Shown one piece after another: positions 1 to 64,000 of a DNA stretch of 64,000 nt. Each line of letters begins with the position of its first letter. The first letter of the stretch is position 1. The translations under genes were made by a program, and so were the position numbers. The notes below the pieces were generated by a model. That model made no database searches and was not told the origin of the DNA. It saw only the letters and a list, made by a program, of their open reading frames with translations. The stretch lies in the NCBI RefSeq assembly GCF_053078305.1, contig NZ_CP166879.1. One strand, written 5' to 3'.

Positions 1-1
1 A

Positions 2-460
2 TTTTTGTTGATGGAAATTGTTATGCCTCAGATTAGCCGGACCGCACTGGTACCCTACAGCGCGGAGCAAATGTATCAGTTAGTGAATGACGTTCAGTCT
101 TATCCTCAGTTTTTGCCGGGTTGTACCGGAAGTCGGATTCTGGAGTCCACTCCTGGGCAGATGACTGCGGCGGTAGATGTCTCTAAGGCTGGGATCAGCA
201 AAACGTTTACTACCCGCAACCAGTTGACCAGTAACCAAAGTATTCTTATGAATCTGGTGGATGGGCCGTTCAAGAAATTGATTGGTGGATGGAAGTTTAC
301 GCCGCTGAGCCAGGAGGCGTGTCGTATCGAGTTTCATCTCGACTTTGAGTTTACCAATAAGTTGATTGAGCTCGCCTTTGGTCGCGTGTTTAAAGAGCTG
401 GCGTCTAATATGGTCCAGGCTTTTACGGTTCGTGCGAAAGAGGTTTACAGTGCCAGGTAA
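2..460 (+). CDS. ratA: Ribosome association toxin RatA (SRPBCC/polyketide cyclase-like); reading frame is open to the window edge, so the 5-prime end may be truncated
   Basis: Translation [33 protein letters not shown]... matches RatA/YfjG as recalled; in-frame ATGs at 11 and 23; overlaps ratB start. Confidence 0.85.
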
Positions 461-740
461 AATTGCCGTTGAGGTGGCTTATGCGCTACCTGAGAAGCAG
501 TACCTGCAGCGCGTGACGCTGCAGGAGGGCGCGACGGTTGAAGAAGCTATTCGCGCCAGTGGCTTGCTGGAATTGCGGACCGATATCGATTTAACTAAAA
601 ACAAAGTCGGCATTTACAGCCGTCCGGCAAAACTAAGCGATAGTGTGCATGATGGTGATCGGGTGGAGATTTATCGCCCTCTCATTGCCGATCCGAAAGA
701 GCTTCGCAGGCAACGAGCAGAAAAATCAGCGAATAAATAA
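450..740 (+). CDS. ratB: RatB (YfjF), 96 aa, GTG start overlapping the ratA stop
   Basis: Translation (V)[26 protein letters not shown]... ends at the ORF stop at 740; GTG at 450. Confidence 0.85.
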
Positions 741-747
741 CGGACAG

Positions 748-778
748 AAAAAAGGTGCTCATTGAGCACCTTTTTTAA
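748..778. terminator. Bidirectional rho-independent terminator between convergent ratB and bamE
   Basis: AAAAAAGGTGCTCATTGAGCACCTTTTTT: GC stem flanked by an A-run and a T-run. Confidence 0.75.
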
Positions 779-801
779 CGTCTTTGAGAGCAACTTTATT
801 A

Positions 802-1143
802 TTAGTTACCACTCAGCGCAGGTTTGTTATCAATATTGGTCAACACACCGCTACTGTTAAAGGTTAGCGTCAGCGTTTGCTGCGTTACACCTTCATGACC
901 TGGTTGCTGGCGGAAGACATAGAACCAGGTATTCGTACCAAATGGATCGGACATCAGCGGTGTACCCAATGCGTACGCAACTTGTTGTTGCGTCATGCCA
1001 ACACGTATTTTGGATACGTCGTTAGCGGTCAGATAGTTCCCCTGGTTGATGTCAGGACGGTAAACCACTCGCTCCAGAGTGGAACAGCCTGCGGTCAACA
1101 TCAATAGTACTGCTGCTGCAGCAGTCAGCGTTTTACAGCGCAT
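802..1143 (-). CDS. bamE: Outer membrane protein assembly factor BamE (SmpA) lipoprotein
   Basis: 113-aa [41 protein letters not shown]... with lipobox LTAGC. Confidence 0.93.
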
Positions 1144-1291
1144 AGTGATTTGATTCCTTTTCGGGCCCGAGCAGTACGTGGCTCATCTGTAATATGCCGA
1201 TGATAATAGACCTTTCATCACTTTAAAACCTTTTGCTTTCCGGTCTTACGGCGTTTTGCTGTTTACTCTGACCGTGAAGCAGGAAAAAAGT

Positions 1292-2953
1292 TTACGCTGC
1301 AAGCAGTTCTTTCGCATTCGCCAGTGTGTTACGTGTGACTTCACTGCCACCAAGCAGGCGCGCCAGCTCTTGTAACCGCGCTTTTTTATCCAGAGATTGC
1401 ATATGCGTTTCTGTCATCGCACCATCGGTTTCTTTGCTGACAAAATAGTGTTGATGACCACATCCCGCGACTTGTGGCAGGTGGGTAACACACATCACCT
1501 GAGTTGATTCGCCGAGTTGACGCAGCAGTTTGCCGACAACTGCCGCTGTTGGACCACTAATCCCTACATCCACTTCATCAAAAATCAGTGCCGGGGTTTC
1601 CATTTTACGCGCCGTGATGACCTGGATTGCCAGTGCGATGCGGGACAATTCACCACCGGATGCGACTTTGGCAATAGGCTGCATTGGCTGACCTGGGTTG
1701 GTGGTTACCCGAAACTCAATACGATCAGCACCGTCAGCGCCCAGGTGATGCTCGTCAAATTTAACATCGATCGTAAACTGCCCATGCGGCATTGAGAGCG
1801 CATGCATACTGTCGGTGATCAGCTGTGCAAGTTCTTCTGCATATTGCTGGCGTTGTTGGTGTAATGCGCGCGCGGTTTCCAGTGCCTGCTGATGATGTTT
1901 CGTTACCGCCAGCGCGAGCGTTTCTTGTGAGTCGGCCTGATCGTCCAGTTGCTGCTGTTCTTCCAGTAGCGACTGGTAATACTGTGGTAATGCCTCAGGG
2001 CTGACGTGATGTTTACGTGCCAGCGAAATCTGTTTTGAGATGCGTTGTTCAAGTTCAAACAGCCGGTTGGGATCGAGATCCAAACGATCGCAGTAGTGGC
2101 GCAGTTCGTCGCTGGCTTCAGCAATCTGGATGGTAGCTTCTTCCAGCATATCAAGTACGCCGGACAGTTTGCTGTCTATGCCAATCAATTCGCTCACCAG
2201 TTGTTTAGCCGTGTAAAGTTGACTTTGCAGGTTTGCGTCTTCACCGTCGGCCATTAATGCCAAAGCATTCTGGCTGGTGGTCAGCAATTGACCGCTGTTC
2301 GCCAGACGTTTGTACTCTTCGTCGATTTGCTCAAACTCTCCGGGCTGCGGATTAAATTCGTTAAGTTCTTTTAATTGGTATTGCAGCAGTTCCGCACGGG
2401 CAGCGCGTTCCTGACTTAACTGTTGATGATGCGCGAGGTCACGGCAGCTTTGATGCCACAACTGATAACGTGCGGTCATTTCCTGGAGTAGAGAGGTTTC
2501 ATTGGCATAGCCATCAAGCAGGAACTTTTGGTGCTCGGGTTTGGTGAGTAACTGATGAGCGTGCTGACCATGGATCTGAATCAGCAACTGACCCAGTTCG
2601 CGCAGTTGTGACAGAGGAACAGCTGTACCGTTGATGAAACCACGGGAGCGACCATCGCTGCTGATCACGCGACGAAGCAAACATTCATGCCCGTCTTCAA
2701 GCTGGTTTTCTTCCAGCCAGCGCAGGGCCGCTGGCGTATCTTTCAGAGAAAAACGGGCGCACAGGTCAGCGCGAGCAGCGCCGGTACGCACCATGTCGGC
2801 TTCAGCGCGACCACCGAGACAAAGACCGAGGGCATCTATTGCAATAGATTTACCCGCACCGGTTTCGCCAGTTATTACGGTCATGCCGCTATGAAAATCA
2901 ATCTCAAGCTCACGAACGATAGCAAAGTTGCTGATGGTCAGTTGTGCCAACAT
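1292..2953 (-). CDS. recN: DNA repair protein RecN
   Basis: 553-aa ORF with N-terminal Walker A GETGAGKS and SMC-like coiled-coil middle region. Confidence 0.95.
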
Positions 2954-2959
2954 AGTCGT

Positions 2960-3025
2960 TTTCCTGTATGAAAAACCATTACTGTTATTGTGTACAGTAT
3001 AAACTGGTTTTATATACAGTAAAGA
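2960..3025 (-). promoter_or_regulatory. recN promoter region with LexA (SOS) operator(s)
   Basis: CTGT-N8-ACAG motif at 2981-3000 (ACTGTTATTGTGTACAGTAT) plus a weaker CTGG-N8-ACAG immediately downstream, directly upstream of the recN start. Confidence 0.7.
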
Positions 3026-3038
3026 GGCTGGCGTAAAA

Positions 3039-3917
3039 TTAGAATAATTTTTTTGACCAGCCGAGCTTGGTGCTTAATGTATTGAAATAACTGTAATCTT
3101 TCGGATGAATCAGATTCAGATGGTAATCACAGCGACGAATCAGGACATCTTCACCTTCCTGAATCGGCAGTGCTATCTGGCTGTCGCAACTGATTTCCAG
3201 GTCGTTACGGCGATGCGAAAAACGCAGACGGATCGTGCTGCTGCTGTTTATGACCAGTGGTCGTGCTGACAACGTATGCGGAAACATGGGCACCAGGGTA
3301 ATCGCATCGAGAGAGGGGGTCAGAATAGGACCGCCCGCAGAGAGGGAATAGGCGGTGGAGCCTGTTGGCGTCGAAATAATTAGCCCATCAGATCGCTGAG
3401 AAAACGCAAAGATCTCGTCGATATACACTTCGAACTCTATCATATGCGCCACTTTGCCTGGATGAAGTACCACTTCATTTATCGCGGTGCTGATGCGCTT
3501 TTGGCAATCTTGCTGACAGACTTGCGCTTCCAGCAAAAAACGTTTCTCGCTGATGTAGTGACCTTCCAGCACATCGGCTAATTGTTGCTGGGCGTTATCG
3601 GGGTCAAGGTCAGTCAGGAAACCCAGGTTGCCACGGTTGATTCCAATAACTTTAATATCGTAGCGGGCGAGCGTGCGCGCCGCGCCCAGCATATTACCGT
3701 CGCCACCAACGACTACCGCGAGATCAGCCAGTTGCCCAATCTCCGCGAGCGTGCCAGTTTTCACATTCTTCAGTTGCAATTCGTGAGCGATTTGTTGCTC
3801 AACGATGACCTCGTAACCTTTTGTGCACAGCCAGCGGTAGAGCATTTCATGTGTTGTCAGTGCAGTAGGGTGCCGTGGGTGTCCCACAATGCCAATACAC
3901 TTGAAATGATTATTCAT
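3039..3917 (-). CDS. nadK: NAD kinase
   Basis: 292-aa ORF with [11 protein letters not shown] motif typical of NAD kinases. Confidence 0.93.
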
Positions 3918-3963
3918 TTTTCCGAGGTCCTTGTTGCGAAGATTGATGACAATGTGAGTGCTT

Positions 3964-3994
3964 CCCTTGAAACCCTGAAACTGATCCCCATAAT
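3964..3994 (+). promoter_or_regulatory. sigma32 heat-shock promoter of grpE
   Basis: CCCTTGAAA (-35) then a 13-bp spacer then CCCCATAAT (-10), about 45 bp upstream of the grpE ATG. Confidence 0.75.
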
Positions 3995-4006
3995 AAGCGA
4001 AGTTAG

Positions 4007-4633
<627 letters not shown>

Positions 4634-4687
4634 TTTCTGCTTTCGTAATAATTCACGGCCCTGCATGCGAATGCCGGGCCGTTTTCG

Positions 4688-5950
4688 TTACTCCGCCACA
4701 CTCTCGCGCAGCGGTTTCACAGGAAAAACTTTTACCTGCTTAATCATATTGTCCTGTACGTCGAGAATATCGATATCGTACTCGCCAATACGCACGCGGG
4801 TGCCTGCGACAGGGATCTCTTCCAGTGCCTCAAGAATGACGCCATTAACCGTGCGGGCATCATCTTCCGGTAGATGCCAGTTAAAGGCTTTGTTGATTTC
4901 CCGCACGTTGGCAGTGCCATCAATAATCACCGAACCGTCGTTTTGCGGCGTGACTTCTTCGGCAAGTGTTGGCGACATCGACGTAGTGAAATCGCCGACA
5001 ATCTCTTCCAGAATATCTTCAACCGTCACCAGCCCCTGAATGTCTCCATACTCGTTGACGACCAGGCCGACTTTCTTTTTGTTGCGCTGAAACTTTACCA
5101 ACTGCGTGCTGAGCGGCGTACCTTCCGGCACAAAATAGATCTCGTCCGCGGCGCGCAGCATGGTTTCTTTGGTGAACTCTTTTTTCTCCGACATCAACCG
5201 CCAGGCTTCACGTACTCGCAGCATACTGATGGCGTCGTCCAGCGAATCACGGTAGAGCACGATGCGCCCGTGAGGTGAGTGGGAGAGTTGGCGCAGAATC
5301 GATTTCCAGTCATCGTTGATATCAATACCGATAATTTCACTGCGCGGCACCATGATGTCATCAACGGTCATTTTTTCCAGATCGAGCACCGACAGCAGCA
5401 TATCCTGATTGCGACGGGAAATTTGTGAGCGCGATTCGTGCACGATAGTGCGCAACTCTTCTTTGCTCAAAGAGCCGCTAACCACGATATCGGTTTTGAT
5501 ACCCATCATGCGCATCAGCATACGGGTGATAGCATTCAGCAACCAGACCAGCGGCATCATCAAAATTTGCAGCGGAGCCAGCAGAAAACTACTCGGATAA
5601 GCGACTTTTTCCGGGTACAGCGCGGCAATGGTTTTCGGCAATACCTCAGCAAAAACCAGTACGACAAAAGTCAGCACACCAGTCGCAATTGCCACGCCCG
5701 CATCGCCGTACAAACGCATCCCAACAATAGTGCCGAGCGCGGAGGCAAGAATATTGACCAGGTTATTGCCGATTAACACCAGGCTTATCAGGCGGTCTGG
5801 CTTACGCAGCAATTTTTCGACGCGTTTGGCCGAGCGATTACCCTGTTTCGCCATATGTCGCAGACGATAGCGGTTGAGGGTCATCATTCCGGTTTCGGAC
5901 CCGGAAAAATAGGCTGAAATGACCACCATGATGATCAGAATAATGATCAA
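4688..5950 (-). CDS. yfjD: Inner membrane protein YfjD (DUF21-CBS-CorC/HlyC family)
   Basis: 420-aa ORF with N-terminal transmembrane segments and C-terminal CBS/CorC-like region. Confidence 0.88.
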   Translation of the reverse strand: MIIILIIMVVISAYFSGSETGMMTLNRYRLRHMAKQGNRSAKRVEKLLRKPDRLISLVLIGNNLVNILASALGTIVGMRLYGDAGVAIATGVLTFVVLVFAEVLPKTIAALYPEKVAYPSSFLLAPLQILMMPLVWLLNAITRMLMRMMGIKTDIVVSGSLSKEELRTIVHESRSQISRRNQDMLLSVLDLEKMTVDDIMVPRSEIIGIDINDDWKSILRQLSHSPHGRIVLYRDSLDDAISMLRVREAWRLMSEKKEFTKETMLRAADEIYFVPEGTPLSTQLVKFQRNKKKVGLVVNEYGDIQGLVTVEDILEEIVGDFTTSMSPTLAEEVTPQNDGSVIIDGTANVREINKAFNWHLPEDDARTVNGVILEALEEIPVAGTRVRIGEYDIDILDVQDNMIKQVKVFPVKPLRESVAE

Positions 5951-5995
5951 CGTAGTAGTAGAAATGTGTTCCAGGGGGAAACTCCTTTTCTGGGT

Positions 5996-6787
5996 TTAGC
6001 TGATTAACTGCTGGACAATTCGGCTGCCGAAGTAGGCCAGTGTCAGAATAACTGCACCCGCAACGTTAAACCAGACGACGCGGCGTCCACGCCATCCTTC
6101 ATGATAATGTCCCCACAGCAGCACAATATAGACAAACCACGCCACGATAGAGAGCACAGCCTTGTCGATATTTTCCATGCTAAATAAGTTGTGCATGTAG
6201 AACAGGCCAGTGCAAAGCGTGAGCGTTAGCAGCACCACGCCAATCTGCGTGATGTGGAACATTTTACGCTCGATACTCATCAATGGCGGCATTTCCTGGT
6301 TAAACGCCAGCTTCTTGTTCTTCAGTTGGTAATCAATCCACGCCAGTTGCAGCGCGTACAGGGCGGCGATAATTAGCGTGGCATAGGAAAAGAGCGATAA
6401 GCCAATGTGCACCAGCATCCCAGGCGTAGCTTCCAGATGGGTGATGTATTCATTGGGCATGAAGGTCGCCAGCGCCAGGTTGATAAGTGCAAAGGCATAG
6501 ACAATGGGTAGCAGCAACCAGCCACGATTGCGAGAAGCCACAATGGTCATTACCGTACAGATCATCAAACTGACCAATGAACCAACGTTCAGCAGGCTGA
6601 GGTTTTGTCCGCTATCACCGTCGGGCAGGATGCGGGCTTCCAGAGCGATTGCGTGGCAGACCAGCGCAATGACCGCAGAAATAATAGCCATGCGCCGCCA
6701 GCCGCCGTTTTTTTGCAGCAGACCGGGAACAATCAGCGCAAGACTGACGGAGTAGGCGACAAGCGCGAGCAGAGCAAAAACGGGCAT
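5996..6787 (-). CDS. ypjD: Inner membrane protein YpjD (cytochrome c assembly-like family)
   Basis: Polytopic membrane ORF; start placed at the internal Met (MPVFALLALVAYSVSL...) giving 263 aa; the ORF track extends to 6862. Confidence 0.82.
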   Translation of the reverse strand: MPVFALLALVAYSVSLALIVPGLLQKNGGWRRMAIISAVIALVCHAIALEARILPDGDSGQNLSLLNVGSLVSLMICTVMTIVASRNRGWLLLPIVYAFALINLALATFMPNEYITHLEATPGMLVHIGLSLFSYATLIIAALYALQLAWIDYQLKNKKLAFNQEMPPLMSIERKMFHITQIGVVLLTLTLCTGLFYMHNLFSMENIDKAVLSIVAWFVYIVLLWGHYHEGWRGRRVVWFNVAGAVILTLAYFGSRIVQQLIS

Positions 6788-6953
6788 AGTGATGTCGACA
6801 GTTTGAGCAATAAGAAAGAGAAGCAGTATAGCGTCAGGTGAACGCTGCTCCAACCGTTGCATAACAACAAAGACGCCTTCATGTTATACTGCGGCAAAAT
6901 ACTGATGATGTGTCGCGATTGCGGCCAACCGTTTCCACCCCAGGCGAGAGACA

Positions 6954-8315
6954 ATGTTTGATAATTTAACCGATCGTTTGTCGCGCACGCTGCGCAATAT
7001 CAGTGGCCGTGGACGCCTCACTGAAGACAACGTAAAAGATACGCTGCGCGAAGTGCGCATGGCGCTGCTGGAGGCGGACGTCGCTCTGCCGGTAGTGCGT
7101 GAGTTTATCAATCGCGTAAAAGAGAAAGCGGTTGGTCATGAAGTTAATAAGAGCCTGACGCCGGGGCAGGAGTTCGTCAAAATCGTCCGTAACGAACTGG
7201 TTGCGGCGATGGGCGAAGAGAACCAGACCCTGAACCTGGCTGCGCAACCGCCTGCGGTCGTACTGATGGCGGGCCTGCAAGGTGCCGGTAAAACAACCAG
7301 CGTTGGTAAACTCGGTAAGTTCCTGCGCGAGAAGCACAAGAAGAAAGTGCTGGTGGTTTCTGCTGACGTCTATCGCCCGGCGGCAATCAAACAGCTTGAG
7401 ACGCTGGCAGAGCAGGTGGGCGTTGATTTCTTCCCTTCTGATGTTGGTCAGAAGCCGGTAGATATCGTTAACGCGGCGCTGAAAGAAGCCAAACTGAAAT
7501 TCTACGACGTGCTGCTGGTGGATACCGCTGGTCGTCTGCACGTTGACGAAGCGATGATGGACGAGATCAAACAAGTCCATGCGTCGATTAACCCGGTTGA
7601 AACCCTGTTTGTGGTTGACGCCATGACCGGTCAGGATGCGGCCAATACGGCAAAAGCATTCAATGAAGCGTTACCGCTTACCGGCGTAGTGTTGACCAAA
7701 GTGGACGGCGATGCCCGCGGCGGTGCGGCGCTCTCTATTCGTCACATCACTGGCAAACCGATCAAGTTCCTCGGTGTTGGCGAGAAAACTGAGGCGCTGG
7801 AGCCGTTCCATCCGGACCGCATCGCGTCGCGTATTCTCGGCATGGGCGACGTACTGTCGCTGATCGAAGATATCGAAAGCAAAGTTGACCGCGCGCAGGC
7901 AGAGAAATTAGCCAGCAAGCTAAAAAAAGGCGACGGCTTCGATCTCAACGACTTTCTTGAGCAACTGCGCCAGATGAAAAATATGGGCGGCATGGCCAGC
8001 TTGATGGGCAAACTGCCGGGCATGGGGCAGATCCCGGATAACGTCAAGTCGCAGATGGACGATAAAGTGCTGGTGCGTATGGAAGCCATCATCAACTCAA
8101 TGACGATGAAAGAGCGCGCTAAGCCAGAAATCATCAAAGGTTCGCGTAAGCGTCGTATCGCCGCCGGTTGCGGGATGCAGGTACAGGACGTTAACCGCCT
8201 TCTGAAGCAGTTCGACGACATGCAGCGCATGATGAAGAAAATGAAGAAGGGCGGAATGGCGAAGATGATGAGAAGCATGAAGGGAATGATGCCGCCGGGA
8301 TTTCCTGGTCGCTAA
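6954..8315 (+). CDS. ffh: Signal recognition particle protein Ffh
   Basis: 453-aa ORF with GLQGAGKTT GTPase motif and Met-rich C-terminal M domain. Confidence 0.95.
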   Translation: MFDNLTDRLSRTLRNISGRGRLTEDNVKDTLREVRMALLEADVALPVVREFINRVKEKAVGHEVNKSLTPGQEFVKIVRNELVAAMGEENQTLNLAAQPPAVVLMAGLQGAGKTTSVGKLGKFLREKHKKKVLVVSADVYRPAAIKQLETLAEQVGVDFFPSDVGQKPVDIVNAALKEAKLKFYDVLLVDTAGRLHVDEAMMDEIKQVHASINPVETLFVVDAMTGQDAANTAKAFNEALPLTGVVLTKVDGDARGGAALSIRHITGKPIKFLGVGEKTEALEPFHPDRIASRILGMGDVLSLIEDIESKVDRAQAEKLASKLKKGDGFDLNDFLEQLRQMKNMGGMASLMGKLPGMGQIPDNVKSQMDDKVLVRMEAIINSMTMKERAKPEIIKGSRKRRIAAGCGMQVQDVNRLLKQFDDMQRMMKKMKKGGMAKMMRSMKGMMPPGFPGR

Positions 8316-8373
8316 ATGACCTTATGCGACAGAGTTATTAACTGCTGATTGCATTTTCTCCAGAAATCAGTAA

Positions 8374-8700
<327 letters not shown>

Positions 8701-8718
8701 TCTGTCACGGTGGTCATG

Positions 8719-9267
8719 ATGAGCAAACAACTCACCGCGCAAGCACCTGTTGATCCCATCGTTTTGGGAAAAATGGGTTCGTCTTACGGTATTCGTGGGT
8801 GGCTCAGAGTGTTTTCTTCCACCGAAGACGCCGAAAGCATTTTTGACTATCAGCCCTGGTTTATCCAGAAGGCGGGTCAGTGGCAGCAAGTCCAGCTGGA
8901 AAGCTGGAAGCACCACAATCAGGACATGATCATCAAGCTGAAAGGCGTTGACGATCGTGATGCGGCGAACCTGCTGACGAATTGTGAAATTGTCGTGGAT
9001 TCATCGCAGCTGCCTCAGCTTGAAGAGGGTGACTACTACTGGAAAGACCTGATGGGCTGCCAGGTAGTAACCACTGAAGGCTACGATCTCGGTAAAGTCG
9101 TCGATATGATGGAAACCGGATCCAATGACGTTCTCGTCATTAAGGCAAACCTGAAAGATGCGTTTGGTATCAAGGAACGTCTCGTACCGTTCCTCGATGG
9201 GCAGGTTATCAAGAAAGTCGATCTCACTACTCGTTCAATCGAAGTAGATTGGGATCCTGGTTTTTAA
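8719..9267 (+). CDS. rimM: Ribosome maturation factor RimM
   Basis: [37 protein letters not shown]... Confidence 0.92.
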
Positions 9268-9297
9268 ACCACCGGATAAACGGTAAAAGACGGCGCT

Positions 9298-10065
9298 ATG
9301 TGGATTGGCATAATTAGCCTGTTTCCTGAAATGTTCCGCGCAATTACCGATTACGGGGTAACTGGCCGGGCAGTTAAAAATGGCCTGCTGAGCATCCAGA
9401 GCTGGAGTCCTCGCGACTTCACGCATGACCGGCACCGTACCGTGGACGATCGTCCTTACGGCGGCGGACCGGGGATGTTAATGATGGTGCAACCCTTGCG
9501 GGACGCCATTCATGCAGCAAAAGCCGCGGCGGGTGAAGGCGCAAAGGTGATTTATCTGTCACCACAGGGACGCAAGCTTGATCAAGCGGGCGTCAGCGAG
9601 CTAGCAACGAATCAAAAATTGATTCTGGTGTGCGGTCGCTACGAAGGTATAGATGAGCGCGTGATCCAAACCGAAATTGACGAAGAATGGTCAATCGGCG
9701 ATTACGTTCTCAGTGGTGGTGAGTTACCAGCAATGACGCTGATTGACTCCGTTTCCCGGTTTATTCCGGGAGTACTGGGACATGAAGCCTCGGCAACGGA
9801 AGATTCCTTTGCTGAAGGATTGCTGGATTGCCCGCACTATACGCGGCCTGAGGTGTTAGAAGGGATGGAAGTTCCGCCAGTGTTACTGTCGGGCAACCAT
9901 GCCGAGATACGTCGCTGGCGTTTGAAACAGTCGCTGGGCCGTACCTGGCTTAGAAGACCTGAACTTCTGGAAAACCTGGCTCTGACTGAAGAGCAAGCAA
10001 GGTTGCTGGCGGAGTTCAAAACGGAACACGCACAACAGCAACATAAACATGATGGGATGGCGTAA
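9298..10065 (+). CDS. trmD: tRNA (guanine37-N1)-methyltransferase TrmD
   Basis: 255-aa [16 protein letters not shown]... in the conserved rpsP-rimM-trmD-rplS operon. Confidence 0.95.
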
Positions 10066-10103
10066 GCCCCCGAGATATCAGTTTACCCAGGATAAGAGAT
10101 TAA

Positions 10104-10454
<351 letters not shown>

Positions 10455-10482
10455 GATTTCGCTTAAGCGACATCCTGTTAAG

Positions 10483-10514
10483 AAGGGCTGGCCAATTGGC
10501 TGGCCCTTTTTTTA
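10483..10514 (+). terminator. rho-independent terminator of the trmD operon
   Basis: GGGCTGGCCAATTGGCTGGCCC stem-loop followed by a T-run. Confidence 0.8.
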
Positions 10515-10530
10515 TCTGTTTGCTCGTGTT

Positions 10531-11013
10531 TTAAGGGGTAGTAATCACCACTGCGACGCGACGGTTCTCGGCGCGGCCCTGGGCGGTCTTGTTACTGGCT
10601 ATGGGATATTTTTTTCCTAAACCCTGTGTGGTGAGATTGCCGCGTGGAATTTGTCCACCCATAGCCCATGCATCGGCCACGACATTCGCCCGTTTCAATG
10701 ATAAGCCTTCGTTGTAACTGTCTTCACCATAGTTATCGGTGTGTCCATCCATACGGGCATGTGTTAGCCCTGTCGAGGCCAATTTGGCTGCCATGGTTTG
10801 GATCTGTTGCTGGCTTTCCGGGAGCAATTTGTAGTCATTTTTTGCGAACAGAATGGCATCTGATAAGCCCAGCGACCAGTCGCCGGCGGATTCAGTAAAT
10901 CCATAAGATTGCATAGCGGCGACTTGCTCAGGAGTAAACTTTCCCTGAGGGGACTGGCAGCCAGTCAGTATTAGTGAGGTGAAAATCAGGGGTGCTACCA
11001 GGTGCTTTATCAT
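10531..11013 (-). CDS. yfiB: OmpA-family lipoprotein YfiB (peptidoglycan-binding)
   Basis: 160-aa ORF with lipobox LTGC and C-terminal OmpA-like domain. Confidence 0.9.
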   Translation of the reverse strand: MIKHLVAPLIFTSLILTGCQSPQGKFTPEQVAAMQSYGFTESAGDWSLGLSDAILFAKNDYKLLPESQQQIQTMAAKLASTGLTHARMDGHTDNYGEDSYNEGLSLKRANVVADAWAMGGQIPRGNLTTQGLGKKYPIASNKTAQGRAENRRVAVVITTP

Positions 11014-11028
11014 ATCGATATATCCTTG

Positions 11029-12255
11029 TTATCTCACCAGCTTTTCGGCACGCTGGTGTTTGGCCTGATACATATTGTGATCGGCAAGCTCTTGTAATTT
11101 TTCCGCAGAGGCGTGCTCAATGGTCATCGCGTAACCAATGCTTAATGTCATGGTGGTCTGATGGCCATTATGAAGATCAAACGGGAGATTAAAGATTTGT
11201 GTCAGTGCTGAGCATATCTGCTGCACTTCAGATTCCGACTGTACATCATAGAGCACCATAGCGAATTCATCGCCGCCCAGGCGGTATGCTTTATGTCGCA
11301 GCCCGCCAAATTCAGCTAACCGTTTTGCGATTTCAATCAAGACTCTATCGCCCGTCGCATGACCCCAGGTATCATTGATATATTTGAAATTATCGCCATC
11401 AAGAAATAGTAACGCCGACGTTTTTCGGGCATCGGAATTGTTCATCAACGTATTGATGCCGCTACGAAACGCTGCGCGGTTAGCCAGCCCGGTTAATGGG
11501 TCATGTAGCGCGGTACGCAGAAGCTGCGCATTTTTGGCCTGTAAACGAAGCTGCCACTCTTCCATTTCATCCAGCAGACTGTTGAAGTCTAGAGCGAAGC
11601 GGTGAAACTCAGCGATACGTTCTTCCGAAACTCGTCGGGAAAAATTGCGGTTGGAACGCACATCATGTACGACATCGGTGATATTTTTCAGTGCTTCCAC
11701 CAGGCCATTGTGCAAATGGCGGGTGAGGGTAATTGCGATTCCTGATGCCAGCAGAATACAACCGGTCAGTACGGCGAGCGAAAACCAGATAAAATGGCTG
11801 ATTGAACTGTCGCGAGCGGTTAAGCGTACTTCGCCAATGGTTTCGCCATTGTGACGAATCGGCTGAATGATGGGGGCAGGGAAGAGCCAGTGGCTTATGA
11901 AATTGCTGAAAGTATCGCCTGGATCCTTACGGGTGTAATGCCAGGATGCCAGAATATTTTGCTGCTTATCACGTACTTCTGCAGTTGAAAATTGCCCTTG
12001 CTGGCCCAGCGCTGCCAGTGTTTCAGTTGCTGCAGGGCCATCGGCAAAAACGACAGCTGCTTCCAGACTGTAAGTCATTGTTGCTGCTGTCAGTGCCAGG
12101 TTTTTTTGCGCGTACTGTTTCAGGGTCAGCACCGAGGTCACGGAAAGCAGCAACCAGATCAGCATCATAGTGATAAATATGCTGGTCATACTGATGTTGC
12201 GTAATGCTCTTTTAAACGTGGGGCGCTTATTAAGAGAATTATCGTTATCCATCAT
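11029..12255 (-). CDS. dgcN: Diguanylate cyclase DgcN (YfiN)
   Basis: 408-aa ORF with N-terminal membrane/periplasmic region and C-terminal GGDEF domain (RLGGDEF). Confidence 0.92.
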
Positions 12256-12763
12256 TTTTCTTCCGTGCGAGCATTAAGACATCCGGGTTGACCTTTACAC
12301 CGCTACGCGATAAGGCATCCAGGTTTACGGCAAATCTGACGTCATTATTGTGGATGATCAGACAAAAGGCGCTACCAATAATGCACTCGGTATTTTGTTC
12401 GGCAATTAATAATAACGCCTTTGACGGATATTGTTCGGTTAATTCCATCTGGAATGTCGGTGACTCGTTGCCAAAATAAAAACCATTGCAGCCTGAAATC
12501 ATCGCCTCTTGTTGAGTGTGAATGATGACAGGCAGATAAGGCAAAGATGTCGCGGCATTCTCTTGTAGGGCGGTACTAAAACGTGAAGATGAAAAGATAC
12601 ATAACTTTGGTGGCCCTGATAGCGCAGGCCAGCGGGTGTAACTGACAATACCGGAAACCATCATACGCACGTTTTTCGCAACGTCAGAAGGCTCCTGAGC
12701 GAGTATTGGTGCTCCCGTCAGCAGGAGAATCAGCAGTAAGAACAGTCGGTGAGAAAAACGCAT
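12245..12763 (-). CDS. yfiR: Periplasmic repressor of DgcN, YfiR
   Basis: 172-aa ORF with signal peptide; overlaps the dgcN start (operon). Confidence 0.9.
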
Positions 12764-12912
12764 TCAGGGATCCCCACCATCTTCGCTCGAAATGCATCGA
12801 TATTTTTTCAGAATGCTCATTAAAATATCATTTTTTCATGCGATCGTCATCATTGTGAGAAATAAAACATAATGAGTAAAATCTTATGTTTAATTTATTT
12901 GTGGGGTTTTAA

Positions 12913-13278
12913 TTAATTTAATCGTATTGTGCTGGCATTTTCATCAGCCCCTTTTTGCCATACTTCATGCAGTTGGCTTGTATTTTCAACATTGTTGCAG
13001 CTGGCAGGAAAGCTTTTACCGGAAAGTCCTCGGGCATAAGTAAAATCGGTCTGGCAAGTTTTCTTTTGTCCTTCGGCATATCCTTTAAGGTATAGACCGC
13101 GATCCGCCTGTGAATCGCTAAATGCATCGTCATCTTTTATGGCGCTGCCCGATATCGCATCTTCCATACCAACATCATACCAGTCGGTGCTGGTCAAGGT
13201 TGGCGCGTGAGTATAAGGATCAATCTGGCATCCGCTAACCAGTAAAGCCAACAAGGGGGCGATAAACTTTTTCATCAT
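12913..13278 (-). CDS. yfiL: Lipoprotein YfiL
   Basis: MKKFIAPLLALLVSGCQ... lipobox; start placed at the internal Met pair (ORF track extends to 13317). Confidence 0.8.
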   Translation of the reverse strand: MMKKFIAPLLALLVSGCQIDPYTHAPTLTSTDWYDVGMEDAISGSAIKDDDAFSDSQADRGLYLKGYAEGQKKTCQTDFTYARGLSGKSFPASCNNVENTSQLHEVWQKGADENASTIRLN

Positions 13279-13323
13279 TTCTTTCTCCTTTTTCAAAGCA
13301 TAGCGGATTGTTTTCAAAGGTGA

Positions 13324-13416
13324 TGTAAATTTATCTATACAGAATCAAGGGTTAAAAGCGCGAATAAATTGCTTATGTAAAGAAAAATGTACGAAATATG
13401 GATTGAAAACTTTACT
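13324..13416 (+). promoter_or_regulatory. aroF promoter region with three TyrR boxes
   Basis: TGTAAATTTATCTATACA (13324-13341), TGTAAAGAAAAATGTACG (13376-13393) and TGGATTGAAAACTTTACT (13399-13416) fit TGTAAA-N6-TTTACA. Confidence 0.75.
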
Positions 13417-13487
13417 TTATGTGTTATCGTTACGTCATCCTCGCTGAGGATCAACTATCGCAAACGAGCATAAACAGGATCGCCATC

Positions 13488-14558
13488 ATGCAAAAAGACG
13501 CGCTGAATAACGTACATATTACCGACGAACAGGTTTTAATGACTCCGGCACAACTGAAGGCCGCTTTTCCATTAAGCCTGCAACAAGAAGCCCAGATTGC
13601 TGACTCGCGTAAAACCATTTCAGATATTATCGCCGGGCGCGATCCTCGTCTGCTGGTAGTATGTGGCCCTTGTTCCATTCATGATCCGGAAACTGCTCTG
13701 GAATATGCTCGTCGATTTAAAGCCCTTGCCGCAGAGGTCAGCGATAGCCTCTATCTGGTAATGCGCGTCTATTTTGAAAAACCCCGTACCACTGTCGGCT
13801 GGAAAGGGTTAATTAACGATCCCCATATGGATGGCTCTTTTGATGTAGAAGCCGGGCTGCAGATCGCGCGTAAATTGCTGCTTGAGCTGGTGAATATGGG
13901 ACTGCCACTGGCGACGGAAGCGTTAGATCCGAATAGCCCGCAATACCTGGGCGATCTGTTTAGCTGGTCAGCAATTGGTGCTCGTACAACGGAATCGCAA
14001 ACTCACCGTGAAATGGCCTCCGGGCTTTCCATGCCGGTTGGTTTTAAAAACGGCACCGACGGCAGTCTGGCAACAGCAATTAATGCTATGCGCGCCGCCG
14101 CCCAGCCGCACCGTTTTGTTGGCATTAACCAGGCAGGGCAGGTTGCGTTGCTACAAACTCAGGGGAATCCGGACGGGCATGTCATCCTGCGCGGTGGTAA
14201 AGCGCCGAACTATAGCCCTGCGGATGTTGCGCAATGTGAAAAAGAGATGGAACAGGCGGGACTGCGCCCGTCTCTGATGGTAGATTGCAGCCACGGTAAT
14301 TCCAATAAAGATTATCGCCGTCAGCCTGCGGTGGCAGAATCCGTGGTTGCTCAAATCAAAGATGGCAATCGCTCAATTATTGGTCTGATGATCGAAAGTA
14401 ATATCCACGAGGGCAATCAGTCTTCCGAGCAACCGCGCAGTGAAATGAAATACGGTGTATCCGTAACCGATGCCTGCATTAGCTGGGAAATGACCGATGC
14501 CTTGCTGCGTGAAATTCATCAGGATCTGAACGGGCAGCTGACGGCTCGCGTGGCTTAA
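13488..14558 (+). CDS. aroF: DAHP synthase, Tyr-sensitive
   Basis: [30 protein letters not shown]..., 356 aa from the ATG at 13488. Confidence 0.93.
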
Positions 14559-14568
14559 GAGGTTTATT

Positions 14569-15690
14569 ATGGTTGCTGAATTGACCGCATTACGCGATCA
14601 AATTGATGAAGTCGATAAAGCGCTGCTGAATTTATTAGCGAAGCGTCTGGAACTGGTTGCTGAAGTGGGAGAGGTGAAAAGCCGCTTTGGACTGCCTATT
14701 TATGTTCCGGAGCGAGAGGCATCTATGTTGGCCTCGCGTCGTGCAGAGGCGGAAGCTCTGGGTGTACCGCCAGATCTGATTGAGGATGTTTTGCGTCGGG
14801 TGATGCGTGAATCTTACTCCAGTGAAAACGACAAAGGATTTAAAACGCTTTGTCCTGCGTTACGCCCGGTAGTTATCGTTGGCGGCGGCGGTCAGATGGG
14901 ACGTCTGTTCGAGAAGATGCTGACACTCTCGGGTTATCAGGTGCGGATTCTGGAGCAACATGACTGGGATCGAGCGGCTGATATTGTTGCCGATGCCGGA
15001 ATGGTGATTGTTAGTGTGCCAATCCACGTTACTGAGCAAGTTATTGGCAAATTACCGCCTTTACCGAAAGATTGTATTCTGGTTGATCTGGCATCAGTGA
15101 AAAATGGACCATTACAGGCCATGCTGGCGGCGCACGATGGCCCGGTACTGGGGTTGCACCCGATGTTCGGCCCGGACAGCGGTAGCCTGGCAAAGCAAGT
15201 TGTGGTCTGGTGTGATGGACGTAAGCCGGAAGCATACCAATGGTTTCTGGAGCAAATTCAGGTCTGGGGCGCTCGGTTGCATCGTATTAGCGCTGTCGAG
15301 CACGATCAGAATATGGCGTTTATTCAGGCTCTGCGCCACTTTGCTACTTTTGCTTACGGGCTGCACCTGGCAGAAGAAAATGTTCAGCTTGAGCAACTTC
15401 TGGCGCTCTCTTCGCCGATTTACCGCCTTGAGCTGGCGATGGTCGGGCGACTGTTTGCTCAGGATCCGCAGCTTTATGCCGACATCATTATGTCGTCAGA
15501 GCGTAATCTGGCGTTAATCAAACGTTACTATAAGCGTTTCGGCGAGGCGATTGAGTTGCTGGAGCAGGGCGATAAGCAGGCGTTTATTGACAGTTTCCGC
15601 AAGGTGGAGCACTGGTTCGGCGATTACGCACAGCGTTTTCAGAGTGAAAGCCGCGTGTTATTGCGTCAGGCGAATGACAATCGCCAGTAA
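14569..15690 (+). CDS. tyrA: Bifunctional chorismate mutase / prephenate dehydrogenase (T-protein)
   Basis: 373-aa [33 protein letters not shown]... Confidence 0.95.
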
Positions 15691-15696
15691 TAATCC

Positions 15697-15732
15697 AGTG
15701 CCGGATGATTCACATCATCCGGCACCTTTTCA
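15697..15732. terminator. Bidirectional terminator between convergent tyrA and pheA
   Basis: GTGCCGGATGATTCACATCATCCGGCAC hairpin followed by CTTTTC. Confidence 0.75.
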
Positions 15733-16893
15733 TCAGGTTGGATCAACAGGCACTACGTTCTCACTTGGGTAACAGCCCAATACCTTCATTGAACGGGTGA
15801 TTTCCCCTAACTCTTTCAATGCTTTTTGCATTTCCGCTGATTCAAGATTGGCCTGAATATCCAGATAAAACATCTCTTCCCATGGATTACCGTGAATCGG
15901 GCGTGATTCCAGACGGGTCATAATCAGATTGTGGTTGCGCAGTACCAGCAACGCTTCAACCAGCGCACCGGCTTGTTGCCCGGTCGCCATTAACAACGTT
16001 GTTTTCGCCGGAACCTGATCAGACACGTTAATGGCTTTACGCGCCAACACCACAAATCGGGTGAAGTTTTGTCGCTGATTCGCTTCAATCCGCTCCAGTA
16101 CCTGCAAATCGTACAAAGTGCCGCCAGCTTCGCTTCCCAACGCAGCAACATGCGGTGATTTTGCCTGTGCAACCTTTTCCATTGCCGCAGACGTACTTTC
16201 GGTATATTCAATCTTCCAGTGCGGATAACGATTAAGGAATTTGCTGCATTGCTGGAATGGCTGCGGATGGCTGTAGACCGTATTGATGGTGGATAAATCA
16301 GTCGTGCCGGAGACTAACAAACAATGGTCGATAGTTAACGTCATCTCGCCAACAATCGACAAGCTGGTATGTTGCAGCAGATCGTAAACGTCATTTATGG
16401 CACCGGAGCTGGTATTTTCAATCGGTACGACGGCATAGTCGGCTTGGCCGGTTTCCACCTGATTAAAAATATCGGCAAATTTGGCGCAGCCACTTTCAAT
16501 GAATTGCTCAAAGTGACGGGCAGCATACTGGCGCGCCGCAAGATGGGAATAAGAACCTTTGGGGCCGAGAAAAGCGATGCGTGCTGAGTGCGGATTAATT
16601 TTATTGAGATGTTGTTGGAGTAAAGCCTGCTGAGTTAATACGGAATCTTCAATGATGAGCTGGAACAGGCGAGTAATGTAATGGGCGTCCAGATGGTGCG
16701 CTTTACCGAGCGTAATTAATCTTTCCAGTAAATCGCGTTCACGATCAATATCACGTACCGGGCGATGCGAGAGCAGTTTGGCTTTTCCCACCTCGACGGC
16801 CAGTTCGCGCCGCTCTGCGAGTAATGCTAATAATTTTTCATCCAGCGCGCTGATTTTCTCTCGCAGCGCCAGTAACGGGTTTTCCGATGTCAT
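15733..16893 (-). CDS. pheA: Bifunctional chorismate mutase / prephenate dehydratase (P-protein)
   Basis: 386-aa [42 protein letters not shown]... Confidence 0.95.
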
Positions 16894-16910
16894 AGTGTTG
16901 CCTTTTTGTT

Positions 16911-16946
16911 ATCAATAAAAAAGGCCCCCCGATTTGGGAGGCCTTA
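16911..16946 (-). terminator. pheA attenuator (leader terminator)
   Basis: AAGGCCCCCCGATTTGGGAGGCCTT GC-rich hairpin with a U-run on the minus strand, between pheL and pheA. Confidence 0.85.
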
Positions 16947-16991
16947 TTGTTCGTCTTCGCATTCTGTTTCACACGACGAAACGCCTCCCAT

Positions 16992-17039
16992 TCAGGGGAA
17001 GGTAAAAAAGAATGCGAAGAAAAACGGTGTGTGTTTCAT
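16992..17039 (-). CDS. pheL: pheA leader peptide, 15 aa MKHTPFFFAFFFTFP (below the ORF-track size cutoff)
   Basis: Minus-strand ATGAAACACACACCGTTTTTCTTCGCATTCTTTTTTACCTTCCCCTGA; seven Phe codons in 15. Confidence 0.9.
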   Translation of the reverse strand: MKHTPFFFAFFFTFP

Positions 17040-17142
17040 GTTTGTTTCCTTAAGTGACTTTAGTACAGTACCCGTACTGTTTTCACGCTGTCAACAAAAA
17101 ACGCGCCCGAAGGCGCGTTGGCGATACACTCAATATAAAGGA

Positions 17143-17538
<396 letters not shown>

Positions 17539-17705
17539 TCAAAATGTGTGATGGAAATCTCATAATTTTGTCACTTTTTGTCAACGAATCTTTTTTGTGA
17601 GAAATCGCAGGAAGAGGTGTTTTTTTACTTGAGGAATATCTCAAAGCGAGCCATATTTGATGAGATCGATAGTGACTAAATCGCTTCAGTTTCACAACTG
17701 ACAGA

Positions 17706-17745
17706 ATAAAAAAACGGCAGCTCAAGGGCTGCCGTTTTGTGTTTC
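17706..17745. terminator. Bidirectional rho-independent terminator downstream of bamD
   Basis: AAAAAAACGGCAGCTCAAGGGCTGCCGTTTTGTGTTT. Confidence 0.8.
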
Positions 17746-17754
17746 AGGTTTCTG

Positions 17755-18492
17755 TTATGTATTGCTGCTGTTTGCGGCGATGATTTTCGCTACTTTTTCA
17801 GCTTGCGCATTCATCTGCATCTGACGGTATGCATTTTCCATCAGCGGCAGCGCATCACGCGTAGCCTGGGTATCCGGGTAGTCGCGCAACATGCCTTCTA
17901 CGCGGTTAACGACGGCAACCCATGCGCCACGTTCTGTATAGTACTCGGCCACGGAGTATTCATATTTCGCCAGACGATCTTTCAGGAATACCAGACGTTT
18001 GGTGGCATCGGTGGTGTACTGACTGTTTGGATAGCCGCGCACCAGTTTGGAAAAGTCACTAAACGCAGCTCGTGCATGTTGAGGATCGCGATCGCTACGG
18101 TCAACGCCAAAGAACCCTTGCAGCGCACTGTCATCCAGCGCCATATTGGTCAGGCCACGCATGTACATGACATAATCGATATTCGGATGGGTCGGGTTAA
18201 GGCGAATAAAACGATCGATGGCAGCCTGCGCTAACGGCAAATCGGCGTTTTTATAGTAGGCGTAGATGAGATCCAGCTGCACCTGCTGCGAATACGGACC
18301 AAACGGATAGCGATTATCTAACGCTTCCAGTTGCGTTATTGCCTGTCTCCAGTTACCGTCCTGCAGCTTTTGTTGTGCAGTCGCGTAAATTTCATTTGGC
18401 GGATTATCAGGTACTTCTTCCTTTGACCCCGAGCAACCCGCCAAAAACAGGCTTAGTGTGGCGGCTGCCACCAGATATTTCATGCGCGTCAT
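17755..18492 (-). CDS. bamD: Outer membrane protein assembly factor BamD (YfiO)
   Basis: 245-aa ORF with lipobox LAGCSGS and TPR-like repeats. Confidence 0.95.
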
Positions 18493-18626
18493 GACGTTTT
18501 GACTTTCCTCAAAATGTAATACGGGAGATTCTCTGTTCCTGCTCCCGGTTAAGACCAGCTACAATAGCACACTATATTAAACGGCAAAGCCGTAAAACCC
18601 CAACGATAAACGAAGAAGCAGTATAT

Positions 18627-19607
18627 ATGGCACAACGAGTACAGCTCACTGCAACGGTGTCCGAAAACCAACTCGGTCAACGCTTAGATCAGGCTTTGGC
18701 CGAAATGTTCCCGGATTATTCACGTTCGCGAATAAAAGAATGGATCCTCGACCAGCGCGTGCTGGTTAACGGCAAACTTTGTGATAAGCCGAAAGAAAAA
18801 GTATTGGGTGGCGAGCAGGTTGCCATCAACGCAGAGATTGAAGAAGAAGCGCGTTTTGAACCGCAGGATATCCCGCTGGATATCGTCTATGAAGATGAAG
18901 ACATCATCGTCATTAATAAACCGCGCGACCTGGTGGTTCATCCTGGCGCGGGTAACCCGGATGGCACGGTACTGAATGCGTTGCTTCATTATTATCCGCC
19001 TATTGCCGATGTACCGCGTGCGGGCATCGTCCATCGTCTGGATAAAGACACCACTGGCCTGATGGTTGTGGCAAAAACCGTTCCGGCTCAGACGCGTTTA
19101 GTCGAATCTTTGCAAAGGCGTGAAATTACTCGTGAGTACGAAGCGGTGGCGATTGGTCATATGACCGCTGGCGGTACGGTGGATGAGCCAATCAGTCGCC
19201 ACCCGACCAAACGTACTCACATGGCGGTGCATCCGATGGGCAAACCAGCGGTGACTCACTATCGCATCATGGAACACTTCCGTGTGCACACGCGTCTGCG
19301 GTTGCGTCTGGAAACTGGACGTACGCACCAGATCCGCGTGCATATGGCCCATATCACTCATCCGCTGGTGGGCGATCCGGTTTATGGTGGCCGTCCGCGT
19401 CCGCCAAAAGGTGCTTCGGAAGCGTTTATCTCCACGCTGCGTAAGTTTGACCGCCAGGCGCTTCATGCAACCATGCTGCGTCTTTATCATCCGATCTCCG
19501 GCATCGAAATGGAATGGCATGCGCCTATTCCACAAGATATGGTGGAGCTGATTGAGGCGATGCGTGCCGATTTCGAAGAACATAAGGATGAAGTGGACTG
19601 GTTATGA
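18627..19607 (+). CDS. rluD: 23S rRNA pseudouridine synthase RluD
   Basis: 326-aa ORF with S4 domain and HRLDKDTTGLMVVAK catalytic motif. Confidence 0.95.
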   Translation: MAQRVQLTATVSENQLGQRLDQALAEMFPDYSRSRIKEWILDQRVLVNGKLCDKPKEKVLGGEQVAINAEIEEEARFEPQDIPLDIVYEDEDIIVINKPRDLVVHPGAGNPDGTVLNALLHYYPPIADVPRAGIVHRLDKDTTGLMVVAKTVPAQTRLVESLQRREITREYEAVAIGHMTAGGTVDEPISRHPTKRTHMAVHPMGKPAVTHYRIMEHFRVHTRLRLRLETGRTHQIRVHMAHITHPLVGDPVYGGRPRPPKGASEAFISTLRKFDRQALHATMLRLYHPISGIEMEWHAPIPQDMVELIEAMRADFEEHKDEVDWL

Positions 19608-20335
19608 GTAAGCTGATTGTCCCGCAGTGGCCGCTGCCAAAAGGTGTTGCGGCTTGTAGCTCTACTCGTATCGGCGGCGTGAGCTTGCCCCCGTATGACT
19701 CGCTCAACCTCGGTGCCCATTGTGGCGATAACCCGGATCACGTTGAGGAGAATCGCAAGCGACTTTTTGCTGCGGGCAATTTGCCTTCTAAACCGGTCTG
19801 GCTTGAGCAGGTACACGGCAAAGATGTGCTTAAGCTTACTGGCGAACCTTATGCCTCAAAACGAGCAGATGCCTCTTATAGCAATACGCCTGGCACGGTT
19901 TGCGCAGTGATGACTGCCGACTGCCTCCCTGTGCTGTTTTGCAATCGAGCGGGAACGGAAGTCGCCGCCGCTCATGCTGGCTGGCGTGGACTGTGCGCAG
20001 GCGTGCTGGAAGAGACAGTTTCCTGTTTTGCTGATAATCCGGAAAATATTCTCGCCTGGTTAGGGCCGGCAATTGGTCCACGCGCGTTCGAAGTGGGGGC
20101 GGAGGTTCGCGAGGCGTTTATGGCAGCAGACGCCAAAGCGAGTACAGCTTTCATTCAGCATGGTGATAAGTATCTGGCGGATATTTATCTGCTTGCCCGG
20201 CAGCGTCTGGCGAGCGTTGGTGTTGAACAAATTTTCGGCGGCGACCGTTGTACATATACGGAAAATGAGACTTTCTTCTCTTATCGTCGCGACAAGACCA
20301 CCGGGCGTATGGCAAGTTTCATTTGGCTGATATAA
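19604..20335 (+). CDS. pgeF: YfiH/PgeF (DUF152, purine nucleoside phosphorylase-like)
   Basis: 243-aa ORF overlapping the rluD stop by 4 nt. Confidence 0.9.
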   Translation: MSKLIVPQWPLPKGVAACSSTRIGGVSLPPYDSLNLGAHCGDNPDHVEENRKRLFAAGNLPSKPVWLEQVHGKDVLKLTGEPYASKRADASYSNTPGTVCAVMTADCLPVLFCNRAGTEVAAAHAGWRGLCAGVLEETVSCFADNPENILAWLGPAIGPRAFEVGAEVREAFMAADAKASTAFIQHGDKYLADIYLLARQRLASVGVEQIFGGDRCTYTENETFFSYRRDKTTGRMASFIWLI

Positions 20336-20395
20336 CCTAAAGAATCAAGACGATCCGGTACGCGTGATTTTCTTTTCACATTAATCTGGTCAATA

Positions 20396-20427
20396 ACCTT
20401 GAATAATTGAGGGATGACCTCATTTAA
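20396..20427 (+). promoter_or_regulatory. sigma32 heat-shock promoter of clpB
   Basis: CCTTGAATAA (-35), 13-bp spacer, CCTCATTTA (-10), about 40 bp upstream of the clpB start. Confidence 0.75.
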
Positions 20428-20464
20428 TCTCCAGTAGCAACTTTGATCCGTTATGGGAGGAGTT

Positions 20465-23038
20465 ATGCGTCTGGATCGTCTTACTAATAAATTCCAGCTT
20501 GCTCTTGCCGATGCCCAATCACTTGCACTCGGGCACGACAACCAATTCATCGAACCACTTCATTTAATGAGCGCCCTGCTGAATCAGGAAGGGGGTTCGG
20601 TTAGTCCTTTGTTAACATCAGCTGGCATAAATGCTGGCCAGTTGCGCACAGATATCAATCAGGCATTAAATCGTTTACCGCAGGTTGAAGGTACTGGTGG
20701 TGATGTCCAGCCATCACAGGATCTGGTGCGCGTTCTTAATCTTTGCGACAAGCTGGCGCAAAAACGTGGTGATAACTTTATCTCGTCAGAACTGTTCGTT
20801 CTGGCGGCACTTGAGTCTCGCGGCACGCTGGCCGACATCCTGAAAGCAGCAGGGGCGACCACCGCCAACATTACTCAAGCGATTGAACAAATGCGTGGAG
20901 GTGAAAGCGTGAACGATCAAGGTGCTGAAGACCAACGTCAGGCTTTGAAAAAATATACCATCGACCTTACCGAACGAGCCGAACAGGGCAAACTCGATCC
21001 GGTGATTGGTCGTGATGAAGAAATTCGCCGTACCATTCAGGTGCTGCAACGTCGTACTAAAAATAACCCGGTACTGATTGGTGAACCCGGCGTCGGTAAA
21101 ACTGCCATCGTTGAAGGTCTGGCGCAGCGTATTATCAACGGCGAAGTGCCGGAAGGGTTGAAAGGCCGCCGGGTACTGGCGCTGGATATGGGCGCGCTGG
21201 TGGCTGGGGCGAAATATCGCGGTGAGTTTGAAGAACGTTTAAAAGGCGTGCTTAACGATCTTGCCAAACAGGAAGGCAACGTCATCCTGTTTATCGACGA
21301 ATTACATACCATGGTCGGCGCGGGTAAAGCCGATGGCGCAATGGACGCCGGAAACATGCTGAAACCGGCGCTGGCGCGTGGTGAATTGCACTGCGTAGGT
21401 GCCACGACGCTTGACGAATATCGCCAGTACATTGAAAAAGATGCTGCGCTGGAACGTCGTTTCCAGAAAGTGTTTGTTGCCGAGCCTTCTGTTGAAGATA
21501 CCATTGCGATTCTACGTGGCCTGAAAGAACGTTACGAATTGCACCACCATGTGCAAATTACTGACCCGGCAATTGTTGCAGCGGCGACGTTGTCTCATCG
21601 CTACATTGCTGACCGTCAGCTGCCGGATAAAGCCATCGACCTGATCGATGAAGCAGCATCCAGCATTCGTATGCAGATTGACTCAAAACCAGAAGAACTC
21701 GACCGACTCGATCGCCGTATCATCCAGCTCAAACTGGAACAACAGGCGTTAATGAAAGAGTCTGATGAAGCCAGTAAAAAACGCCTGGATATGCTCAACG
21801 AAGAACTGAGCGACAAAGAACGTCAGTACTCCGAGTTAGAAGAAGAGTGGAAAGCAGAGAAGGCATCGCTTTCTGGTACGCAGACCATTAAAGCGGAACT
21901 GGAACAGGCGAAAATCGCTATTGAACAGGCTCGCCGTGTGGGGGACCTGGCGCGGATGTCTGAACTGCAATACGGCAAAATCCCGGAACTGGAAAAGCAA
22001 CTGGAAGCCGCAACGCAGCTCGAAGGCAAAACTATGCGTCTGTTGCGTAATAAAGTGACCGACGCCGAAATTGCTGAAGTGCTGGCGCGTTGGACGGGGA
22101 TTCCGGTTTCTCGCATGATGGAAAGCGAGCGCGAAAAACTGCTGCGTATGGAGCAAGAACTGCACCATCGCGTAATTGGTCAGAACGAAGCGGTTGATGC
22201 GGTATCTAACGCTATTCGTCGTAGCCGTGCGGGGCTGGCGGATCCAAATCGCCCGATTGGTTCATTCCTGTTCCTCGGCCCAACTGGTGTGGGGAAAACA
22301 GAGCTTTGTAAGGCGCTGGCGAACTTTATGTTTGATAGCGACGAGGCGATGGTCCGTATCGATATGTCCGAGTTTATGGAGAAACACTCGGTGTCTCGTC
22401 TGGTTGGTGCGCCTCCGGGATATGTTGGTTATGAAGAAGGTGGCTACCTGACCGAAGCTGTGCGTCGTCGTCCGTATTCCGTTATCCTGCTGGATGAAGT
22501 GGAAAAAGCGCATCCGGATGTCTTCAACATTCTGTTGCAGGTACTGGATGATGGGCGTCTGACTGACGGGCAGGGGAGAACGGTCGACTTCCGTAATACG
22601 GTTGTCATTATGACCTCTAACCTCGGTTCCGATTTGATTCAGGAACGCTTCGGTGAACTGGATTATGCGCACATGAAAGAGCTGGTGCTCGGTGTGGTTA
22701 GCCATAACTTCCGTCCGGAATTCATTAACCGTATCGATGAAGTGGTGGTCTTCCATCCGCTGGGTGAACAGCACATTGCGTCGATTGCGCAGATTCAGTT
22801 GAAACGTCTGTATAAACGTCTGGAAGAACGTGGTTATGAAATCCACATTTCTGACGAGGCGCTGAAACTGCTGAGCGAGAACGGTTACGATCCGGTCTAT
22901 GGTGCACGTCCTCTGAAACGTGCAATTCAGCAGCAGATCGAAAACCCGCTGGCACAGCAAATACTGTCTGGTGAATTGGTTCCGGGTAAAGTGATTCGCC
23001 TGGAAGTTAATGAAGACCGGATTGTCGCCGTCCAGTAA
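20465..23038 (+). CDS. clpB: Chaperone ClpB (AAA+ disaggregase)
   Basis: [27 protein letters not shown]...; two AAA+ modules (GEPGVGKT and GPTGVGKT); 857 aa from the ATG at 20465. Confidence 0.96.
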
Positions 23039-23045
23039 ATGATAA

Positions 23046-23072
23046 AACGAGCCCTTCGGGGCTCGTTTTTGT
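23046..23072 (+). terminator. clpB rho-independent terminator
   Basis: AACGAGCCCTTCGGGGCTCGTTTTTGT. Confidence 0.85.
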
Positions 23073-23153
23073 CTATAAGTTAGACGGAAAAGACTATATT
23101 TAAGATGTTTTGCCTGAAAAGTGAGCGAACGATAAAGTTTTTATATTTTTCGC

Positions 23154-23181
23154 TTGTCAGGCCGGAATAACTCCCTATAAT
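23154..23181 (+). promoter_or_regulatory. rRNA operon promoter P1, with AT-rich UP-element-like sequence upstream (about 23100-23153)
   Basis: TTGTCA, 16-bp spacer, TATAAT followed by GC-rich discriminator TGCGCCACC. Confidence 0.8.
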
Positions 23182-23272
23182 GCGCCACCACTGACACGGA
23201 ACAACGGCAAACACGCCGCCGGGTCAGCGGGGTTCTCCTGAGAATTCCGGCAGAGAAAGCAAAAATAAATGC

Positions 23273-23300
23273 TTGACTCTGTAGCGGGAAAGCGTATTAT
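23273..23300 (+). promoter_or_regulatory. rRNA operon promoter P2
   Basis: TTGACT, 16-bp spacer, TATTAT. Confidence 0.8.
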
Positions 23301-23337
23301 GCACACCCCGCGCCGCTGAGAAAAAGCGAAGCGGCAC

Positions 23338-23350
23338 TGCTCTTTAACAA
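23338..23350 (+). promoter_or_regulatory. rrn leader boxA antitermination element
   Basis: TGCTCTTTAACAA in the leader upstream of the 16S gene. Confidence 0.75.
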
Positions 23351-23481
23351 TTTATCAGACAATCTGTGTGGGCACTCGAAGATACGGATTCTTAACGTCG
23401 CAAGACGAAAAATGAATACCAAGTCTCAAGAGTGAACACGTAATTCATTACGAAGTTTAATTCTTTGAGCATCAAACTTTT

Positions 23482-25023
<1,542 letters not shown>

Positions 25024-25108
25024 CCTTAAAGAAGCGTACTTTGCAGTGCTCACACAGATTGTCTGATAGAAAGTGAAAAGCAAGGCGTCTTGCGAAGCAG
25101 ACTGATAC

Positions 25109-25184
25109 GTCCCCTTCGTCTAGAGGCCCAGGACACCGCCCTTTCACGGCGGTAACAGGGGTTCGAATCCCCTAGGGGACGCCA
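25109..25184 (+). tRNA. gltW: tRNA-Glu (UUC) in the 16S-23S spacer
   Basis: GTCCCCTTCGTCTAGAGGCCCAGGACACCGCCCTTTCACGGCGGTAACAGGGGTTCGAATCCCCTAGGGGACGCCA, 76 nt with CCA end. Confidence 0.97.
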
Positions 25185-25377
25185 CTTGCTGGTTTGTGAG
25201 TGAAAGTCACCTGCCTTAATATCTCAAAACTCATCTTCGGGTGATGTTTGAGATATTTGCTCTTTAAAAATCTGGATCAAGCTGAAAATTGAAACACTGA
25301 ACAACGAGAGTTGTTCGTGAGTCTCTCAAATTTTCGCAACACGATGATGAATCGAAAGAAACATCTTCGGGTTGTGA

Positions 25378-28280
<2,903 letters not shown>

Positions 28281-28373
28281 ACAACGCCGAAGATGTTTTG
28301 GCGGATTGAGAGAAGATTTTCAGCCTGATACAGATTAAATCAGAACGCAGAAGCGGTCTGATAAAACAGAATT

Positions 28374-28493
28374 TGCCTGGCGGCCTTAGCGCGGTGGTCC
28401 CACCTGAACCCATGCCGAACTCAGAAGTGAAACGCCGTAGCGCCGATGGTAGTGTGGGGTCTCCCCATGCGAGAGTAGGGAACTGCCAGGCAT
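28374..28493 (+). rRNA. rrfG: 5S ribosomal RNA
   Basis: TGCCTGGCGGCC...GGGAACTGCCAGGCAT, 120 nt. Confidence 0.97.
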
Positions 28494-28504
28494 CAAATAA
28501 AGCG

Positions 28505-28533
28505 AAAGGCCATCCTGACGGATGGCCTTTTTG
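28505..28533 (+). terminator. rRNA operon terminator T1
   Basis: AGGCCATCCTGACGGATGGCCTTTTTGCG. Confidence 0.85.
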
Positions 28534-28548
28534 CGTTGGTGAAAAAAA

Positions 28549-28582
28549 TGCCTGATGCGACGCTGCGCGTCTTATACTCCCA
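28549..28582. repeat. REP-like (repetitive extragenic palindrome) element
   Basis: TGCCTGATGCGACGCTGCGCGTCTTATAC resembles the REP consensus; intergenic between the rrn terminator and kgtP. Confidence 0.55.
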
Positions 28583-28813
28583 CATATGCCAGATTCAGCA
28601 GCGAATACGGCTTCCCCAACTTGCCCACCTCCATACGTGTTCTCCTCACCAGAAATTTATCCTTAAGCTCCTCAATAACCATTTTCCTGCTAACTAAATT
28701 CATGGTTAAGGTTGCATAATGACACGCAACAAATGTATAACATTTTCTTTACCAAAAGAAATAAACAAAAGCGACCGACAAAAGCATCGGATTACGGCAG
28801 GAGACATAATGGC

Positions 28814-30112
28814 ATGGCTGAAAGTACTGTAACGGCAGACAGCAAACTGACAAGTAGTGATACACGTCGCCGCATTTGGGCGATTGTGGGGGCCTCTTCA
28901 GGTAATCTGGTCGAGTGGTTCGATTTCTATGTCTACTCGTTCTGTTCACTCTACTTTGCCCACATCTTCTTCCCTTCCGGGAACACGACGACTCAACTAC
29001 TACAAACAGCAGGTGTTTTTGCTGCGGGATTCCTCATGCGCCCAATAGGCGGTTGGCTATTTGGCCGCATAGCCGATAAACATGGTCGCAAAAAATCGAT
29101 GCTGCTATCGGTGTGTATGATGTGTTTCGGCTCACTGGTAATCGCCTGTTTGCCTGGTTATGAAACAATCGGTACGTGGGCTCCGGCATTATTGCTTCTC
29201 GCGCGTTTATTTCAGGGATTATCCGTTGGCGGAGAATATGGCACCAGCGCCACCTATATGAGTGAAGTTGCCGTTGAAGGGCGCAAAGGTTTTTACGCAT
29301 CATTTCAGTATGTGACGTTGATCGGCGGACAACTGCTAGCCCTACTGGTTGTCGTGGTTTTACAACACACCATGGAAGACGCTGCACTCAGAGAGTGGGG
29401 ATGGCGTATTCCTTTCGCGTTAGGAGCTGTGTTAGCTGTTGTGGCGTTGTGGTTACGTCGTCAGTTAGATGAAACTTCGCAACAAGAAACGCGCGCTTTA
29501 AAAGAAGCTGGATCTCTGAAAGGATTATGGCGCAATCGCCGTGCATTCATCATGGTTCTCGGTTTTACCGCTGCGGGCTCCCTTTGTTTCTATACCTTCA
29601 CCACTTATATGCAGAAGTATCTGGTAAATACTGCGGGAATGCATGCCAACGTGGCGAGTGGCATTATGACTGCCGCATTGTTTGTATTCATGCTTATTCA
29701 ACCACTCATTGGCGCGCTGTCGGATAAGATTGGTCGCCGTACCTCAATGTTATGTTTCGGTTCACTGGCAGCCATTTTTACCGTTCCTATTCTCTCAGCA
29801 TTGCAAAACGTTTCCTCGCCTTATGCCGCTTTTGGTCTGGTGATGTGTGCCCTGCTGATAGTGAGTTTTTATACATCAATCAGTGGAATACTGAAGGCTG
29901 AGATGTTCCCGGCACAGGTTCGCGCATTAGGCGTTGGTCTGTCATATGCGGTCGCTAATGCTATATTTGGTGGTTCGGCGGAGTACGTAGCGTTGTCGCT
30001 GAAATCAATAGGAATGGAAACAGCCTTCTTCTGGTATGTGACCTTGATGGCCGTGGTGGCGTTTCTGGTTTCTTTGATGCTACATCGCAAAGGGAAGGGG
30101 ATGCGTCTTTAG
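28814..30112 (+). CDS. kgtP: Alpha-ketoglutarate:proton symporter (MFS)
   Basis: [41 protein letters not shown]..., 432 aa from the internal ATG; the ORF track extends upstream to 28712. Confidence 0.93.
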
Positions 30113-30435
30113 TGACGGGTCAGTTGCCAGACGGTATAGCCGGTGCTTGCACCGGCGACATCCCAGGCCAAATCCTTCCAGCTCCAGCCGCTCCCTTCGG
30201 GGCGGCTATCCCAAAGCTCTTTTGACGCCCCCAAACTGACAGAGAACATCAATCCAAACATGGCACTGCGATCCCGGCTCATCCCCTGATGCTGTGAATA
30301 TTCATTTCCGGCGGCGGAAAGCATCGCCGAGGCGATAAAGTGTTGAGCTTTATCCTGCCCGCTCCAGCTATCGTTAGCCATATGGCTGCATCCAGAAAGT
30401 AACAATAGCGAACAGACAAAAAGAATACGCAAAAC
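30109..30435 (-). CDS. yfiM: Lipoprotein YfiM
   Basis: Lipobox LLSGCSHM; start uncertain (ORF track extends to 30453, which would overlap the pssA terminator). Confidence 0.75.
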
Positions 30436-30442
30436 GTGGCCT

Positions 30443-30473
30443 CCAAAAAACAAACCCCGTACAGGACGGGGTT
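30443..30473 (-). terminator. pssA rho-independent terminator
   Basis: Minus strand ACCCCGTCCTGTACGGGGT hairpin followed by TTTGTTTTTT. Confidence 0.8.
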
Positions 30474-30477
30474 GTGA

Positions 30478-31833
30478 TTACAGGATGCGGCTAATTAATC
30501 GGTCGATGCGGATACGGCGCAAACGGCGGATGAGTTTACGAACCTTCACCGGATAATCGGCAATACTTTGCAGATCGCGATAGTGCTTAACGATGGTGGT
30601 ATGCTCGCGGATCAGCTCCAGTTCTTTCTCTCGCTGCGGCGCAAGCTCCAGTTGTGGATCGTGGATCAAAATGGCGTTTTCCAGATCCAGACGCCAGGCG
30701 CGCGGGTTCAGGTTATTACCGGTGATCAACATCCACTTATCATCAACCCACATCCCTTTTAGGTGATAGGTGTTGTCGTCATCTTTCCATAACCGAACCA
30801 CTAGCTGGTCAGTATTGACGTAATACTGCAAACGGCTCAGGAAACGACGCAGATTGATCTCATAGAGATAAGGCAATGCGCCAATTATCTTGAAAGGTTC
30901 ATCTTCCGGAATGTAGAAGTCGTTCGCGGTTTTATCACCAACAATAATTTCGACCTTTTTCCCTTCGCGCAGCAACTGGATAATATTGCGCACAAGGATT
31001 GCTGGCAGGTTGAAGTATGGCGTACAGATGGTTAGTTTCTGCTCGGCACAAGGCATAAGATGGAAAATGGTCTTGTTCAACAGACTCGATTTCCCCAGCC
31101 CCACTAGCGGCGTTACGGAAAGCTGATCGTTGTCGGCATCGCCCTGGAAATGATAAGCGGCATCACGCAGCTCCTGGCGGAACAGACGAATATCGTTCTT
31201 GATTTCCGGGCTTTTTGGCCGATTAACATCATCCAGACGATTAACGCCGCGGCCATTCATAATATTCTGTGTAACCCATTCAAACATAATGTCTGACATC
31301 TTACGGTTACGGATAAGGTGATAACGGTCGTAGCGATATTTATCGTGCTGATGCAGGTAAACATCGTTCAGGCTGGCACCGCTATAAAGTACGCTATCGT
31401 CGATGATAAAGCCTTTAAAGTGCAGAACGCCAAGGGCTTCACGGGTATTGATTGGAACGCCATAAACTGGAACATCTACGCCCGGATTTTCCTGCGCCAT
31501 GCGGCAGTACCAGTCAGCGTTAGTGTTAGATGCCGCAGCGCCAATGCGTCCACGTTGTGCACGATGCCAGTCGACCAGCACCCGCACATCCAGTTCCGGA
31601 CGCTGCCTTTTAGCTTCATACAACGCGTTCAGAATGCCTTTGCCACCGTCATCCTGTTCGAGATACAGGGCGACAATGCAAATGCGCTGCTTCGCGCTGG
31701 CTATTTTTTCCAGCAGCGTCTCCCGGAAGTCGGCGGGAGCGTAAAAGAAATCGACATCATCAACTGATTGAGAAATCTTGGGTAGTTGGGCAAGGTGTTG
31801 TTGATGTTTATTACGCTTAAATTTTGACAACAT
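30478..31833 (-). CDS. pssA: CDP-diacylglycerol--serine O-phosphatidyltransferase (phosphatidylserine synthase)
   Basis: MLSKFKRNKHQQHLAQLPKISQSVDDVDFFYAP...; two PLD-like HKG motifs. Confidence 0.94.
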   Translation of the reverse strand: MLSKFKRNKHQQHLAQLPKISQSVDDVDFFYAPADFRETLLEKIASAKQRICIVALYLEQDDGGKGILNALYEAKRQRPELDVRVLVDWHRAQRGRIGAAASNTNADWYCRMAQENPGVDVPVYGVPINTREALGVLHFKGFIIDDSVLYSGASLNDVYLHQHDKYRYDRYHLIRNRKMSDIMFEWVTQNIMNGRGVNRLDDVNRPKSPEIKNDIRLFRQELRDAAYHFQGDADNDQLSVTPLVGLGKSSLLNKTIFHLMPCAEQKLTICTPYFNLPAILVRNIIQLLREGKKVEIIVGDKTANDFYIPEDEPFKIIGALPYLYEINLRRFLSRLQYYVNTDQLVVRLWKDDDNTYHLKGMWVDDKWMLITGNNLNPRAWRLDLENAILIHDPQLELAPQREKELELIREHTTIVKHYRDLQSIADYPVKVRKLIRRLRRIRIDRLISRIL

Positions 31834-31946
31834 CACAGTGCATTTCTTCTCTGTTCATTGAAGGGTCCTCTGTGCAATGCAGACGACATAAGCGGGCAAT
31901 AATAACACCAGTCCCGATTAAGTGGTCAACATTTCCAGTACCTTAC

Positions 31947-34607
31947 TCATGATTCCTCGCGCTGGGCAAGATTTAGCGTAAGCCCAACGATCCCCTCTTC
32001 GAGCTGGATATCAACGTTAAACCCGAGCTTGCGGGCCAGCGCCACCATGCCACGATTGTTTGGCATCGTAATACCATTCAGACGTTGTAGTCCGTGATCT
32101 CGCGTATAGGTAATCAACTTTTCCATTAAGCGTCGACCTAAGCCTAACCCTTTGAGATCCGAGCGAACCAGCACGGCAAATTCGGCATCGATGTTATCAG
32201 GGTCGGAGATCGCACGCGTGACGCCGAGGATCTCTTCCGTTTGATCAATACGTCGTACCGCTACAAACGCCATTTCCCGATCGTAGTCGATCTGCGTCAT
32301 GTTGGCTAAATCTTCATGGGTAAATTCGTTGATCTCGCTAAAGTAGCGGTAATAAAGATCTTCTTTGGTGACTCGCGAAATGAATTGCTGAAGTTGTGGC
32401 TCATCTTCTGGCAAAATCGGGCGGAACAAGCAGCGTTCACCGTTTTTCAATTCTACCCATTCTTCCAGCTGATGCGGATAAGGGCGCACTGCCAGCCGAC
32501 TCTCGTTATCGCCTTCAAACGGCGCGATATCCAGCGTGACATCCAGCGCGGTAAATTCACTGCCAGAAGCCAGCAAAGGATGAATATCCAGACGCTGAAT
32601 TTCCGGGCAATCGACAATCAAGTTGGAAACCTGCACCAGAAGCTGGCTCAAGCCTGCAACATCCAATGGGCGTAGCGCACTGCGCGCACGAATCTTTTTA
32701 CTTTTGATCCCCTGAATAACCAGATAGCGGGCCAGGTTCATATTCAGCGGCGGCAGTGCGACGACGGCTTGATCTTCAGGACGCCACTCCACACCGCCTT
32801 CACCCAGCATGATCAACGGCCCAAAAACCGGATCGTGCTCAACCACAACCCGCAACTCCTGAGCGCCAGCACGGTTAGCCATACTTTGCACCAACAGGCC
32901 GTGGACCCGCGCCTGCGGCCAGGTCATTTTTACGCGATCGAAAATAGCGTTTGCCGCTTGCTGGACTTCATTGGCTGTACGCAGGTACAGCATGACGCCC
33001 TGAACTTCCGATTTATGTGGAATATCCGGCGAACGCAATTTCAGCGCCACCGGATAACCAATCTGTTCGGCAATATGCACCGCTTCGGTGCTATCACTGG
33101 CAATCCAGGTAGGGAGCGTGTTCATGCCATACGCTTGCAGGATGGGCTGAACTTCATGGGTATCGAGCGACGTAGCCCCTTCGGCAATCGCCTGTTGCAA
33201 TAGAAGATGCGCTTTTGCGGTATTGGAAGTCAGATTGCTGGGCAACGCCGGCGTTTCGCGTAGTTGCTTCTGATTACGCCGGTACTCCACCATATGCATA
33301 AAAGCAGTGATGGTTCCTTCCGGGGTACGGTAGGTCGGCAGCCCGGCTTCGCTGAATAAACGTCGTGCCTCTTGCGAGGAGTGCTCGCCGCACCAGTTCG
33401 TCAGCAGAGAAACATACTTGCTGCGGGGATGATGCTTTACCGCTTCAATTAATGCTTGCGCACTTTCTGTTGCGGGAGCAGCGGCGCTGGGCGAATGAAT
33501 AACCATCAGCGCATCAAAATCCTGGCTATGGAGCAGAATGTCCAGCGTTTTGACATAATGCTCGCTGCTGGCGTCATCGCGCAGATCGAGCGGGTTAGAG
33601 ATTGCCACATGTCCTGGCAGTGCATCACGCAGTTTCTGGCAGGTTTCTTCGCTTAGTGTTGCCAGCTTGCCATTGCGTGACCATAAGGCATCCAGCGCCA
33701 GCGCGGCAGGCGCAGCACCGTTGCTGATAATCATCAACCGGTCGCCACGCAGCGGGCGCATATGGCTAAGGGTTTCTACCGCCGAAAACAGTTCGTGGGT
33801 GTCCTGTACCCGCAACAAACCGGCACGCTGAATAGCCGCATCCCATGCCGGGTCCATTCCTGCCGTCGTGTTGAGCAGTCGCTGTGCCGCCGGGCTACGT
33901 CCGCTTTTAATCACCAGAATCGGTTTATTACGCGAGGCACTACGGGCCGCCGAAACAAAGCGTCGCGCGTCGCTTAACTGTTCGAGATAGAGCAGGATGG
34001 CGCTGGTTTTACTGTCGCGTGCCAGATAGTCAAGCAATTCATCAACGTCGATATCCAGGCTGTCGCCGAGCGCAATAAAGTAGGAAAAGCCCATCTCACG
34101 CTGTTGCGCCCAGTCGAGGATGGTGTTGGAGACGGCAGCCGATTGTGAAATAAACGCCAGCTTGCCGCGTTTAATAGGTACCGGCGAAAAGCTGGCATTC
34201 AGACCTTGCCAGGGAGCCAGTAAACCCAGACTGTTTGGTCCAAGCAGGCGCATGTTATGGCGCAGGGCGCAGGCGCGGAGATCTTCGTGTTGCGATGCCG
34301 GGGCGGAAAGAATAATGCAGGTTTTACAGCCTTTCTCGCCGAGCTCTTCCAGAAGAGCAAGATTACGGCTGGCATTGGTACATAAAACCGCAAGGTCGGG
34401 TGTAAAGGGCAAGCTGGCAATATCCGGCCAGGCCAACACACCCAACACCGCTTTCCAGGCTGGCGTCACCGGGAGTACCGGTCCGTTAAAGCCTCCCGCC
34501 AGCAGGTTACGCATCATCAGGTAACCTGCGCGATTGGGTTTCATCGACGCGCCAATTACCGCTATCGATTTTGGTCGCAGTAGTGCTTCCAGTCCTCGCT
34601 GACTCAT
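31947..34607 (-). CDS. patZ: Protein lysine acetyltransferase PatZ/Pka (YfiQ): NDP-forming acyl-CoA synthetase-like region plus C-terminal GNAT
   Basis: 886-aa ORF MSQRGLEALLRPKSIAVIGAS... with C-terminal GNAT-like domain. Confidence 0.93.
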   Translation of the reverse strand: MSQRGLEALLRPKSIAVIGASMKPNRAGYLMMRNLLAGGFNGPVLPVTPAWKAVLGVLAWPDIASLPFTPDLAVLCTNASRNLALLEELGEKGCKTCIILSAPASQHEDLRACALRHNMRLLGPNSLGLLAPWQGLNASFSPVPIKRGKLAFISQSAAVSNTILDWAQQREMGFSYFIALGDSLDIDVDELLDYLARDSKTSAILLYLEQLSDARRFVSAARSASRNKPILVIKSGRSPAAQRLLNTTAGMDPAWDAAIQRAGLLRVQDTHELFSAVETLSHMRPLRGDRLMIISNGAAPAALALDALWSRNGKLATLSEETCQKLRDALPGHVAISNPLDLRDDASSEHYVKTLDILLHSQDFDALMVIHSPSAAAPATESAQALIEAVKHHPRSKYVSLLTNWCGEHSSQEARRLFSEAGLPTYRTPEGTITAFMHMVEYRRNQKQLRETPALPSNLTSNTAKAHLLLQQAIAEGATSLDTHEVQPILQAYGMNTLPTWIASDSTEAVHIAEQIGYPVALKLRSPDIPHKSEVQGVMLYLRTANEVQQAANAIFDRVKMTWPQARVHGLLVQSMANRAGAQELRVVVEHDPVFGPLIMLGEGGVEWRPEDQAVVALPPLNMNLARYLVIQGIKSKKIRARSALRPLDVAGLSQLLVQVSNLIVDCPEIQRLDIHPLLASGSEFTALDVTLDIAPFEGDNESRLAVRPYPHQLEEWVELKNGERCLFRPILPEDEPQLQQFISRVTKEDLYYRYFSEINEFTHEDLANMTQIDYDREMAFVAVRRIDQTEEILGVTRAISDPDNIDAEFAVLVRSDLKGLGLGRRLMEKLITYTRDHGLQRLNGITMPNNRGMVALARKLGFNVDIQLEEGIVGLTLNLAQREES

Positions 34608-34638
34608 ACCGGTCTCCCGCAGAAGTGACCGAATGATT

Positions 34639-35337
34639 TTAAACGCTTTCTAACTGTTCTGCTGTGATGCTACCCAGATGTTGCGTTTTTCCTGCCAGAT
34701 AGCGTGTTTTAAAGCGGGTAAAATGCTCGCCTAACCCTGCTGCCGCCCCGGTATCGCCGGCCATATCTAACAGTGCGATGGCTACCTCGGCAGTACAATA
34801 TTGGCCTTCAGCCTGGGCTTCACGCAGGCGATAGGCAGAAAGCCGGGAAAGATCGACGGAAATGACGGGAAGATTATCCAGATACGGACTTTTACGAAAC
34901 ATCTTGCGAGCTTCCGGCCAGGTACCATCGAGCATGATAAACAGCGGTGGCTTACCGGCAGGTGGTGTGAAGATCACTTCCCGTTGCTCATCAGCATACG
35001 AGGCGGGAAAGACCACCATTGGCTGATAATCCGGGTTTTGTACCAGATCCAGCAAATCCTGCGAGGGTTCGGTACGCGACCATTGAAACGCAACGGTATC
35101 AGGCAAAATATCAGCAATCAGACGCCCGGTATTACTGGGCTTCATTGGCTCGGTGTCGAACATCAGCAAACAGAAGCGACTTTTTGCTTCCGCTGGCGTG
35201 ATTGTTGAACAGAGACATAATTTCTCTGGCAAAAGACAGCGTTGGCAGCGACGAACGCGATTACCGCGGGCAAGAAAAGGACGTGTTGCGCGCGCAATAC
35301 GTTCGGCGCGTAACTGGAGAACAGCGTTTTCGGTCAT
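34639..35337 (-). CDS. tapT: tRNA-uridine aminocarboxypropyltransferase (DTW domain protein YfiP)
   Basis: MTENAVLQLRAERIARATRPFLARG..., DTW motif in MLDGTWPEARKM; start at the internal Met (ORF track extends to 35388). Confidence 0.85.
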   Translation of the reverse strand: MTENAVLQLRAERIARATRPFLARGNRVRRCQRCLLPEKLCLCSTITPAEAKSRFCLLMFDTEPMKPSNTGRLIADILPDTVAFQWSRTEPSQDLLDLVQNPDYQPMVVFPASYADEQREVIFTPPAGKPPLFIMLDGTWPEARKMFRKSPYLDNLPVISVDLSRLSAYRLREAQAEGQYCTAEVAIALLDMAGDTGAAAGLGEHFTRFKTRYLAGKTQHLGSITAEQLESV

Positions 35338-35405
35338 AAGAGAGCGTCGAAAAAACGCCATTGTCGCAGAGGAGAAAACGGGGCACAAGATGCGCCCCGG
35401 TAAGA

Positions 35406-35825
35406 TTAAAGAGATTCGTTCAACCAGCTGTCGAACGGCGCTTTCGGCACTGCGCCATTAAGCATGTCGACAACCTGACCGTTTTTGAAAATCATGATCG
35501 TCGGAATACTGCGAATACCAAAGCGGCTGCTTAATTCACGTTCAGCTTCGGTATTCACTTTCACAAAGCGCACTTTACCGCTACGCTCTTGCGCGACATC
35601 TTCAAAAATTGGTGCGAAATTACGGCAGGGGCCGCACCACGGTGCCCAGAAGTCGATCACCACTGGTAGATCATCTTTCAGCAATTTGTCGAGCGTTTCA
35701 CCGGTCGCATTAATCACCTCTCCGTCAAACAAGTCGTGACCGCAGCGTCCGCATTTTGCCGCATCTTCGATCCGATCGTCGGGAATGCGATTGATGGCCT
35801 GACAATGGGTACAAACGGTATTCAT
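35406..35825 (-). CDS. trxC: Thioredoxin 2
   Basis: 139-aa ORF with N-terminal zinc-finger CxxC pairs and WCGPC active site. Confidence 0.95.
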
Positions 35826-36031
35826 AACTAACCTCGGGATGAGTAAGGAGACTTATCGGCAACGACGCCGGTATGTTTCTAATATGTTACATATTATCGG
35901 GGACATTGTTCTAGACAACAATCTGTTTTATTCAATAGGTATGATAGTCGCAGGCTTTGGTACGAAATCATGGCGAACCGCGCGGACTTCGGGTAATCTG
36001 CGCGCTTCGCGCAGCGCTGGTGGAGAAAAGC

Positions 36032-37069
36032 ATGAACGATGAAATGAAAGGTAAAAGCGGCAAGGTCAAAGTGATGTATGTCCGCAGTGATGATGATTCT
36101 GATAAACGTACCCACAACCCGCGTACCGGGAAAGGGGGCGGGCGTCCAGGAAAATCTCGTGCTGACGGTGGCCGTCGCCCCGCCCGCGATGACAAACAGA
36201 GTCAGCCCCGTGACCGCAAGTGGGAAGAGTCGCCGTGGCGCACGGTTTCCCGCGCGCCGGGTGATGAGACGCCGGAAAAGGCCGATCACGGTGGTATCAG
36301 TGGTAAAAGTTTTATTGATCCGGAAGTGTTGCGTCGTCAGCGTGCGGAAGAAACCCGCGTCTACGGCGAAAATGCATGTCAGGCACTGTTCCAGAGCCGT
36401 CCGGAAGCGATTGTTCGCGCCTGGTTTATCCAGAGCGTAACGCCACGTTTTAAAGAAGCCTTGCGCTGGATGGCGGCAAACCGCAAAGCGTACCATGTGG
36501 TGGATGAAGCGGAATTGACAAAAGCGTCAGGCACGGAACATCACGGCGGCGTTTGCTTCCTGATCAAAAAGCGTAATGGCACAACCGTGCAGCAGTGGGT
36601 AAGCCAGGCAGGTGCGCAGGATTGCGTTCTGGCACTGGAAAACGAATCTAACCCGCATAACCTGGGTGGCATGATGCGCAGCTGCGCGCACTTCGGCGTG
36701 AAAGGCGTTGTGGTGCAGGATGCGGCACTGCTGGAGTCGGGTGCGGCTATCCGTACCGCAGAAGGCGGCGCAGAACACGTTCAGCCGATTACTGGCGACA
36801 ACATTGTTAACGTGCTGGATGATTTCCGTCAGGCGGGTTACACCGTAGTGACAACTTCCAGCGAGCAGGGTAAACCGCTGTTCAAAACCAGCCTGCCAGC
36901 GAAAATGGTACTGGTGCTGGGTCAGGAATATGAAGGGTTACCGGATGCCGCACGCGATCCGAACGATCTGCGCGTGAAGATTGACGGTACGGGCAACGTT
37001 GCCGGGCTGAATATCTCTGTTGCAACAGGCGTTTTGCTTGGTGAATGGTGGCGTCAGAATAAAGCCTGA
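36032..37069 (+). CDS. yfiF: SpoU/TrmH-family RNA 2-prime-O-methyltransferase YfiF with basic low-complexity N-terminus
   Basis: [40 protein letters not shown]...; 345 aa from the ATG at 36032. Confidence 0.88.
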
Positions 37070-37116
37070 TAAATCAGCCGGGTGGCAACTCTGCCATCCG
37101 GCATTTTCCCGCAAAT

Positions 37117-37806
37117 TTACTCACTCTCTGCCGGTAATACTGGCATCCAGTCAATCGGCGTCTCGCCATGTTGTTCCAGCCACTGATTTGCCAGCACAAA
37201 ATGGTTACAGCCAAAGAATCCACGATGCGCAGAAAGCGGTGACGGATGCGGTGCTTTCAGTACGTGATGGCGTTGCTTATCTATAATCGCCCCTTTCTTT
37301 TGCGCATGCGATCCCCACAACAAAAACACCACGCCTTCGCGATGCTGGTTAATCAGGCTGATTACTTTATCGGTGAAGGTTTCCCAGCCGAGGCTGGCGT
37401 GGGAATGCGCCTGACCTGCGCGTACCGTCAACACAGTATTGAGTAGCAGAACGCCCTGACGCGCCCAGCTTTCAAGATAACCATGATTAGGGCGGGTGAA
37501 GCCCGGAATAGTATTTTCCAGCTCTTTATACATATTCAGCAGTGACGGAGGAGTGGCGATTCCGGGGCGAACGGAAAATGCCAGCCCATGCGCCTGTCCC
37601 GGTCCGTGATAAGGATCCTGGCCGAGAATCACCACTTTAACGTCACCCAACTCGGTAAAGCGGAACGCGTTAAAGACATCTTTTTGTGGTGGATAGATAG
37701 TGACGCCGGACTGCCGCTCGCTGGCGACGGTCTGAAGGGTATTAAGAAAATAGGGTTGCTGCTTCTCTTCAGCCAGCACGTCATGCCAGGTTAATTCGTT
37801 AGCCAT
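37117..37806 (-). CDS. ung: Uracil-DNA glycosylase
   Basis: 229-aa [28 protein letters not shown]... with [18 protein letters not shown] motif. Confidence 0.96.
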
Positions 37807-37989
37807 CTCGCTCTCCTGCGAATCTTCAATCCGCCTAGCTTAACTGCTTCTTTCTACAGAACAAAATCATGCTCATTTTTTAGACTTAAACGAGTGCAAA
37901 AAAATGTAAATTGGTAAAATTTCACACCCGCATAAGTTGATGTAAAACAATAAAATCCATTTGCGACCACAATCGATGTGTGGTTTTTG

Positions 37990-38003
37990 TTGATTTAAAT
38001 CAA
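37990..38003. promoter_or_regulatory. FNR binding site upstream of grcA
   Basis: Perfect TTGAT-TTAA-ATCAA palindrome. Confidence 0.8.
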
Positions 38004-38110
38004 AGAATCAAGGGGGTTTGAGGAGTATATATACACTCAAGCAACAATGGTTTTACCAATTGGCCGCGACAGGCTGAACAAATCAAATAATTTTGCCGGG
38101 GAGGCATCAC

Positions 38111-38494
38111 ATGATTACAGGTATCCAGATTACTAAAGCCGCTAACGACGATCTGCTGAACTCTTTCTGGCTGCTGGACAGCGAAAAAGGCGAAGCACGT
38201 TGCATCGTTGCGAAAGCAGGTTTTGCAGAAGACGAAGTGGTTGCAGTAAGCAAACTGGGTGACATTGAGTACCGTGAAGTTCCAGTAGAAGTGAAACCAG
38301 AAGTTCGCGTTGAAGGTGGTCAGCACCTGAACGTTAACGTTCTGCGTCGTGAAACTCTGGAAGATGCAGTTAAGCATCCGGAAAAATATCCGCAGCTGAC
38401 CATCCGTGTATCCGGTTATGCAGTTCGCTTTAACTCTCTGACTCCGGAACAGCAGCGCGACGTTATCGCTCGTACCTTTACTGAAAGCCTGTAA
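38111..38494 (+). CDS. grcA: Autonomous glycyl radical cofactor GrcA (YfiD)
   Basis: [38 protein letters not shown]... with glycyl-radical motif RVSGYAVRF. Confidence 0.95.
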
Positions 38495-38514
38495 GGCTTA
38501 AGTAGCAAGTTACT

Positions 38515-38548
38515 AAGCGGAAGAGGGCGACCTCTTCCGCTTTTTTTC
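38515..38548. terminator. Bidirectional terminator between convergent grcA and eamB
   Basis: GCGGAAGAGGGCGACCTCTTCCGC hairpin followed by TTTTTTT. Confidence 0.85.
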
Positions 38549-38549
38549 A

Positions 38550-39137
38550 TTAATAGAAAATGCGTACCGCGCAATAGATCAGTAGCAGCGCCAGCACGAT
38601 ATTTAACTGGCGACCATACTGGCGAAACAATCGCTGAAACAGATGCCCCGCCAGCGCCCAGCACACATTACCAAACGTCCCAATCATTGCCAGCAAAACG
38701 CTGACGCCAACTACCCAGCTTAACGCCTGTGTTTGCGGCAGAACAAATGTCGACAGTGCCGTAACACCGTACAAAATGATTTTGACGTTCACAAACTGCA
38801 AAGCAAAGCTGGCCCAAAAACTGATTGGTTTTGTCTGAAGCCCGTCTTCCTTTGTTGGACTGGTAGCGATTTTCCACGCCAGCCAGACAATATATGCCGC
38901 CCCCGCCCAACTCAACAGATGCACAGCTGCCGGGTCGATAACAGCCAGTGAAAACGAAATGCCCGCACACAGCAACATGACGATTAAAAATCCCAGACTC
39001 ATCCCTGCCAGCACGCGGGTACTCTGATGAAATCCGTGCGTTGTGGCTGAGCTAAGGGCGAGAATATTGTTCGGTCCTGGCGTCATGGCGGTAATCAGGG
39101 TGTAAGTCCAAAAAGCACTTAAAAGGGTCGGTGTCAC
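38550..39137 (-). CDS. eamB: Cysteine/O-acetylserine exporter EamB (YfiK), LysE family
   Basis: 195-aa polytopic membrane ORF MTPTLLSAFWTYTLITAMTPGPNNILALSSA... Confidence 0.93.
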   Translation of the reverse strand: MTPTLLSAFWTYTLITAMTPGPNNILALSSATTHGFHQSTRVLAGMSLGFLIVMLLCAGISFSLAVIDPAAVHLLSWAGAAYIVWLAWKIATSPTKEDGLQTKPISFWASFALQFVNVKIILYGVTALSTFVLPQTQALSWVVGVSVLLAMIGTFGNVCWALAGHLFQRLFRQYGRQLNIVLALLLIYCAVRIFY

Positions 39138-39239
39138 TTGTTATCTCCTCTGTTTTGGTAGACAGTACCCGACACGGAATATTTAAAAAAATGAATGTTT
39201 TTACATTCTAAATTCGATATTTTCGATAGGTTTGGGGTT

Positions 39240-40121
39240 ATGGATCTGCGCCGTTTTATTACGCTTAAAACCGTGGTGGAAGAGGGTTCCTTTTTGCGAG
39301 CTTCGCAAAAATTGTGCTGTACACAATCGACGGTGACTTTTCATATTCAGCAGCTTGAGCAGGAGTTCTCAGTCCAGTTATTTGAGAAAATTGGCCGACG
39401 GATGTGCCTCACTCGCGAAGGTAAAAAGCTGCTGCCGCACATTTATGAACTCACCAGAGTGATGGATACCCTTCGTGAGGCTGCCAAAAAGGAGTCGGAT
39501 CCAGACGGGGAACTACGCGTTGTTTCGGGCGAAACGTTGCTCTCTTACCGAATGCCGCAGGTGTTGCAGCGTTTTCGGCAACGCGCCCCAAAAGTGCGTT
39601 TATCGTTGCAGTCTCTGAACTGTTACGTGATCCGTGATGCGCTATTGAATGATGAGGCCGATGTCGGGGTTTTTTATCGCGTAGGGAATGATGATGCCCT
39701 GAACCGACGAGAATTGGGTGATCAATCGCTGGTGCTGGTAGCTTCACCGCAAATTGCAGATGTCGATTTTACTGAGCCGGGAAGACATAACGCCTGTAGC
39801 TTTATTATCAACGAACCGCAATGTGTATTCCGGCAGATATTTGAGAGCACGCTGCGCCAGCGGCGGATCACGGTGGAAAATACCATTGAGCTGTTAAGCA
39901 TTGAAAGTATCAAACGTTGTGTCGCGGCGAATATCGGTGTCAGTTACTTGCCCCGCTTTGCGGTGGAAAAAGAGCTTGAGAGCGGAGAATTAATTGAATT
40001 GCCTTTTGGCGAACACTCGCAGACCATTACGGCAATGTGCGCTCACCATGCCGGAAAAGCGGTTAGCCCGGCGATGCACACTTTTATTCAGTGTGTTGAA
40101 GATTGTTTTTTGCCGGGATAA
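39240..40121 (+). CDS. yfiE: LysR-family transcriptional regulator YfiE
   Basis: MDLRRFITLKTVVEEGSFLRASQKLCCTQSTVTFHIQQLE... HTH; 293 aa from the internal ATG. Confidence 0.9.
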   Translation: MDLRRFITLKTVVEEGSFLRASQKLCCTQSTVTFHIQQLEQEFSVQLFEKIGRRMCLTREGKKLLPHIYELTRVMDTLREAAKKESDPDGELRVVSGETLLSYRMPQVLQRFRQRAPKVRLSLQSLNCYVIRDALLNDEADVGVFYRVGNDDALNRRELGDQSLVLVASPQIADVDFTEPGRHNACSFIINEPQCVFRQIFESTLRQRRITVENTIELLSIESIKRCVAANIGVSYLPRFAVEKELESGELIELPFGEHSQTITAMCAHHAGKAVSPAMHTFIQCVEDCFLPG

Positions 40122-40150
40122 AAATAATGCCGGGCTTAAACCCGGCATTG
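40115..40150 (-). terminator. srmB rho-independent terminator
   Basis: Minus strand AATGCCGGGTTTAAGCCCGGCATT hairpin followed by ATTTTTAT. Confidence 0.7.
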
Positions 40151-40153
40151 AGA

Positions 40154-41488
40154 TTACTCTTCTGTCGTTTGCGGTGGCACGCCCGTTCCGCTTGGTTTAC
40201 GGCGCTTACCAATATTTTTGGTATCGCGATGGCGTTTTTTCACCCGCGGCTTCTCTTTCTCTTTAGCTTTTTTCTTCTCGGCGCGTTTTGCCAGTACTTT
40301 CTTCGATGGCTTGCCGGTCTGCTTCTCGCTTGGTGCACGCGTTTTCGGGCGTAACTCATCAATTACGCGAGCTTTAATTGGCTCTTCAATATAGCGACCA
40401 ACTTTGCCCAGCAGCAGATGGTCATGGGCTTCTACCAGCGAAATTGCGGTGCCTTTACGACCGGCGCGCGCGGTACGTCCGATACGGTGCAAATAAGTAT
40501 CGCCACTGCGCGGCATATCGAAGTTAAAGACGTGGCTGACGTCAGGAATGTCGATACCGCGCGCAGCAACATCGGTTGCAACCAGTACGTTTACGCGACC
40601 TTCGGTCAAACGCTTGATCGCTTCGTTACGCTTGCCTTGTACCATCTCACCTTCGAGATAGCAGTTGTTGATGCCCGCTTCGCGCAGCCAGTTTGCCAGC
40701 TCATGCACACGCTCACGCTTACGCACAAACACAATTGAGCGGGTCGCTTCCGGCTGTTTTAACAGATGCACCAGCAATGCGGTTTTATGTTCCAGGTCAT
40801 CGGCGCGGTAATACCACTGATGAATTTTTTTGCGCTCACGGGTGGACGGATTGGCAGAAACCTCCACCGGATCTTCCAGCAGACGCTCGGCAAAGTCCTG
40901 AATCGCATCGCCTTCCAGAGTTGCCGAAAAGAGCAGGGTCTGTTTACGCCAGCGCGTTTCGCCAGCAATATGTTCGATATCCTGAGCGAAGCCCATATCC
41001 AGCATACGGTCTGCTTCGTCGAGGATCAGCGTTTCAACCGCGCGGCAATCGAAGTTCTCTTCTTTTATGTATTGCAGCAGACGTCCGGTCGTGGCGACCA
41101 CGATGTCCTGATTTTCGCTGAACACTTCCGCGTGGTTCATATAGGCTACGCCGCCGGTGATGGTGGCGATATCCAGATGCGTATGTTTCGCCAGTTCGCG
41201 GGCATGATCGGCCACCTGCATCGCCAGCTCGCGAGTTGGGGTGAGGATCAAAATACGCGGCGGACCGGATTTCTTACGCGGGAAATCGAGCAGGTGCTGC
41301 AACGCTGGCAGCAGATACGCCGCCGTTTTACCGGTGCCTGTCGGCGCAGAACCGAGTACATCACGGCCATCGAGCGCAGGCGGAATGGCGGCAGCCTGAA
41401 TGGCGGTCGGGCGAGTGAAACCTTTATCCTGGAGGGCTTCCAGCAGGCTTTCGTCGAGTTCAAGTTCGGAAAAAGTCGTTACAGTCAT
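40154..41488 (-). CDS. srmB: DEAD-box ATP-dependent RNA helicase SrmB
   Basis: 444-aa ORF with Q-motif, [10 protein letters not shown] Walker A, DEAD box and basic C-terminal tail. Confidence 0.95.
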
Positions 41489-41619
41489 GTTCTACCTCTG
41501 TGTGGGGCGCTGATTATAGACGTTACGGCTGCAATCTTCATCTGTTTGTATGGATATCGCTTCTCGGGTATTGTTCTCACCCGGTGCTATCGCCGTTTTT
41601 CCTGCAAGGTTTTATTTTC

Positions 41620-43973
<2,354 letters not shown>

Positions 43974-44261
43974 TTAATTTACTAAACACGGTTTGGTCAG
44001 CATAGCATCATGTTGTGCGAATAAACACCTGCTATTTTAATATTTGTTACAGTGGCTAAACACGCTGACGCAGGGCGGCGAGAAAAAGAGAAGTTACTGG
44101 CTGGTGGAGGATTAGGTGGTGAAATAAAAAGGCCGTTGGGTTACTCTTCAGGCAGTTAAATGGGCATTTCTACACAGATAATGCGATGTTCAGATTCTGT
44201 AGACTTATAATGATAGATAATGATCCGTCTACAGCATGACAAACAAAAACAGATGCGTTAC

Positions 44262-44289
44262 GGAACTTTACAAAAACGAGACACTCTAA
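44262..44289 (+). promoter_or_regulatory. sigmaE-dependent promoter (rpoE P2-like)
   Basis: GGAACTT (-35), 16-bp spacer, TCTAA (-10), about 85 bp upstream of the rpoE ATG. Confidence 0.75.
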
Positions 44290-44371
44290 CCCTTTGCTTG
44301 CTCAAATTGCAGCTAATGGAGTGGCGTTTCGATAGCGCGTGGAAATTTGGTTTGGGGAGACTTTACCTCGG

Positions 44372-44947
44372 ATGAGCGAGCAGTTAACGGACCAGGTCCT
44401 GGTTGAACGGGTCCAGAAGGGAGATCAGAAAGCCTTTAACTTACTGGTAGTGCGCTATCAGCATAAAGTGGCGAGTCTGGTTTCCCGCTATGTGCCGTCG
44501 GGTGATGTTCCCGATGTGGTACAAGAAGCTTTTATTAAAGCCTATCGTGCGCTGGATTCGTTCCGGGGAGATAGCGCTTTTTATACATGGCTGTATCGGA
44601 TTGCTGTAAATACAGCGAAAAATTACCTGGTTGCTCAGGGGCGTCGTCCACCTTCCAGTGATGTGGATGCCATTGAAGCTGAAAACTTCGAAAGTGGCGG
44701 CGCGTTGAAAGAAATTTCGAACCCTGAGAACTTAATGTTGTCAGAAGAACTGAGACAGATAGTTTTCCGAACTATTGAGTCCCTCCCGGAAGATTTACGC
44801 ATGGCAATAACCTTGCGGGAGCTGGATGGCCTGAGCTATGAAGAGATAGCCGCTATCATGGATTGTCCGGTAGGTACGGTGCGTTCACGTATCTTCCGAG
44901 CGAGGGAAGCTATTGATAACAAAGTTCAACCGCTTATCAGGCGTTGA
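44372..44947 (+). CDS. rpoE: ECF sigma factor sigmaE (sigma24)
   Basis: MSEQLTDQVLVERVQKGDQKAFNLLVVRYQHKVASLVSRY...; 191 aa. Confidence 0.96.
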   Translation: MSEQLTDQVLVERVQKGDQKAFNLLVVRYQHKVASLVSRYVPSGDVPDVVQEAFIKAYRALDSFRGDSAFYTWLYRIAVNTAKNYLVAQGRRPPSSDVDAIEAENFESGGALKEISNPENLMLSEELRQIVFRTIESLPEDLRMAITLRELDGLSYEEIAAIMDCPVGTVRSRIFRAREAIDNKVQPLIRR

Positions 44948-44979
44948 CGATAGCGGGATACTGGATAAGGGTATTAGGC

Positions 44980-45630
44980 ATGCAGAAAGAACAACTTTCC
45001 GCTTTAATGGATGGCGAAACGCTGGATAGTGAGCTGCTTAACGAACTGGCTCATAACCCAGAAATGCAGAAAACCTGGGAAAGCTATCACTTAATCCGTG
45101 ACTCAATGCGGGGTGATACTCCCGAGGTGCTCCATTTCGATATCTCTTCACGCGTGATGGCCGCCATTGAAGAAGAGCCAGTACGTCAACCGGCGACATT
45201 GATCCCGGAAGCCCAGCCTGCGCCGCATCAATGGCAGAAAATGCCATTCTGGCAGAAAGTACGTCCGTGGGCGGCACAGCTTACCCAAATGGGCGTAGCC
45301 GCATGCGTATCGCTTGCAGTTATCGTTGGCGTCCAGCACTATAATGGACAATCTGAAACGTCCCAGCAGCCCGAAACACCGGTATTTAATACACTGCCGA
45401 TGATGGGTAAAGCCAGCCCGGTTAGCCTGGGAGTACCTTCTGAAGCGACCGCAAATAATGGTCAACAGCAGCAGGTACAGGAGCAGCGTCGTCGCATTAA
45501 TGCAATGTTGCAGGATTACGAACTGCAACGCCGACTCCACTCTGAACAGCTTCAGTTTGAGCAGGCGCAAACCCAGCAAGCCGCTGTACAGGTGCCAGGA
45601 ATTCAAACTTTAGGAACGCAATCGCAGTAA
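44980..45630 (+). CDS. rseA: Anti-sigmaE factor RseA
   Basis: MQKEQLSALMDGETLDSELLNELAHNPEMQKTWESYHLIRDSMRGD...; 216 aa. Confidence 0.95.
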   Translation: MQKEQLSALMDGETLDSELLNELAHNPEMQKTWESYHLIRDSMRGDTPEVLHFDISSRVMAAIEEEPVRQPATLIPEAQPAPHQWQKMPFWQKVRPWAAQLTQMGVAACVSLAVIVGVQHYNGQSETSQQPETPVFNTLPMMGKASPVSLGVPSEATANNGQQQQVQEQRRRINAMLQDYELQRRLHSEQLQFEQAQTQQAAVQVPGIQTLGTQSQ

Positions 45631-46586
45631 TGAAGCAACTTTGGTTTGCCATGTCATTAGTGACAGGTAGCCTGTTATTCTCTGCTAACGCCTCGGCCAC
45701 TCCCGCGTCCGGGGCGTTATTACAGCAGATGAACCTGGCCAGTCAGTCACTGAATTACGAGCTGTCATTCATCAGCATCAATAAACAGGGTGTTGAGTCT
45801 CTGCGTTATCGACATGCACGCCTCGATAACCGTCCTCTTGCACAATTGTTGCAAATGGATGGCCCGCGCCGGGAAGTGGTACAGCGCGGCAATGAAATCA
45901 GCTATTTTGAACCGGGCCTTGAACCGTTTACTCTTAATGGCGATTACATTGTTGATTCTCTGCCATCGCTCATCTATACCGATTTCAAACGCCTTTCTCC
46001 TTACTACGACTTTATCTCCGTCGGGCGCACGCGTATTGCTGATCGTCTTTGTGAAGTTATTCGCGTGGTTGCTCGTGATGGCACACGCTACAGCTACATC
46101 GTGTGGATGGACACCGAATCGAAATTACCGATGCGGGTTGATCTTCTTGATCGCGATGGTGAAACGCTGGAACAATTTCGCGTGATTGCTTTTAACGTCA
46201 ATCAGGATATCAGCAGCAGTATGCAGACGCTGGCGAAGGCAAATTTGCCGCCGTTGCTTTCTGTTCCTGTAGGTGAAAAAGCTAAATTCAGCTGGACGCC
46301 AACCTGGTTGCCACAGGGTTTTAGCGAAGTTTCCAGTAGTCGACGTCCGCTACCGACGATGGACAACATGCCTATCGAATCACGTCTCTATTCCGACGGA
46401 TTATTCAGCTTCTCGGTAAACGTTAACCGCGCTACGCCATCGAGCACCGATCAGATGTTGCGCACCGGACGCAGAACCGTCAGTACAAGCGTACGTGATA
46501 ACGCTGAAATCACCATTGTCGGTGAACTGCCGCCGCAAACGGCGAAACGCATTGCCGAGAATATTAAGTTCGGGGCAGCGCAATGA
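45630..46586 (+). CDS. rseB: SigmaE regulatory protein RseB
   Basis: 318-aa ORF with signal peptide. Confidence 0.95.
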   Translation: MKQLWFAMSLVTGSLLFSANASATPASGALLQQMNLASQSLNYELSFISINKQGVESLRYRHARLDNRPLAQLLQMDGPRREVVQRGNEISYFEPGLEPFTLNGDYIVDSLPSLIYTDFKRLSPYYDFISVGRTRIADRLCEVIRVVARDGTRYSYIVWMDTESKLPMRVDLLDRDGETLEQFRVIAFNVNQDISSSMQTLAKANLPPLLSVPVGEKAKFSWTPTWLPQGFSEVSSSRRPLPTMDNMPIESRLYSDGLFSFSVNVNRATPSSTDQMLRTGRRTVSTSVRDNAEITIVGELPPQTAKRIAENIKFGAAQ

Positions 46587-47062
46587 TCAAAGAGTGGGCT
46601 ACCGTCGTCTCCTGGCAAAACGGGCAGGCGCTGGTCAGTTGTGATGTTAAAGCCTCATGCAGCAGCTGCGCTTCACGCGCCGGTTGCGGTAGCCGCGTGT
46701 TGAATAAACTTGGCCCGCAAACCACGCATACCATTGTCGTACCCTGTGATGAGCCGTTAGTGCCGGGGCAAAAAGTGGAATTGGGGATCGCCGAAGGCAG
46801 CCTGCTTAGCTCCGCATTACTGGTTTATATGTCGCCGCTGGTGGGATTATTCCTCATCGCTTCGCTATTTCAGCTACTCTTTGCTTCTGACGTCGCAGCA
46901 TTATGTGGTGCGGTCCTCGGCGGTATTGGCGGGTTCCTGATTGCGCGTGGCTACTCGCGTAAGTTTGCTGCCCGGGCAGAATGGCAACCGATCATCTTAA
47001 GCGTGGCATTGCCGCCTGGCCTTGTGCGATTTGAAACATCTTCGGAAGACGCGAGCCAGTGA
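46583..47062 (+). CDS. rseC: SigmaE regulatory protein RseC
   Basis: 159-aa ORF overlapping the rseB stop. Confidence 0.93.
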   Translation: MIKEWATVVSWQNGQALVSCDVKASCSSCASRAGCGSRVLNKLGPQTTHTIVVPCDEPLVPGQKVELGIAEGSLLSSALLVYMSPLVGLFLIASLFQLLFASDVAALCGAVLGGIGGFLIARGYSRKFAARAEWQPIILSVALPPGLVRFETSSEDASQ

Positions 47063-47259
47063 TTTCACTGGCTTTGTTGCATTTTGCATAACAAATGCGA
47101 GGACGTTTCCAGATACCACAATCCATACGGTATGAACATTTCCTCGCCTCAATGTTGTAGTGTAGAATGCGGCGTTTCTATTAATACAGACGTTAAGCTC
47201 AGAACAGCGACTTCTAAAAGCCTGGTTAACCGGGCATTAAGGCACAATAATCATACTTT

Positions 47260-49059
<1,800 letters not shown>

Positions 49060-49074
49060 CCCTTAGGAGTTGGC

Positions 49075-50049
49075 ATGGCGAATATGTTTGCCCTGATTCT
49101 GGTGATTGCCACACTGGTGACGGGCATTTTATGGTGCGTGGATAAATTCTTTTTCGCACCTAAACGGCGGGAACGTCAGGCAGCGGCGCAGGCGGCTGCC
49201 GGTGACTCACTGGATAAAGCAACGTTGAAAAAGGTTGCGCCGAAGCCTGGCTGGCTGGAAACCGGTGCTTCTGTTTTTCCGGTACTGGCTATCGTATTGA
49301 TTGTGCGTTCGTTTATTTATGAACCGTTCCAGATCCCGTCAGGTTCGATGATGCCGACTCTGTTAATCGGTGATTTTATTCTGGTAGAGAAGTTTGCTTA
49401 TGGCATTAAAGATCCTATCTACCAGAAAACGCTGATCGAAACCGGTCATCCGAAACGCGGCGATATCGTGGTCTTTAAATATCCGGAAGATCCAAAGCTT
49501 GATTACATCAAGCGCGCGGTGGGTTTACCGGGCGATAAAGTCACTTACGATCCGGTCTCAAAAGAGCTGACGATTCAACCGGGATGCAGTTCCGGCCAGG
49601 CGTGTGAAAACGCGCTGCCGGTCACCTACTCAAACGTGGAACCGAGCGATTTCGTTCAGACCTTCTCACGCCGTAATGGTGGGGAAGCGACCAGCGGATT
49701 CTTTGAAGTGCCGAAAAACGAAACCAAAGAAAATGGAATTCGTCTTTCCGAGCGTAAAGAGACACTGGGTGATGTGACGCACCGCATTCTGACAGTGCCG
49801 ATTGCGCAGGATCAGGTGGGGATGTATTACCAGCAGCCAGGGCAACAACTGGCAACCTGGATTGTTCCTCCGGGACAATACTTCATGATGGGCGACAACC
49901 GCGACAACAGCGCGGACAGCCGTTACTGGGGCTTTGTGCCTGAAGCGAATCTGGTCGGTCGGGCAACGGCTATCTGGATGAGCTTCGATAAGCAAGAAGG
50001 CGAATGGCCGACAGGTGTGCGCTTAAGTCGCATTGGCGGCATCCATTAA
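49075..50049 (+). CDS. lepB: Signal peptidase I
   Basis: 324-aa ORF with catalytic GSMMPTL serine motif. Confidence 0.96.
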   Translation: MANMFALILVIATLVTGILWCVDKFFFAPKRRERQAAAQAAAGDSLDKATLKKVAPKPGWLETGASVFPVLAIVLIVRSFIYEPFQIPSGSMMPTLLIGDFILVEKFAYGIKDPIYQKTLIETGHPKRGDIVVFKYPEDPKLDYIKRAVGLPGDKVTYDPVSKELTIQPGCSSGQACENALPVTYSNVEPSDFVQTFSRRNGGEATSGFFEVPKNETKENGIRLSERKETLGDVTHRILTVPIAQDQVGMYYQQPGQQLATWIVPPGQYFMMGDNRDNSADSRYWGFVPEANLVGRATAIWMSFDKQEGEWPTGVRLSRIGGIH

Positions 50050-50062
50050 TAGCTCATCTTCG

Positions 50063-50101
50063 TTCACGTTGTCGCCGTTATGGCGACAACGTGAATTATT
50101 T
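50063..50101 (+). terminator. lepB terminator
   Basis: Perfect inverted repeat TTCACGTTGTCGCCGTTATGGCGACAACGTGAA followed by TTATTTAT. Confidence 0.75.
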
Positions 50102-50291
50102 ATGAGATAAATCTCCCGTGGCTAACGACATCCCCCGTCGTTGTGTATAGAATATTCCCCCGAAGTTTAAGGTTGGCACCTCCAGGTTGCCACGGCACAC
50201 GAAACAGCGTTGGTCCCCATATACCGCTAAACTGAAACTGCAGCGAAGCAGTTAGCAGAGCCATGTATATCAGGTCTGTTTCGTGTGCTGA

Positions 50292-51904
<1,613 letters not shown>

Positions 51905-51915
51905 GAGTAACTCCG

Positions 51916-52644
51916 ATGGAAGGCTGGCAGCGCGCATTTGTCCTGCATAGTCGCCCGTGGAGCGAAACCAGCCTGATGCTGGACGTCTTCACGGAGGAAT
52001 CGGGTCGCGTGCGTCTGGTTGCCAAAGGCGCACGCTCTAAACGCTCTACCCTGAAAGGTGCATTACAGCCTTTCACCCCTCTCTTGCTACGTTTTGGCGG
52101 GCGTGGCGAAGTCAAAACGCTGCGCAGTGCTGAAGCTGTCTCGCTGGCGCTGCCATTAAGCGGTATCACGCTTTACAGCGGTCTGTACATCAACGAACTT
52201 CTCTCCCGCGTACTGGAATACGAGACGCGCTTCTCTGAACTCTTTTTCGATTACTTGCACTGCATTCAGTCTCTTGCAGGGGTCACTGGTACGCCAGAAC
52301 CCGCGCTGCGCCGCTTTGAACTGGCACTGCTCGGGCATCTGGGTTATGGCGTCAATTTTACCCATTGTGCGGGTAGCGGCGAGCCGGTAGATGACACCAT
52401 GACGTATCGTTATCGCGAAGAAAAAGGGTTTATCGCAAGCGTCGTTATCGACAATAAAACGTTCACCGGAAGGCAGTTGAAAGCGTTACACGTGCGGGAA
52501 TTTCCTGACGCAGACACACTGCGCGCCGCGAAACGCTTTACCCGCATGGCGCTTAAGCCGTATCTTGGCGGTAAACCTTTAAAGAGCAGGGAACTGTTCC
52601 GGCAATTTATGCCTAAGCGAACGGTGAAAACACATTATGAATGA
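51916..52644 (+). CDS. recO: DNA repair protein RecO
   Basis: 242-aa [43 protein letters not shown]... Confidence 0.95.
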
Positions 52645-52655
52645 TGAGGATTGTC

Positions 52656-53387
52656 ATGGCTGAATTACTGTTAGGCGTCAACATTGACCATATCGCTACG
52701 CTGCGCAACGCGCGCGGTACCGCTTACCCGGATCCGGTGCAGGCCGCGTTTATTGCCGAGCAGGCGGGGGCGGACGGCATTACCGTGCATTTACGTGAAG
52801 ATCGCCGCCACATTACTGACCGCGATGTGCGCATCCTGCGTCAGACGCTGGATACCCGCATGAATCTGGAGATGGCGGTGACCGAAGAGATGCTGGCGAT
52901 CGCGGTTGAGACGAAGCCGCATTTTTGCTGCCTGGTACCAGAAAAGCGTCAGGAAGTAACAACCGAAGGCGGCCTGGACGTTGCAGGGCAGCGTGAAAAA
53001 ATGCGCAATGCCTGCAAACGTCTGGCGGATGCCGGGATTCAGGTTTCTCTGTTTATCGACGCCGATGAAGAGCAGATCAAAGCTGCGGCAGAGGTTGGCG
53101 CACCGTTTATCGAGATCCACACCGGTTGCTATGCTGATGCCAAAACTGACGCCGAACAGGCGCAAGAGCTGGCGCGTATCGCCAAAGCCGCGACCTTTGC
53201 CGCTAGTCTCGGTTTGAAAGTTAACGCCGGACACGGTCTGACCTATCACAACGTAAAAGCCATTGCCGCCATCCCTGAGATGCACGAACTGAATATCGGT
53301 CATGCCATTATTGGTCGTGCAGTGATGACCGGACTGAAAGATGCGGTGGCAGAAATGAAGCGCCTGATGCTGGAAGCGCGTGGCTAA
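52656..53387 (+). CDS. pdxJ: Pyridoxine 5-prime-phosphate synthase
   Basis: [28 protein letters not shown]...; 243 aa from the internal ATG. Confidence 0.95.
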
Positions 53388-53767
53388 TGGCAATATTAGG
53401 TTTAGGCACGGATATCGTCGAGATCGCTCGCATAGAAGCAGTGATCGCCCGATCCGGTGAGCGCCTGGCACGCCGCGTATTAAGCGATAACGAATGGGAA
53501 ATTTGGAAAACGCACCACCAGCCGGTGCGTTTTCTGGCGAAACGCTTTGCCGTAAAAGAAGCCGCAGCAAAAGCGTTTGGCACCGGGATCCGCAATGGTC
53601 TGGCGTTTAATCAGTTTGAAGTATTTAACGATGAGCTTGGTAAGCCACGGCTGCGACTGTGGGGCGAGGCATTAAAACTGGCGGAAAAGCTGGGCGTTGC
53701 AAATATGCATGTGACGCTGGCCGATGAGCGCCACTATGCTTGCGCCACGGTAATTATTGAAAGTTAA
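53387..53767 (+). CDS. acpS: Holo-[acyl-carrier-protein] synthase
   Basis: 126-aa [39 protein letters not shown]... Confidence 0.96.
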
Positions 53768-53791
53768 AAATAATACCGTTCTCTTTAAAAA

Positions 53792-53835
53792 GTAAAACCC
53801 CCGAACTGGTAAGGAACGGGGGTTTTACTTTGTAA
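53792..53835 (+). terminator. acpS operon terminator
   Basis: GTAAAACCCCCG...CGGGGGTTTTAC hairpin followed by TTTGTAACTTT. Confidence 0.8.
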
Positions 53836-53844
53836 CTTTAATTT

Positions 53845-53868
53845 AGTGCAGCACGCACCCTCAACAAC
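53845..53868. repeat. 24-nt element, copy 1 of an imperfect direct repeat (second copy at 54093-54116)
   Basis: AGTGCAGCACGCACCCTCAACAAC; contains the internal palindrome GTGC...GCAC. Confidence 0.6.
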
Positions 53869-54092
53869 AGCGATTATGGATCAGGGTAGTTATCTTTTAC
53901 AAGCAACTTGCAATCTTTATCATAAAAACTCGAGCCTTTACGAAGAAAGCGATATTGATGGCAAGATTAACGTGACCGCCAATTCGTAAGTACATTAAAA
54001 TTGGTTTCGTTATTGGCGATTTTGCTGTGCTTTACACCATGCCACAGAATTCCCCCATTGAAACGAGTGGTGTCGTCAAAGCTCTGGTGTGG

Positions 54093-54116
54093 AGTGCAGC
54101 ATGCACCCTCAATAAC
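54093..54116. repeat. 24-nt element, copy 2 of the direct repeat, in the shoB upstream region
   Basis: AGTGCAGCATGCACCCTCAATAAC; 22 of 24 positions identical to copy 1. Confidence 0.6.
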
Positions 54117-54187
54117 TCGCACGTTCAGTTTTGGGGAGATGTAAGGGCTAATCTGAACGGCTGCATTCCTTGTTTAAGGAAAAACGA

Positions 54188-54268
54188 ATGACTGATTGCC
54201 GATACCTTATTAAACGGGCCATCAAAATCATCATTGCTGTTTTACAGCTGATCCTTCTGTTCTTATAA
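54188..54268 (+). CDS. shoB: Type I toxin ShoB, 26-aa hydrophobic peptide (below the ORF-track size cutoff)
   Basis: ATGACTGATTGCCGATACCTTATTAAACGG... translates to MTDCRYLIKRAIKIIIAVLQLILLFL; in the acpS-yfhL interval where shoB/ohsC lies in K-12. Confidence 0.85.
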   Translation: MTDCRYLIKRAIKIIIAVLQLILLFL

Positions 54269-54285
54269 CACAAGGAAACGTACTT

Positions 54286-54322
54286 AAGGTGCGTCCGGTG
54301 AACCAGTCGGACGCACCTTTAA
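54286..54322 (+). terminator. Putative shoB transcript terminator or stabilising hairpin
   Basis: AAGGTGCGTCCGGTGAACCAGTCGGACGCACCTT hairpin followed by a short T/A tract. Confidence 0.55.
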
Positions 54323-54462
54323 TAACTATAAATAAGTGTCTGGGCAGATACTATATAAATTAACTTAGTGAATGTTTATGCTAATAATCATCAATTAAAT
54401 AAATATAATAGCGTTAAGGTTTCCCTATAAAATAATTAATACTCTACTTCAGGAGCAGAATA

Positions 54463-54732
<270 letters not shown>

Positions 54733-54937
54733 TTACCGTTAAATTATTTTAAAATCAGTAAGTTGTATCGAGTTTGTATGCTTTACAGTTATTAACTTAC
54801 TGTATGTTGATCCAGTGTATTTAACCTTGATAAACTCAGTCCAGCAACACAAAACCGCAACACATTGCATTTTGTCCCGTAGAAAAGACTTGTATGTGTG
54901 AGCTTGTTTTCTGCGCCTACGCAGATAAGGATTGAGA

Positions 54938-56335
54938 ATGCCGCGCACTGTAACACATAATCCGGATAGCCCCAATAATGACGATGTTTTAGCCGCATCT
55001 GAAAAATGGGACGCCTGTAAACCCCCCTATACCAGCGCACACATAAAAATCTGTGTTGCTGCCGCCAAAATCATCCTCGCAGCTTCCGGCGTGGCTCGCC
55101 GTTCCAAATACGAAAAAGAGAACTATCTCCGTATCGATTTCAGCAAAGCCGGTAAGGTTACATTTTACGCCGAGTTTCCAAAAAAGATGGGCCTCAAGGG
55201 TAAAAAGCTCGGCGAGTGGCCGGAGCTCGCTATCCAGCTGGCGCGCGAAAAAGCGCTAGGTATGGCTGACTGTGGCTTGCGGGCAGAGTCCGTACATGCA
55301 GCGCTGGAAATGTACCGGGATGACCTCAAAGCCAAAGTCGCCCGGCAGAAGCTGAGCCCGGACAGTTTCACAACCTACGGGGTGCGTATCGACCGGATTA
55401 AAGCAACGTTCGGCGAGCGTGAGGTGTTCAGCGACGTAACATACAATCGGCTAGTGGAAGTGCTGGACGAGTGGATCGCCACTCGCTCGAACAATAACGC
55501 CCTGGAGTTGTTTGCCGAGCTCCGTCGGTTCTGGAAGTTCTGCGCACCTACTCTTTGTAACGGTCGCAATGTTGCTGCCAGTCTGCCAGATGATTATGTT
55601 TCCTCCCGCGTACAGAAACCCACCCCCACACGGCTTTTTACCGATATTGAGTCAATCGCCCGGCTCTGGCTCAATGTTGCCGCCTGCACCTCTGTACACC
55701 AGAAGAATGCTGTTCGCTTCATGATCATCACCGGCGTTCGTCCGATTAATGTCCATAACCTGCGCTGGGACTACGTTCACGAGGAGACTGGCGAAATTGT
55801 TTATCCTGAAGGGGTTATCGGCATGCGAGGGGCTATGAAAACACAAAAGGCTTTCCGCCTGCCAATAACGCCGGAGATCCGGCGGATTATCGACGAGCAG
55901 AAAGCATGGCGTGATTCAGTTCCTGAGTGCAACAGGGATTATGTATTTTTGCAGCCGCGTGATCCAATGCAGCCATTTTCAAAACGATCACTGGATAAGC
56001 TAGTGAAAACATACAGCCCGGATGGGGCTGTAAAAGGATTAAAACATGATGGGACTGTTAAAGGGAAAGACGGTGCATTTAATACGATGTGCCGTAAATT
56101 CCTTAAGAGCAATGTTATTGCCTTGATGAAGGAAAGAGGCTATTCCCGATCAGACCGAAGGGAAATCAGCCTCCTTTGCCTTCACCACTCCAGCAAGTCA
56201 GATGACCCGATGGCAGAACATTACGACTTTTCTGATGAGATTTTGCAGGAAGAGATTGCGTTAAAGCGCGAAGCTTTCGAGGCTCACGAGCGGAGCATAC
56301 TTGCGCAGGTGGCATTGCTACGGCGGCGAGGTTAA
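54938..56335 (+). CDS. Putative site-specific integrase (tyrosine recombinase-like, P4-type N-terminal domain)
   Basis: About 465-aa ORF at the island edge, convergent with an AlpA-like gene; N-terminal region resembles integrase arm-binding domains; start codon uncertain (TTG at 54932 or ATG at 54938). Confidence 0.6.
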   Translation: MPRTVTHNPDSPNNDDVLAASEKWDACKPPYTSAHIKICVAAAKIILAASGVARRSKYEKENYLRIDFSKAGKVTFYAEFPKKMGLKGKKLGEWPELAIQLAREKALGMADCGLRAESVHAALEMYRDDLKAKVARQKLSPDSFTTYGVRIDRIKATFGEREVFSDVTYNRLVEVLDEWIATRSNNNALELFAELRRFWKFCAPTLCNGRNVAASLPDDYVSSRVQKPTPTRLFTDIESIARLWLNVAACTSVHQKNAVRFMIITGVRPINVHNLRWDYVHEETGEIVYPEGVIGMRGAMKTQKAFRLPITPEIRRIIDEQKAWRDSVPECNRDYVFLQPRDPMQPFSKRSLDKLVKTYSPDGAVKGLKHDGTVKGKDGAFNTMCRKFLKSNVIALMKERGYSRSDRREISLLCLHHSSKSDDPMAEHYDFSDEILQEEIALKREAFEAHERSILAQVALLRRRG

Positions 56336-56532
56336 TACCGGCTGCGACACTTTTGAATAAAAGCGTCGACATTGCGGCGCTCATAACGAACTACTTTTGC
56401 ACTGAAACGAATTGGTGCCAGGATAGCCCGATGACGATGCTTAATATTCCACTCACATAGCGTTTTCTGTGTAATACCTAACTTTTGGCATACTTCATCC
56501 GGGGTGAGTAAATCGTCGGGTTTCTCGCTCAT
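56332..56532 (-). CDS. AlpA/excisionase-family small DNA-binding protein
   Basis: 66-aa ORF LLTPDEVCQKLGITQKTLCEWN with HTH-like pattern; overlaps the upstream helicase stop by 4 nt. Confidence 0.6.
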   Translation of the reverse strand: MSEKPDDLLTPDEVCQKLGITQKTLCEWNIKHRHRAILAPIRFSAKVVRYERRNVDAFIQKCRSRY

Positions 56533-57923
56533 GCTATACCTCTCTTTTTCATGGCATCGAGCAGGATGTCCTGCACTGTTCGTTTTGAGTTGCGCCGCTC
56601 CATCACCATTTCGTCCATAGTGTCGGCAGCAATAATGTGGTGAATAAATACCGGACGATTGTGTCCGGCTTGTATCTGCCTGGTGGGGCCGATACGTTCA
56701 ATAATTTGCTGATATTGCTCCAGGTCCCACCAGTGTGAGAAAAATACCAGTATATTTCCGCCGTCTTGCATGTTCAGGCCGTGGCCCGCGCTGGCTGGGT
56801 GTGCAAAGAGAACAGGAATCTTTCCGGAATTCCAGTCGCGCAGTGTCTGTGGATCCTGGTCGAGGTGACGACCGCGAGGGAATGCTTTAAGCAAGCGTTC
56901 AAGATCGTGTTTCCAGTGATAAGCAACCAGCACAGGTGCGCCAGCTGCTTCGGCCAGTATGCTGTCCAGCGCCTGTAGTTTGGTGTCATGCAGTTCTGAC
57001 CAACTTCCGGTGTCGTCTGTGTATACTGCGCCACTGGCGATTTGAAGACACTTCAGTGTCTTTGCCGCGGCGTTCGGTGCTTCGATGCCTTCGCCATTCA
57101 GCTCGAGGAACATTTCCTTTTCCATTTCACGATACTGCTGACGGGCCTTCGGGGGCATATCCACGCGGATTACGTTATGGATGGGGTCTTTGATATCGAA
57201 CCAGTCGGCCGCATCCAGCGAGAGGGTCACATCGGCTAACGCTCGCTGTATTTCACCCTGTGAGTGAGCAAAAGGCTCCAGTTTGGTCCAGCTCTGCCCC
57301 GGAAACTGTATCGATTTGAACCAGCGTGAGGTAAATGCGCCGTAAGTGCGCCCGAGACGTTGCCCCAGGTCCACAAACCACGATTGTCCCCACAAATCTA
57401 CCAGGCCGTTCGGTGCTGGCGTACCGGTGAGATTTATCCAGCGCCGGACATACTTGTGCGCCACTTTGCCCAGCGCCGCCGCGCGCTTACCACCACCTCG
57501 CAGCCGGAAGGATTTTAGCCGGGTGCTTTCATCTGGAATGACAGTACCGAACGGCCATCGTTCTCCCAATTCCTCAACCAGCCAGACAAGGTTATCGTAG
57601 TTGATGGTGAACACGCTCGCGTTGTTGTTCGCCAACGCTGCAGAGCGCGCTTTGGCATTACCAACAATTGGTTGTACCTCGATATTGCGCAAATGCCCCC
57701 ACTTCAGTGCTTCATCCGGCCAGGTGTTTGCTGCAACGCGTAGCGGCGCGAGGACCAGCGCGGGGCGTGTTTCTGCTCCAGCCATGAAAAGATCTTCCAG
57801 CGTGGTGAGTGTCGCTACGGTTTTACCCATCCCCATCCCTGCCCAGATGTTGCCGCGCAGAATGTCGGTTTGGTGATTGATTATGAGGTTTTGATAAAGT
57901 CGGGGGTGGAATATGTTATTCAT
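56529..57923 (-). CDS. Phage-type SNF2/DEAD-like helicase
   Basis: Walker A GMGMGKT, motif II DEST, C-terminal helicase domain; start placed at the Met of MNNIFHPRLYQ (ORF track extends to 57998). Confidence 0.8.
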   Translation of the reverse strand: MNNIFHPRLYQNLIINHQTDILRGNIWAGMGMGKTVATLTTLEDLFMAGAETRPALVLAPLRVAANTWPDEALKWGHLRNIEVQPIVGNAKARSAALANNNASVFTINYDNLVWLVEELGERWPFGTVIPDESTRLKSFRLRGGGKRAAALGKVAHKYVRRWINLTGTPAPNGLVDLWGQSWFVDLGQRLGRTYGAFTSRWFKSIQFPGQSWTKLEPFAHSQGEIQRALADVTLSLDAADWFDIKDPIHNVIRVDMPPKARQQYREMEKEMFLELNGEGIEAPNAAAKTLKCLQIASGAVYTDDTGSWSELHDTKLQALDSILAEAAGAPVLVAYHWKHDLERLLKAFPRGRHLDQDPQTLRDWNSGKIPVLFAHPASAGHGLNMQDGGNILVFFSHWWDLEQYQQIIERIGPTRQIQAGHNRPVFIHHIIAADTMDEMVMERRNSKRTVQDILLDAMKKRGIA

Positions 57924-57985
57924 TAATACACCTATGGTAGAATATGTGTCAATTCTCTCTCTATATATAACTAACGGAGGCGGGT

Positions 57986-58783
57986 ATGCCCCTGGCAAAA
58001 ATACTTACAAAACAAGTTTCTTTATTAACTGTTTTTTCAGCGTTAGCTTATGTGATGGCATATTCTTTTCAGAAAGGTGTTGCATCGTATTATGGCTATC
58101 CAGCCCTTTTTATTAAAATAGATTTAAATACGCTATTGTATTCGGCTGTATGGCTTTTGTTTTTTAGTTTTTTATTTCTCGGTGCCTTATACGCGACATT
58201 GATGTTTGATTTGAAAGGGAAATATTATGTTCCATTTATTATATTTATAGTGGTTATGCTAATACCTAATTTTTACATAATAGGATTCCATTGGCCTTTT
58301 GGTTATTTCTCAGAAACCTCTGTGATGAGTGTTGGAGATATTTTATTATTTGCTCTGCTTTTGTTGAATTACCACAATGCGGTGTCCGCGTCAATCCATA
58401 GTAAGAGACACGAACATCATATGGATAGCATTAGAAAATTTGGGAGGCTTGCAGAGTATAAAGACGTATTTTATTATATCGATTTAAAAATCCTAAAATC
58501 AGCTTTTCCTTTAGGGGTGATGACATTATTGATATTGAGCTATACCTTCGGGAAGGTTACTGCATTTAAAAATAACGAATATTATATGGTAGATGGTAGT
58601 AATACTAAAGTGTTGCTCAATTCATTTGGTAGTGGTTTTGTTGTTGGTGATTGTGAGTCCAATAGCGCAAAATTTGAATTTGTTAATGATTTAAAAGGGA
58701 TGAAATTCACAGTCATGTCCTCTAAAAAGGAAATAGCTAAATTAAAAGAGTGTTTCGAAACACGTGTTAAAAATACGGATTAA
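57986..58783 (+). CDS. Hypothetical polytopic membrane protein (265 aa), AT-rich cargo gene
   Basis: GGAGG 7 bp upstream of the ATG; about five predicted hydrophobic helices plus a roughly 70-aa hydrophilic C-terminus; divergent from the helicase; no family recognised. Confidence 0.65.
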   Translation: MPLAKILTKQVSLLTVFSALAYVMAYSFQKGVASYYGYPALFIKIDLNTLLYSAVWLLFFSFLFLGALYATLMFDLKGKYYVPFIIFIVVMLIPNFYIIGFHWPFGYFSETSVMSVGDILLFALLLLNYHNAVSASIHSKRHEHHMDSIRKFGRLAEYKDVFYYIDLKILKSAFPLGVMTLLILSYTFGKVTAFKNNEYYMVDGSNTKVLLNSFGSGFVVGDCESNSAKFEFVNDLKGMKFTVMSSKKEIAKLKECFETRVKNTD

Positions 58784-58795
58784 AGTATAAGTCTT

Positions 58796-59083
58796 TTATC
58801 TTTTATTGCGGCTTAAAATAATTTCCTCCAGATTTTTGCTATCCAGCACCACCACGGTAAAGCCCAGCTCGCGCAGCCGCTTGTGCTCGCGCAACTGGTC
58901 GGCGCGTGGTGCTTTGCCGGGTGCTTTGCATTCAACGAAAACAAGACGGCCGCCGGGTAGCAGAACAATGCGATCCGGTACCGAGCGGCGACCAGGTGAT
59001 ATGAACTTAAAGGCGACCCCACCAGCCTTTTTCACTTCGGCGACGAGATGCTTCTCGATTAGGTTTTCACGTTCATATATCAT
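58796..59083 (-). CDS. VRR-NUC domain nuclease
   Basis: 95-aa ORF with PDRIVLLPGGRLVFVECKAPGKAPRADQLREHKRL, matching the VRR-NUC pattern of PD...(D/E)xK with a conserved Q. Confidence 0.8.
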   Translation of the reverse strand: MIYERENLIEKHLVAEVKKAGGVAFKFISPGRRSVPDRIVLLPGGRLVFVECKAPGKAPRADQLREHKRLRELGFTVVVLDSKNLEEIILSRNKR

Positions 59084-59125
59084 ATGACGTTTCCTTTAGC
59101 CCTCTAGTTTGAGGGCTGGGAATCT

Positions 59126-59677
59126 TTAGCGACGGCTGGGATGAATTTTTTCACGGAGAACTAAGGTTAGTTGTTCTAGTGTCAATGGCTCGCCAAAATT
59201 CTCATGAAATAATGGATTGAATACATGCATCATGCGTTCGTATGTTGCCAGCGAAGGCGTGTGAGAATTAAGATCTCTTAATTTGAATTCTTCAAATCTA
59301 TCCAGTTTATTGATGACGAAATCAGCGGCTGCAAGATACTCAGTTTCGTTATTTCCATCGAATCCTTTGAATATTGGATTTTTTCCAAATAACTCAACAT
59401 TTTCTTTTAACTTCTTTTTTTCTTCTTCTGTAAGTTCACTGTAGCTATATTCAATAACTCTCCACATATCTAGGATGTCTAGAACTTTTTTTACAACACG
59501 TGGAGTTTCGGTATTTTTAAATGGAATACCACTAAATTTCCAAGGGAGTGCCCATGTTTGGTTTTCGAATATAGCATCACGGACAAATGTGTGATCGATT
59601 TCGCCTTCAATCTCGTTTTTATCGTACAGGTCACACAGCATCATTAGAATTAGTTTTTCGCCATCTGAAAGTTGCAT
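59126..59677 (-). CDS. YfbU-family (UPF0304) protein, 183 aa, AT-rich cargo gene
   Basis: MQLSDGEKLILMMLCDLYD..., FKGFDGNNETEYL, HTPSLATYERMMHVF align with remembered E. coli YfbU motifs (AQRLILSNQYKMM, FLGFDAATEARYL, QTPMWEKYQRML). Confidence 0.65.
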   Translation of the reverse strand: MQLSDGEKLILMMLCDLYDKNEIEGEIDHTFVRDAIFENQTWALPWKFSGIPFKNTETPRVVKKVLDILDMWRVIEYSYSELTEEEKKKLKENVELFGKNPIFKGFDGNNETEYLAAADFVINKLDRFEEFKLRDLNSHTPSLATYERMMHVFNPLFHENFGEPLTLEQLTLVLREKIHPSRR

Positions 59678-59682
59678 GTTTT

Positions 59683-60192
59683 TTATCCTTGAGTGTTAAA
59701 CGTTAAATCATCAACGAGTAGATCTATGTGAGGTTGAATAGCCAATATTTTTGCATGCAAAACTCTACCTGTTCTTAACTTTTCCGCAGGAGTTTTTGCA
59801 TCTGAAAGCTCAGAAATATTTTCCCTTATTTCAGCACAAAAATTTTCTGAGTCTATGCTCAATTTTACTTTATTGTTAGGTTTTATTGCTTGGGCTGCAA
59901 ATAAATCGATGAAATCCTCTATTTCAGAAATTATTGGTTCTAAACTTATGCCTCGAACATTTTCCTCATTCGAACCAGGACCAATTGCTCTTAGAGATTT
60001 TATGGCGGTTGATAACTTTCCATGAAGGTTGCCTGCGTCCCTTATACTACGTTGATAATTGACCGTAGCTAAAGCCTTTTGAGCTTCTGTGGCGGCATCC
60101 CGCGACTTTTTCCACCCCCATAGTGAACACATAGCACCAACTATGGTAACAAAAGTACCTATCCTTGATAGCCAGACATCTGTATTTTCCAT
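59683..60192 (-). CDS. Hypothetical membrane-anchored protein (169 aa), first gene of a two-gene cassette with the YfbU-family gene
   Basis: Single N-terminal hydrophobic helix (IGTFVTIVGAMCSLWGW) then a charged helical region; 5-nt gap to the downstream ORF; AT-rich. Confidence 0.6.
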   Translation of the reverse strand: MENTDVWLSRIGTFVTIVGAMCSLWGWKKSRDAATEAQKALATVNYQRSIRDAGNLHGKLSTAIKSLRAIGPGSNEENVRGISLEPIISEIEDFIDLFAAQAIKPNNKVKLSIDSENFCAEIRENISELSDAKTPAEKLRTGRVLHAKILAIQPHIDLLVDDLTFNTQG

Positions 60193-60277
60193 TAAAGCAC
60201 CAAAAACAATCTGTTAAGGATAGCTATATGATACATATATCTTCAATGATGTCATGTATCTGATTTGTGAGCTGTGA

Positions 60278-62341
60278 TCAGTCCTTACGGTAGTGGTACG
60301 CCTCAAAACCGCCAGCGTTCAGTGGGATATCGGGCGCCCATTCGGGGTTAGTGGAGAGAAGCGCGGAAAGCGCTTTATCGTTGAAATCTTCTGTGTCAGG
60401 TGCTTCGGTGATCACCTCGTCGTGTACCGTCAGCACAATGCTGTAACCGGCATCTTCGATAAGCGGCATGTTTCCGGCCAGAACGTCGCGGGCGGCCGCT
60501 TGGGTGACGTTCTCCACCAGCTTTCCGCCGTAGGTTTTGAGTCGTTGCCATTTACGTGAATAAGAGTTAACACCCATATAGGTGATATTCCCTTTTTCGA
60601 TAATCGGAGACGGGTAGCATACAGCGCGTCCAGATGGCAGCTGTATGCGCAGCCACGCGCCATCACGTCGGATTTTAAGATAGCCGCAATACAATGTTTT
60701 TTGCGGTGTGGCGATTGCAGTGCGGACGGTGCGCTCCAGTTCGTACCAGAAATCACAGGTCGCGGGATGCGCCCGGCGCCAGAGACGTTTAAGTGAGTCG
60801 CAGGCGATAAATACCCGTTCAGAAAGCCCGTAGGTTGACTTGCGTTTAACCGATTCGTCGTACCAGCTTTTCGCCTCGCGGATAACATCGCGGGGAATGT
60901 TTGGTAGTGCGGCGTTCGCCAGCTCGTCGAGATCGAGACCGTAAACCAGTGCAAAAGTGATGAAGGCCGACACACCACCACCATAACCCAGACCGAGTTC
61001 CATGACTTTACCGATCTGACGCATGTGTTTATCAACATCATCTGGTGCAATATCGAAAGCTTTTGCATACGCCAGTTTATATAAGTCCGGACCCGTTCCG
61101 GCGTCGTACTCTCTGAATGCATTCAGTTTCCATTCTTCTCCCGCCAGCCATGCCAGCATACGGCCTTCAATGTTCGACAAGTCACTTACCACCAGCTTTT
61201 TGCCTGTTGGCGCGATAATGCAGCCACGTAACGCTGAACTGGTTAGTTCCATGATATTGTCAAACAGCAGGTCTGCACATCCGGCTTTCAGTGCTTCGAT
61301 GCCTTCGTCTATTTGTTCCTGTTTTAGTGAAGGGCGGGGAAGGTTCTGGGGCTGGAATAGCCGTCCGGCCCAACGACCGGTACGTGACGCCCCGCAGAAC
61401 TGTAGCGTACCGCGTAAGCGCCCGTCGTGGCTTACGCCTTTCATCAGTGCCTTGTATTTACTGGTGCTGGTAGTACTGGCCTGCAGGCGGATAGCCAGCA
61501 GTTCTTTCACGGCAGATGGTAAATCGGGGTCGGCAATACGACGTTCCAGAGTACTGCGTTGCATGTCTGGTAGCTCCACACCGTAGGATTCAACAATGTG
61601 CTTAATCAACGCGTCTCGTTGTGTGGCTGCCTGCACTTCGCCATCAGTCATTTCCTGTGTACGCTTTGCCAGGCGCTTTTGTTCCTGGTCTACCGCGTCG
61701 ATCGCAGCGCGTGCGAGTTCCACGTCCATGCAGACGCCCCGGTCATTGATCTGCTGATCACGATGCCAGAGCGCCAGTTCTGTCCCCTGATAATTCCACT
61801 TCGGCAGACGTTTATAGACTTCGCGCATTGCCTCGATATCCAGTCCGGCGTAAGCAACAAAGCGCCGCCATTCTTCCGGGTGGGTTTTGCTGGTGGCCCG
61901 GCGCAGTTTGCTGTTTTTCGGGCGTGGCTTACAGAACAGCTGGATCAGCGCTTTACCTTCTTTGTCCTTCGCTTTGTCTTGCGGGACGCCTAGTACTTCG
62001 CAGAGTTCCCCCAGAGACCCCGGGAGACCGTGCGCCAGCGCCTGCACCATTGTGTCGCGCCAACGTTCGACTGGCGGTGCCAGGCGCGGCATTGCATAAC
62101 GCAGAACGGTGCGGTCGAAGTGAGAGTTATGGAAATAAAGCAGGGTTTCAGGGTCTGCGATTGCTTCGTATAAGCCGTGTGGAATACCACCACCGGCAGT
62201 GATATCCCACACGTTTACTGGCCCGTCGTTGATAGCCCATGCGAAAAGCATCACTTCAACGCCTTCGGCATACGCATGGGTACCGTTCGTAATAGGGATT
62301 TCGCAATAGGTTTCCAGGTCGCCCCATAGTATATTGGACAT
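60278..62341 (-). CDS. Phage-type family A DNA polymerase with 3-prime-5-prime exonuclease domain
   Basis: 687-aa ORF; Exo I DLETY; pol motifs DLSNIEGR (A), [16 protein letters not shown] (B), HDEVITE (C). Confidence 0.88.
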
Positions 62342-62387
62342 GTGTTTACCTTGGTTTTTATTCTATTAACTGATTAAAAGATTAATT

Positions 62388-63017
62388 ATGCATATGATCC
62401 AATACTTGATTGACCATACAGAGCATCTGGAGAAAATAGCTGGATATATTTTTTCATGTTTGATTGTTATGGGAGTCTGGATAAGAAAGATCATTTTTAA
62501 TTATAAGTATAAAGAGCCTAAATATGTCAAGAAGTTAATTTTATATTTAGTTAAGTATGAACGTTATCTGGATGAGGAGGATAAGAGTGCCATAGAAAAA
62601 AGAATAAATGATAAAATTATTCGTGATGCGCTGAAATTGCAATCCTCTTATAACCGAAGAGATGTTATTTACATTTGCAATAGATTAGAAAAAAGACAGT
62701 ATATAAATCAGTTGATTAAGCTTCAGAATTATATAGAGAAAGATAACGGAGTGTTTTTTATTAATGTTGATTTTTCAGGTTTTTTATTTATTATTAGTCG
62801 TCTGTTTTCCTTTCTGTGTTTTGTGCTGTTTACCCTTTTTTCTATTATCTGCATTATTTCCATAGGGCAAAATGAAGGCCTTTTAAATTATCTTGTGTAT
62901 ATGGTTATGATAATAGTTTTAGAGACTGTTGGTTTTTGGATGTATGATACTTTCCCGTCTAAGAAAAAGATCTGTGAACTAAATAAAGAATTGAGAAAGA
63001 TTAAGATTCCTGAGTGA
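62388..63017 (+). CDS. Hypothetical membrane protein (209 aa), very AT-rich cargo gene
   Basis: ORF divergent from the polymerase; predicted N-terminal helix and two C-terminal hydrophobic helices; Lys/Ile/Tyr-rich; no family recognised. Confidence 0.55.
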   Translation: MHMIQYLIDHTEHLEKIAGYIFSCLIVMGVWIRKIIFNYKYKEPKYVKKLILYLVKYERYLDEEDKSAIEKRINDKIIRDALKLQSSYNRRDVIYICNRLEKRQYINQLIKLQNYIEKDNGVFFINVDFSGFLFIISRLFSFLCFVLFTLFSIICIISIGQNEGLLNYLVYMVMIIVLETVGFWMYDTFPSKKKICELNKELRKIKIPE

Positions 63018-63069
63018 TTATACGCCTAATCAGTAGCCCGGTGTTTAACCGGGCGTCTATGAAGTAGGG

Positions 63070-63618
63070 TTAAATTAGTGCTTCAGCATCAGCACCTTCG
63101 CTGATATCGTCGAAATCGTCAGCGCTTGCCACTCCGCCGCCAGCGAATGCATCGCCGTCTCGCAGGAACTGGACTCCGCCGAGTGAGGCATTAATGCGTT
63201 TACCGAAATTATTGTCCTGTGCCCAGATATCGATAACGGCGTTTACATAGCACCCTGCATAGGGACGTCCGTCAGCCTGAATAAGTGGCGAACGATCGCG
63301 ATCAAGAACAGCTGGGCGCGCTTTGTTAGCAGCATTCAGGAAGAAATTACCGGGGAAGCCTTCATACTCTGCTTTTTCATCACCATCATGCAGGCACAGA
63401 TTGAGTTTTTTCTCCAGCTGGTTATAAATGGGCTCCCACTTCTCTCCCCATTTTTCCTTCGCTACCTGCTTCATAGCTTTACGGATTTCTTCCAGTTGTG
63501 GGTGTTTGGGAGACATTAAAAATACTGCGGAGAAACGCGGATCGCCTTCGCCGTTTACAGTTTTAGCTTCAAACAGAGACGGGAAGGCCAGACGAACATT
63601 GTTCAGCTTCAGTTTCAT
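63070..63618 (-). CDS. DUF2815-like phage replication-module protein
   Basis: 182-aa ORF MKLKLNNVRLAFPSLFEAK... with acidic C-terminal tail; sits between a DUF2800-like gene and the polymerase as in other phages. Confidence 0.6.
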   Translation of the reverse strand: MKLKLNNVRLAFPSLFEAKTVNGEGDPRFSAVFLMSPKHPQLEEIRKAMKQVAKEKWGEKWEPIYNQLEKKLNLCLHDGDEKAEYEGFPGNFFLNAANKARPAVLDRDRSPLIQADGRPYAGCYVNAVIDIWAQDNNFGKRINASLGGVQFLRDGDAFAGGGVASADDFDDISEGADAEALI

Positions 63619-63633
63619 GGGTATTTCCTTAAA

Positions 63634-64000
63634 TCAGATGAGGTCTGCGGTTAGCGTATCGTCGGATACGTCGTCGAAATCATTTACAGGGTTGATATTG
63701 AGTGCGGGGCGTGGGTCTGACTCGGGAACGACGGTTGGTTTACCATCAGCTCGTGTTATCAGTGCCTCGACTTTTGACCAACGGCGTGGACTGGCCTTTT
63801 TGATAAGTTTTTCGGCTTTTGTGGGACTAATAAGTTTAAAGTCGAATACTTCTTCAGTTTTGTACCTGAACTGGTCCTTCAGAAGTGCGCGAGCTGCCTC
63901 TTCATCACTCCAGGCCCGGTTACCTTGTTTTCCTGTTACCAGTTTAAACCCCGGTACCGGATGTCCGGCATTGAGTTCATTGTGAACCCGGTCCCGTACT
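63634..64000 (-). CDS. C-terminal part of a DUF2800-like (PD-(D/E)xK-type) phage protein; 5-prime end lies beyond the window
   Basis: Manual translation of the minus strand gives an open frame from the window end to TGA at 63634-63636 (...GKQGNRAWSDEEAARALLKDQF...VNDFDDVSDDTLTADLI); not in the ORF track because it has no start in the window. Confidence 0.5.
   Translation of the reverse strand, partial: VRDRVHNELNAGHPVPGFKLVTGKQGNRAWSDEEAARALLKDQFRYKTEEVFDFKLISPTKAEKLIKKASPRRWSKVEALITRADGKPTVVPESDPRPALNINPVNDFDDVSDDTLTADLI

What the first reader, a model, noticed from the sequence alone, without database searches (positions are those of the whole stretch)
57986..58783. Cargo polytopic membrane protein transcribed divergently from the phage helicase
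A 265-aa ORF with a strong GGAGG ribosome-binding site, about five predicted hydrophobic helices and a hydrophilic C-terminal domain sits between the helicase and VRR-NUC genes on the opposite strand, sharing a roughly 60-bp divergent promoter region (57924-57985). It is AT-rich and unlike replication proteins. Morons of this kind in prophages often mediate superinfection exclusion or abortive infection.
Basis: partly seen in the sequence, partly recalled or inferred. Interest (0 to 1): 0.6.

Follow-up and report, generated by a model that had tools for sequence, protein, structure and literature searches.

The report
Prophage cargo membrane protein, likely anti-phage
A real, conserved gene for a five-helix inner-membrane protein sits as swappable cargo in a defence-gene hotspot of an E. 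coli prophage; it most likely protects the lysogen from other phages at the cell envelope, but no function has been tested for any member of its family.

Summary
Window 57986-58783 (+) is a 265-aa ORF at 32% GC between 54%-GC replication genes, with a GGAGG ribosome-binding site. It has five hydrophobic helices and a 70-aa C-terminal domain. It is under purifying selection (dN/dS 0.25).

It belongs to an uncharacterised family labelled Pfam PF27470 "TfpB". I found about 48 clusters, and all the named ones are Enterobacterales hypothetical proteins.

It is cargo. A sibling prophage has the slot empty, with the VRR-NUC and helicase genes overlapping by 4 nt. Other siblings carry BstA, PDC-S42, a TIR-like protein, Dcm, Rha/Arc or DUF6338 there.

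Divergent TfpB-family alleles (23-27% identity) fill the same slot in E. coli, Enterobacter and Yersinia prophages whose helicases are 72-93% identical. Other members sit in moron positions of lambdoid prophages.

Charge bias and a Cys pair that is kept or lost together put the C-terminal domain in the periplasm. The conserved core is TM1 plus a periplasmic YYGYP..FI..DLN loop. No solved structure or defence model matches.

Best reading, which is inferred and not shown: a lysogen-expressed superinfection-exclusion-type envelope protein. Rivals are an abortive-infection membrane effector, an envelope-modifying conversion factor, a non-defence role and a pilus accessory. Interest is moderate.

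The parts
57986..58783 (+). CDS of the 265-aa TfpB-family (PF27470) inner-membrane protein, the cargo gene
   Evidence: The ORF is. PF27470 is recorded on the homologues. dN/dS is 0.25. The AF2 model has pLDDT 87 and pTM 0.84.
58022..58570 (+). Membrane domain (aa 13-195): five TM helices. It includes the family's conserved core, which is TM1 plus the periplasmic loop AYxFQxGxAxYYGYPxxFIxxDLN (aa 21-48, nt 58046-58129).
   Evidence: Hydropathy is and DSSP of the model. TM1 (34%) and loop 1 (44%) are the only regions above 19% identity across the family.
58571..58780 (+). C-terminal about 70-aa domain (aa 196-265): a five-stranded sheet plus a helix, with the Cys223/Cys256 pair. Predicted to be periplasmic.
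57976..57980 (+). Shine-Dalgarno sequence GGAGG, 5 nt upstream of the ATG
   Evidence: Read from the sequence. It is conserved in all 10 close copies.
57935..57943 (+). Candidate extended -10 promoter element TGgTAGAAT. This is a sequence-level inference only.
   Evidence: Read from the sequence. It is conserved in 10 copies, and a similar ATGcGTAGgAA lies upstream of the homologue in a lambdoid prophage. The consensus scanner did not call it.
57954..57969 (+). (TC)4(TA)4 dinucleotide repeat in the leader. Its length varies between near-identical copies.
   Evidence: TA x4, 5, 7 or 9 and TC x4 or 5 among 10 loci.
56529..57923 (-). SNF2-family helicase of the prophage replication module, the left border of the cargo slot
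   Evidence: phrog_62, 3e-154. Backbone homology ends at its start codon.
58796..59083 (-). VRR-NUC nuclease, the right border of the cargo slot. Its stop codon is 12 nt from the cargo stop, and the two genes converge.
   Evidence: phrog_93, 1e-29. It overlaps the helicase by 4 nt where the slot is empty.

Best explanation
The gene is a self-contained cargo cassette (moron) inserted between the VRR-NUC and helicase genes of a temperate E. coli phage integrated next to yfhL.

It encodes an inner-membrane protein of the uncharacterised TfpB/PF27470 family. The predicted topology is N-terminus in the cytoplasm, five TM helices, and a small C-terminal domain in the periplasm that probably carries a disulfide.

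I infer that it is expressed from its own promoter in the lysogen and acts at the periplasmic face of the inner membrane. The likely working parts are the conserved TM1/YYGYP-DLN loop and the C-terminal domain. The proposed action is to stop superinfecting phages at or just after DNA injection, as a superinfection-exclusion-type defence.

Shown: gene reality, cargo status, membrane architecture, family membership, hotspot context and allelic diversification.

Inferred: topology, disulfide, expression in the lysogen and the anti-phage function.
For: Cargo status:
- The slot is empty in E. coli B379.
- GC is 32% against 54% for the flanks.
- Backbone homology ends at the helicase start codon.

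Defence hotspot. The same slot holds:
- BstA, with PADLOC E-values of 1e-115 and 2.5e-110, in the same orientation.
- PDC-S42, 6e-40.
- A TIR-like 305-aa protein.
- The adjacent slot holds the TIR protein PDC-S35.

Recurrent, highly diverged alleles in one slot:
- Enterobacter: TfpB 23% identical while helicase is 93% and polA 92%.
- Yersinia: TfpB 27% against 72% for helicase and 73% for polA.
- Two further E. coli allele types are confirmed with an HMM, at E 2e-42 and 9e-28.
- This is the same pattern as P22 SieA, whose types are about 25% identical at a fixed position (PMC10883804).

Genomic contexts:
- Nearly all contexts with usable flanks are prophage moron positions: between lambda-P and DinI, between Q and holin, beside int/xis, and beside endolysin/Doc.
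- Two contexts are not clearly prophage: one in the Serratia chromosome and one in Izhakiella.

Envelope-facing design:
- K+R bias and the paired Cys place the C-terminal domain in the periplasm.
- The only strongly conserved region is TM1 plus periplasmic loop 1.
- The cytoplasmic loop is the least conserved region, at 5%. That argues against a cytoplasmic sensor.

Purifying selection: dN/dS is 0.25.
Against: - There is no experimental datum for any family member.
- No hit was found in PADLOC, NCBIfam or local Pfam-A, and no Sie-annotated PHROG matched.
- Guilt by location is weak evidence, because the slot also holds non-defence cargo such as Rha/Arc regulators and a Dcm methyltransferase.
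- The promoter is not demonstrated.
- Topology and the disulfide are predictions.
- The Pfam label points to type IV pilus biology, not to phage defence.
- None of 50,697 sequenced phage records carries a detectable member.
Confidence: 0.42

Rival explanations
1. Abortive-infection membrane effector. The protein stays inert in the membrane until infection, then depolarises or permeabilises the inner membrane and kills the cell before the phage matures (like RexB or other membrane Abi effectors).
For: The same slot carries BstA, a validated Abi protein (PMC8585504). The architecture is a polytopic helical bundle. It is a single gene with tight packing.
Against: There is no recognisable sensor. 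The only sizeable cytoplasmic segment (aa 138-168) is the least conserved part, at 5% family identity, and its length varies. The conserved elements face the periplasm. No PADLOC effector model matches. It is usually a solitary gene with no partner.
Confidence: 0.2
2. Lysogenic-conversion factor that alters or masks an envelope component, for example a small membrane enzyme or a binder of a lipid-linked glycan or an inner-membrane transporter. This would change receptor availability or another surface property, whether or not defence is the selected effect.
For: A conserved aromatic/polar motif lies at the periplasmic membrane interface: Y22, Y26, Q29, G31, YYGYP, D46, N48. It could be a substrate or partner site. 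The rest of the protein is free to vary. The gene is prophage cargo.
Against: There is no similarity to known conversion enzymes (Gtr, acyltransferase-3, Wzy) in Pfam, NCBIfam or structure searches. No invariant catalytic-type residue set was found beyond Tyr/Gly/Pro. Allelic replacement at 23% identity on a 93%-identical backbone is not obviously expected of an enzyme with one substrate.
Confidence: 0.15
3. A phage-own or neutral function, such as membrane tethering of replication, lysis timing, or a selfish or neutral hitch-hiker, with no benefit to the lysogen.
For: It sits inside a replication module. In two contexts family members lie next to the lysis cassette.
Against: The slot can be empty or hold unrelated genes, so the gene is dispensable for the phage. 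It is oriented against the replication operon. Purifying selection applies. It recurs in unrelated prophage backbones at different positions.
Confidence: 0.1
4. Type IV pilus or pseudopilin accessory protein, as the Pfam name TfpB suggests, modulating pilus or T2SS assembly in the lysogen. This might remove a phage receptor.
For: The precomputed Pfam label PF27470 'TfpB' is on the homologues. Pilin accessory proteins of the TfpY/FimB type are also polytopic inner-membrane proteins with periplasmic C-terminal domains (PMC11841053). Prophage-encoded pilus components can give defence (PMC12952977, listed).
Against: None of the roughly 12 genomic contexts examined has a pilin or T4P gene nearby. 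TfpY-like proteins have three TM helices and a larger domain. The detectable family is confined to Enterobacterales prophages. I could not inspect the Pfam entry or the namesake sequence. The TfpB of Acinetobacter baylyi is an unrelated ATPase.
Confidence: 0.05

Closest known systems
Pfam PF27470 'TfpB' (uncharacterised membrane-protein family)
   Same: Homologues at 57-87% identity, and more distant ones, carry the precomputed PF27470 hit. They share length (about 230-265 aa), five TM helices, the YYGYP..FI..DLN motif and the C-terminal Cys pair.
   Different: No function is attached to the family. The name is, to my memory, taken from an ORF in the Moraxella pilin-inversion region, which I could not retrieve or test. 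Here the members are prophage cargo in Enterobacterales.
Phage P22 SieA superinfection-exclusion protein (PMC10883804)
   Same: It is a prophage-encoded inner-membrane protein at a fixed genome position. [quoted passage not shown] It acts on DNA delivery across the inner membrane. The positional and diversification pattern here is the same.
   Different: SieA is 162-164 aa with three TM helices and a conserved cytoplasmic motif, and it sits between genes 16 and 9 of P22-like phages. No sequence or PHROG relationship was detected. The function here is untested.
BstA prophage abortive-infection protein (PMC8585504)
   Same: It occupies exactly the same helicase|VRR-NUC slot, in the same divergent orientation, in sibling prophages.
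   Different: BstA is a soluble DNA-associated protein. There is no homology, and no PADLOC hit for the target.
TfpY/FimB-like type IV pilin accessory proteins (PMC11841053)
   Same: They are polytopic inner-membrane proteins with a periplasmic C-terminal beta-containing domain.
   Different: They have three TM helices and a larger C-terminal domain, and are always encoded next to a major pilin gene. None of that holds here.
Other envelope-level exclusion proteins (HK97 gp15, T4 Imm, lambda RexB): from general knowledge
   Same: They are small phage- or prophage-encoded inner-membrane proteins that protect the host against other phages.
   Different: Their sizes and TM counts differ, and no detectable homology was seen in PHROGs or PADLOC. 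This comparison comes from memory, not from a direct test.

Membership tests
Pfam PF27470 (TfpB) | Significant match to the family HMM | tested here: inconclusive
   The local Pfam-A library lacks the family, so there is no hit even at E<=10. Homologues at 87%, 76%, 63%, 62% and 57% identity carry the precomputed PF27470 hit. The 99%-identical cluster representative has no entry on record. Membership is therefore by close homology, not by a direct scan.
Pfam PF27470 (TfpB) | Shared architecture and motifs with members carrying the Pfam hit | tested here: met
   The 42-sequence alignment shows five TM helices, AYxFQxGxAxYYGYPxxFIxxDLN, GxC...CF and similar lengths. The HMM built from it finds PF27470-labelled proteins at E 1e-54 to 1e-81.
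Superinfection-exclusion proteins (functional class, e.g. P22 SieA) | Encoded by a prophage as a non-essential gene | tested here: met
   The slot is empty or holds other genes in sibling prophages and in the induced phage vB_EcoM-611R5.
Superinfection-exclusion proteins (functional class, e.g. P22 SieA) | Inner-membrane location | tested here: met
   By prediction only: five hydrophobic helices and a confident AF2 model, with positive-inside bias.
Superinfection-exclusion proteins (functional class, e.g. P22 SieA) | Expressed in the lysogen and blocks entry of superinfecting phage DNA | not testable with these tools
   This needs expression data and phage challenge. There are only a candidate extended -10 and a strong SD.
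Superinfection-exclusion proteins (functional class, e.g. P22 SieA) | Sequence homology to a known Sie family | tested here: not met
   PHROGs gives only phrog_35408 (unknown function, E 0.0036). PADLOC gives none.
BstA / known defence systems (PADLOC) | Match to a defence-protein model | tested here: not met
   No PADLOC family at E<=0.1.
TfpY/FimB-like pilin accessory proteins | Gene adjacent to a major type IV pilin gene | tested here: not met
   No pilin or T4P Pfam domain appears in any flanking gene of the contexts examined.
TfpY/FimB-like pilin accessory proteins | Three N-terminal TM helices plus a large periplasmic mixed beta-sheet domain | tested here: not met
   The target has five TM helices and a 70-aa domain, against the description in PMC11841053.
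O-antigen/LPS conversion enzymes (Gtr, Acyl_transf_3) | Match to the enzyme families | tested here: not met
   No Pfam or NCBIfam hit. No structural match above generic helical bundles.

The most novel reading that the evidence does not exclude
TfpB/PF27470 proteins are a previously unrecognised family of single-gene, envelope-acting anti-phage (superinfection-exclusion) proteins. They are carried as interchangeable, rapidly diversifying alleles in hotspots of several unrelated Enterobacterales prophage lineages. They act through a conserved periplasmic-interface motif, and their expression may be tuned by a hypermutable (TA)n leader repeat.
Probability: 0.35. Interest if true: 0.65.

Novelty: new member of a known kind. 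Interest (0 to 1): 0.45.

Why it matters
If the inference holds, this adds a new protein family to the short list of envelope-level superinfection-exclusion proteins. Few of these have been identified, because they are small membrane proteins that domain-based defence finders miss.

It also defines a clean, experimentally tractable hotspot: three cargo slots in one replication module, with an empty-slot reference. That hotspot could be mined for further defence genes.

Finally, it would give a first functional lead for a Pfam family that currently has only a name. If the gene has no anti-phage phenotype, it remains an ordinary uncharacterised moron.

Tried and rejected
Family and defence libraries:
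- Pfam-A (local): no hit even at E<=10.
- PADLOC: none.
- NCBIfam: none.
- PHROGs: only a weak hit to a family of unknown function.

Structure and solved-structure searches:
- PDB by sequence profile: best E 0.048, unrelated transporters.
- Foldseek against AFDB50: only uncharacterised proteins.

Searches of sequence collections:
- tblastn of three family members against 50,697 phage records: no match.
- Peptide-pattern scan of 100,044 species genomes: nothing found.
- My own degenerate DNA motif scan: 16 hits, of which only 3 were real, all Enterobacterales.
- Profile search through the word-indexed database: added almost nothing.

Literature:
- I found nothing on PF27470 or on the Moraxella tfpB ORF.
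- The 'TfpB' of Acinetobacter baylyi is a PilB-like ATPase and is irrelevant.

Comparisons with neighbouring or co-located proteins:
- hhalign to DUF6338, another occupant of the slot: no relationship.
- hhalign to the 242-aa membrane ORF upstream of a family member in L014: weak similarity restricted to the motif (E 0.003, probability 9%), left open.

Regulatory features:
- RNA fold of the leader: no more stable than shuffles, z 0.39.
- Promoter and terminator scans: not enriched over shuffles, and none in the 62-bp gap.

I considered and rejected a lipoprotein or cleaved signal peptide, because there is no lipobox and TM1 is conserved as a helix.

Full report
**1. What is in the sequence**

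- The window is E. coli-like chromosome (recO-pdxJ-acpS-yfhL) followed by a prophage that starts with an integrase at 54932-56335.
- The finding is a 265-aa ORF at 57986-58783 (+), with GGAGG five nucleotides before the ATG.
- Its GC content is 32.5%. The flanking helicase, VRR-NUC and polA genes are 54% and the host part of the window is 51%.
- At this base composition an open frame of 265 codons has a chance probability of about 7e-10.
- The gene lies on the strand opposite to the SNF2 helicase (56529-57923, taking the start used in RefSeq for homologues) and to VRR-NUC (58796-59083). It is 62 bp from the former and 12 bp from the stop of the latter.

**2. It is a real gene of a defined but uncharacterised family**

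- Sixteen of 5,426 complete E. coli genomes carry it at 94-99.7% nucleotide identity.
- Against the IAI1 allele, dN/dS is 0.25. For comparison, helicase is 0.08 and polA 0.20.
- An exhaustive HMMER search of 1.84 billion representatives found 48 clusters at E<=1e-3, nearly all 230-265 aa long.
- Every named member is a 'hypothetical protein' of Enterobacterales: Escherichia, Enterobacter, Lelliottia, Raoultella, Serratia, Yersinia and Izhakiella.
- Homologues carry a precomputed Pfam hit, PF27470 'TfpB'.
- The Pfam-A copy I could run lacks this family, so membership rests on close homology and shared motifs.
- I could not inspect the Pfam entry. From memory, tfpB is an ORF of unknown function in the invertible pilin segment of Moraxella bovis and M. 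lacunata. That is a lead, not a test.
- The TfpB of Acinetobacter baylyi is an unrelated ATPase.
- PADLOC and NCBIfam gave nothing. PHROGs gave only a weak hit to a family of unknown function.

**3. Architecture**

- Hydropathy and a confident AlphaFold2 model (pLDDT 87, pTM 0.84) agree on five TM helices at 13-36, 47-76, 81-99, 116-137 and 167-195. The fourth helix continues into the cytoplasm as far as residue 152.
- A C-terminal domain follows, made of five short strands plus a helix (residues 196-265).
- Across 42 family members, Lys+Arg is concentrated in the N-terminus, loop 2 and loop 4 (sum about 7.5). Loops 1 and 3 have about 1.3. This predicts N-in, C-out.
- Cys223 and Cys256 are both present in 32 of 42 sequences. 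In the other 10 both are replaced together by hydrophobic residues.
- That pattern fits a disulfide, and hence an oxidising (periplasmic) location for the domain.
- Conservation is very uneven. TM1 is 34% identical and periplasmic loop 1 is 44% identical, carrying AYxFQxGxAxYYGYPxxFIxxDLN. Everything else is at or below 19%, and cytoplasmic loop 4 is only 5%.
- No solved structure resembles the protein:
  - The PDB sequence profile gave E>=0.048.
- Foldseek against AFDB50 returns only uncharacterised proteins, including some from Firmicutes and Bacteroidota at TM-scores of about 0.5.

**4. It is cargo in a hotspot**

- In E. coli B379 the slot is empty. VRR-NUC and helicase overlap by 4 nt, and the two neighbouring AT-rich slots are empty too.
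- About 158 E. coli genomes carry the helicase backbone.
- In the siblings I inspected, the same slot holds:
  - BstA (PADLOC 1e-115 and 2.5e-110), with or without Dcm.
  - A three-gene cassette whose first protein is PDC-S42 (6e-40).
  - A TIR-like 305-aa protein, also present in the induced phage vB_EcoM-611R5.
  - Soluble proteins of 106-108 aa, with or without Dcm.
  - Rha plus two Arc regulators.
  - DUF6338 plus a 47-aa ORF.
- Alignment of the junctions shows that backbone homology stops at the helicase start codon. Each cassette brings its own upstream sequence.
- Part of the window's upstream region resembles that of a 62%-identical homologue in a lambdoid prophage.

**5. Divergent alleles of the same family recur in this slot**

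- An HMM built from the family alignment identifies two further E. coli occupants as family members:
  - The 236-aa O55:H7 type (E 2e-42), found in 22 genomes.
  - The 214-aa ECZP248 type (E 9e-28), found in 6 genomes.
- Together with the window type, at least 44 of about 158 prophages carry a family member here.
- In Enterobacter prophages the helicase is 92.7% and polA 91.9% identical to the window's, yet the TfpB-like protein between them is 22.6% identical.
- In Yersinia the corresponding figures are 72%, 73% and 27%.
- Other members sit in classic moron positions of unrelated lambdoid prophages:
  - Between lambda-P and DinI.
  - Between Q and the holin.
  - Beside int/xis.
  - Beside endolysin and Doc.
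- One member lies after proA in Serratia with no recognisable phage genes.
- None of these contexts contains pilin genes.
- None of 50,697 sequenced phage records has a detectable member.
- Only three of 100,044 species-representative genomes have one with the core motif.

**6. Most likely mechanism**

- The combination of features most resembles superinfection-exclusion proteins:
  - Dispensable prophage cargo carrying its own upstream region.
  - Orientation against the lytic operon.
  - Inner-membrane location.
  - Conserved elements on the periplasmic side.
  - A poorly conserved cytoplasmic loop.
  - Extreme allelic divergence at a fixed position.
  - A hotspot shared with validated and candidate defence genes.
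- P22 SieA shows the same positional and diversification pattern and blocks DNA delivery at the inner membrane (PMC10883804).
- I therefore commit, at about 0.42, to a lysogen-expressed envelope protein that blocks superinfecting phages at or just after injection.
- The steps 'expressed in the lysogen', 'C-terminal domain in the periplasm', 'disulfide' and 'anti-phage' are all inferred.
- Rivals and their confidences:
  - An abortive-infection membrane effector (0.2). The missing cytoplasmic sensor argues against it.
  - An envelope-modifying or receptor-masking conversion factor (0.15).
  - A phage-own or neutral role (0.1).
  - A pilus or pseudopilin accessory as the Pfam name hints (0.05). 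This is contradicted by context and architecture when compared with TfpY-like proteins (PMC11841053).

**7. Comparison and novelty**

- The protein is a member, by homology, of an existing but functionless Pfam family.
- It is not a member of any known Sie, Abi or PADLOC family.
- It works, I infer, like SieA-type exclusion proteins without being related to them.
- I rate it a new member of a known kind (prophage exclusion/defence moron), with moderate interest at 0.45.
- The hotspot and the diversification pattern make it a good experimental candidate, but nothing here would greatly surprise a phage-defence specialist.

**8. Caveats**

- The 'shared divergent promoter' is unproven. The scanner found no sigma-70 site in the gap. 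The extended -10 at 57935-57943 is my reading of the sequence.
- The helicase is probably transcribed by read-through from the VRR-NUC side, antisense to the cargo gene.
- The leader RNA has no significant structure.

Noticed in passing
window 57954-57969: The (TC)4(TA)4 repeat lies between the candidate -10 and the Shine-Dalgarno sequence of the cargo gene. Its length differs among otherwise near-identical copies: TA x4, 5, 7 or 9 and TC x4 or 5 in 10 loci. This is a hypermutable leader repeat that could tune expression. Its effect is untested.
   Followed up: partly
window 59126-60192 (- strand): This is a second AT-rich cargo slot, between VRR-NUC and polA. Here it holds a YfbU-like 183-aa protein (phrog_6084, 7e-42; NCBIfam YfbU below cut-off) plus a 169-aa protein with no match. 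Siblings hold a TIR protein (PDC-S35, 7e-109), an ATP-binding protein, or only ANR/DUF4406/DUF7446 genes.
   Followed up: partly
window 62388-63017 (+ strand): This is a third AT-rich cargo slot (GC 29%), between polA and the DUF2815 ssDNA-binding gene. It holds a 209-aa protein with four hydrophobic segments (phrog_10579, 3e-108, unknown function). Enterobacter, Yersinia and some E. coli siblings have unrelated genes there, and the slot is empty in E. coli B379.
   Followed up: partly
window 58796-59083 compared with L002 9811-10098: VRR-NUC is flanked by two hotspots and is far more diverged between the window and IAI1 (dS 0.39, 88% aa identity) than helicase (dS 0.13) or polA (dS 0.02). This suggests it is exchanged together with the neighbouring cassettes.
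   Followed up: no
L014 5283-6011: In a lambdoid prophage a TfpB-family gene is preceded by, and overlaps, a 242-aa polytopic membrane ORF. That ORF shows weak similarity restricted to the TM1/loop motif (hhalign E 0.003, probability 9%). It may be a very diverged tandem paralogue.
   Followed up: partly
L032 3900-4666; also H16 and H84: A few copies look damaged. The ECZP248-type allele is annotated without the usual N-terminal TM1 region, and its upstream ATG is in another frame. Two genomes have 2-7 nt length differences, and one is annotated as two ORFs. Most of the roughly 44 copies are intact.
   Followed up: no
window 54148-54300 region and L001 5204-5284: The prophage is integrated beside yfhL, just downstream of the shoB type I toxin locus. 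Yersinia and Enterobacter relatives use other integrases and sites (proA-adjacent, or after mepA/aroC), while one Yersinia copy is also next to its yfhL homologue.
   Followed up: no

What the first reader, a model, noticed from the sequence alone, without database searches (positions are those of the whole stretch)
59126..60192. AT-rich two-gene cassette (membrane-anchored protein plus YfbU-family protein) inserted inside a prophage replication operon
Two co-directional ORFs separated by 5 nt sit between the family A DNA polymerase and the VRR-NUC nuclease, genes that are usually adjacent in this type of replication module. The cassette is visibly more AT-rich than its neighbours, has its own 85-bp AT-rich upstream region (60193-60277), and is followed by a hairpin (59084-59125) before VRR-NUC. 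The first product is a single-pass membrane protein with a charged helical domain; the second matches the YfbU/UPF0304 family, whose biochemical function is not known to me. A compact membrane-protein-plus-soluble-partner module acquired in a phage variable slot is the typical shape of prophage-encoded anti-phage defence, abortive infection or toxin-antitoxin pairs. I cannot link this pairing to any named system, which makes it the best candidate for a new system in the window.
Basis: partly seen in the sequence, partly recalled or inferred. Interest (0 to 1): 0.8.

Follow-up and report, generated by a model that had tools for sequence, protein, structure and literature searches.

The report
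Membrane protein plus YfbU-like defence candidate
A small, self-promoted two-gene cassette (a new single-pass membrane protein family plus a YfbU-like protein) sits in a swap-in slot of an E. coli prophage and travels as a unit between prophages, plasmids, integrons and defence islands, so it is most likely an untested two-gene relative of the recently described YfbU-type anti-phage system Kamadhenu.

Summary
Genes A (59683-60192, 169 aa) and B (59126-59677, 183 aa) lie 5 nt apart on the minus strand. Their GC is 0.36-0.38, against 0.52-0.54 for the flanking polymerase and VRR-NUC genes. They fill a 1.2-kb segment (59078-60281) whose content differs among 158 E. coli genomes with this prophage module; only 4 carry this pair.

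B is a YfbU-domain protein (PF03887, E 6e-21) but not the chromosomal YfbU orthologue. A belongs to an undescribed family: 225 clusters, no Pfam or PADLOC match, a conserved N-terminal hydrophobic helix and a confident four-helix bundle.

The pair is conserved in unrelated contexts:
- prophages, an IncFII plasmid, an ICE and Tn7-like cargo;
- Vibrio integron cassettes;
- sites next to Lamassu, Wadjet, Gabija-like, type IIG RM, TIR and DUF4297-HerA genes.

Gene order is reversed in distant members. A conserved promoter-like element moves with the closer relatives.

One YfbU-domain protein, Kamadhenu of Lactococcus, is an experimentally shown single-gene abortive-infection system. I read the cassette as a two-gene variant of that kind. 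Function and mechanism are inferred, not shown. Toxin-antitoxin and non-defence readings remain open.

The parts
59078..60281 (-). Variable segment ('slot 2') of the prophage replication module. It contains the whole cassette.
   Evidence: blastn homology to E. coli IAI1 and 24AR0357 stops at window 59077 and resumes at 60267-60282. In 158 E. coli genomes the content between VRR-NUC and PolA differs.
60228..60255 (-). Promoter-like element: ATGACA, 16 nt, TATCAT, upstream of gene A.
   Evidence: It matches 10 of 12 consensus positions. The scan alone is not above chance: 4 sites found against 3.8 expected. However, ATGACA-N16-TATCAT (ATGACT in the metagenomic island) recurs upstream of gene A in Morganella, that island, a Raoultella plasmid and a Lonsdalea ICE, within otherwise unrelated sequence; the IMG/VR copy has a divergent -10.
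60193..60277 (-). 85-bp AT-rich spacer between the PolA stop codon and the gene A start codon.
   Evidence: GC 0.318; sequence.
59683..60192 (-). Gene A: 169-aa protein of an undescribed family, with an N-terminal hydrophobic helix followed by a cytoplasmic four-helix bundle.
59126..59677 (-). Gene B: 183-aa YfbU-domain protein of the 'FxGFDGNNE' clade.
   Evidence: PF03887 E 6.3e-21. phrog_6084 E 7e-42. NCBIfam YfbU equivalog scores 57 bits against a cut-off of 90. hhalign to K-12 YfbU gives probability 97.6% at 25% identity. More than 262 clusters are 50-99% identical.
59091..59122 (-). Hairpin between gene B and VRR-NUC. It has no T-run and partly pairs with the VRR-NUC ribosome-binding site.
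   Evidence: Fold of -21.3 kcal/mol, z = -4.1. It is found only in the prophage lineage (L001, L010-12) and not with the pair elsewhere.
58796..59083 (-). Downstream flank: VRR-NUC nuclease gene of the prophage backbone.
   Evidence: phrog_93 endonuclease, E 1e-29; RefSeq annotation in relatives.
60278..62341 (-). Upstream flank: family A DNA polymerase gene of the prophage backbone.
   Evidence: ORF; annotated as DNA polymerase (PF00476) in relatives.

Best explanation
The cassette is a self-contained accessory module ('moron') carried by a lambdoid-type prophage integrated next to yfhL. It has two genes and its own promoter. It most likely acts as an anti-phage, abortive-infection-type defence system.

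**Proposed working.**
1. The cassette is transcribed from its own promoter in the lysogen, independently of the phage replication operon. This is inferred from the conserved promoter-like element.
2. B, the soluble YfbU-like protein, is the conserved core. By analogy with Kamadhenu, it reacts to a phage replication or recombination product such as a single-strand annealing protein. This step is inferred.
3. A is anchored in the inner membrane by its N-terminal helix, with its four-helix bundle in the cytoplasm. It is either the effector, compromising the membrane when released or assembled by B, or the anchor that holds B in check. This step is also inferred.
4. The infected cell stops growing before the phage completes its cycle.

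**Shown here:** the anatomy, the obligate pairing of A with this clade of B, the mobility of the pair as a unit, and its residence in defence-type locations.

**Not shown:** any phenotype, any A-B contact, or which partner is toxic.
For: **Pairing.**
- A lies directly upstream of B on the same strand, with a gap of -98 to +25 nt, in 22 of the 25 species-representative genomes whose B is most similar (45% identity or more). One of those 22 is a degraded 66-aa fragment 301 nt away. Below about 47% identity A is absent.
- All three distant A-family members whose contigs I looked up sit beside a YfbU gene. Two of them are in the reversed order, B then A.
- Identity matrices of A and B across 38 pairs correlate (Mantel r = 0.86; 0 of 2000 permutations reach this).
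- Both genes are under purifying selection.

**Mobility as a unit.**
- The same slot in a Citrobacter-like prophage.
- A prophage edge next to icd in Morganella.
- An IncFII plasmid, with A 47% and B 66% identical to the window proteins.
- The tra region of an ICE.
- Cargo next to Tn7-like transposition genes.
- A single 1.23-kb Vibrio integron cassette bracketed by attC-like TAACAAAC...GGGCGTTA repeats, seen in four different neighbourhoods.

**Defence neighbourhoods.**
- Lamassu LmuA/LmuB, E 6e-88 and 4e-114.
- Wadjet plus BrxR.
- OLD-TOPRIM ATPase plus UvrD helicase, Gabija-like by Pfam domains.
- Type IIG restriction-modification; PDC-M55C/HEC-05; TIR PDC-S66/bSEFIR; a ThsA-like protein plus DUF4297-HerA.
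- The same E. coli slot holds TIR PDC-S35 in strain IAI1.

**Precedent.** The 180-aa YfbU-domain protein Kamadhenu gives an abortive-infection phenotype on its own (PMC11381338). Phages escape it by a mutation at G22 of a Sak-like single-strand annealing protein (PMC12184496).

**Own promoter.** The promoter-like element is conserved with the pair across contexts.
Against: - No experiment exists on this pair.
- Neither protein matches any PADLOC model.
- Guilt by association is weak evidence. Several sampled neighbourhoods had no recognisable defence gene (L027, L045, L048).
- Integron cassettes and mobile-element cargo are also rich in toxin-antitoxin and other accessory genes.
- Kamadhenu works as a single gene, so the need for A is unexplained. 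Its sequence could not be retrieved, so how closely B is related to it is unknown.
- An AlphaFold2 model of A fused to B through a linker gave pTM 0.40, so it provides no support for a defined complex.
- A has no enzymatic or pore-like fold, only a generic helical bundle.
- The hydrophobicity of the window's own A helix is borderline (1.53).
Confidence: 0.5

Rival explanations
1. The pair is a toxin-antitoxin or addiction module whose main role is to stabilise the mobile element that carries it. One partner, for example the small membrane protein A, is toxic and the other neutralises it. Any phage effect would be secondary.
For: - It is a compact, tightly spaced two-gene operon with its own promoter.
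- It occurs as an integron cassette in Vibrio and on plasmids and ICEs, places where toxin-antitoxin modules are common.
- A related plasmid YfbU protein carries a weak ribbon-helix-helix N-terminus (E 1.2e-3), as many antitoxins do, and lies next to a RelE/ParE toxin gene.
- E. coli YfbU was reported as a MazF-dependent 'death protein' (PMC2646832).
Against: - Neither protein matches a known toxin or antitoxin family.
- Both are larger than typical small membrane toxins.
- Solo B-like genes are common in prophages without any partner.
- Kamadhenu, a single YfbU-domain gene, is tolerated when constitutively expressed (PMC12184496).
Confidence: 0.15
2. The pair serves the prophage or its host in a way unrelated to defence. 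For example, it might tether replication or recombination intermediates to the membrane, or modulate a host stress or cell-death pathway, as the chromosomal yfbV-yfbU neighbours might.
For: - It sits inside a replication operon, between the polymerase and a nuclease, on the same strand.
- In E. coli K-12 the chromosomal yfbU is also immediately preceded by a membrane-protein gene, yfbV. YfbV acts in chromosome macrodomain organisation (PMC3330122).
- Chromosomal YfbU occurs in higher-order assemblies (PMC3210124).
Against: - The pair occurs in contexts with no replication module: integron cassettes, a plasmid accessory region and chromosomal islands.
- Only 4 of 158 E. coli genomes with this replication module carry it, so the module does not need it.
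- A is not homologous to YfbV (hhalign probability 0.07%).
- B scores below the YfbU equivalog cut-off.
Confidence: 0.12
3. The pair is a counter-defence or inter-element competition module. The prophage, plasmid or ICE expresses it to disable a host immune system or a rival element.
For: - It is carried by many kinds of mobile element, including phage genomes in IMG/VR and the transfer region of an ICE.
- Anti-defence genes also cluster in variable slots and next to defence genes.
Against: - It is also found as chromosomal integron cassettes and in islands beside intact defence systems. That is the usual pattern for defence rather than anti-defence.
- The only tested family member is a defence protein (PMC11381338).
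- A membrane-anchored partner is not typical of known anti-defence proteins (my own knowledge, not tested here).
Confidence: 0.08

Closest known systems
Kamadhenu (Lactococcus plasmid pUCCL624_130; Grafakou et al., NAR 2024, PMC11381338)
   Same: - It is a protein of about 180 aa made of a YfbU domain (PF03887), like gene B (183 aa, PF03887 E 6e-21).
- It is carried on a mobile element together with other defence systems.
- It has an abortive-infection-type phenotype, which is the function proposed here.
   Different: - Kamadhenu is a single-gene system. Here the YfbU-like gene has a conserved membrane-protein partner that co-evolves with it.
- Kamadhenu is Gram-positive and plasmid-borne; this pair is mostly in Proteobacteria.
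- Direct sequence comparison could not be made because the Kamadhenu sequence was not retrievable.
- Kamadhenu is not in PADLOC or DefenseFinder (PMC13335696).
Chromosomal YfbU (UPF0304) of E. coli K-12, PDB 1WPB / 4LR3, with its upstream neighbour yfbV
   Same: - Same Pfam domain; hhalign probability 97.6% over residues 59-175.
- A membrane-protein gene lies immediately upstream on the same strand.
   Different: - Only about 25% identical, and below the NCBIfam equivalog cut-off (57 against 90 bits).
- The clade-specific motifs GFDGNNE and LNSH read GFDAATE and FNAQ in K-12.
- YfbV is unrelated to A and belongs to a different Pfam family (PF04217, DUF412).
- The chromosomal genes are core genes, not mobile.
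RexAB of phage lambda (analogy of working only; from my own knowledge)
   Same: It is a prophage-encoded two-gene exclusion system. A soluble sensor responds to phage replication or recombination complexes, and a membrane partner collapses membrane potential.
   Different: - No sequence or fold relationship was found.
- RexB is a multi-pass membrane protein, whereas A has a single predicted N-terminal helix plus a soluble bundle.
- No PADLOC model matched either protein. I did not check whether that library contains Rex models.
YfbU-like protein plus FRG-domain protein (PADLOC candidate PDC-S15)
   Same: A close relative of B (46% identity) in Cupriavidus, and two others, are followed by an overlapping or tightly spaced partner gene. 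This suggests that the YfbU-like protein is a reusable module paired with different partners.
   Different: The partner is a soluble FRG-domain protein (PF08867 E 7e-21; PDC-S15 E 5e-71). It lies downstream rather than upstream, and it is unrelated to A.

Membership tests
Pfam YfbU domain family (PF03887) | Significant match to the YfbU profile over most of its length | tested here: met
   E 6.3e-21, query residues 1-171 on model positions 1-161 of 166. PDB YfbU chains match at E 1.3e-5. hhalign probability is 97.6%.
Chromosomal YfbU orthologues (NCBIfam equivalog NF003936 / PRK05445) | Whole-protein score at or above the curated cut-off of 90 bits | tested here: not met
   57.3 bits, with only residues 61-154 matched. 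B is a paralogous mobile clade, not the housekeeping YfbU.
Kamadhenu anti-phage system | Protein of about 180 aa consisting of a YfbU domain or fold | tested here: met
Kamadhenu anti-phage system | Single gene sufficient for the phenotype (single-gene architecture) | tested here: not met
   In this clade the gene is almost always paired with gene A: 22 of the top 25 species representatives, in both gene orders. Whether B alone is sufficient cannot be tested with these tools.
Kamadhenu anti-phage system | Sequence-level relatedness to pUCCL624_130, placing it in the same clade | not tested
No supplements are held. No Lactococcus hit appeared in the listed plasmid or protein search results.
Kamadhenu anti-phage system | Abortive-infection phenotype, with phage escape through mutation of a single-strand annealing protein | not testable with these tools
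   This needs phage challenge and isolation of escape mutants (PMC12184496 describes the assay).
Any system in PADLOC-DB v2.0.0 | Match of either protein to a defence-system profile | tested here: not met
   No families for A or B at E <= 1. Neighbouring and alternative-slot genes do match: PDC-S35, LmuA/LmuB, HerA/DUF4297 and type IIG restriction-modification.
Type II-like toxin-antitoxin modules | Recognisable toxin or antitoxin domain in one of two small co-transcribed genes | tested here: not met
   The two-gene architecture is present. No toxin or antitoxin family appears in Pfam, NCBIfam or PADLOC. Toxicity cannot be tested here.
yfbV-yfbU chromosomal gene pair | Upstream membrane protein homologous to YfbV (PF04217) | tested here: not met
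   hhalign of the A-family alignment against K-12 YfbV gives probability 0.07%. A has no PF04217 hit.
Integron gene cassette (applies to the Vibrio homologues, not the window copy) | Unit bounded by attC recombination sites and found in different cassette arrays | tested here: met
   Repeats of about 120 nt (TAACAAAC...GGGCGTTA) lie at L020 5331-5449 and 6559-6681 and bracket the pair. The same 1.23-kb unit occurs in four neighbourhoods. The window copy has no such repeats and sits in a prophage slot.

The most novel reading that the evidence does not exclude
The A-B pair is a widespread two-component abortive-infection system that has not been described. The YfbU-like protein is a reusable sensor of phage recombination or replication proteins. 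It is coupled either to a new single-pass membrane effector (family A), to an FRG-domain protein, or to a DNA-binding N-terminus. On this reading, studying the pair would also give the first biochemical function for the long-orphan YfbU/UPF0304 family, including the chromosomal yfbU next to yfbV.
Probability: 0.3. Interest if true: 0.75.

Novelty: new variant of a known kind. Interest (0 to 1): 0.62.

Why it matters
**An orphan family.** YfbU/UPF0304 has had crystal structures for about twenty years but no biochemical function. The single-gene Kamadhenu result showed that one member blocks phages, without a mechanism.

**What this pair adds.** It is a genetically tractable E. coli version with a dedicated partner, which gives the pathway a second handle. 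The handles include membrane localisation, interaction, and asking which partner is toxic.

**Breadth.**
- The partner family A is itself undescribed: 225 clusters at 50% identity and no Pfam entry.
- The pair spans Gamma-, Beta- and Zetaproteobacteria, Desulfobacterota and some Bacillota.
- It moves on prophages, plasmids, ICEs, a Tn7-like element and integron cassettes.

**Practical gain.** If the pair is confirmed as a defence system, it adds one that current annotation tools (PADLOC and DefenseFinder) do not flag. It would also mark the replication module of this E. coli prophage family as carrying three cargo slots.

Tried and rejected
1. **Known-family searches.** PADLOC, NCBIfam, PHROGs and Pfam on gene A gave nothing usable. 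Scanning all 116 aligned A members against Pfam found no consistent family. Two members had sub-threshold SLATT_1 or Saf_2TM hits (E about 6e-3), too weak to use.
3. **Homology of A to YfbV, the K-12 neighbour of yfbU.** Rejected: hhalign probability 0.07%.
4. **AlphaFold2 on A fused to B.** I joined the two with a 30-residue Gly-Ser linker and used 29 paired sequences to look for a complex. The result was pTM 0.40 and mean pLDDT 73.8, and the tool returns no interface information, so it is uninformative.
5. **Retrieving the Kamadhenu sequence.** I tried the paper's supplements (none held), tblastn of B and of an Enterococcus YfbU protein against plasmids, and a protein search. No Lactococcus hit was listed.
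6. **Locus search with the deep A alignment.** It failed because no stretch is conserved enough. I used the B alignment instead.
7. **The hairpin as part of the mobile unit.** Rejected: it occurs only in the prophage lineage.
8. **The hairpin as an intrinsic terminator.** Not supported: there is no T-run and the scan did not call it.
Full report
**1. What is in the sequence**

Two minus-strand ORFs lie at 59683-60192 (gene A, 169 aa) and 59126-59677 (gene B, 183 aa), separated by 5 nt. Upstream is a 687-aa family A DNA polymerase gene (60278-62341). Downstream is a 95-aa VRR-NUC nuclease gene (58796-59083; phrog_93, E 1e-29).

The two genes are clearly more AT-rich than their neighbours:

| Gene | GC | GC3 |
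|---|---|---|
| A | 0.38 | 0.27 |
| B | 0.36 | 0.31 |
| PolA | 0.54 | 0.57 |
| VRR-NUC | 0.52 | 0.55 |
| SNF2 helicase | 0.54 | 0.57 |

The 85-bp spacer upstream of A (60193-60277) has GC 0.32. It contains a promoter-like ATGACA-16-TATCAT at 60255-60228.

The hairpin between B and VRR-NUC is real: a 7-bp G+C stem extended to 59091-59122, z = -4.1. It has no T-run, so it is not a canonical terminator.

RefSeq annotation of near-identical E. coli genomes calls the same two genes 'hypothetical protein' and 'YfbU family protein'.

**2. Setting**

The window's right end is a prophage integrated beside yfhL. In order it carries:
- integrase (54932-56335);
- a small helix-turn-helix gene;
- SNF2 helicase;
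- VRR-NUC, then the cassette, then PolA;
- DUF2815.

In a 99.8%-identical relative the element continues with DUF2800, a repressor-like gene, a DUF5906 primase, Q antiterminator, holin and lysozyme.

Homology to relatives that lack the cassette breaks at 59077 and resumes at 60267-60282. The whole 1.2-kb interval between the VRR-NUC start codon and the PolA stop codon is therefore the variable unit.

Among 5,426 complete E. coli genomes, 158 match the region queried (window 58700-60400) and only 4 have this cassette. In the others the slot holds one of the following:
- a lone ANR-family regulator, the most common content;
- TIR plus ANR;
- an ATP-binding protein on the opposite strand;
- DUF7446 plus ANR.

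The TIR protein matches PADLOC candidate PDC-S35 at E 7e-109. Two further AT-rich slots flank the same module (57897-58816 and 62342-63069).

**3. The two proteins**

*Gene B.*
- It is a YfbU-domain protein (PF03887, E 6.3e-21 over residues 1-171; phrog_6084, E 7e-42).
- It is not the orthologue of chromosomal YfbU. It scores 57 bits against a curated cut-off of 90 and is about 25% identical to K-12 YfbU.
- It belongs to a well-conserved clade of 183-186 aa proteins, with more than 262 clusters at 50-99% identity.
- The clade has invariant polar motifs (F-x-G-F-D-G-N-N-E, R-F-x-x-F, L-N-S-H, R-M) that differ from K-12 YfbU.

*Gene A.*
- It has no match in Pfam, NCBIfam or PADLOC.
- A profile search of 1.84 billion representatives found 225 clusters at E <= 1e-3, nearly all 150-180 aa.
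- Scanning 116 members against Pfam found no consistent family.
- The family shares an N-terminal hydrophobic helix. In 88% of members the Kyte-Doolittle 19-residue maximum is 1.6 or more, and in 98% it starts within the first 15 residues. The helix is followed by basic residues and is rich in small residues.
- The window protein itself is borderline at 1.53.
- AlphaFold2 with 116 sequences gives pLDDT 95.3 and pTM 0.78, with one helix from residue 2 to 70 leading into a four-helix bundle.
- Some public annotations start A at Met21 (149 aa) and so lose the hydrophobic helix. Protein-level conservation of the first 20 residues supports the 169-aa form.

**4. Is the pair a unit?**

Yes.

- **Close relatives.** Relatives of A (47-85% identical) always sit directly upstream of a B relative.
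- **Species representatives.** A scan of one genome per species with the B alignment returned 164 loci. Of the best 80, 23 have an A-family ORF immediately upstream on the same strand. These are 22 of the 25 with the most similar B (one is a degraded fragment). Below about 47% B identity, A is absent.
- **Distant members.** All three distant A members whose contigs I looked up are next to YfbU genes. Two are in the reversed order, B then A.
- **Co-evolution.** Across 38 pairs the identity matrices correlate (Mantel r = 0.86; 0 of 2000 permutations reach this). A diverges about 1.6 times faster than B.
- **Selection.** dN/dS against an 82%-identical relative is 0.17 for A and 0.09 for B.
- **Promoter.** ATGACA-N16-TATCAT (ATGACT in the metagenomic island) recurs upstream of A in Morganella, that island, a Raoultella plasmid and a Lonsdalea ICE, within otherwise unrelated DNA; the IMG/VR copy has a divergent -10. 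The hairpin does not recur.

**5. Where the pair travels**

- The same prophage slot in a Citrobacter-like element, beside Wadjet (MksBEF/DUF7281) and BrxR.
- Between icd and a prophage integrase in Morganella.
- An integrase island beside Lamassu LmuA/LmuB.
- An IncFII plasmid.
- Inside the tra region of an ICE.
- Next to Tn7-like transposition genes.
- Beside an OLD-TOPRIM ATPase plus UvrD helicase and an integrase.
- Beside type IIG restriction-modification, PDC-M55C/HEC-05, a TIR protein (PDC-S66/bSEFIR), and a ThsA-like protein plus DUF4297-HerA.
- In Vibrio, one 1.23-kb integron cassette bracketed by attC-like repeats, seen in four different arrays.

Three of the ten species-representative neighbourhoods I sampled against PADLOC had no recognisable defence gene among the ORFs tested.

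**6. Relatives of B without A**

- Three loci pair a B-like gene with a downstream FRG-domain protein that matches PADLOC candidate PDC-S15.
- A Xanthomonas plasmid version carries a weak ribbon-helix-helix N-terminus (E 1.2e-3).
- IMG/VR holds 160 relatives of B. Only the three most similar have A.
- In at least 25 prophage loci a solo B-like gene lies beside Rz-like spanin genes or a small terminase subunit gene, and in several beside both. The lysis-to-packaging junction is a classic cargo site.
- A P2-like Yersinia phage carries one after its baseplate and tail-fibre genes.

The YfbU-like protein therefore looks like a common mobile-element accessory module with interchangeable partners.

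**7. What is known**

- Kamadhenu is a 180-aa YfbU-fold protein from a Lactococcus plasmid. It is a single-gene abortive-infection system (PMC11381338).
- Phages escape it through a mutation at G22 of a Sak-like single-strand annealing protein (PMC12184496).
- It does not block phage DNA replication, transcription or translation (PMC13064643).
- It is absent from PADLOC and DefenseFinder (PMC13335696). This explains the empty PADLOC result for B.
- E. coli YfbU was reported as a MazF-dependent 'death protein' after DNA damage (PMC2646832).
- In K-12, yfbU is immediately preceded by the membrane-protein gene yfbV. YfbV is known from chromosome macrodomain work (PMC3330122). A is not homologous to YfbV.

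**8. Interpretation**

The best-supported reading is a self-promoted, two-gene anti-phage module of the abortive-infection type.
- B is the conserved YfbU-like core, probably the sensor. By analogy with Kamadhenu it would sense phage recombination or replication proteins.
- A is a membrane-anchored effector or anchor.

The anatomy, the pairing, the mobility and the defence-type neighbourhoods are shown. The trigger, the A-B contact, the toxic partner and the phenotype are inferred. An attempt to detect a complex with a linker-fused AlphaFold2 model was uninformative (pTM 0.40).

The rivals are:
- a toxin-antitoxin or addiction module;
- a non-defence accessory role;
- a counter-defence role.

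None is excluded.

**9. Novelty**

The YfbU-domain defence kind is known from one Gram-positive single-gene example. The conserved two-gene architecture with an undescribed membrane-protein family is, as far as the libraries and full-text searches available here show, not described. I rate it a new variant of a known kind, of moderate to high interest.

Noticed in passing
window 57986-58783 (+), within variable interval 57897-58816: A second AT-rich cargo gene (265 aa, GC 0.325) with several hydrophobic segments, on the opposite strand, between SNF2 helicase and VRR-NUC. It has no PADLOC or NCBIfam match. The interval differs between relatives: a 108-aa hypothetical protein in OkiPb01695, and DUF4406 or a SAM methyltransferase in others.
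   Followed up: partly
window 62388-63017 (+), within variable interval 62342-63069: A third AT-rich cargo gene (209 aa, GC 0.29; phrog_10579, E 3e-108, function unknown), on the opposite strand between PolA and DUF2815. In OkiPb01695 the interval instead holds an 89-aa gene plus an Nmad5-family gene. This replication module therefore has three swap-in slots.
   Followed up: partly
L106 (E. coli K-12 NC_000913.3 2412100-2413132): Chromosomal yfbU is immediately preceded on the same strand by yfbV, a membrane protein (PF04217) implicated in Ter macrodomain insulation. This mirrors the architecture of a membrane protein followed by YfbU. YfbV is not homologous to gene A (hhalign probability 0.07%).
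   Followed up: partly
L007 4001-5301; also L050 and L052: A B-like YfbU protein (46% identity) is followed by an overlapping FRG-domain gene (PF08867) that matches PADLOC candidate PDC-S15 at E 5e-71. This is an alternative partner for the same YfbU clade.
   Followed up: partly
L015 3899-4438 and 270 Enterococcus plasmid records: A distinct 179-aa YfbU-family gene is very common on Enterococcus faecium plasmids (148 records at 99% identity or more). It often lies among IS elements and near resistance and toxin-antitoxin genes. It might be the closer relative of Kamadhenu, but this was not established.
   Followed up: no
L006 3827-4549 (Xanthomonas citri plasmid pXcaw58): A 240-aa YfbU-family protein has a weak N-terminal ribbon-helix-helix match (RHH_1, E 1.2e-3). 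It lies just downstream of a RelE/ParE toxin gene. Many A-less relatives of B have similar N-terminal extensions of 50-60 aa.
   Followed up: partly
L125-L184 (IMG/VR loci), around position 5000 of each: In at least 25 prophage contigs, solo YfbU-like genes (183-186 aa, 32-39% identical to B) lie beside Rz-like spanin genes or the small terminase subunit gene, and in several beside both.
   Followed up: partly
window 59683-60192; UniProt A0A085P140; P0005: Some public gene calls start gene A at Met21 (149 aa). This removes the conserved N-terminal hydrophobic helix and makes the protein look soluble.
   Followed up: yes
L016 10660-10914 and the E. coli slot variants: A small DUF7446 gene appears as alternative cargo in the E. 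coli PolA/VRR-NUC slot. It also appears a few kb from the A-B pair in the Lonsdalea ICE.
   Followed up: no

Follow-up and report, generated by a model that had tools for sequence, protein, structure and literature searches.

What are the three stretches of AT-rich DNA that lie between the replication genes of a prophage near the end of this sequence, and how did they come to be there? They are found in the window, by which we mean the whole stretch of 64,000 nucleotides that was analysed. The best explanation of the whole, and in our judgement probably the right one, is that the locus is the arm of a prophage of the BPP-1/APSE type, whose replication operon has three exchangeable cargo slots, which would hold defence or exclusion genes beside DNA-modification genes. 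As a feature it is of an ordinary kind, a set of accessory or defence hotspots in a prophage; literature searches (for hotspots in this phage family, for these phage names and for the PDC systems discussed below) found no relevant prior description for the family.

In the window, the stretch from 54.7 to 64.0 kb is the left arm, next to the integration site, of a temperate phage that has inserted into the E. coli gene yfhL at its 5' end. The 18-bp att core TTCACACATATCACAATT (54676..54693), common to attL and attR, lies inside codons ~11-16 of yfhL, with prophage DNA to its right. Among the words common to positions 54651-54960 of the window and the right-hand end of L098, a related prophage, it is the longest; in L098 it adjoins a native yfhL 5' fragment. 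A tyrosine integrase is encoded at 54938..56335 on the plus strand (PF00589, E 5.5e-07; phrog_1, E 5e-26), and its RefSeq orthologues are 465 aa long. No tRNA or Rfam element was found in the module.

The replication genes follow. A preliminary description had listed them as a phage replication module read in a single leftward orientation, and Pfam and PHROG matches bear out every gene that it named, all on the minus strand. Its coordinates, 60278-64000, take in no more than the polymerase, slot 3, DUF2815 and a portion of DUF2800; the set of genes that it describes starts at 56332 and goes on past the window end. Its first gene encodes an AlpA-like HTH_17 protein (56332..56532; PF12728, E 1.3e-05, 25.8 bits against a cutoff of 27; phrog_4745, E 4e-27), a probable excisionase or regulator. 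It is joined to a gene for an SNF2-family helicase (56529..57926; PF00176, E 1.7e-12; phrog_62, E 3e-154) by the translational overlap that had been noticed before, which takes the form of a 4-nt ATGA at 56529-56532 containing the helicase stop codon. The helicase start is set at ATG 57926 according to the annotation of its orthologues, the listed ORF beginning at TTG 57998. The next gene encodes a VRR-NUC / PD-(D/E)xK nuclease (58796..59083; phrog_93 'endonuclease', E 1e-29); its Pfam VRR_NUC match is sub-threshold (E 0.032), a PD...ExK motif (PD...ECK) is visible in the sequence, and its orthologues are named VRR-NUC in RefSeq. Beyond the polymerase lie the genes of a DUF2815 / Enc34-type (Gp2.5-like) ssDNA-binding and annealing protein (63070..63618; PF10991, E 7.6e-44; phrog_112, E 6e-57) and of a DUF2800 protein of the PD-(D/E)xK exonuclease family (63634..64000; PF10926, E 4.9e-21). 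The latter is cut by the window end, which leaves its C-terminal 121 aa (profile positions 275-368 of 368); in the relative L001 its full length is 433 aa. Most of the core genes have a GC content of ~0.5-0.57. The identification as a phage replication module holds, since two temperate phages, BPP-1 of Bordetella and APSE-2 of an aphid symbiont, have this gene set in this order.

The family A DNA polymerase (60278..62341, minus strand; PF00476, E 6e-14; phrog_17, E 6e-127) has an N-terminal 3'-5' exonuclease domain. Its motifs are intact, as had been claimed: in an alignment with Taq and Pol I (8JRB), motifs A (DLSNIE), B (RQIGK...YG) and C (VHDE) fall on the catalytic residues, and Exo I-III (GDLE, HNSHFD and YAGLD) are seen by eye. 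The element may be able to replicate autonomously, as the same description suggested; the primase-helicase and any origin fall outside the window. In at least one relative, ETEC H10407, the polymerase is frameshifted and the helicase has an internal stop.

Is the element a whole phage? The window covers only the arm from the integrase to DUF2800, and decayed modules devoid of structural genes do exist (L096, L105), which would suit a phage-derived integrative island or satellite with replication and integration genes only. We regard this as highly improbable, because the genes of the window are intact and because, in the 11 annotated relatives that occupy this yfhL site in E. coli, genes for a repressor, a primase, lysis and structural proteins follow within the stretches covered. 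In E. coli the relatives form complete prophages, ~42-45 kb long, that encode a repressor, a VapE primase, a Q antiterminator and proteins for lysis, head and contractile tail. The polymerase of this phage family is present in 158 of 5,426 complete E. coli genomes (~3%), and among IMG/VR viral contigs there are relatives whose polymerases are as little as 85% identical at the protein level. The GenBank phages vB_EcoM-606R2, 689R2 and 611R5 were considered as proof of inducibility and dropped; the record examined, 606R2, carries the host genes tadA, pgpC and yfhH.

The temperate phage operon is interrupted at three junctions. Slot 1 (57927..58795; GC 0.33) lies between the VRR-NUC and helicase genes and holds one opposite-strand gene; slot 2 (59084..60277; GC 0.37), between the polymerase and VRR-NUC genes, carries two genes as a cassette, with a promoter-like site of their own; and slot 3 (62342..63069; GC 0.30), between the DUF2815 and polymerase genes, holds one opposite-strand gene and a hairpin, GCCCGGTGTTTAACCGGGC (63036-63054). 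The composition of the cargo clearly differs from that of the flanks. Each AT-rich segment starts directly after a stop codon and runs to the next start codon, so the earlier placement of all three insertions exactly at the gene boundaries of the module is borne out. They had further been taken for accessory hotspots, and a comparison with related genomes carrying the module had been proposed. In a survey of 92 loci (91 related loci and the window), the three junctions are hypervariable and the adjacent boundaries fixed or nearly so. The slot 1 junction ranges from -1 to 2055 bp, with 35 unrelated sequence types and sequence present in 90 of 91 loci; the slot 2 junction from 215 to 1822 bp, with 38 unrelated types in 91 loci; and the slot 3 junction from 73 to 2556 bp, with 23 unrelated types in 86 loci, 19 loci being empty at ~80 bp. 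The empty or minimal states measure -1 or 177 bp in slot 1, 215 bp in slot 2 and 73-81 bp in slot 3. The neighbouring h903/DUF2800 junction is 2-3 bp in most loci, and the DUF2800/DUF2815 junction is 10-16 bp, rare HNH insertions excepted.

Slot turnover outpaces that of the backbone, and the three slots reassort independently. There are 72 slot combinations among 85 loci; among pairs of loci whose polymerase genes are 98-99.5% identical, a slot type is shared by only 9% for slot 1, 24% for slot 2 and 30% for slot 3; and the same cargo is seen on backbones down to 78% identity. The three-slot combination of the window occurs in none of the 5,426 complete E. coli genomes, its cassettes in 16, 4 and 66 of them. 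No direct or inverted repeats were found flanking the cassettes, and for this reason transposon, integron-cassette and site-specific models of cargo gain were rejected. In the mechanism that we propose, an operon of DUF2800 nuclease, Gp2.5-like SSB, PolA, VRR-NUC nuclease, SNF2 helicase and AlpA-like gene would tolerate foreign genes at three junctions, and related phages would swap this cargo when they recombine homologously within the conserved genes on either side. We infer such exchange from the position of the breakpoints at or just inside gene termini, from the absence of flanking repeats and from the independent reassortment of the slots. A general scan for promoters and terminators gave no enrichment over shuffled sequence, slots 1 and 3 having weak consensus matches only, and was set aside as general evidence.

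The cargo of the related loci includes BstA, TIR (PDC-S35), SIR2 (PDC-S25), PDC-S42, DNA methylases and Nmad5. Four kinds match defence models (BstA, E 2.5e-110; PDC-S35 TIR, 7e-109; PDC-S25 SIR2, 4e-158; PDC-S42, 6e-40), the PDC systems being candidate defences, not validated systems; at least one of the four is present in 42 of the 92 loci. BstA, which is absent from the window, is found as a full-length homologue in slot 1 of 11 related loci, as a single opposite-strand gene. Taken together, the cargo points to anti-phage or exclusion genes and DNA-modification genes.

Slot genes might instead serve the lytic cycle of the phage as part of its early operon, through counter-defence, DNA modification, host takeover or replication accessories. 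Many cargo genes of the relatives are indeed DNA-modifying and on the strand of the replication genes (Dcm, N6_N4 and D12 methylases, Nmad5, PAPS reductase); slot 2 often holds small ANR-family and DUF4406 genes and small ORFs, and many of its genes in the relatives look like ordinary early phage genes, not defences; and the YfbU pair in slot 2 of the window lies on the operon strand. Nevertheless, we consider this reading unlikely. The slot 1 and slot 3 genes of the window are on the opposite strand, the YfbU pair takes a conserved promoter with it into non-phage contexts, including a plasmid and defence islands, and the TIR, SIR2 and PDC-S42 genes match models of defence candidates, while for BstA a role in prophage defence has been demonstrated by experiment (Owen et al. 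2021, PMC8585504). The exchangeable-cargo explanation that we prefer would accommodate two sorts of genes. Those of the first sort form self-contained units that are for the most part rich in AT and often lie on the opposite strand or behind a promoter of their own. They are probably expressed from the prophage and probably shield the lysogen from other phages by abortive infection or superinfection exclusion. Those of the second, the same-strand Dcm, N6 and D12 methylases, Nmad5 and PAPS reductase, probably protect the phage's own DNA. The slots of the window would all be of the first sort, with a TfpB-like polytopic membrane protein, the YfbU pair behind a sigma-70-like promoter and a second membrane protein.

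The slot 1 gene (57986..58783, plus strand) encodes a 265-aa protein that combines five long hydrophobic helices with a small beta domain at the C terminus, in which two cysteines are invariant. Local scans gave no Pfam, PADLOC, PHROG or NCBIfam match, and a fold search with its AF2 model (pLDDT 77.5) gave none either; its homologues are tagged Pfam PF27470 'TfpB', a name for which the literature offers unrelated uses only. The slot 3 gene (62388..63017, plus strand) encodes a 209-aa membrane protein with, by hydropathy, an N-terminal hydrophobic segment and three C-terminal ones. It matches phrog_10579, whose annotation gives no function (E 3e-108), and is remotely related to two further families of slot-3 cargo (hhalign 94%, E 1.2e-07). 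The two proteins belong to diversifying membrane-protein families, and they may act as envelope exclusion factors. Across the four cargo proteins of the window there is no match to a PADLOC model, and the Pfam, PHROG and NCBIfam scans returned only the YfbU domain and the one unannotated PHROG.

Could such genes be neutral or selfish passengers, that is, junk, H-NS-silenced or decaying DNA lodged at the only places of a compact operon that tolerate insertion? Their GC content of 0.30-0.37 is typical of xenogeneic DNA, truly selfish HNH/NUMOD4 endonucleases insert at other junctions, and several relatives have frameshifted slot genes, such as ANR in IAI1. The state of the cargo makes this very unlikely. 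All four cargo ORFs of the window are intact and 99% identical to proteins on many contigs, and in the slot 1 and slot 3 families architecture and invariant residues persist among members only 21-27% identical, a sign of selection on the protein. The YfbU pair likewise still has both genes and its promoter where protein identity has dropped to 47% and 66%.

The YfbU pair fills slot 2. Its first gene (59683..60192, minus strand) encodes a 169-aa all-helical protein with a long N-terminal hydrophobic helix and a four-helix bundle, and belongs to a family of 77 clusters. No Pfam, PADLOC, PHROG or NCBIfam family matches it, a PDB sequence search was empty, and the fold matches of its AF2 model (pLDDT 82) are generic four-helix bundles only. 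The N-terminal helix falls below the standard hydropathy threshold, so membrane anchoring is uncertain. The second gene (59126..59677, minus strand) encodes a 183-aa YfbU-domain protein (PF03887, E 5e-21, residues 1-171; PDB 1WPB/4LR3, E 1.3e-05), which scores 57 bits against the 90-bit cutoff of the chromosomal YfbU equivalog. A promoter-like ATGACA-16-TATCAT, with 10 of 12 consensus matches, stands ahead of the cassette at 60255-60228, and this site, with a spacer of 16 or 17, is kept with the pair in five contexts. The two genes are adjacent in all eight contexts that could be read. Two of these are prophages, that of the window and the end of a lambdoid one in Morganella; one is an integrative island beside other conflict systems, one a decayed module next to Wadjet/BrxR and one an IncFII plasmid, and the remaining three belong to distant homologues. 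Besides Morganella, the pair is found in Raoultella and on a contig that lies close to a protein of Citrobacter koseri. The cassette lies on the replication-gene strand, and read-through in lytic growth is possible. It also sits inside a module that encodes its own ssDNA-annealing protein, which raises the question of self-immunity.

By analogy, the pair may be a Kamadhenu-like abortive-infection module. Prophage hotspots are among the most productive sources of new bacterial immune systems, and this phage family gives three precisely bounded slots in one operon with dozens of uncharacterised occupants, for which BstA and three PADLOC candidate systems in the same hotspots provide guilt by association. 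The window supplies three candidate systems, among which the YfbU pair stands out by the conservation of neighbour and promoter across unrelated mobile elements and by its plausible link to an experimentally shown Abi that has a phage recombination protein as trigger. We tentatively raise the possibility, which we hold at less than even chances, that the 169-aa/YfbU pair is an undescribed two-gene anti-phage system, widespread among Proteobacterial prophages, islands and plasmids, that the TfpB-like family of slot 1 and the membrane-protein family of slot 3 are new, fast-diversifying superinfection-exclusion factors, and that the three-slot replication operon could serve, as the P2/P4 hotspots do, as a compact source of discoveries. 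In such a system the YfbU protein would sense recombination or ssDNA-annealing proteins of phages, as the Kamadhenu escape mutants suggest, and the partner with the hydrophobic helix would be an effector or regulator.

Among known phages, BPP-1 (Rauchvirus) and the Hamiltonella phages APSE-1/APSE-2 (Sendosyvirus) have the same genes in the same order and orientation as the window module. The order common to the window, BPP-1 and APSE-2 is DUF2800 exonuclease, SSB, PolA, small endonuclease, helicase, excisionase and integrase at the genome end, and the Gp2.5-like SSB of the window type is 55-66% identical to those of BPP-1/APSE. The BPP-1/APSE modules also hold extra genes at the SSB/PolA and endonuclease/helicase junctions, but these are unrelated to cargo of the window type. 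The toxin cassette of APSE was considered as a possible counterpart of one of the slots; in APSE-2, extra genes were seen at those two junctions only. The structural modules differ, the window relatives having sheath and tube genes whereas the BPP-1-like record name vB_BbrP marks a podovirus, and so do attachment site and host, with the yfhL 5' end here and tRNA-Arg in APSE-2.

The slot 2 YfbU protein shares its Pfam domain, PF03887, with chromosomal E. coli YfbU (PDB 1WPB, 4LR3); however, phmmer aligns only about half of the window protein, which is mobile, AT-rich and paired with a partner. Kamadhenu is a single YfbU-domain protein and an experimentally shown lactococcal plasmid Abi, whose escape mutants map to the phage SSAP (PMC11381338, PMC12184496). 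The likeness, drawn from domain and size, is that of a ~180-aa YfbU-domain protein on a mobile element with other defences. Kamadhenu is a single gene from a Gram-positive host, whereas the window YfbU is always paired with a 165-175-aa helical partner, adjacent in each of the eight contexts, and is thus not a single-gene system. As for BstA, a survey of E. coli defence islands reported that bstA was confined to prophages of the lambda-like kind, at a tRNA-Arg hotspot (PMC10121019), whereas here it is carried by a PolA-type prophage at yfhL, sometimes beside a Dcm methylase. Lastly, P2-like phages and P4-like satellites carry prophage-encoded defence hotspots (Rousset et al.; bioRxiv 10.1101/2021.01.21.427644), and the slots resemble them in their fixed intergenic positions, their unrelated and often AT-rich alternatives and a turnover that is fast relative to the backbone. 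They differ in belonging to another phage family, in lying three to one replication operon and in having methylase and Nmad5 genes mixed into the cargo.

ORF calls and Pfam and PHROG searches bear out the gene and family assignments of the preliminary description from the integrase to DUF2800, and this first reading of the sequence was essentially right. The integrase gene (54938-56335) lies on the plus strand. On the minus strand are genes for an AlpA-like HTH_17 protein (56332-56532), a SNF2 helicase (56529-57926), a VRR-NUC-type nuclease (58796-59083), a family A polymerase (60278-62341), a DUF2815/Enc34 ssDNA-binding protein (63070-63618) and DUF2800, cut by the window end to its last 121 codons (63634-64000). 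The interval originally given, 60278-64000, covers only the right-hand third of the module described, the gene content being correct. The nuclease assignment draws on phrog_93 (E 1e-29), on RefSeq naming and on a PD...ExK motif; the Pfam match by itself has E 0.032. The helicase and AlpA-like genes overlap translationally as proposed, the stop of the former and the start of the latter sharing ATGA at 56529-56532. The polymerase motifs are intact: in alignments with Pol I and Taq, motifs A, B and C match the catalytic residues, and Exo I-III are recognizable by eye. The element may be able to replicate autonomously. The AT-rich insertions noted at gene boundaries, slot 1 (57927-58795), slot 2 (59084-60277) and slot 3 (62342-63069), occupy these junctions exactly, with a G+C content of 0.33, 0.37 and 0.30, compared with mostly ~0.5-0.57 in the core genes.

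By synteny with annotated genomes and an Rfam match to ohsC, 44-54.7 kb of the window is ordinary E. coli chromosome, comprising rpoE-rseABC-lepAB-rnc-era-recO-pdxJ-acpS, shoB/ohsC and yfhL. Within the type I toxin-antitoxin pair shoB/ohsC, the antitoxin sRNA ohsC (Rfam RF02495, 103 bits, 53789-53865) lies a short way outside the prophage and is an ordinary chromosomal feature. Prophage sequence starts at ~54694. An 18-bp core at 54676-54693 is found again in the record of a related prophage, at its right end and beside a native yfhL 5' fragment, and the phage therefore integrates within the first ~16 codons of yfhL, a 4Fe-4S ferredoxin gene, for which it supplies a replacement 5' end (MSLLITKR... 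in the window, MALLITKK... in the native gene). Since both the first codons and the AT-rich upstream region are phage-derived (54463-54940), yfhL is presumably driven by phage DNA in lysogens.

The best E. coli match is O55:H7 CB9615 (97.7% identical across 91% of the query), whose locus runs on into genes for a LexA-like repressor, VapE primase-helicase, Q, lysis, terminase, portal, head and contractile tail. The polymerase gene is present in 158 of 5,426 complete E. coli genomes, and every copy fetched is at the yfhL site. Three GenBank 'phage' records match at 97%; since the one examined contains the host genes tadA, pgpC and yfhH, we do not regard inducibility as proven by them. That record (L098 1-2254; ON470579, 'Escherichia phage vB_EcoM-606R2'), deposited as a 'complete phage genome', starts with these host genes and ends at the helicase, and looks like an excised prophage prediction or a mis-delimited assembly rather than a packaged genome. 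In the locus of the reference strain ETEC H10407 (L008 8001-14298) a frameshift interrupts the polymerase gene and an internal stop the SNF2 helicase gene, while a slot-1 BstA-family gene (309 aa, annotated as hypothetical) and a Dcm gene are intact, suggesting that cargo is kept while replication genes decay.

The preliminary description expected the slots to behave as accessory hotspots, and measurements across related loci agree. We gathered 91 loci through the polymerase (11 annotated E. coli and 80 IMG/VR), placed the core genes by tblastn and sized every junction. Two junctions are fixed: in the majority of loci h903/DUF2800 measures 2-3 bp (59-60 bp in four distant relatives, and a 513-bp NUMOD4/HNH insert in six), and DUF2800/DUF2815 measures 10-16 bp, with a 526-bp HNH insert once. 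The homing-endonuclease genes found at these otherwise invariant junctions in some relatives (for example loci L005 14741-15259 and L010 6212-6727) are of a selfish kind, different from the slot cargo. The slots are hypervariable: slot 3 (DUF2815/polymerase) ranges from 73 to 2556 bp with 23 types in 86 loci, 19 of them empty at ~80 bp; slot 2 (polymerase/VRR-NUC) from 215 to 1822 bp with 38 types in 91 loci; and slot 1 (VRR-NUC/helicase) from -1 to 2055 bp with 35 types in 90 loci, ten of which measure 177 bp. A GC-rich hairpin lies immediately 3' of the DUF2815 stop in most slot-3 types (63036-63054 in the window), and in some types it recurs at the opposite end of the cargo. Where slot 3 is empty (L052 and other loci) the hairpin is followed by a T-run, resembling an intrinsic terminator placed inside a single operon, between its SSB and polymerase genes.

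Homology between slot types is bounded by the stop codon at one edge and, at the opposite edge, by the beginning of the following gene or a point a few codons inside it; a repeat search found no repeats flanking the cargo. The 85 loci having all three slots show 72 combinations. Pairs whose polymerase genes are 98-99.5% identical have the slot type in common in just 9% (slot 1), 24% (slot 2) and 30% (slot 3) of cases, and identical cargo is seen on backbones only 78-80% identical. The window's own cassettes are found in 16 (slot 1), 4 (slot 2) and 66 (slot 3) complete E. coli genomes, and all three together in none of the 5,426. The simplest reading would be that cargo reassorts independently by homologous recombination in the conserved flanks.

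Slot ORFs cluster into ~75 protein families, including some spurious ORFs. In slot 1 of the relatives we find BstA (E 2.5e-110; 11 loci, sometimes adjoining a Dcm methylase), an experimentally demonstrated prophage Abi (PMC8585504), as well as PDC-S42 with a membrane partner (5 loci), a 305-aa TIR-like protein, DUF6338 and Rha/Arc regulators. Slot 2 carries a 253-aa TIR protein matching PDC-S35 (E 7e-109; 26 loci), an HATPase_c protein, Bro-N, small ANR-family and DUF4406 genes, an N6 methylase and a PAPS reductase, and slot 3 a 500-aa SIR2 protein matching PDC-S25 (E 4e-158), Nmad5 (19 loci), DUF4145 and an SPFH lipoprotein. At least one PADLOC-model gene occurs in 42 of the 92 loci (91 relatives and the window), the PDC entries being candidates rather than validated systems. 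Given BstA and PDC matches beside modification genes, the hotspots are a mixture of defence-type units and DNA-modification cargo, the latter more likely protecting the phage genome.

None of the four cargo proteins of the window matches a PADLOC model. The most informative slot is slot 2, whose minus-strand cargo (59126-60192) consists of two genes 5 bp apart, encoding a 169-aa protein and then a 183-aa YfbU-domain protein (PF03887, E 5e-21). The latter, at 57 bits where the cutoff is 90, is not an orthologue of chromosomal YfbU. Its partner is predicted to be all-helical, with a long N-terminal hydrophobic helix and a four-helix bundle (pLDDT 82). The two genes are also adjacent next to icd, where a Morganella lambdoid prophage ends, in an integrative island beside AAA_23/MC2/CTD6 genes, on a Raoultella IncFII plasmid (partner 47%, YfbU 66% identical) and in a decayed copy of the replication module with truncated SNF2 and DUF2800 genes (L096 10617-16450); this decayed copy directly adjoins a BrxR-type regulator and a Wadjet-like cluster, MksBEF+DUF7281. 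A promoter-like site, ATGACA-16/17-TATCAT, which in the window lies just past the polymerase stop codon, accompanies the cassette in five contexts. A profile search places the partner family in 77 clusters, and all three distant members with a readable neighbour have a YfbU gene next door. In one the order is reversed, within a SNF2/methylase/AAA_15-DUF4276 island (metagenome contig L114 559-8498), where the genes around the pair encode a SNF2 helicase of 963 aa, an N6_N4 methylase, and an AAA_15/AAA_21 ATPase accompanied by a DUF4276 protein; this looks like a composite defence island. YfbU genes occur without the partner in a Yersinia P2-like phage and a Xanthomonas plasmid. On Cupriavidus necator pBB1 (L110 2501-3801) the stop of the YfbU gene overlaps the start of a 248-aa ORF with an FRGQ motif that by eye looks like an FRG domain, suggesting that YfbU has different partners in different lineages. 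Kamadhenu, a single YfbU-domain protein, is a demonstrated lactococcal Abi, with escape mutations located in a Sak-like SSAP of the phage (PMC11381338, PMC12184496). We infer that the pair is an abortive-infection module.

Slots 1 and 3 each carry a plus-strand gene for a membrane protein. The slot-1 product (57986-58783, 265 aa) is modelled (pLDDT 77.5) as five long hydrophobic helices with a small beta domain at the C terminus. Its homologues are tagged Pfam PF27470 'TfpB' and occur also between dinI and the lambda-P-like replication gene of an Enterobacter lambdoid prophage; six slot-1 types encode family members, with 21-27% identity and invariant G221, C223, F230 and C256. The slot-3 product (62388-63017, 209 aa) has one N-terminal and three C-terminal hydrophobic segments by hydropathy and is remotely homologous to two other slot-3 cargo families of like architecture (hhalign 94%, E 1.2e-07). 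As opposite-strand, hypervariable membrane proteins at a fixed prophage position, both would resemble superinfection-exclusion genes and may act in exclusion. The window cargo is probably expressed in the lysogen.

In the searchable literature, whose coverage is incomplete, we found neither the three hotspots nor the partner-YfbU pair described before; what is added here is a quantification of the hotspot behaviour, together with three specific cargo candidates that can be tested. The replication module itself is already known. Bordetella phage BPP-1 and Hamiltonella phage APSE-2 have the same annotated gene order, with an excisionase and integrase at the end, and SSB proteins 55-66% identical to that of the window. 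The element is a replication-integration module of the BPP-1/APSE type combined with a different structural module, and hotspots that behave in this way have been described for P2/P4 and reported in other prophages as well.

What the first reader, a model, noticed from the sequence alone, without database searches (positions are those of the whole stretch)
62388..63017. Very AT-rich membrane-protein ORF between the DNA polymerase and the DUF2815-like gene
A 209-aa ORF on the opposite strand to the replication operon, with hydrophobic segments at the N-terminus and near the C-terminus and a Lys/Ile/Tyr-rich composition that contrasts with the flanking genes. A single-gene insertion in a variable slot of a phage operon is consistent with a single-protein abortive-infection or exclusion factor. 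Its extreme composition could alternatively mean it is a non-coding AT-rich spacer with a chance ORF.
Basis: partly seen in the sequence, partly recalled or inferred. Interest (0 to 1): 0.55.

Follow-up and report, generated by a model that had tools for sequence, protein, structure and literature searches.

The report
Mobile prophage membrane-protein gene, function unknown
The AT-rich ORF is a real gene for a three-pass inner-membrane protein from a small, unnamed family that sits alone in the swappable cargo slots of several unrelated prophages and genomic islands, which makes it a reasonable but untested candidate for a phage-exclusion or abortive-infection factor.

Summary
Window 62388..63017 (+) is a 209-aa ORF at 29% G+C, lying between a DNA polymerase and a DUF2815 gene that are both on the minus strand.

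It is not a chance ORF:
- None of 10,000 shuffles gave an open frame this long.
- Full-length homologues at 22-43% identity keep the same length and layout: TM1, a basic cytoplasmic domain of about 95 aa, a two-helix TM hairpin, and a conserved C-terminal helix.

The host is an E. coli prophage next to yfhL. The pol|DUF2815 slot is variable across complete E. coli genomes:
- 66 carry this gene.
- 13 carry a 199-aa remote homologue of the same family (hhalign 98%, about 17% identity).
- 58 carry Nmad5 cassettes.

Relatives sit alone in a P2-like prophage (the orf30 slot), in lambdoid prophages (one beside a dGTPase defence gene), in an ICE-like element, in an integrative island and in a Xenorhabdus chromosomal islet.

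Pfam, NCBIfam and PADLOC give no match; PHROGs places it only in an unannotated family. It shows no homology to SieA, SieB or RexB.

Best reading: an autonomous "moron" whose product acts at the membrane, probably in phage exclusion or abortive infection. That function is inferred, not shown.

The parts
62342..63069 (.). The 728-bp AT-rich cassette (30% G+C) that is exchanged as a unit. It fills exactly the space between the pol start codon and the DUF2815 stop codon.
   Evidence: Junction comparison with L013, L014, L015 and L032: similarity breaks at the pol ATG and at the DUF2815 stop codon. Composition.
62388..63017 (+). Coding sequence of the 209-aa three-TM membrane protein, stop codon included.
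   Evidence: Homologues conserve the N-terminus from residue 1 (Y6, H10, E12), which supports the ATG at 62388 over Met28, the residue at which the PHROG profile match begins.
62335..62364 (+). The only sigma-70-like promoter candidate upstream of the ORF (TGGACA-18-TATTCT, 9 of 12 matches). Its -35 element overlaps the pol start codon.
   Evidence: This is a weak consensus match and the number of sites is not above shuffle expectation. There is no clear Shine-Dalgarno sequence before 62388.
62436..62498 (+). TM1 (residues about 17-37). The short acidic N-terminus before it is predicted to be periplasmic.
   Evidence: Hydropathy; AF2 helix 11-36; charge distribution across the family.
62499..62774 (+). 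Central basic cytoplasmic domain (residues about 38-129): four helices plus a beta-hairpin. It carries the family motif YL-x-KY-x2-YL-x3-DK.
   Evidence: AF2 model with alignment, pLDDT 75.7. K+R 22 against D+E 14. Conserved columns. No PDB or Pfam match.
62775..62951 (+). TM2-TM3 helical hairpin (residues about 130-160 and 165-188) with a 4-residue periplasmic turn. R138 and E179 are invariant in the close subfamily (alignment A4).
62955..62999 (+). Juxtamembrane C-terminal helix, the most conserved element of the family. N199 and L202 are invariant; I195, E201 and K204 are nearly so.
63036..63054 (.). GC-rich hairpin (GCCCGGU-N5-ACCGGGC) in the 52-bp gap between the two convergent stop codons. 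It has no U-tract.
   Evidence: strand folding gives -20.7 kcal/mol with z -3.3 on the + strand and z -4.0 on the - strand. The terminator scan found none. The 199-aa-allele cassettes (L013, L032) carry their own, different hairpins at the same place, and inverted repeats are also visible there in the L014 and L015 cassettes.
60278..62341 (-). Flank: family A DNA polymerase. It is head-to-head with the ORF, with 46 bp between the two start codons.
63070..63618 (-). Flank: DUF2815 / Enc34-type ssDNA-binding protein, tail-to-tail with the ORF.

Best explanation
Shown: the ORF is a real, horizontally mobile accessory gene (a 'moron') of an E. coli prophage integrated next to yfhL. It encodes an inner-membrane protein with predicted N-out/C-in topology. 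The layout is TM1, then a basic helical cytoplasmic domain of about 95 aa, then a TM2-TM3 hairpin, then a conserved basic juxtamembrane helix. It belongs to a small, unnamed family restricted to Enterobacterales. Members always occur as solitary genes in the exchangeable slots of unrelated mobile elements. Inferred: it lies antisense inside the leftward early (replication) operon, so it needs its own promoter. It would therefore be free to be expressed when that operon is repressed in the lysogen, and would be silenced by antisense read-through during lytic growth. That is the same arrangement as sieB in P22. The most likely function is protecting the lysogen against other phages at the membrane. 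This could work by blocking genome entry, or by the cytoplasmic domain sensing infection and opening the TM hairpin to collapse the membrane potential (abortive infection). The two deeply diverged alleles in the same slot would then be specificity variants.
For: Real gene: no shuffle of 10,000 reaches its length. The frame has no internal stop against 8-26 in the other frames. All 11 full-length E. coli and IMG/VR copies compared are intact, with pN/pS about 0.44. Family: full-length homologues at 22-43% identity share length and architecture. The AF2 model reaches pLDDT 75.7 once the alignment is used. Charge distribution fits N-out/C-in in all 15 members. Variable slot: among 158 E. coli genomes with this pol/DUF2815 module, 66 carry the 209-aa gene, 13 carry a 199-aa gene and 58 carry Nmad5 cassettes, and an antA/antB antirepressor cassette was also seen. 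Exchange boundaries fall exactly at the flanking start and stop codons. The 199-aa occupant is a remote homologue of the same family: hhalign 98.05%, E 1.4e-13, 190 columns end to end, 17% identity. Four unrelated membrane proteins gave at most 1.3% as controls. Mobility and autonomy: relatives sit between gpS and gpV of a Rahnella P2-like prophage, which is the orf30 locus described as a horizontal-acquisition site (PMC3091744, PMC6823313). Others sit upstream of Q in a lambdoid prophage, between PAPS-reductase and RecT on the opposite strand, beside DUF1367 and an integrase, in a TraG-bearing ICE-like contig, at the cargo end of a CbtA/CbeA-type island, and in a syntenic Xenorhabdus islet between SLT and thrS. 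No partner gene is shared. Genes are 28-35% G+C (one is 40%) against flanks of 41-57% in every context. Defence neighbourhood: the adjacent VRR-NUC|pol slot of sister prophages holds a TIR protein matching the PADLOC candidate PDC-S35 at E 2e-108. The lambdoid relative lies 2 kb from a dGTPase defence gene (E 6e-144) and a cytosine methylase with an HNH gene. Cargo in the three slots of this prophage assorts independently. P22 sieB has the same opposite-strand, own-promoter placement in an early-left operon.
Against: No experiment or transcript data support expression or any phenotype. The only promoter candidate is weak, and promoter-like sites are not more frequent than in shuffles. The 209-aa allele has no Shine-Dalgarno sequence, although the 199-aa allele has one. 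About 10% of its codons are rare in E. coli. There is no match to any PADLOC defence model, Pfam family or NCBIfam family, and the only PHROG match is to a family without annotation. There is no homology to SieA, SieB or RexB. pN/pS of about 0.44 from only 17 variable sites shows only mild constraint. A frameshifted copy exists (P0002). Stable vertical inheritance in Xenorhabdus would also fit a housekeeping-type membrane role. Most family contexts have no recognisable defence gene nearby.
Confidence: 0.45

Rival explanations
1. It is a lysogenic-conversion membrane protein whose benefit has nothing to do with phages. Possible roles include immunity to a membrane-targeting bacteriocin or contact-dependent toxin, conjugative entry exclusion, or envelope or ion homeostasis.
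For: It is solitary, mobile and AT-rich like many conversion genes. Copies are syntenic and vertically kept in a Xenorhabdus chromosomal islet. One relative is in an ICE-like contig near TraG_N and one is near a Tlde1-domain gene. One member gave a very weak TraS hit at E 0.084. No defence-database match exists.
Against: No cognate toxin or partner gene recurs next to family members. The TraS hit is not significant and comes from 1 of 14 members. tblastn with one family member (P0004) found no copy in 72,556 plasmid records. Most occurrences are inside prophages, some next to defence genes.
Confidence: 0.22
2. It serves the carrier element's own life cycle. Possible roles include membrane anchoring of replication, control of lysis timing in a holin-like way, or host takeover.
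For: It sits in the replication module of inducible phages (vB_EcoM-689R2 and relatives). Its three-TM, N-out/C-in topology with a basic C-tail resembles class I holins (holin topology from general knowledge).
Against: It is dispensable. Sister prophages with about 98% identical flanks carry unrelated cassettes in its place. It is antisense to the early operon, so it cannot be expressed as part of it. The prophage has its own lambda-family holin, endolysin and lysis cassette. Relatives occur in non-phage islands and chromosomal islets with no replication or lysis genes.
Confidence: 0.1
3. It is a selfish or nearly neutral passenger: a gene that persists by hitch-hiking or by mild addiction-type toxicity, with no function selected for the host or the phage.
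For: Constraint within E. coli is only mild (pN/pS about 0.44). A frameshifted and several partial copies exist. Expression signals are weak. The family is rare, present in 3 of 50,697 phage records.
Against: Length, topology and specific motifs are conserved down to 17-25% identity across genera. The gene has been captured independently into at least seven kinds of locus. It is retained across Xenorhabdus species.
Confidence: 0.12
4. It is a non-coding AT-rich spacer that happens to contain an open frame.
For: Extreme A+T content and no Shine-Dalgarno sequence.
Against: No shuffle of 10,000 reaches 209 codons; the maximum was 157. The other five frames carry 8-26 stops each. Homologous proteins exist at 22-43% identity with intact frames in other genera.
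Confidence: 0.01

Closest known systems
P22 (and lambda) SieB superinfection-exclusion / abortive-infection gene
   Same: Both are single genes placed on the opposite strand inside the early-left operon of a temperate phage. The P22 record annotates sieB with its own promoter. Both products are about 190-210 aa.
   Different: There is no sequence relationship: hhalign probability 0.3%.
P22 SieA inner-membrane exclusion protein
   Same: Both are solitary genes with their own transcription unit, opposite in strand to the upstream late gene 16, and both encode small proteins. That SieA is an inner-membrane protein is from general knowledge.
   Different: No homology: hhalign probability 0.25%. 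SieA is 163 aa.
[quoted passage not shown]
   Same: Both have a two-helix TM hairpin flanked by cytoplasmic helices, in proteins of about 200 aa found in conflict loci. Two remote structural neighbours in AFDB carry this name. SLATT proteins are predicted pore-forming suicide effectors (bioRxiv 10.64898/2026.04.29.721553).
   Different: No Pfam, NCBIfam or PADLOC model matches any of the members scanned. SLATT proteins work with a partner enzyme such as a reverse transcriptase or nucleotide cyclase, whereas this family is always solitary.
Morons of temperate phages, including the P2 orf30 locus between S and V
   Same: It is an extra gene between genes that are adjacent or differently filled in sister phages, with deviating base composition and a hairpin after the gene. 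A 38%-identical relative sits exactly in the P2-type S|V slot, described as a horizontal-acquisition locus (PMC3091744, PMC6823313).
   Different: 'Moron' describes an organisation, not a function. Promoter activity and expression in lysogens are not shown here.
Class I holins (lambda S105 type)
   Same: Both have three TM helices, N-out/C-in topology and a basic C-terminal tail (holin features from general knowledge).
   Different: This protein is twice the size, with a 95-aa cytoplasmic domain between TM1 and TM2. It is not in the lysis cassette, and the prophage has its own lambda-family holin.
Lambda RexB
   Same: Both are prophage-encoded polytopic membrane proteins. RexB is the classic membrane component of an abortive-infection system (general knowledge).
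   Different: No homology: hhalign probability 0.27%. RexB needs RexA, whereas this gene has no partner.

Membership tests
SLATT domain (Pfam SLATT_1 to SLATT_5) | A significant match to a SLATT profile | tested here: not met
   Pfam scans found no SLATT hit at E<=10 for the query and none at E<=0.1 for any of 14 members. NCBIfam and PADLOC found nothing either. A profile-profile test against SLATT alignments was not possible because no SLATT sequence could be retrieved (one search failed).
SLATT domain (Pfam SLATT_1 to SLATT_5) | A two-TM helical hairpin core with flanking cytoplasmic helices | tested here: met
   TM2 132-160 and TM3 165-188, with a helical domain before and helix 192-202 after. 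Two AFDB structural neighbours are labelled SLATT.
SLATT domain (Pfam SLATT_1 to SLATT_5) | Genomic association with a nucleotide-generating or nucleotide-sensing partner (SMODS, SLOG or reverse transcriptase) | tested here: not met
   No such neighbour appears in 12 examined contexts.
DUF4239 / DUF2721 (names attached to some AFDB neighbours) | A match to the Pfam model | tested here: not met
   The names appear only on AFDB hits. Pfam scans of the query and 14 members give no DUF4239 or DUF2721 hit.
Known superinfection-exclusion / Abi membrane proteins (SieA, SieB, RexB; PADLOC and PHROG models) | Sequence or profile homology | tested here: not met
   hhalign probability is at most 0.3% against P22 SieA, P22 SieB and lambda RexB. 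PADLOC gave no hit for the query. The only significant PHROG match is phrog_10579, of unknown function.
PADLOC candidate PDC-S47 | A match to the PDC-S47 profile | tested here: inconclusive
   Only one distant member (P0010) matches, at E 4e-4 over residues 18-94 against profile positions 30-109 of 265. The query and eight other members give nothing.
Phage moron (extra autonomous gene between conserved genes) | Present in some and absent or replaced in otherwise near-identical sister phages | tested here: met
   Counts are 66 genomes with this gene, 13 with the 199-aa allele and 58 with Nmad5 cassettes, and an antA/antB cassette was also seen. Flanks are about 98% identical. Boundaries fall at the flanking start and stop codons.
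Phage moron (extra autonomous gene between conserved genes) | Base composition different from the flanking genes | tested here: met
   29% against 49-54% G+C here, and the same contrast in all 12 loci.
Phage moron (extra autonomous gene between conserved genes) | Its own promoter and terminator | tested here: inconclusive
   The opposite-strand orientation requires a separate promoter. Only a weak candidate was found at 62335-62364, and no canonical terminator. A stable hairpin without a U-tract follows the gene.
Phage moron (extra autonomous gene between conserved genes) | Expressed from the repressed prophage | not testable with these tools
   No transcriptome data are accessible.
Class I holin | Three TM helices, N-out/C-in, basic C-tail | tested here: met
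   This is a prediction only.
Class I holin | About 100 aa and encoded in the lysis cassette next to the endolysin | tested here: not met
   The protein is 209 aa and lies in the replication module. A separate lambda-family holin and endolysin lie about 9 kb away.
F-type TraS entry exclusion | A match to Pfam TraS (PF10624) | tested here: not met
   One of 14 members matches at E 0.084, and the query does not match.

The most novel reading that the evidence does not exclude
The family is a previously unrecognised stand-alone, sensor-plus-pore abortive-infection or exclusion protein. In this reading a SLATT-like two-TM hairpin is gated by its own basic cytoplasmic domain rather than by a partner enzyme. 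The two alleles in one prophage slot, only 17% identical, would then be specificity variants produced by an arms race. This would add a new single-gene defence family that travels between the cargo slots of P2-like, lambdoid and polA-type prophages, ICEs and islands.
Probability: 0.2. Interest if true: 0.65.

Novelty: new variant of a known kind. Interest (0 to 1): 0.4.

Why it matters
If the gene does exclude phages, it would define a new single-gene, membrane-acting defence family that current defence catalogues miss. It would also mark the three opposite-strand slots of this prophage's replication operon as a defence and counter-defence hotspot. The neighbouring slots already carry TIR (PDC-S35) cargo and Nmad5 cargo. 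The natural pair of alleles at about 17% identity, sitting between about 98% identical flanks, offers a ready-made experiment on specificity. If it has no anti-phage role, it is still a clean example of a moron family captured independently by many element types. It is currently annotated only as 'hypothetical protein'.

Tried and rejected
- **Chance ORF:** rejected.
- **Database annotation:** Pfam, NCBIfam and PADLOC give nothing significant, and PHROGs gives only phrog_10579, which has no annotation.
- **Weak Rex wHTH hit:** the NCBIfam Rex-repressor hit (E 0.005, residues 54-110) was followed up. I built a central-domain alignment (A5) and searched PDB sequences with it. Only non-significant S18 matches appeared, so a winged-helix assignment is not claimed.
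- **SLATT and DUF4239 labels:** these labels on AFDB neighbours could not be reproduced with Pfam.
- **Retrieving a validated SLATT gene:** searching genome contigs with a published DRT10 primer found only a chance match in a Saprospiraceae MAG.
- **Homology to known exclusion proteins:** P22 SieA, P22 SieB and lambda RexB were all rejected.
- **Relationship to the 265-aa membrane ORF in the same prophage:** rejected at 1.3% probability.
- **Rfam:** no RNA family in 62000-63400.
- **Plasmids:** tblastn with P0004 found no copy.
- **Literature:** searches for the protein accessions, the PHROG id, the carrier phages and PDC-S47 found nothing.
- **The search for related loci:** the full alignment failed for lack of a conserved stretch. 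A four-sequence alignment found only close relatives.

Full report
**1. The observation**

It lies between two minus-strand genes. One is a 687-aa family A DNA polymerase (60278..62341) and the other is a 182-aa DUF2815 / Enc34-type ssDNA-binding protein (63070..63618). Their identities come from the RefSeq annotation of a 100%-identical locus and from Pfam hits on the Klebsiella equivalent.

The ORF is 29.2% G+C, against 54.2% for pol and 49.2% for DUF2815. Ile, Leu, Lys and Tyr make up 43% of its residues. Hydropathy gives three hydrophobic segments at about 17-37, 130-160 and 165-188.

The frame is not a chance opening:
- It has no internal stop, while the other five frames have 8-26 each.
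- In 10,000 mononucleotide or first-order Markov shuffles of the 728-bp cassette, the longest stop-free run was 157 codons, against 215 observed.

**2. Where the window comes from**

The DNA is E. coli. The region is a prophage integrated beside yfhL and shoB. Its leftward operon runs repressor, DUF2800, DUF2815, pol, VRR-NUC nuclease, helicase. Its rightward arm carries a VapE primase, an antiterminator Q, lysis genes and structural genes.

The 728-bp cassette occurs in 66 of 5,426 complete E. coli genomes at 95-100% identity, always on the chromosome. It also occurs in three sequenced E. coli phages, vB_EcoM-689R2, -611R5 and -606R2.

**3. It is a conserved protein family**

A full HMMER scan of 1.84 billion representative proteins found ten relatives. 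Six are full-length at 25-43% identity and 209-218 aa, and a seventh is 261 aa at 30%. Profile searches added a Xenorhabdus clade and a 199-aa clade.

Alignments conserve the length, the three hydrophobic segments and two motifs:
- A central motif, YL-x-KY-x2-YL-x3-DK.
- A C-terminal motif, P-x4-I-x3-N-x-EL-x-K. N199 and L202 are invariant.

N-terminal residues (Y6, H10, E12) are conserved as protein. This supports the ATG at 62388 rather than Met28, the residue at which the match to phrog_10579 begins.

AlphaFold2 rose from pLDDT 55 with a single sequence to 75.7 with the alignment. The model has helix 11-36, four helices and a beta-hairpin spanning 45-125, helices 132-160 and 165-188, and helix 192-202.

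In all 15 aligned members the short N-terminus is acidic, while the central loop and the C-tail are net basic. This predicts an N-out/C-in topology with the 95-aa domain in the cytoplasm.

Among six distinct E. coli alleles there are 6 synonymous and 11 non-synonymous differences, giving pN/pS of about 0.44. All 11 full-length copies compared are intact. One frameshifted copy exists (P0002).

**4. The slot is variable, and its second occupant is a remote homologue**

In total, 158 E. coli genomes carry this pol/DUF2815 module with flanks about 96-100% identical. The space between the two genes holds one of several cassettes:

| Cassette | Genomes |
|---|---|
| The 209-aa gene | 66 |
| A 199-aa + strand gene | 13 |
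| Nmad5 (minus strand) plus an 89-aa two-TM + strand ORF | 32 |
| A diverged Nmad5 plus a 230-aa soluble + strand ORF | 26 |
| An antA/antB antirepressor | seen in one sampled record |

Similarity breaks exactly at the pol start codon and the DUF2815 stop codon.

The 199-aa protein looks unrelated by BLASTP but has the same layout. Profile-profile comparison gives 98.05% probability and E 1.4e-13 over 190 columns end to end, at 17% identity. Four other membrane proteins served as controls and gave at most 1.3%: the 265-aa ORF of this same prophage, P22 SieA, P22 SieB and lambda RexB.

So one slot, between nearly identical flanks, holds two very old alleles of one family. The 199-aa allele sits in the same slot of a Klebsiella aerogenes prophage.

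**5. The family is a solitary, mobile cargo gene**

Relatives were found in the following places:
- Between gpS and gpV of a P2-like Rahnella prophage. This is the orf30 locus, one of three regions of P2-like phages described as holding horizontally acquired genes (PMC3091744, PMC6823313).
- Just upstream of antiterminator Q in a lambdoid prophage.
- On the opposite strand between a PAPS-reductase gene and recT on a phage contig.
- On the opposite strand beside DUF1367 and an integrase.
- In a TraG_N-bearing ICE-like contig next to HTH genes.
- At the cargo end of an island carrying antirestriction, RadC and CbtA/CbeA genes in Enterobacter.
- At the edge of a Xenorhabdus prophage remnant.
- In a Xenorhabdus chromosomal islet between an SLT gene and thrS, syntenic in two species.

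No neighbouring gene is shared among these contexts. In at least six of them the gene is opposite in strand to its neighbours, so it must have its own promoter.

The genes are 28-35% G+C (one is 40%) against flanks of 41-57% everywhere. tblastn searches with family members found no copy in 72,556 plasmid records (query P0004) and copies in only three of 50,697 phage records.

**6. Expression signals**

The only sigma-70-like candidate is TGGACA-18-TATTCT at 62335-62364, overlapping the pol start codon. Promoter-like sites in the region are not more frequent than in shuffles.

The 209-aa allele has no Shine-Dalgarno sequence. The 199-aa allele has GAAGGG or AGGAGG. Rare codons make up 9.6% of the ORF, against about 5% in the flanking genes.

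A stable GC-rich hairpin at 63036-63054 (z -3.3 and -4.0) sits between the convergent stop codons but has no U-tract. The 199-aa-allele cassettes carry their own, different hairpins at the same place. No Rfam family matches the region.

**7. Comparison with known families**

- Pfam-A, NCBIfam and PADLOC give nothing significant for the query or for the members scanned. PHROGs gives only phrog_10579, of unknown function.
- One distant member weakly matches the PADLOC candidate PDC-S47, at E 4e-4 over part of its length.
- Foldseek against AFDB50 recovers the family and a wider set of about 200-aa Enterobacterales proteins with the same layout. Two are named SLATT, three DUF4239 and two DUF2721. 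Current Pfam models do not reproduce those names on any member scanned.
- PDB sequence searches with the full-length profile and with the central-domain profile gave no significant hit.
- No paper mentions the protein.

**8. Defence neighbourhood**

The prophage has three slots in its leftward operon, and their cargo assorts independently. The 265-aa membrane ORF (helicase|VRR-NUC slot) is in 16 genomes. The YfbU-like plus 169-aa cassette (VRR-NUC|pol slot) is in only 4 genomes, one of which has Nmad5 rather than the 209-aa gene at the third slot.

In sister prophages the VRR-NUC|pol slot holds a TIR-domain protein matching PADLOC candidate PDC-S35 at E 2e-108. Other cargo there has weaker TIR-effector or DrmA-like matches.

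The lambdoid relative lies 2 kb from a dGTPase defence gene (E 6e-144) and a cytosine methylase with an HNH gene.

Nmad5, the alternative occupant of the same slot, is a predicted DNA-modification gene. Mutations in it let Dhillonvirus phages escape the Tmn defence system (PMC11846954).

**9. Interpretation**

*Shown:* this is a real gene from a small unnamed family. The protein is predicted to be a three-TM inner-membrane protein with a basic cytoplasmic domain. The gene is solitary, mobile and AT-rich, and it sits in a variable slot.

*Inferred:* the gene is antisense within the early-left operon, so it must be transcribed on its own. It would escape interference when that operon is repressed in the lysogen. 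This is the arrangement annotated for sieB in P22.

I consider a membrane-acting anti-phage role the most likely function, either by blocking entry or by triggered depolarisation. The grounds are the moron behaviour, the defence-type neighbours and the deep allelic divergence in one slot. My confidence is only about 0.45, because no expression or phenotype data exist and no known defence family matches.

The rivals are a conversion function unrelated to phages, a role in the element's own cycle, and a near-neutral passenger. The chance-ORF reading is excluded.

**10. Verdict**

Its functional guess is reasonable but unproven.

In kind, an AT-rich membrane-protein moron is ordinary. The family itself is unannotated, and the two-allele slot is a useful handle for experiments. 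Interest is moderate.

Noticed in passing
window 57986..58783 (+): A second AT-rich (32.5% G+C) opposite-strand cargo ORF of 265 aa, with several N-terminal hydrophobic segments and a soluble C-terminal part. It sits in the helicase|VRR-NUC slot and is present in 16 of 5,426 E. coli genomes. It has no Pfam-type, PADLOC or significant PHROG match, and it is unrelated to the 209-aa family (hhalign 1.3%).
   Followed up: partly
window 59126..59677 (-) and 59683..60192 (-): A two-gene AT-rich cassette in the VRR-NUC|pol slot. It holds a YfbU-like 183-aa protein (phrog_6084; NCBIfam YfbU at E 3e-15, below the cut-off) and a 169-aa protein with an N-terminal hydrophobic helix. The cassette occurs in only 4 complete E. 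coli genomes, including O55:H7 CB9615. It may be a two-gene system.
   Followed up: partly
L014:753-1514 (-), L015:782-1525 (-), L002:3105-3866 (-): In sister prophages the VRR-NUC|pol slot carries a TIR-domain protein of about 250 aa. The L014 copy was scanned and matches PADLOC candidate defence PDC-S35 over its full length (E 2e-108). In L001 the same slot holds a 342-aa ATP-binding protein with a weak DrmA-like match (E 5e-8).
   Followed up: partly
L014:3699-4674, L033:904-2228: The pol|DUF2815 slot alternatively carries an Nmad5 nucleotide-modification gene on the operon strand, in 58 genomes and two diverged versions. Each version is paired with a different + strand ORF next to pol: an 89-aa two-TM protein or a 230-aa soluble protein with a Gly/Ser linker. 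Neither matches PADLOC.
   Followed up: partly
window 63036..63054; L013:4255-4283; L032:6588-6614: The cassettes folded here each end in their own stable hairpin just before the DUF2815 stop codon, and inverted repeats are visible at the same place in L014 and L015. None has a U-tract, so these are not canonical terminators. Their role is unknown; transcript 3'-end protection, pausing or a recombination boundary are possibilities.
   Followed up: partly
H48 (E. coli GF4, NZ_CP172217.1) and H98 (E. coli ECZP248, NZ_CP034784.1): In strain GF4 an HNH endonuclease gene is inserted between DUF2815 and DUF2800. In strain ECZP248 an IS1 element sits in the Nmad5 cassette. These are further signs of ongoing rearrangement in this operon.
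   Followed up: no
P0002 (E. coli EPEC C342-62); H15 (O55:H7 DEC5B): A frameshifted 158-aa version of the gene exists, diverging after about residue 122. One genome with 99.5% identical DNA has no annotated CDS under the match. Both suggest occasional pseudogenisation.
   Followed up: no
L008:479-5743: The lambdoid prophage carrying the 27%-identical relative has a cluster upstream of Q: a cytosine methylase, an HNH protein, a dGTPase defence gene (PADLOC E 6e-144) and an unannotated 424-aa protein.
   Followed up: partly
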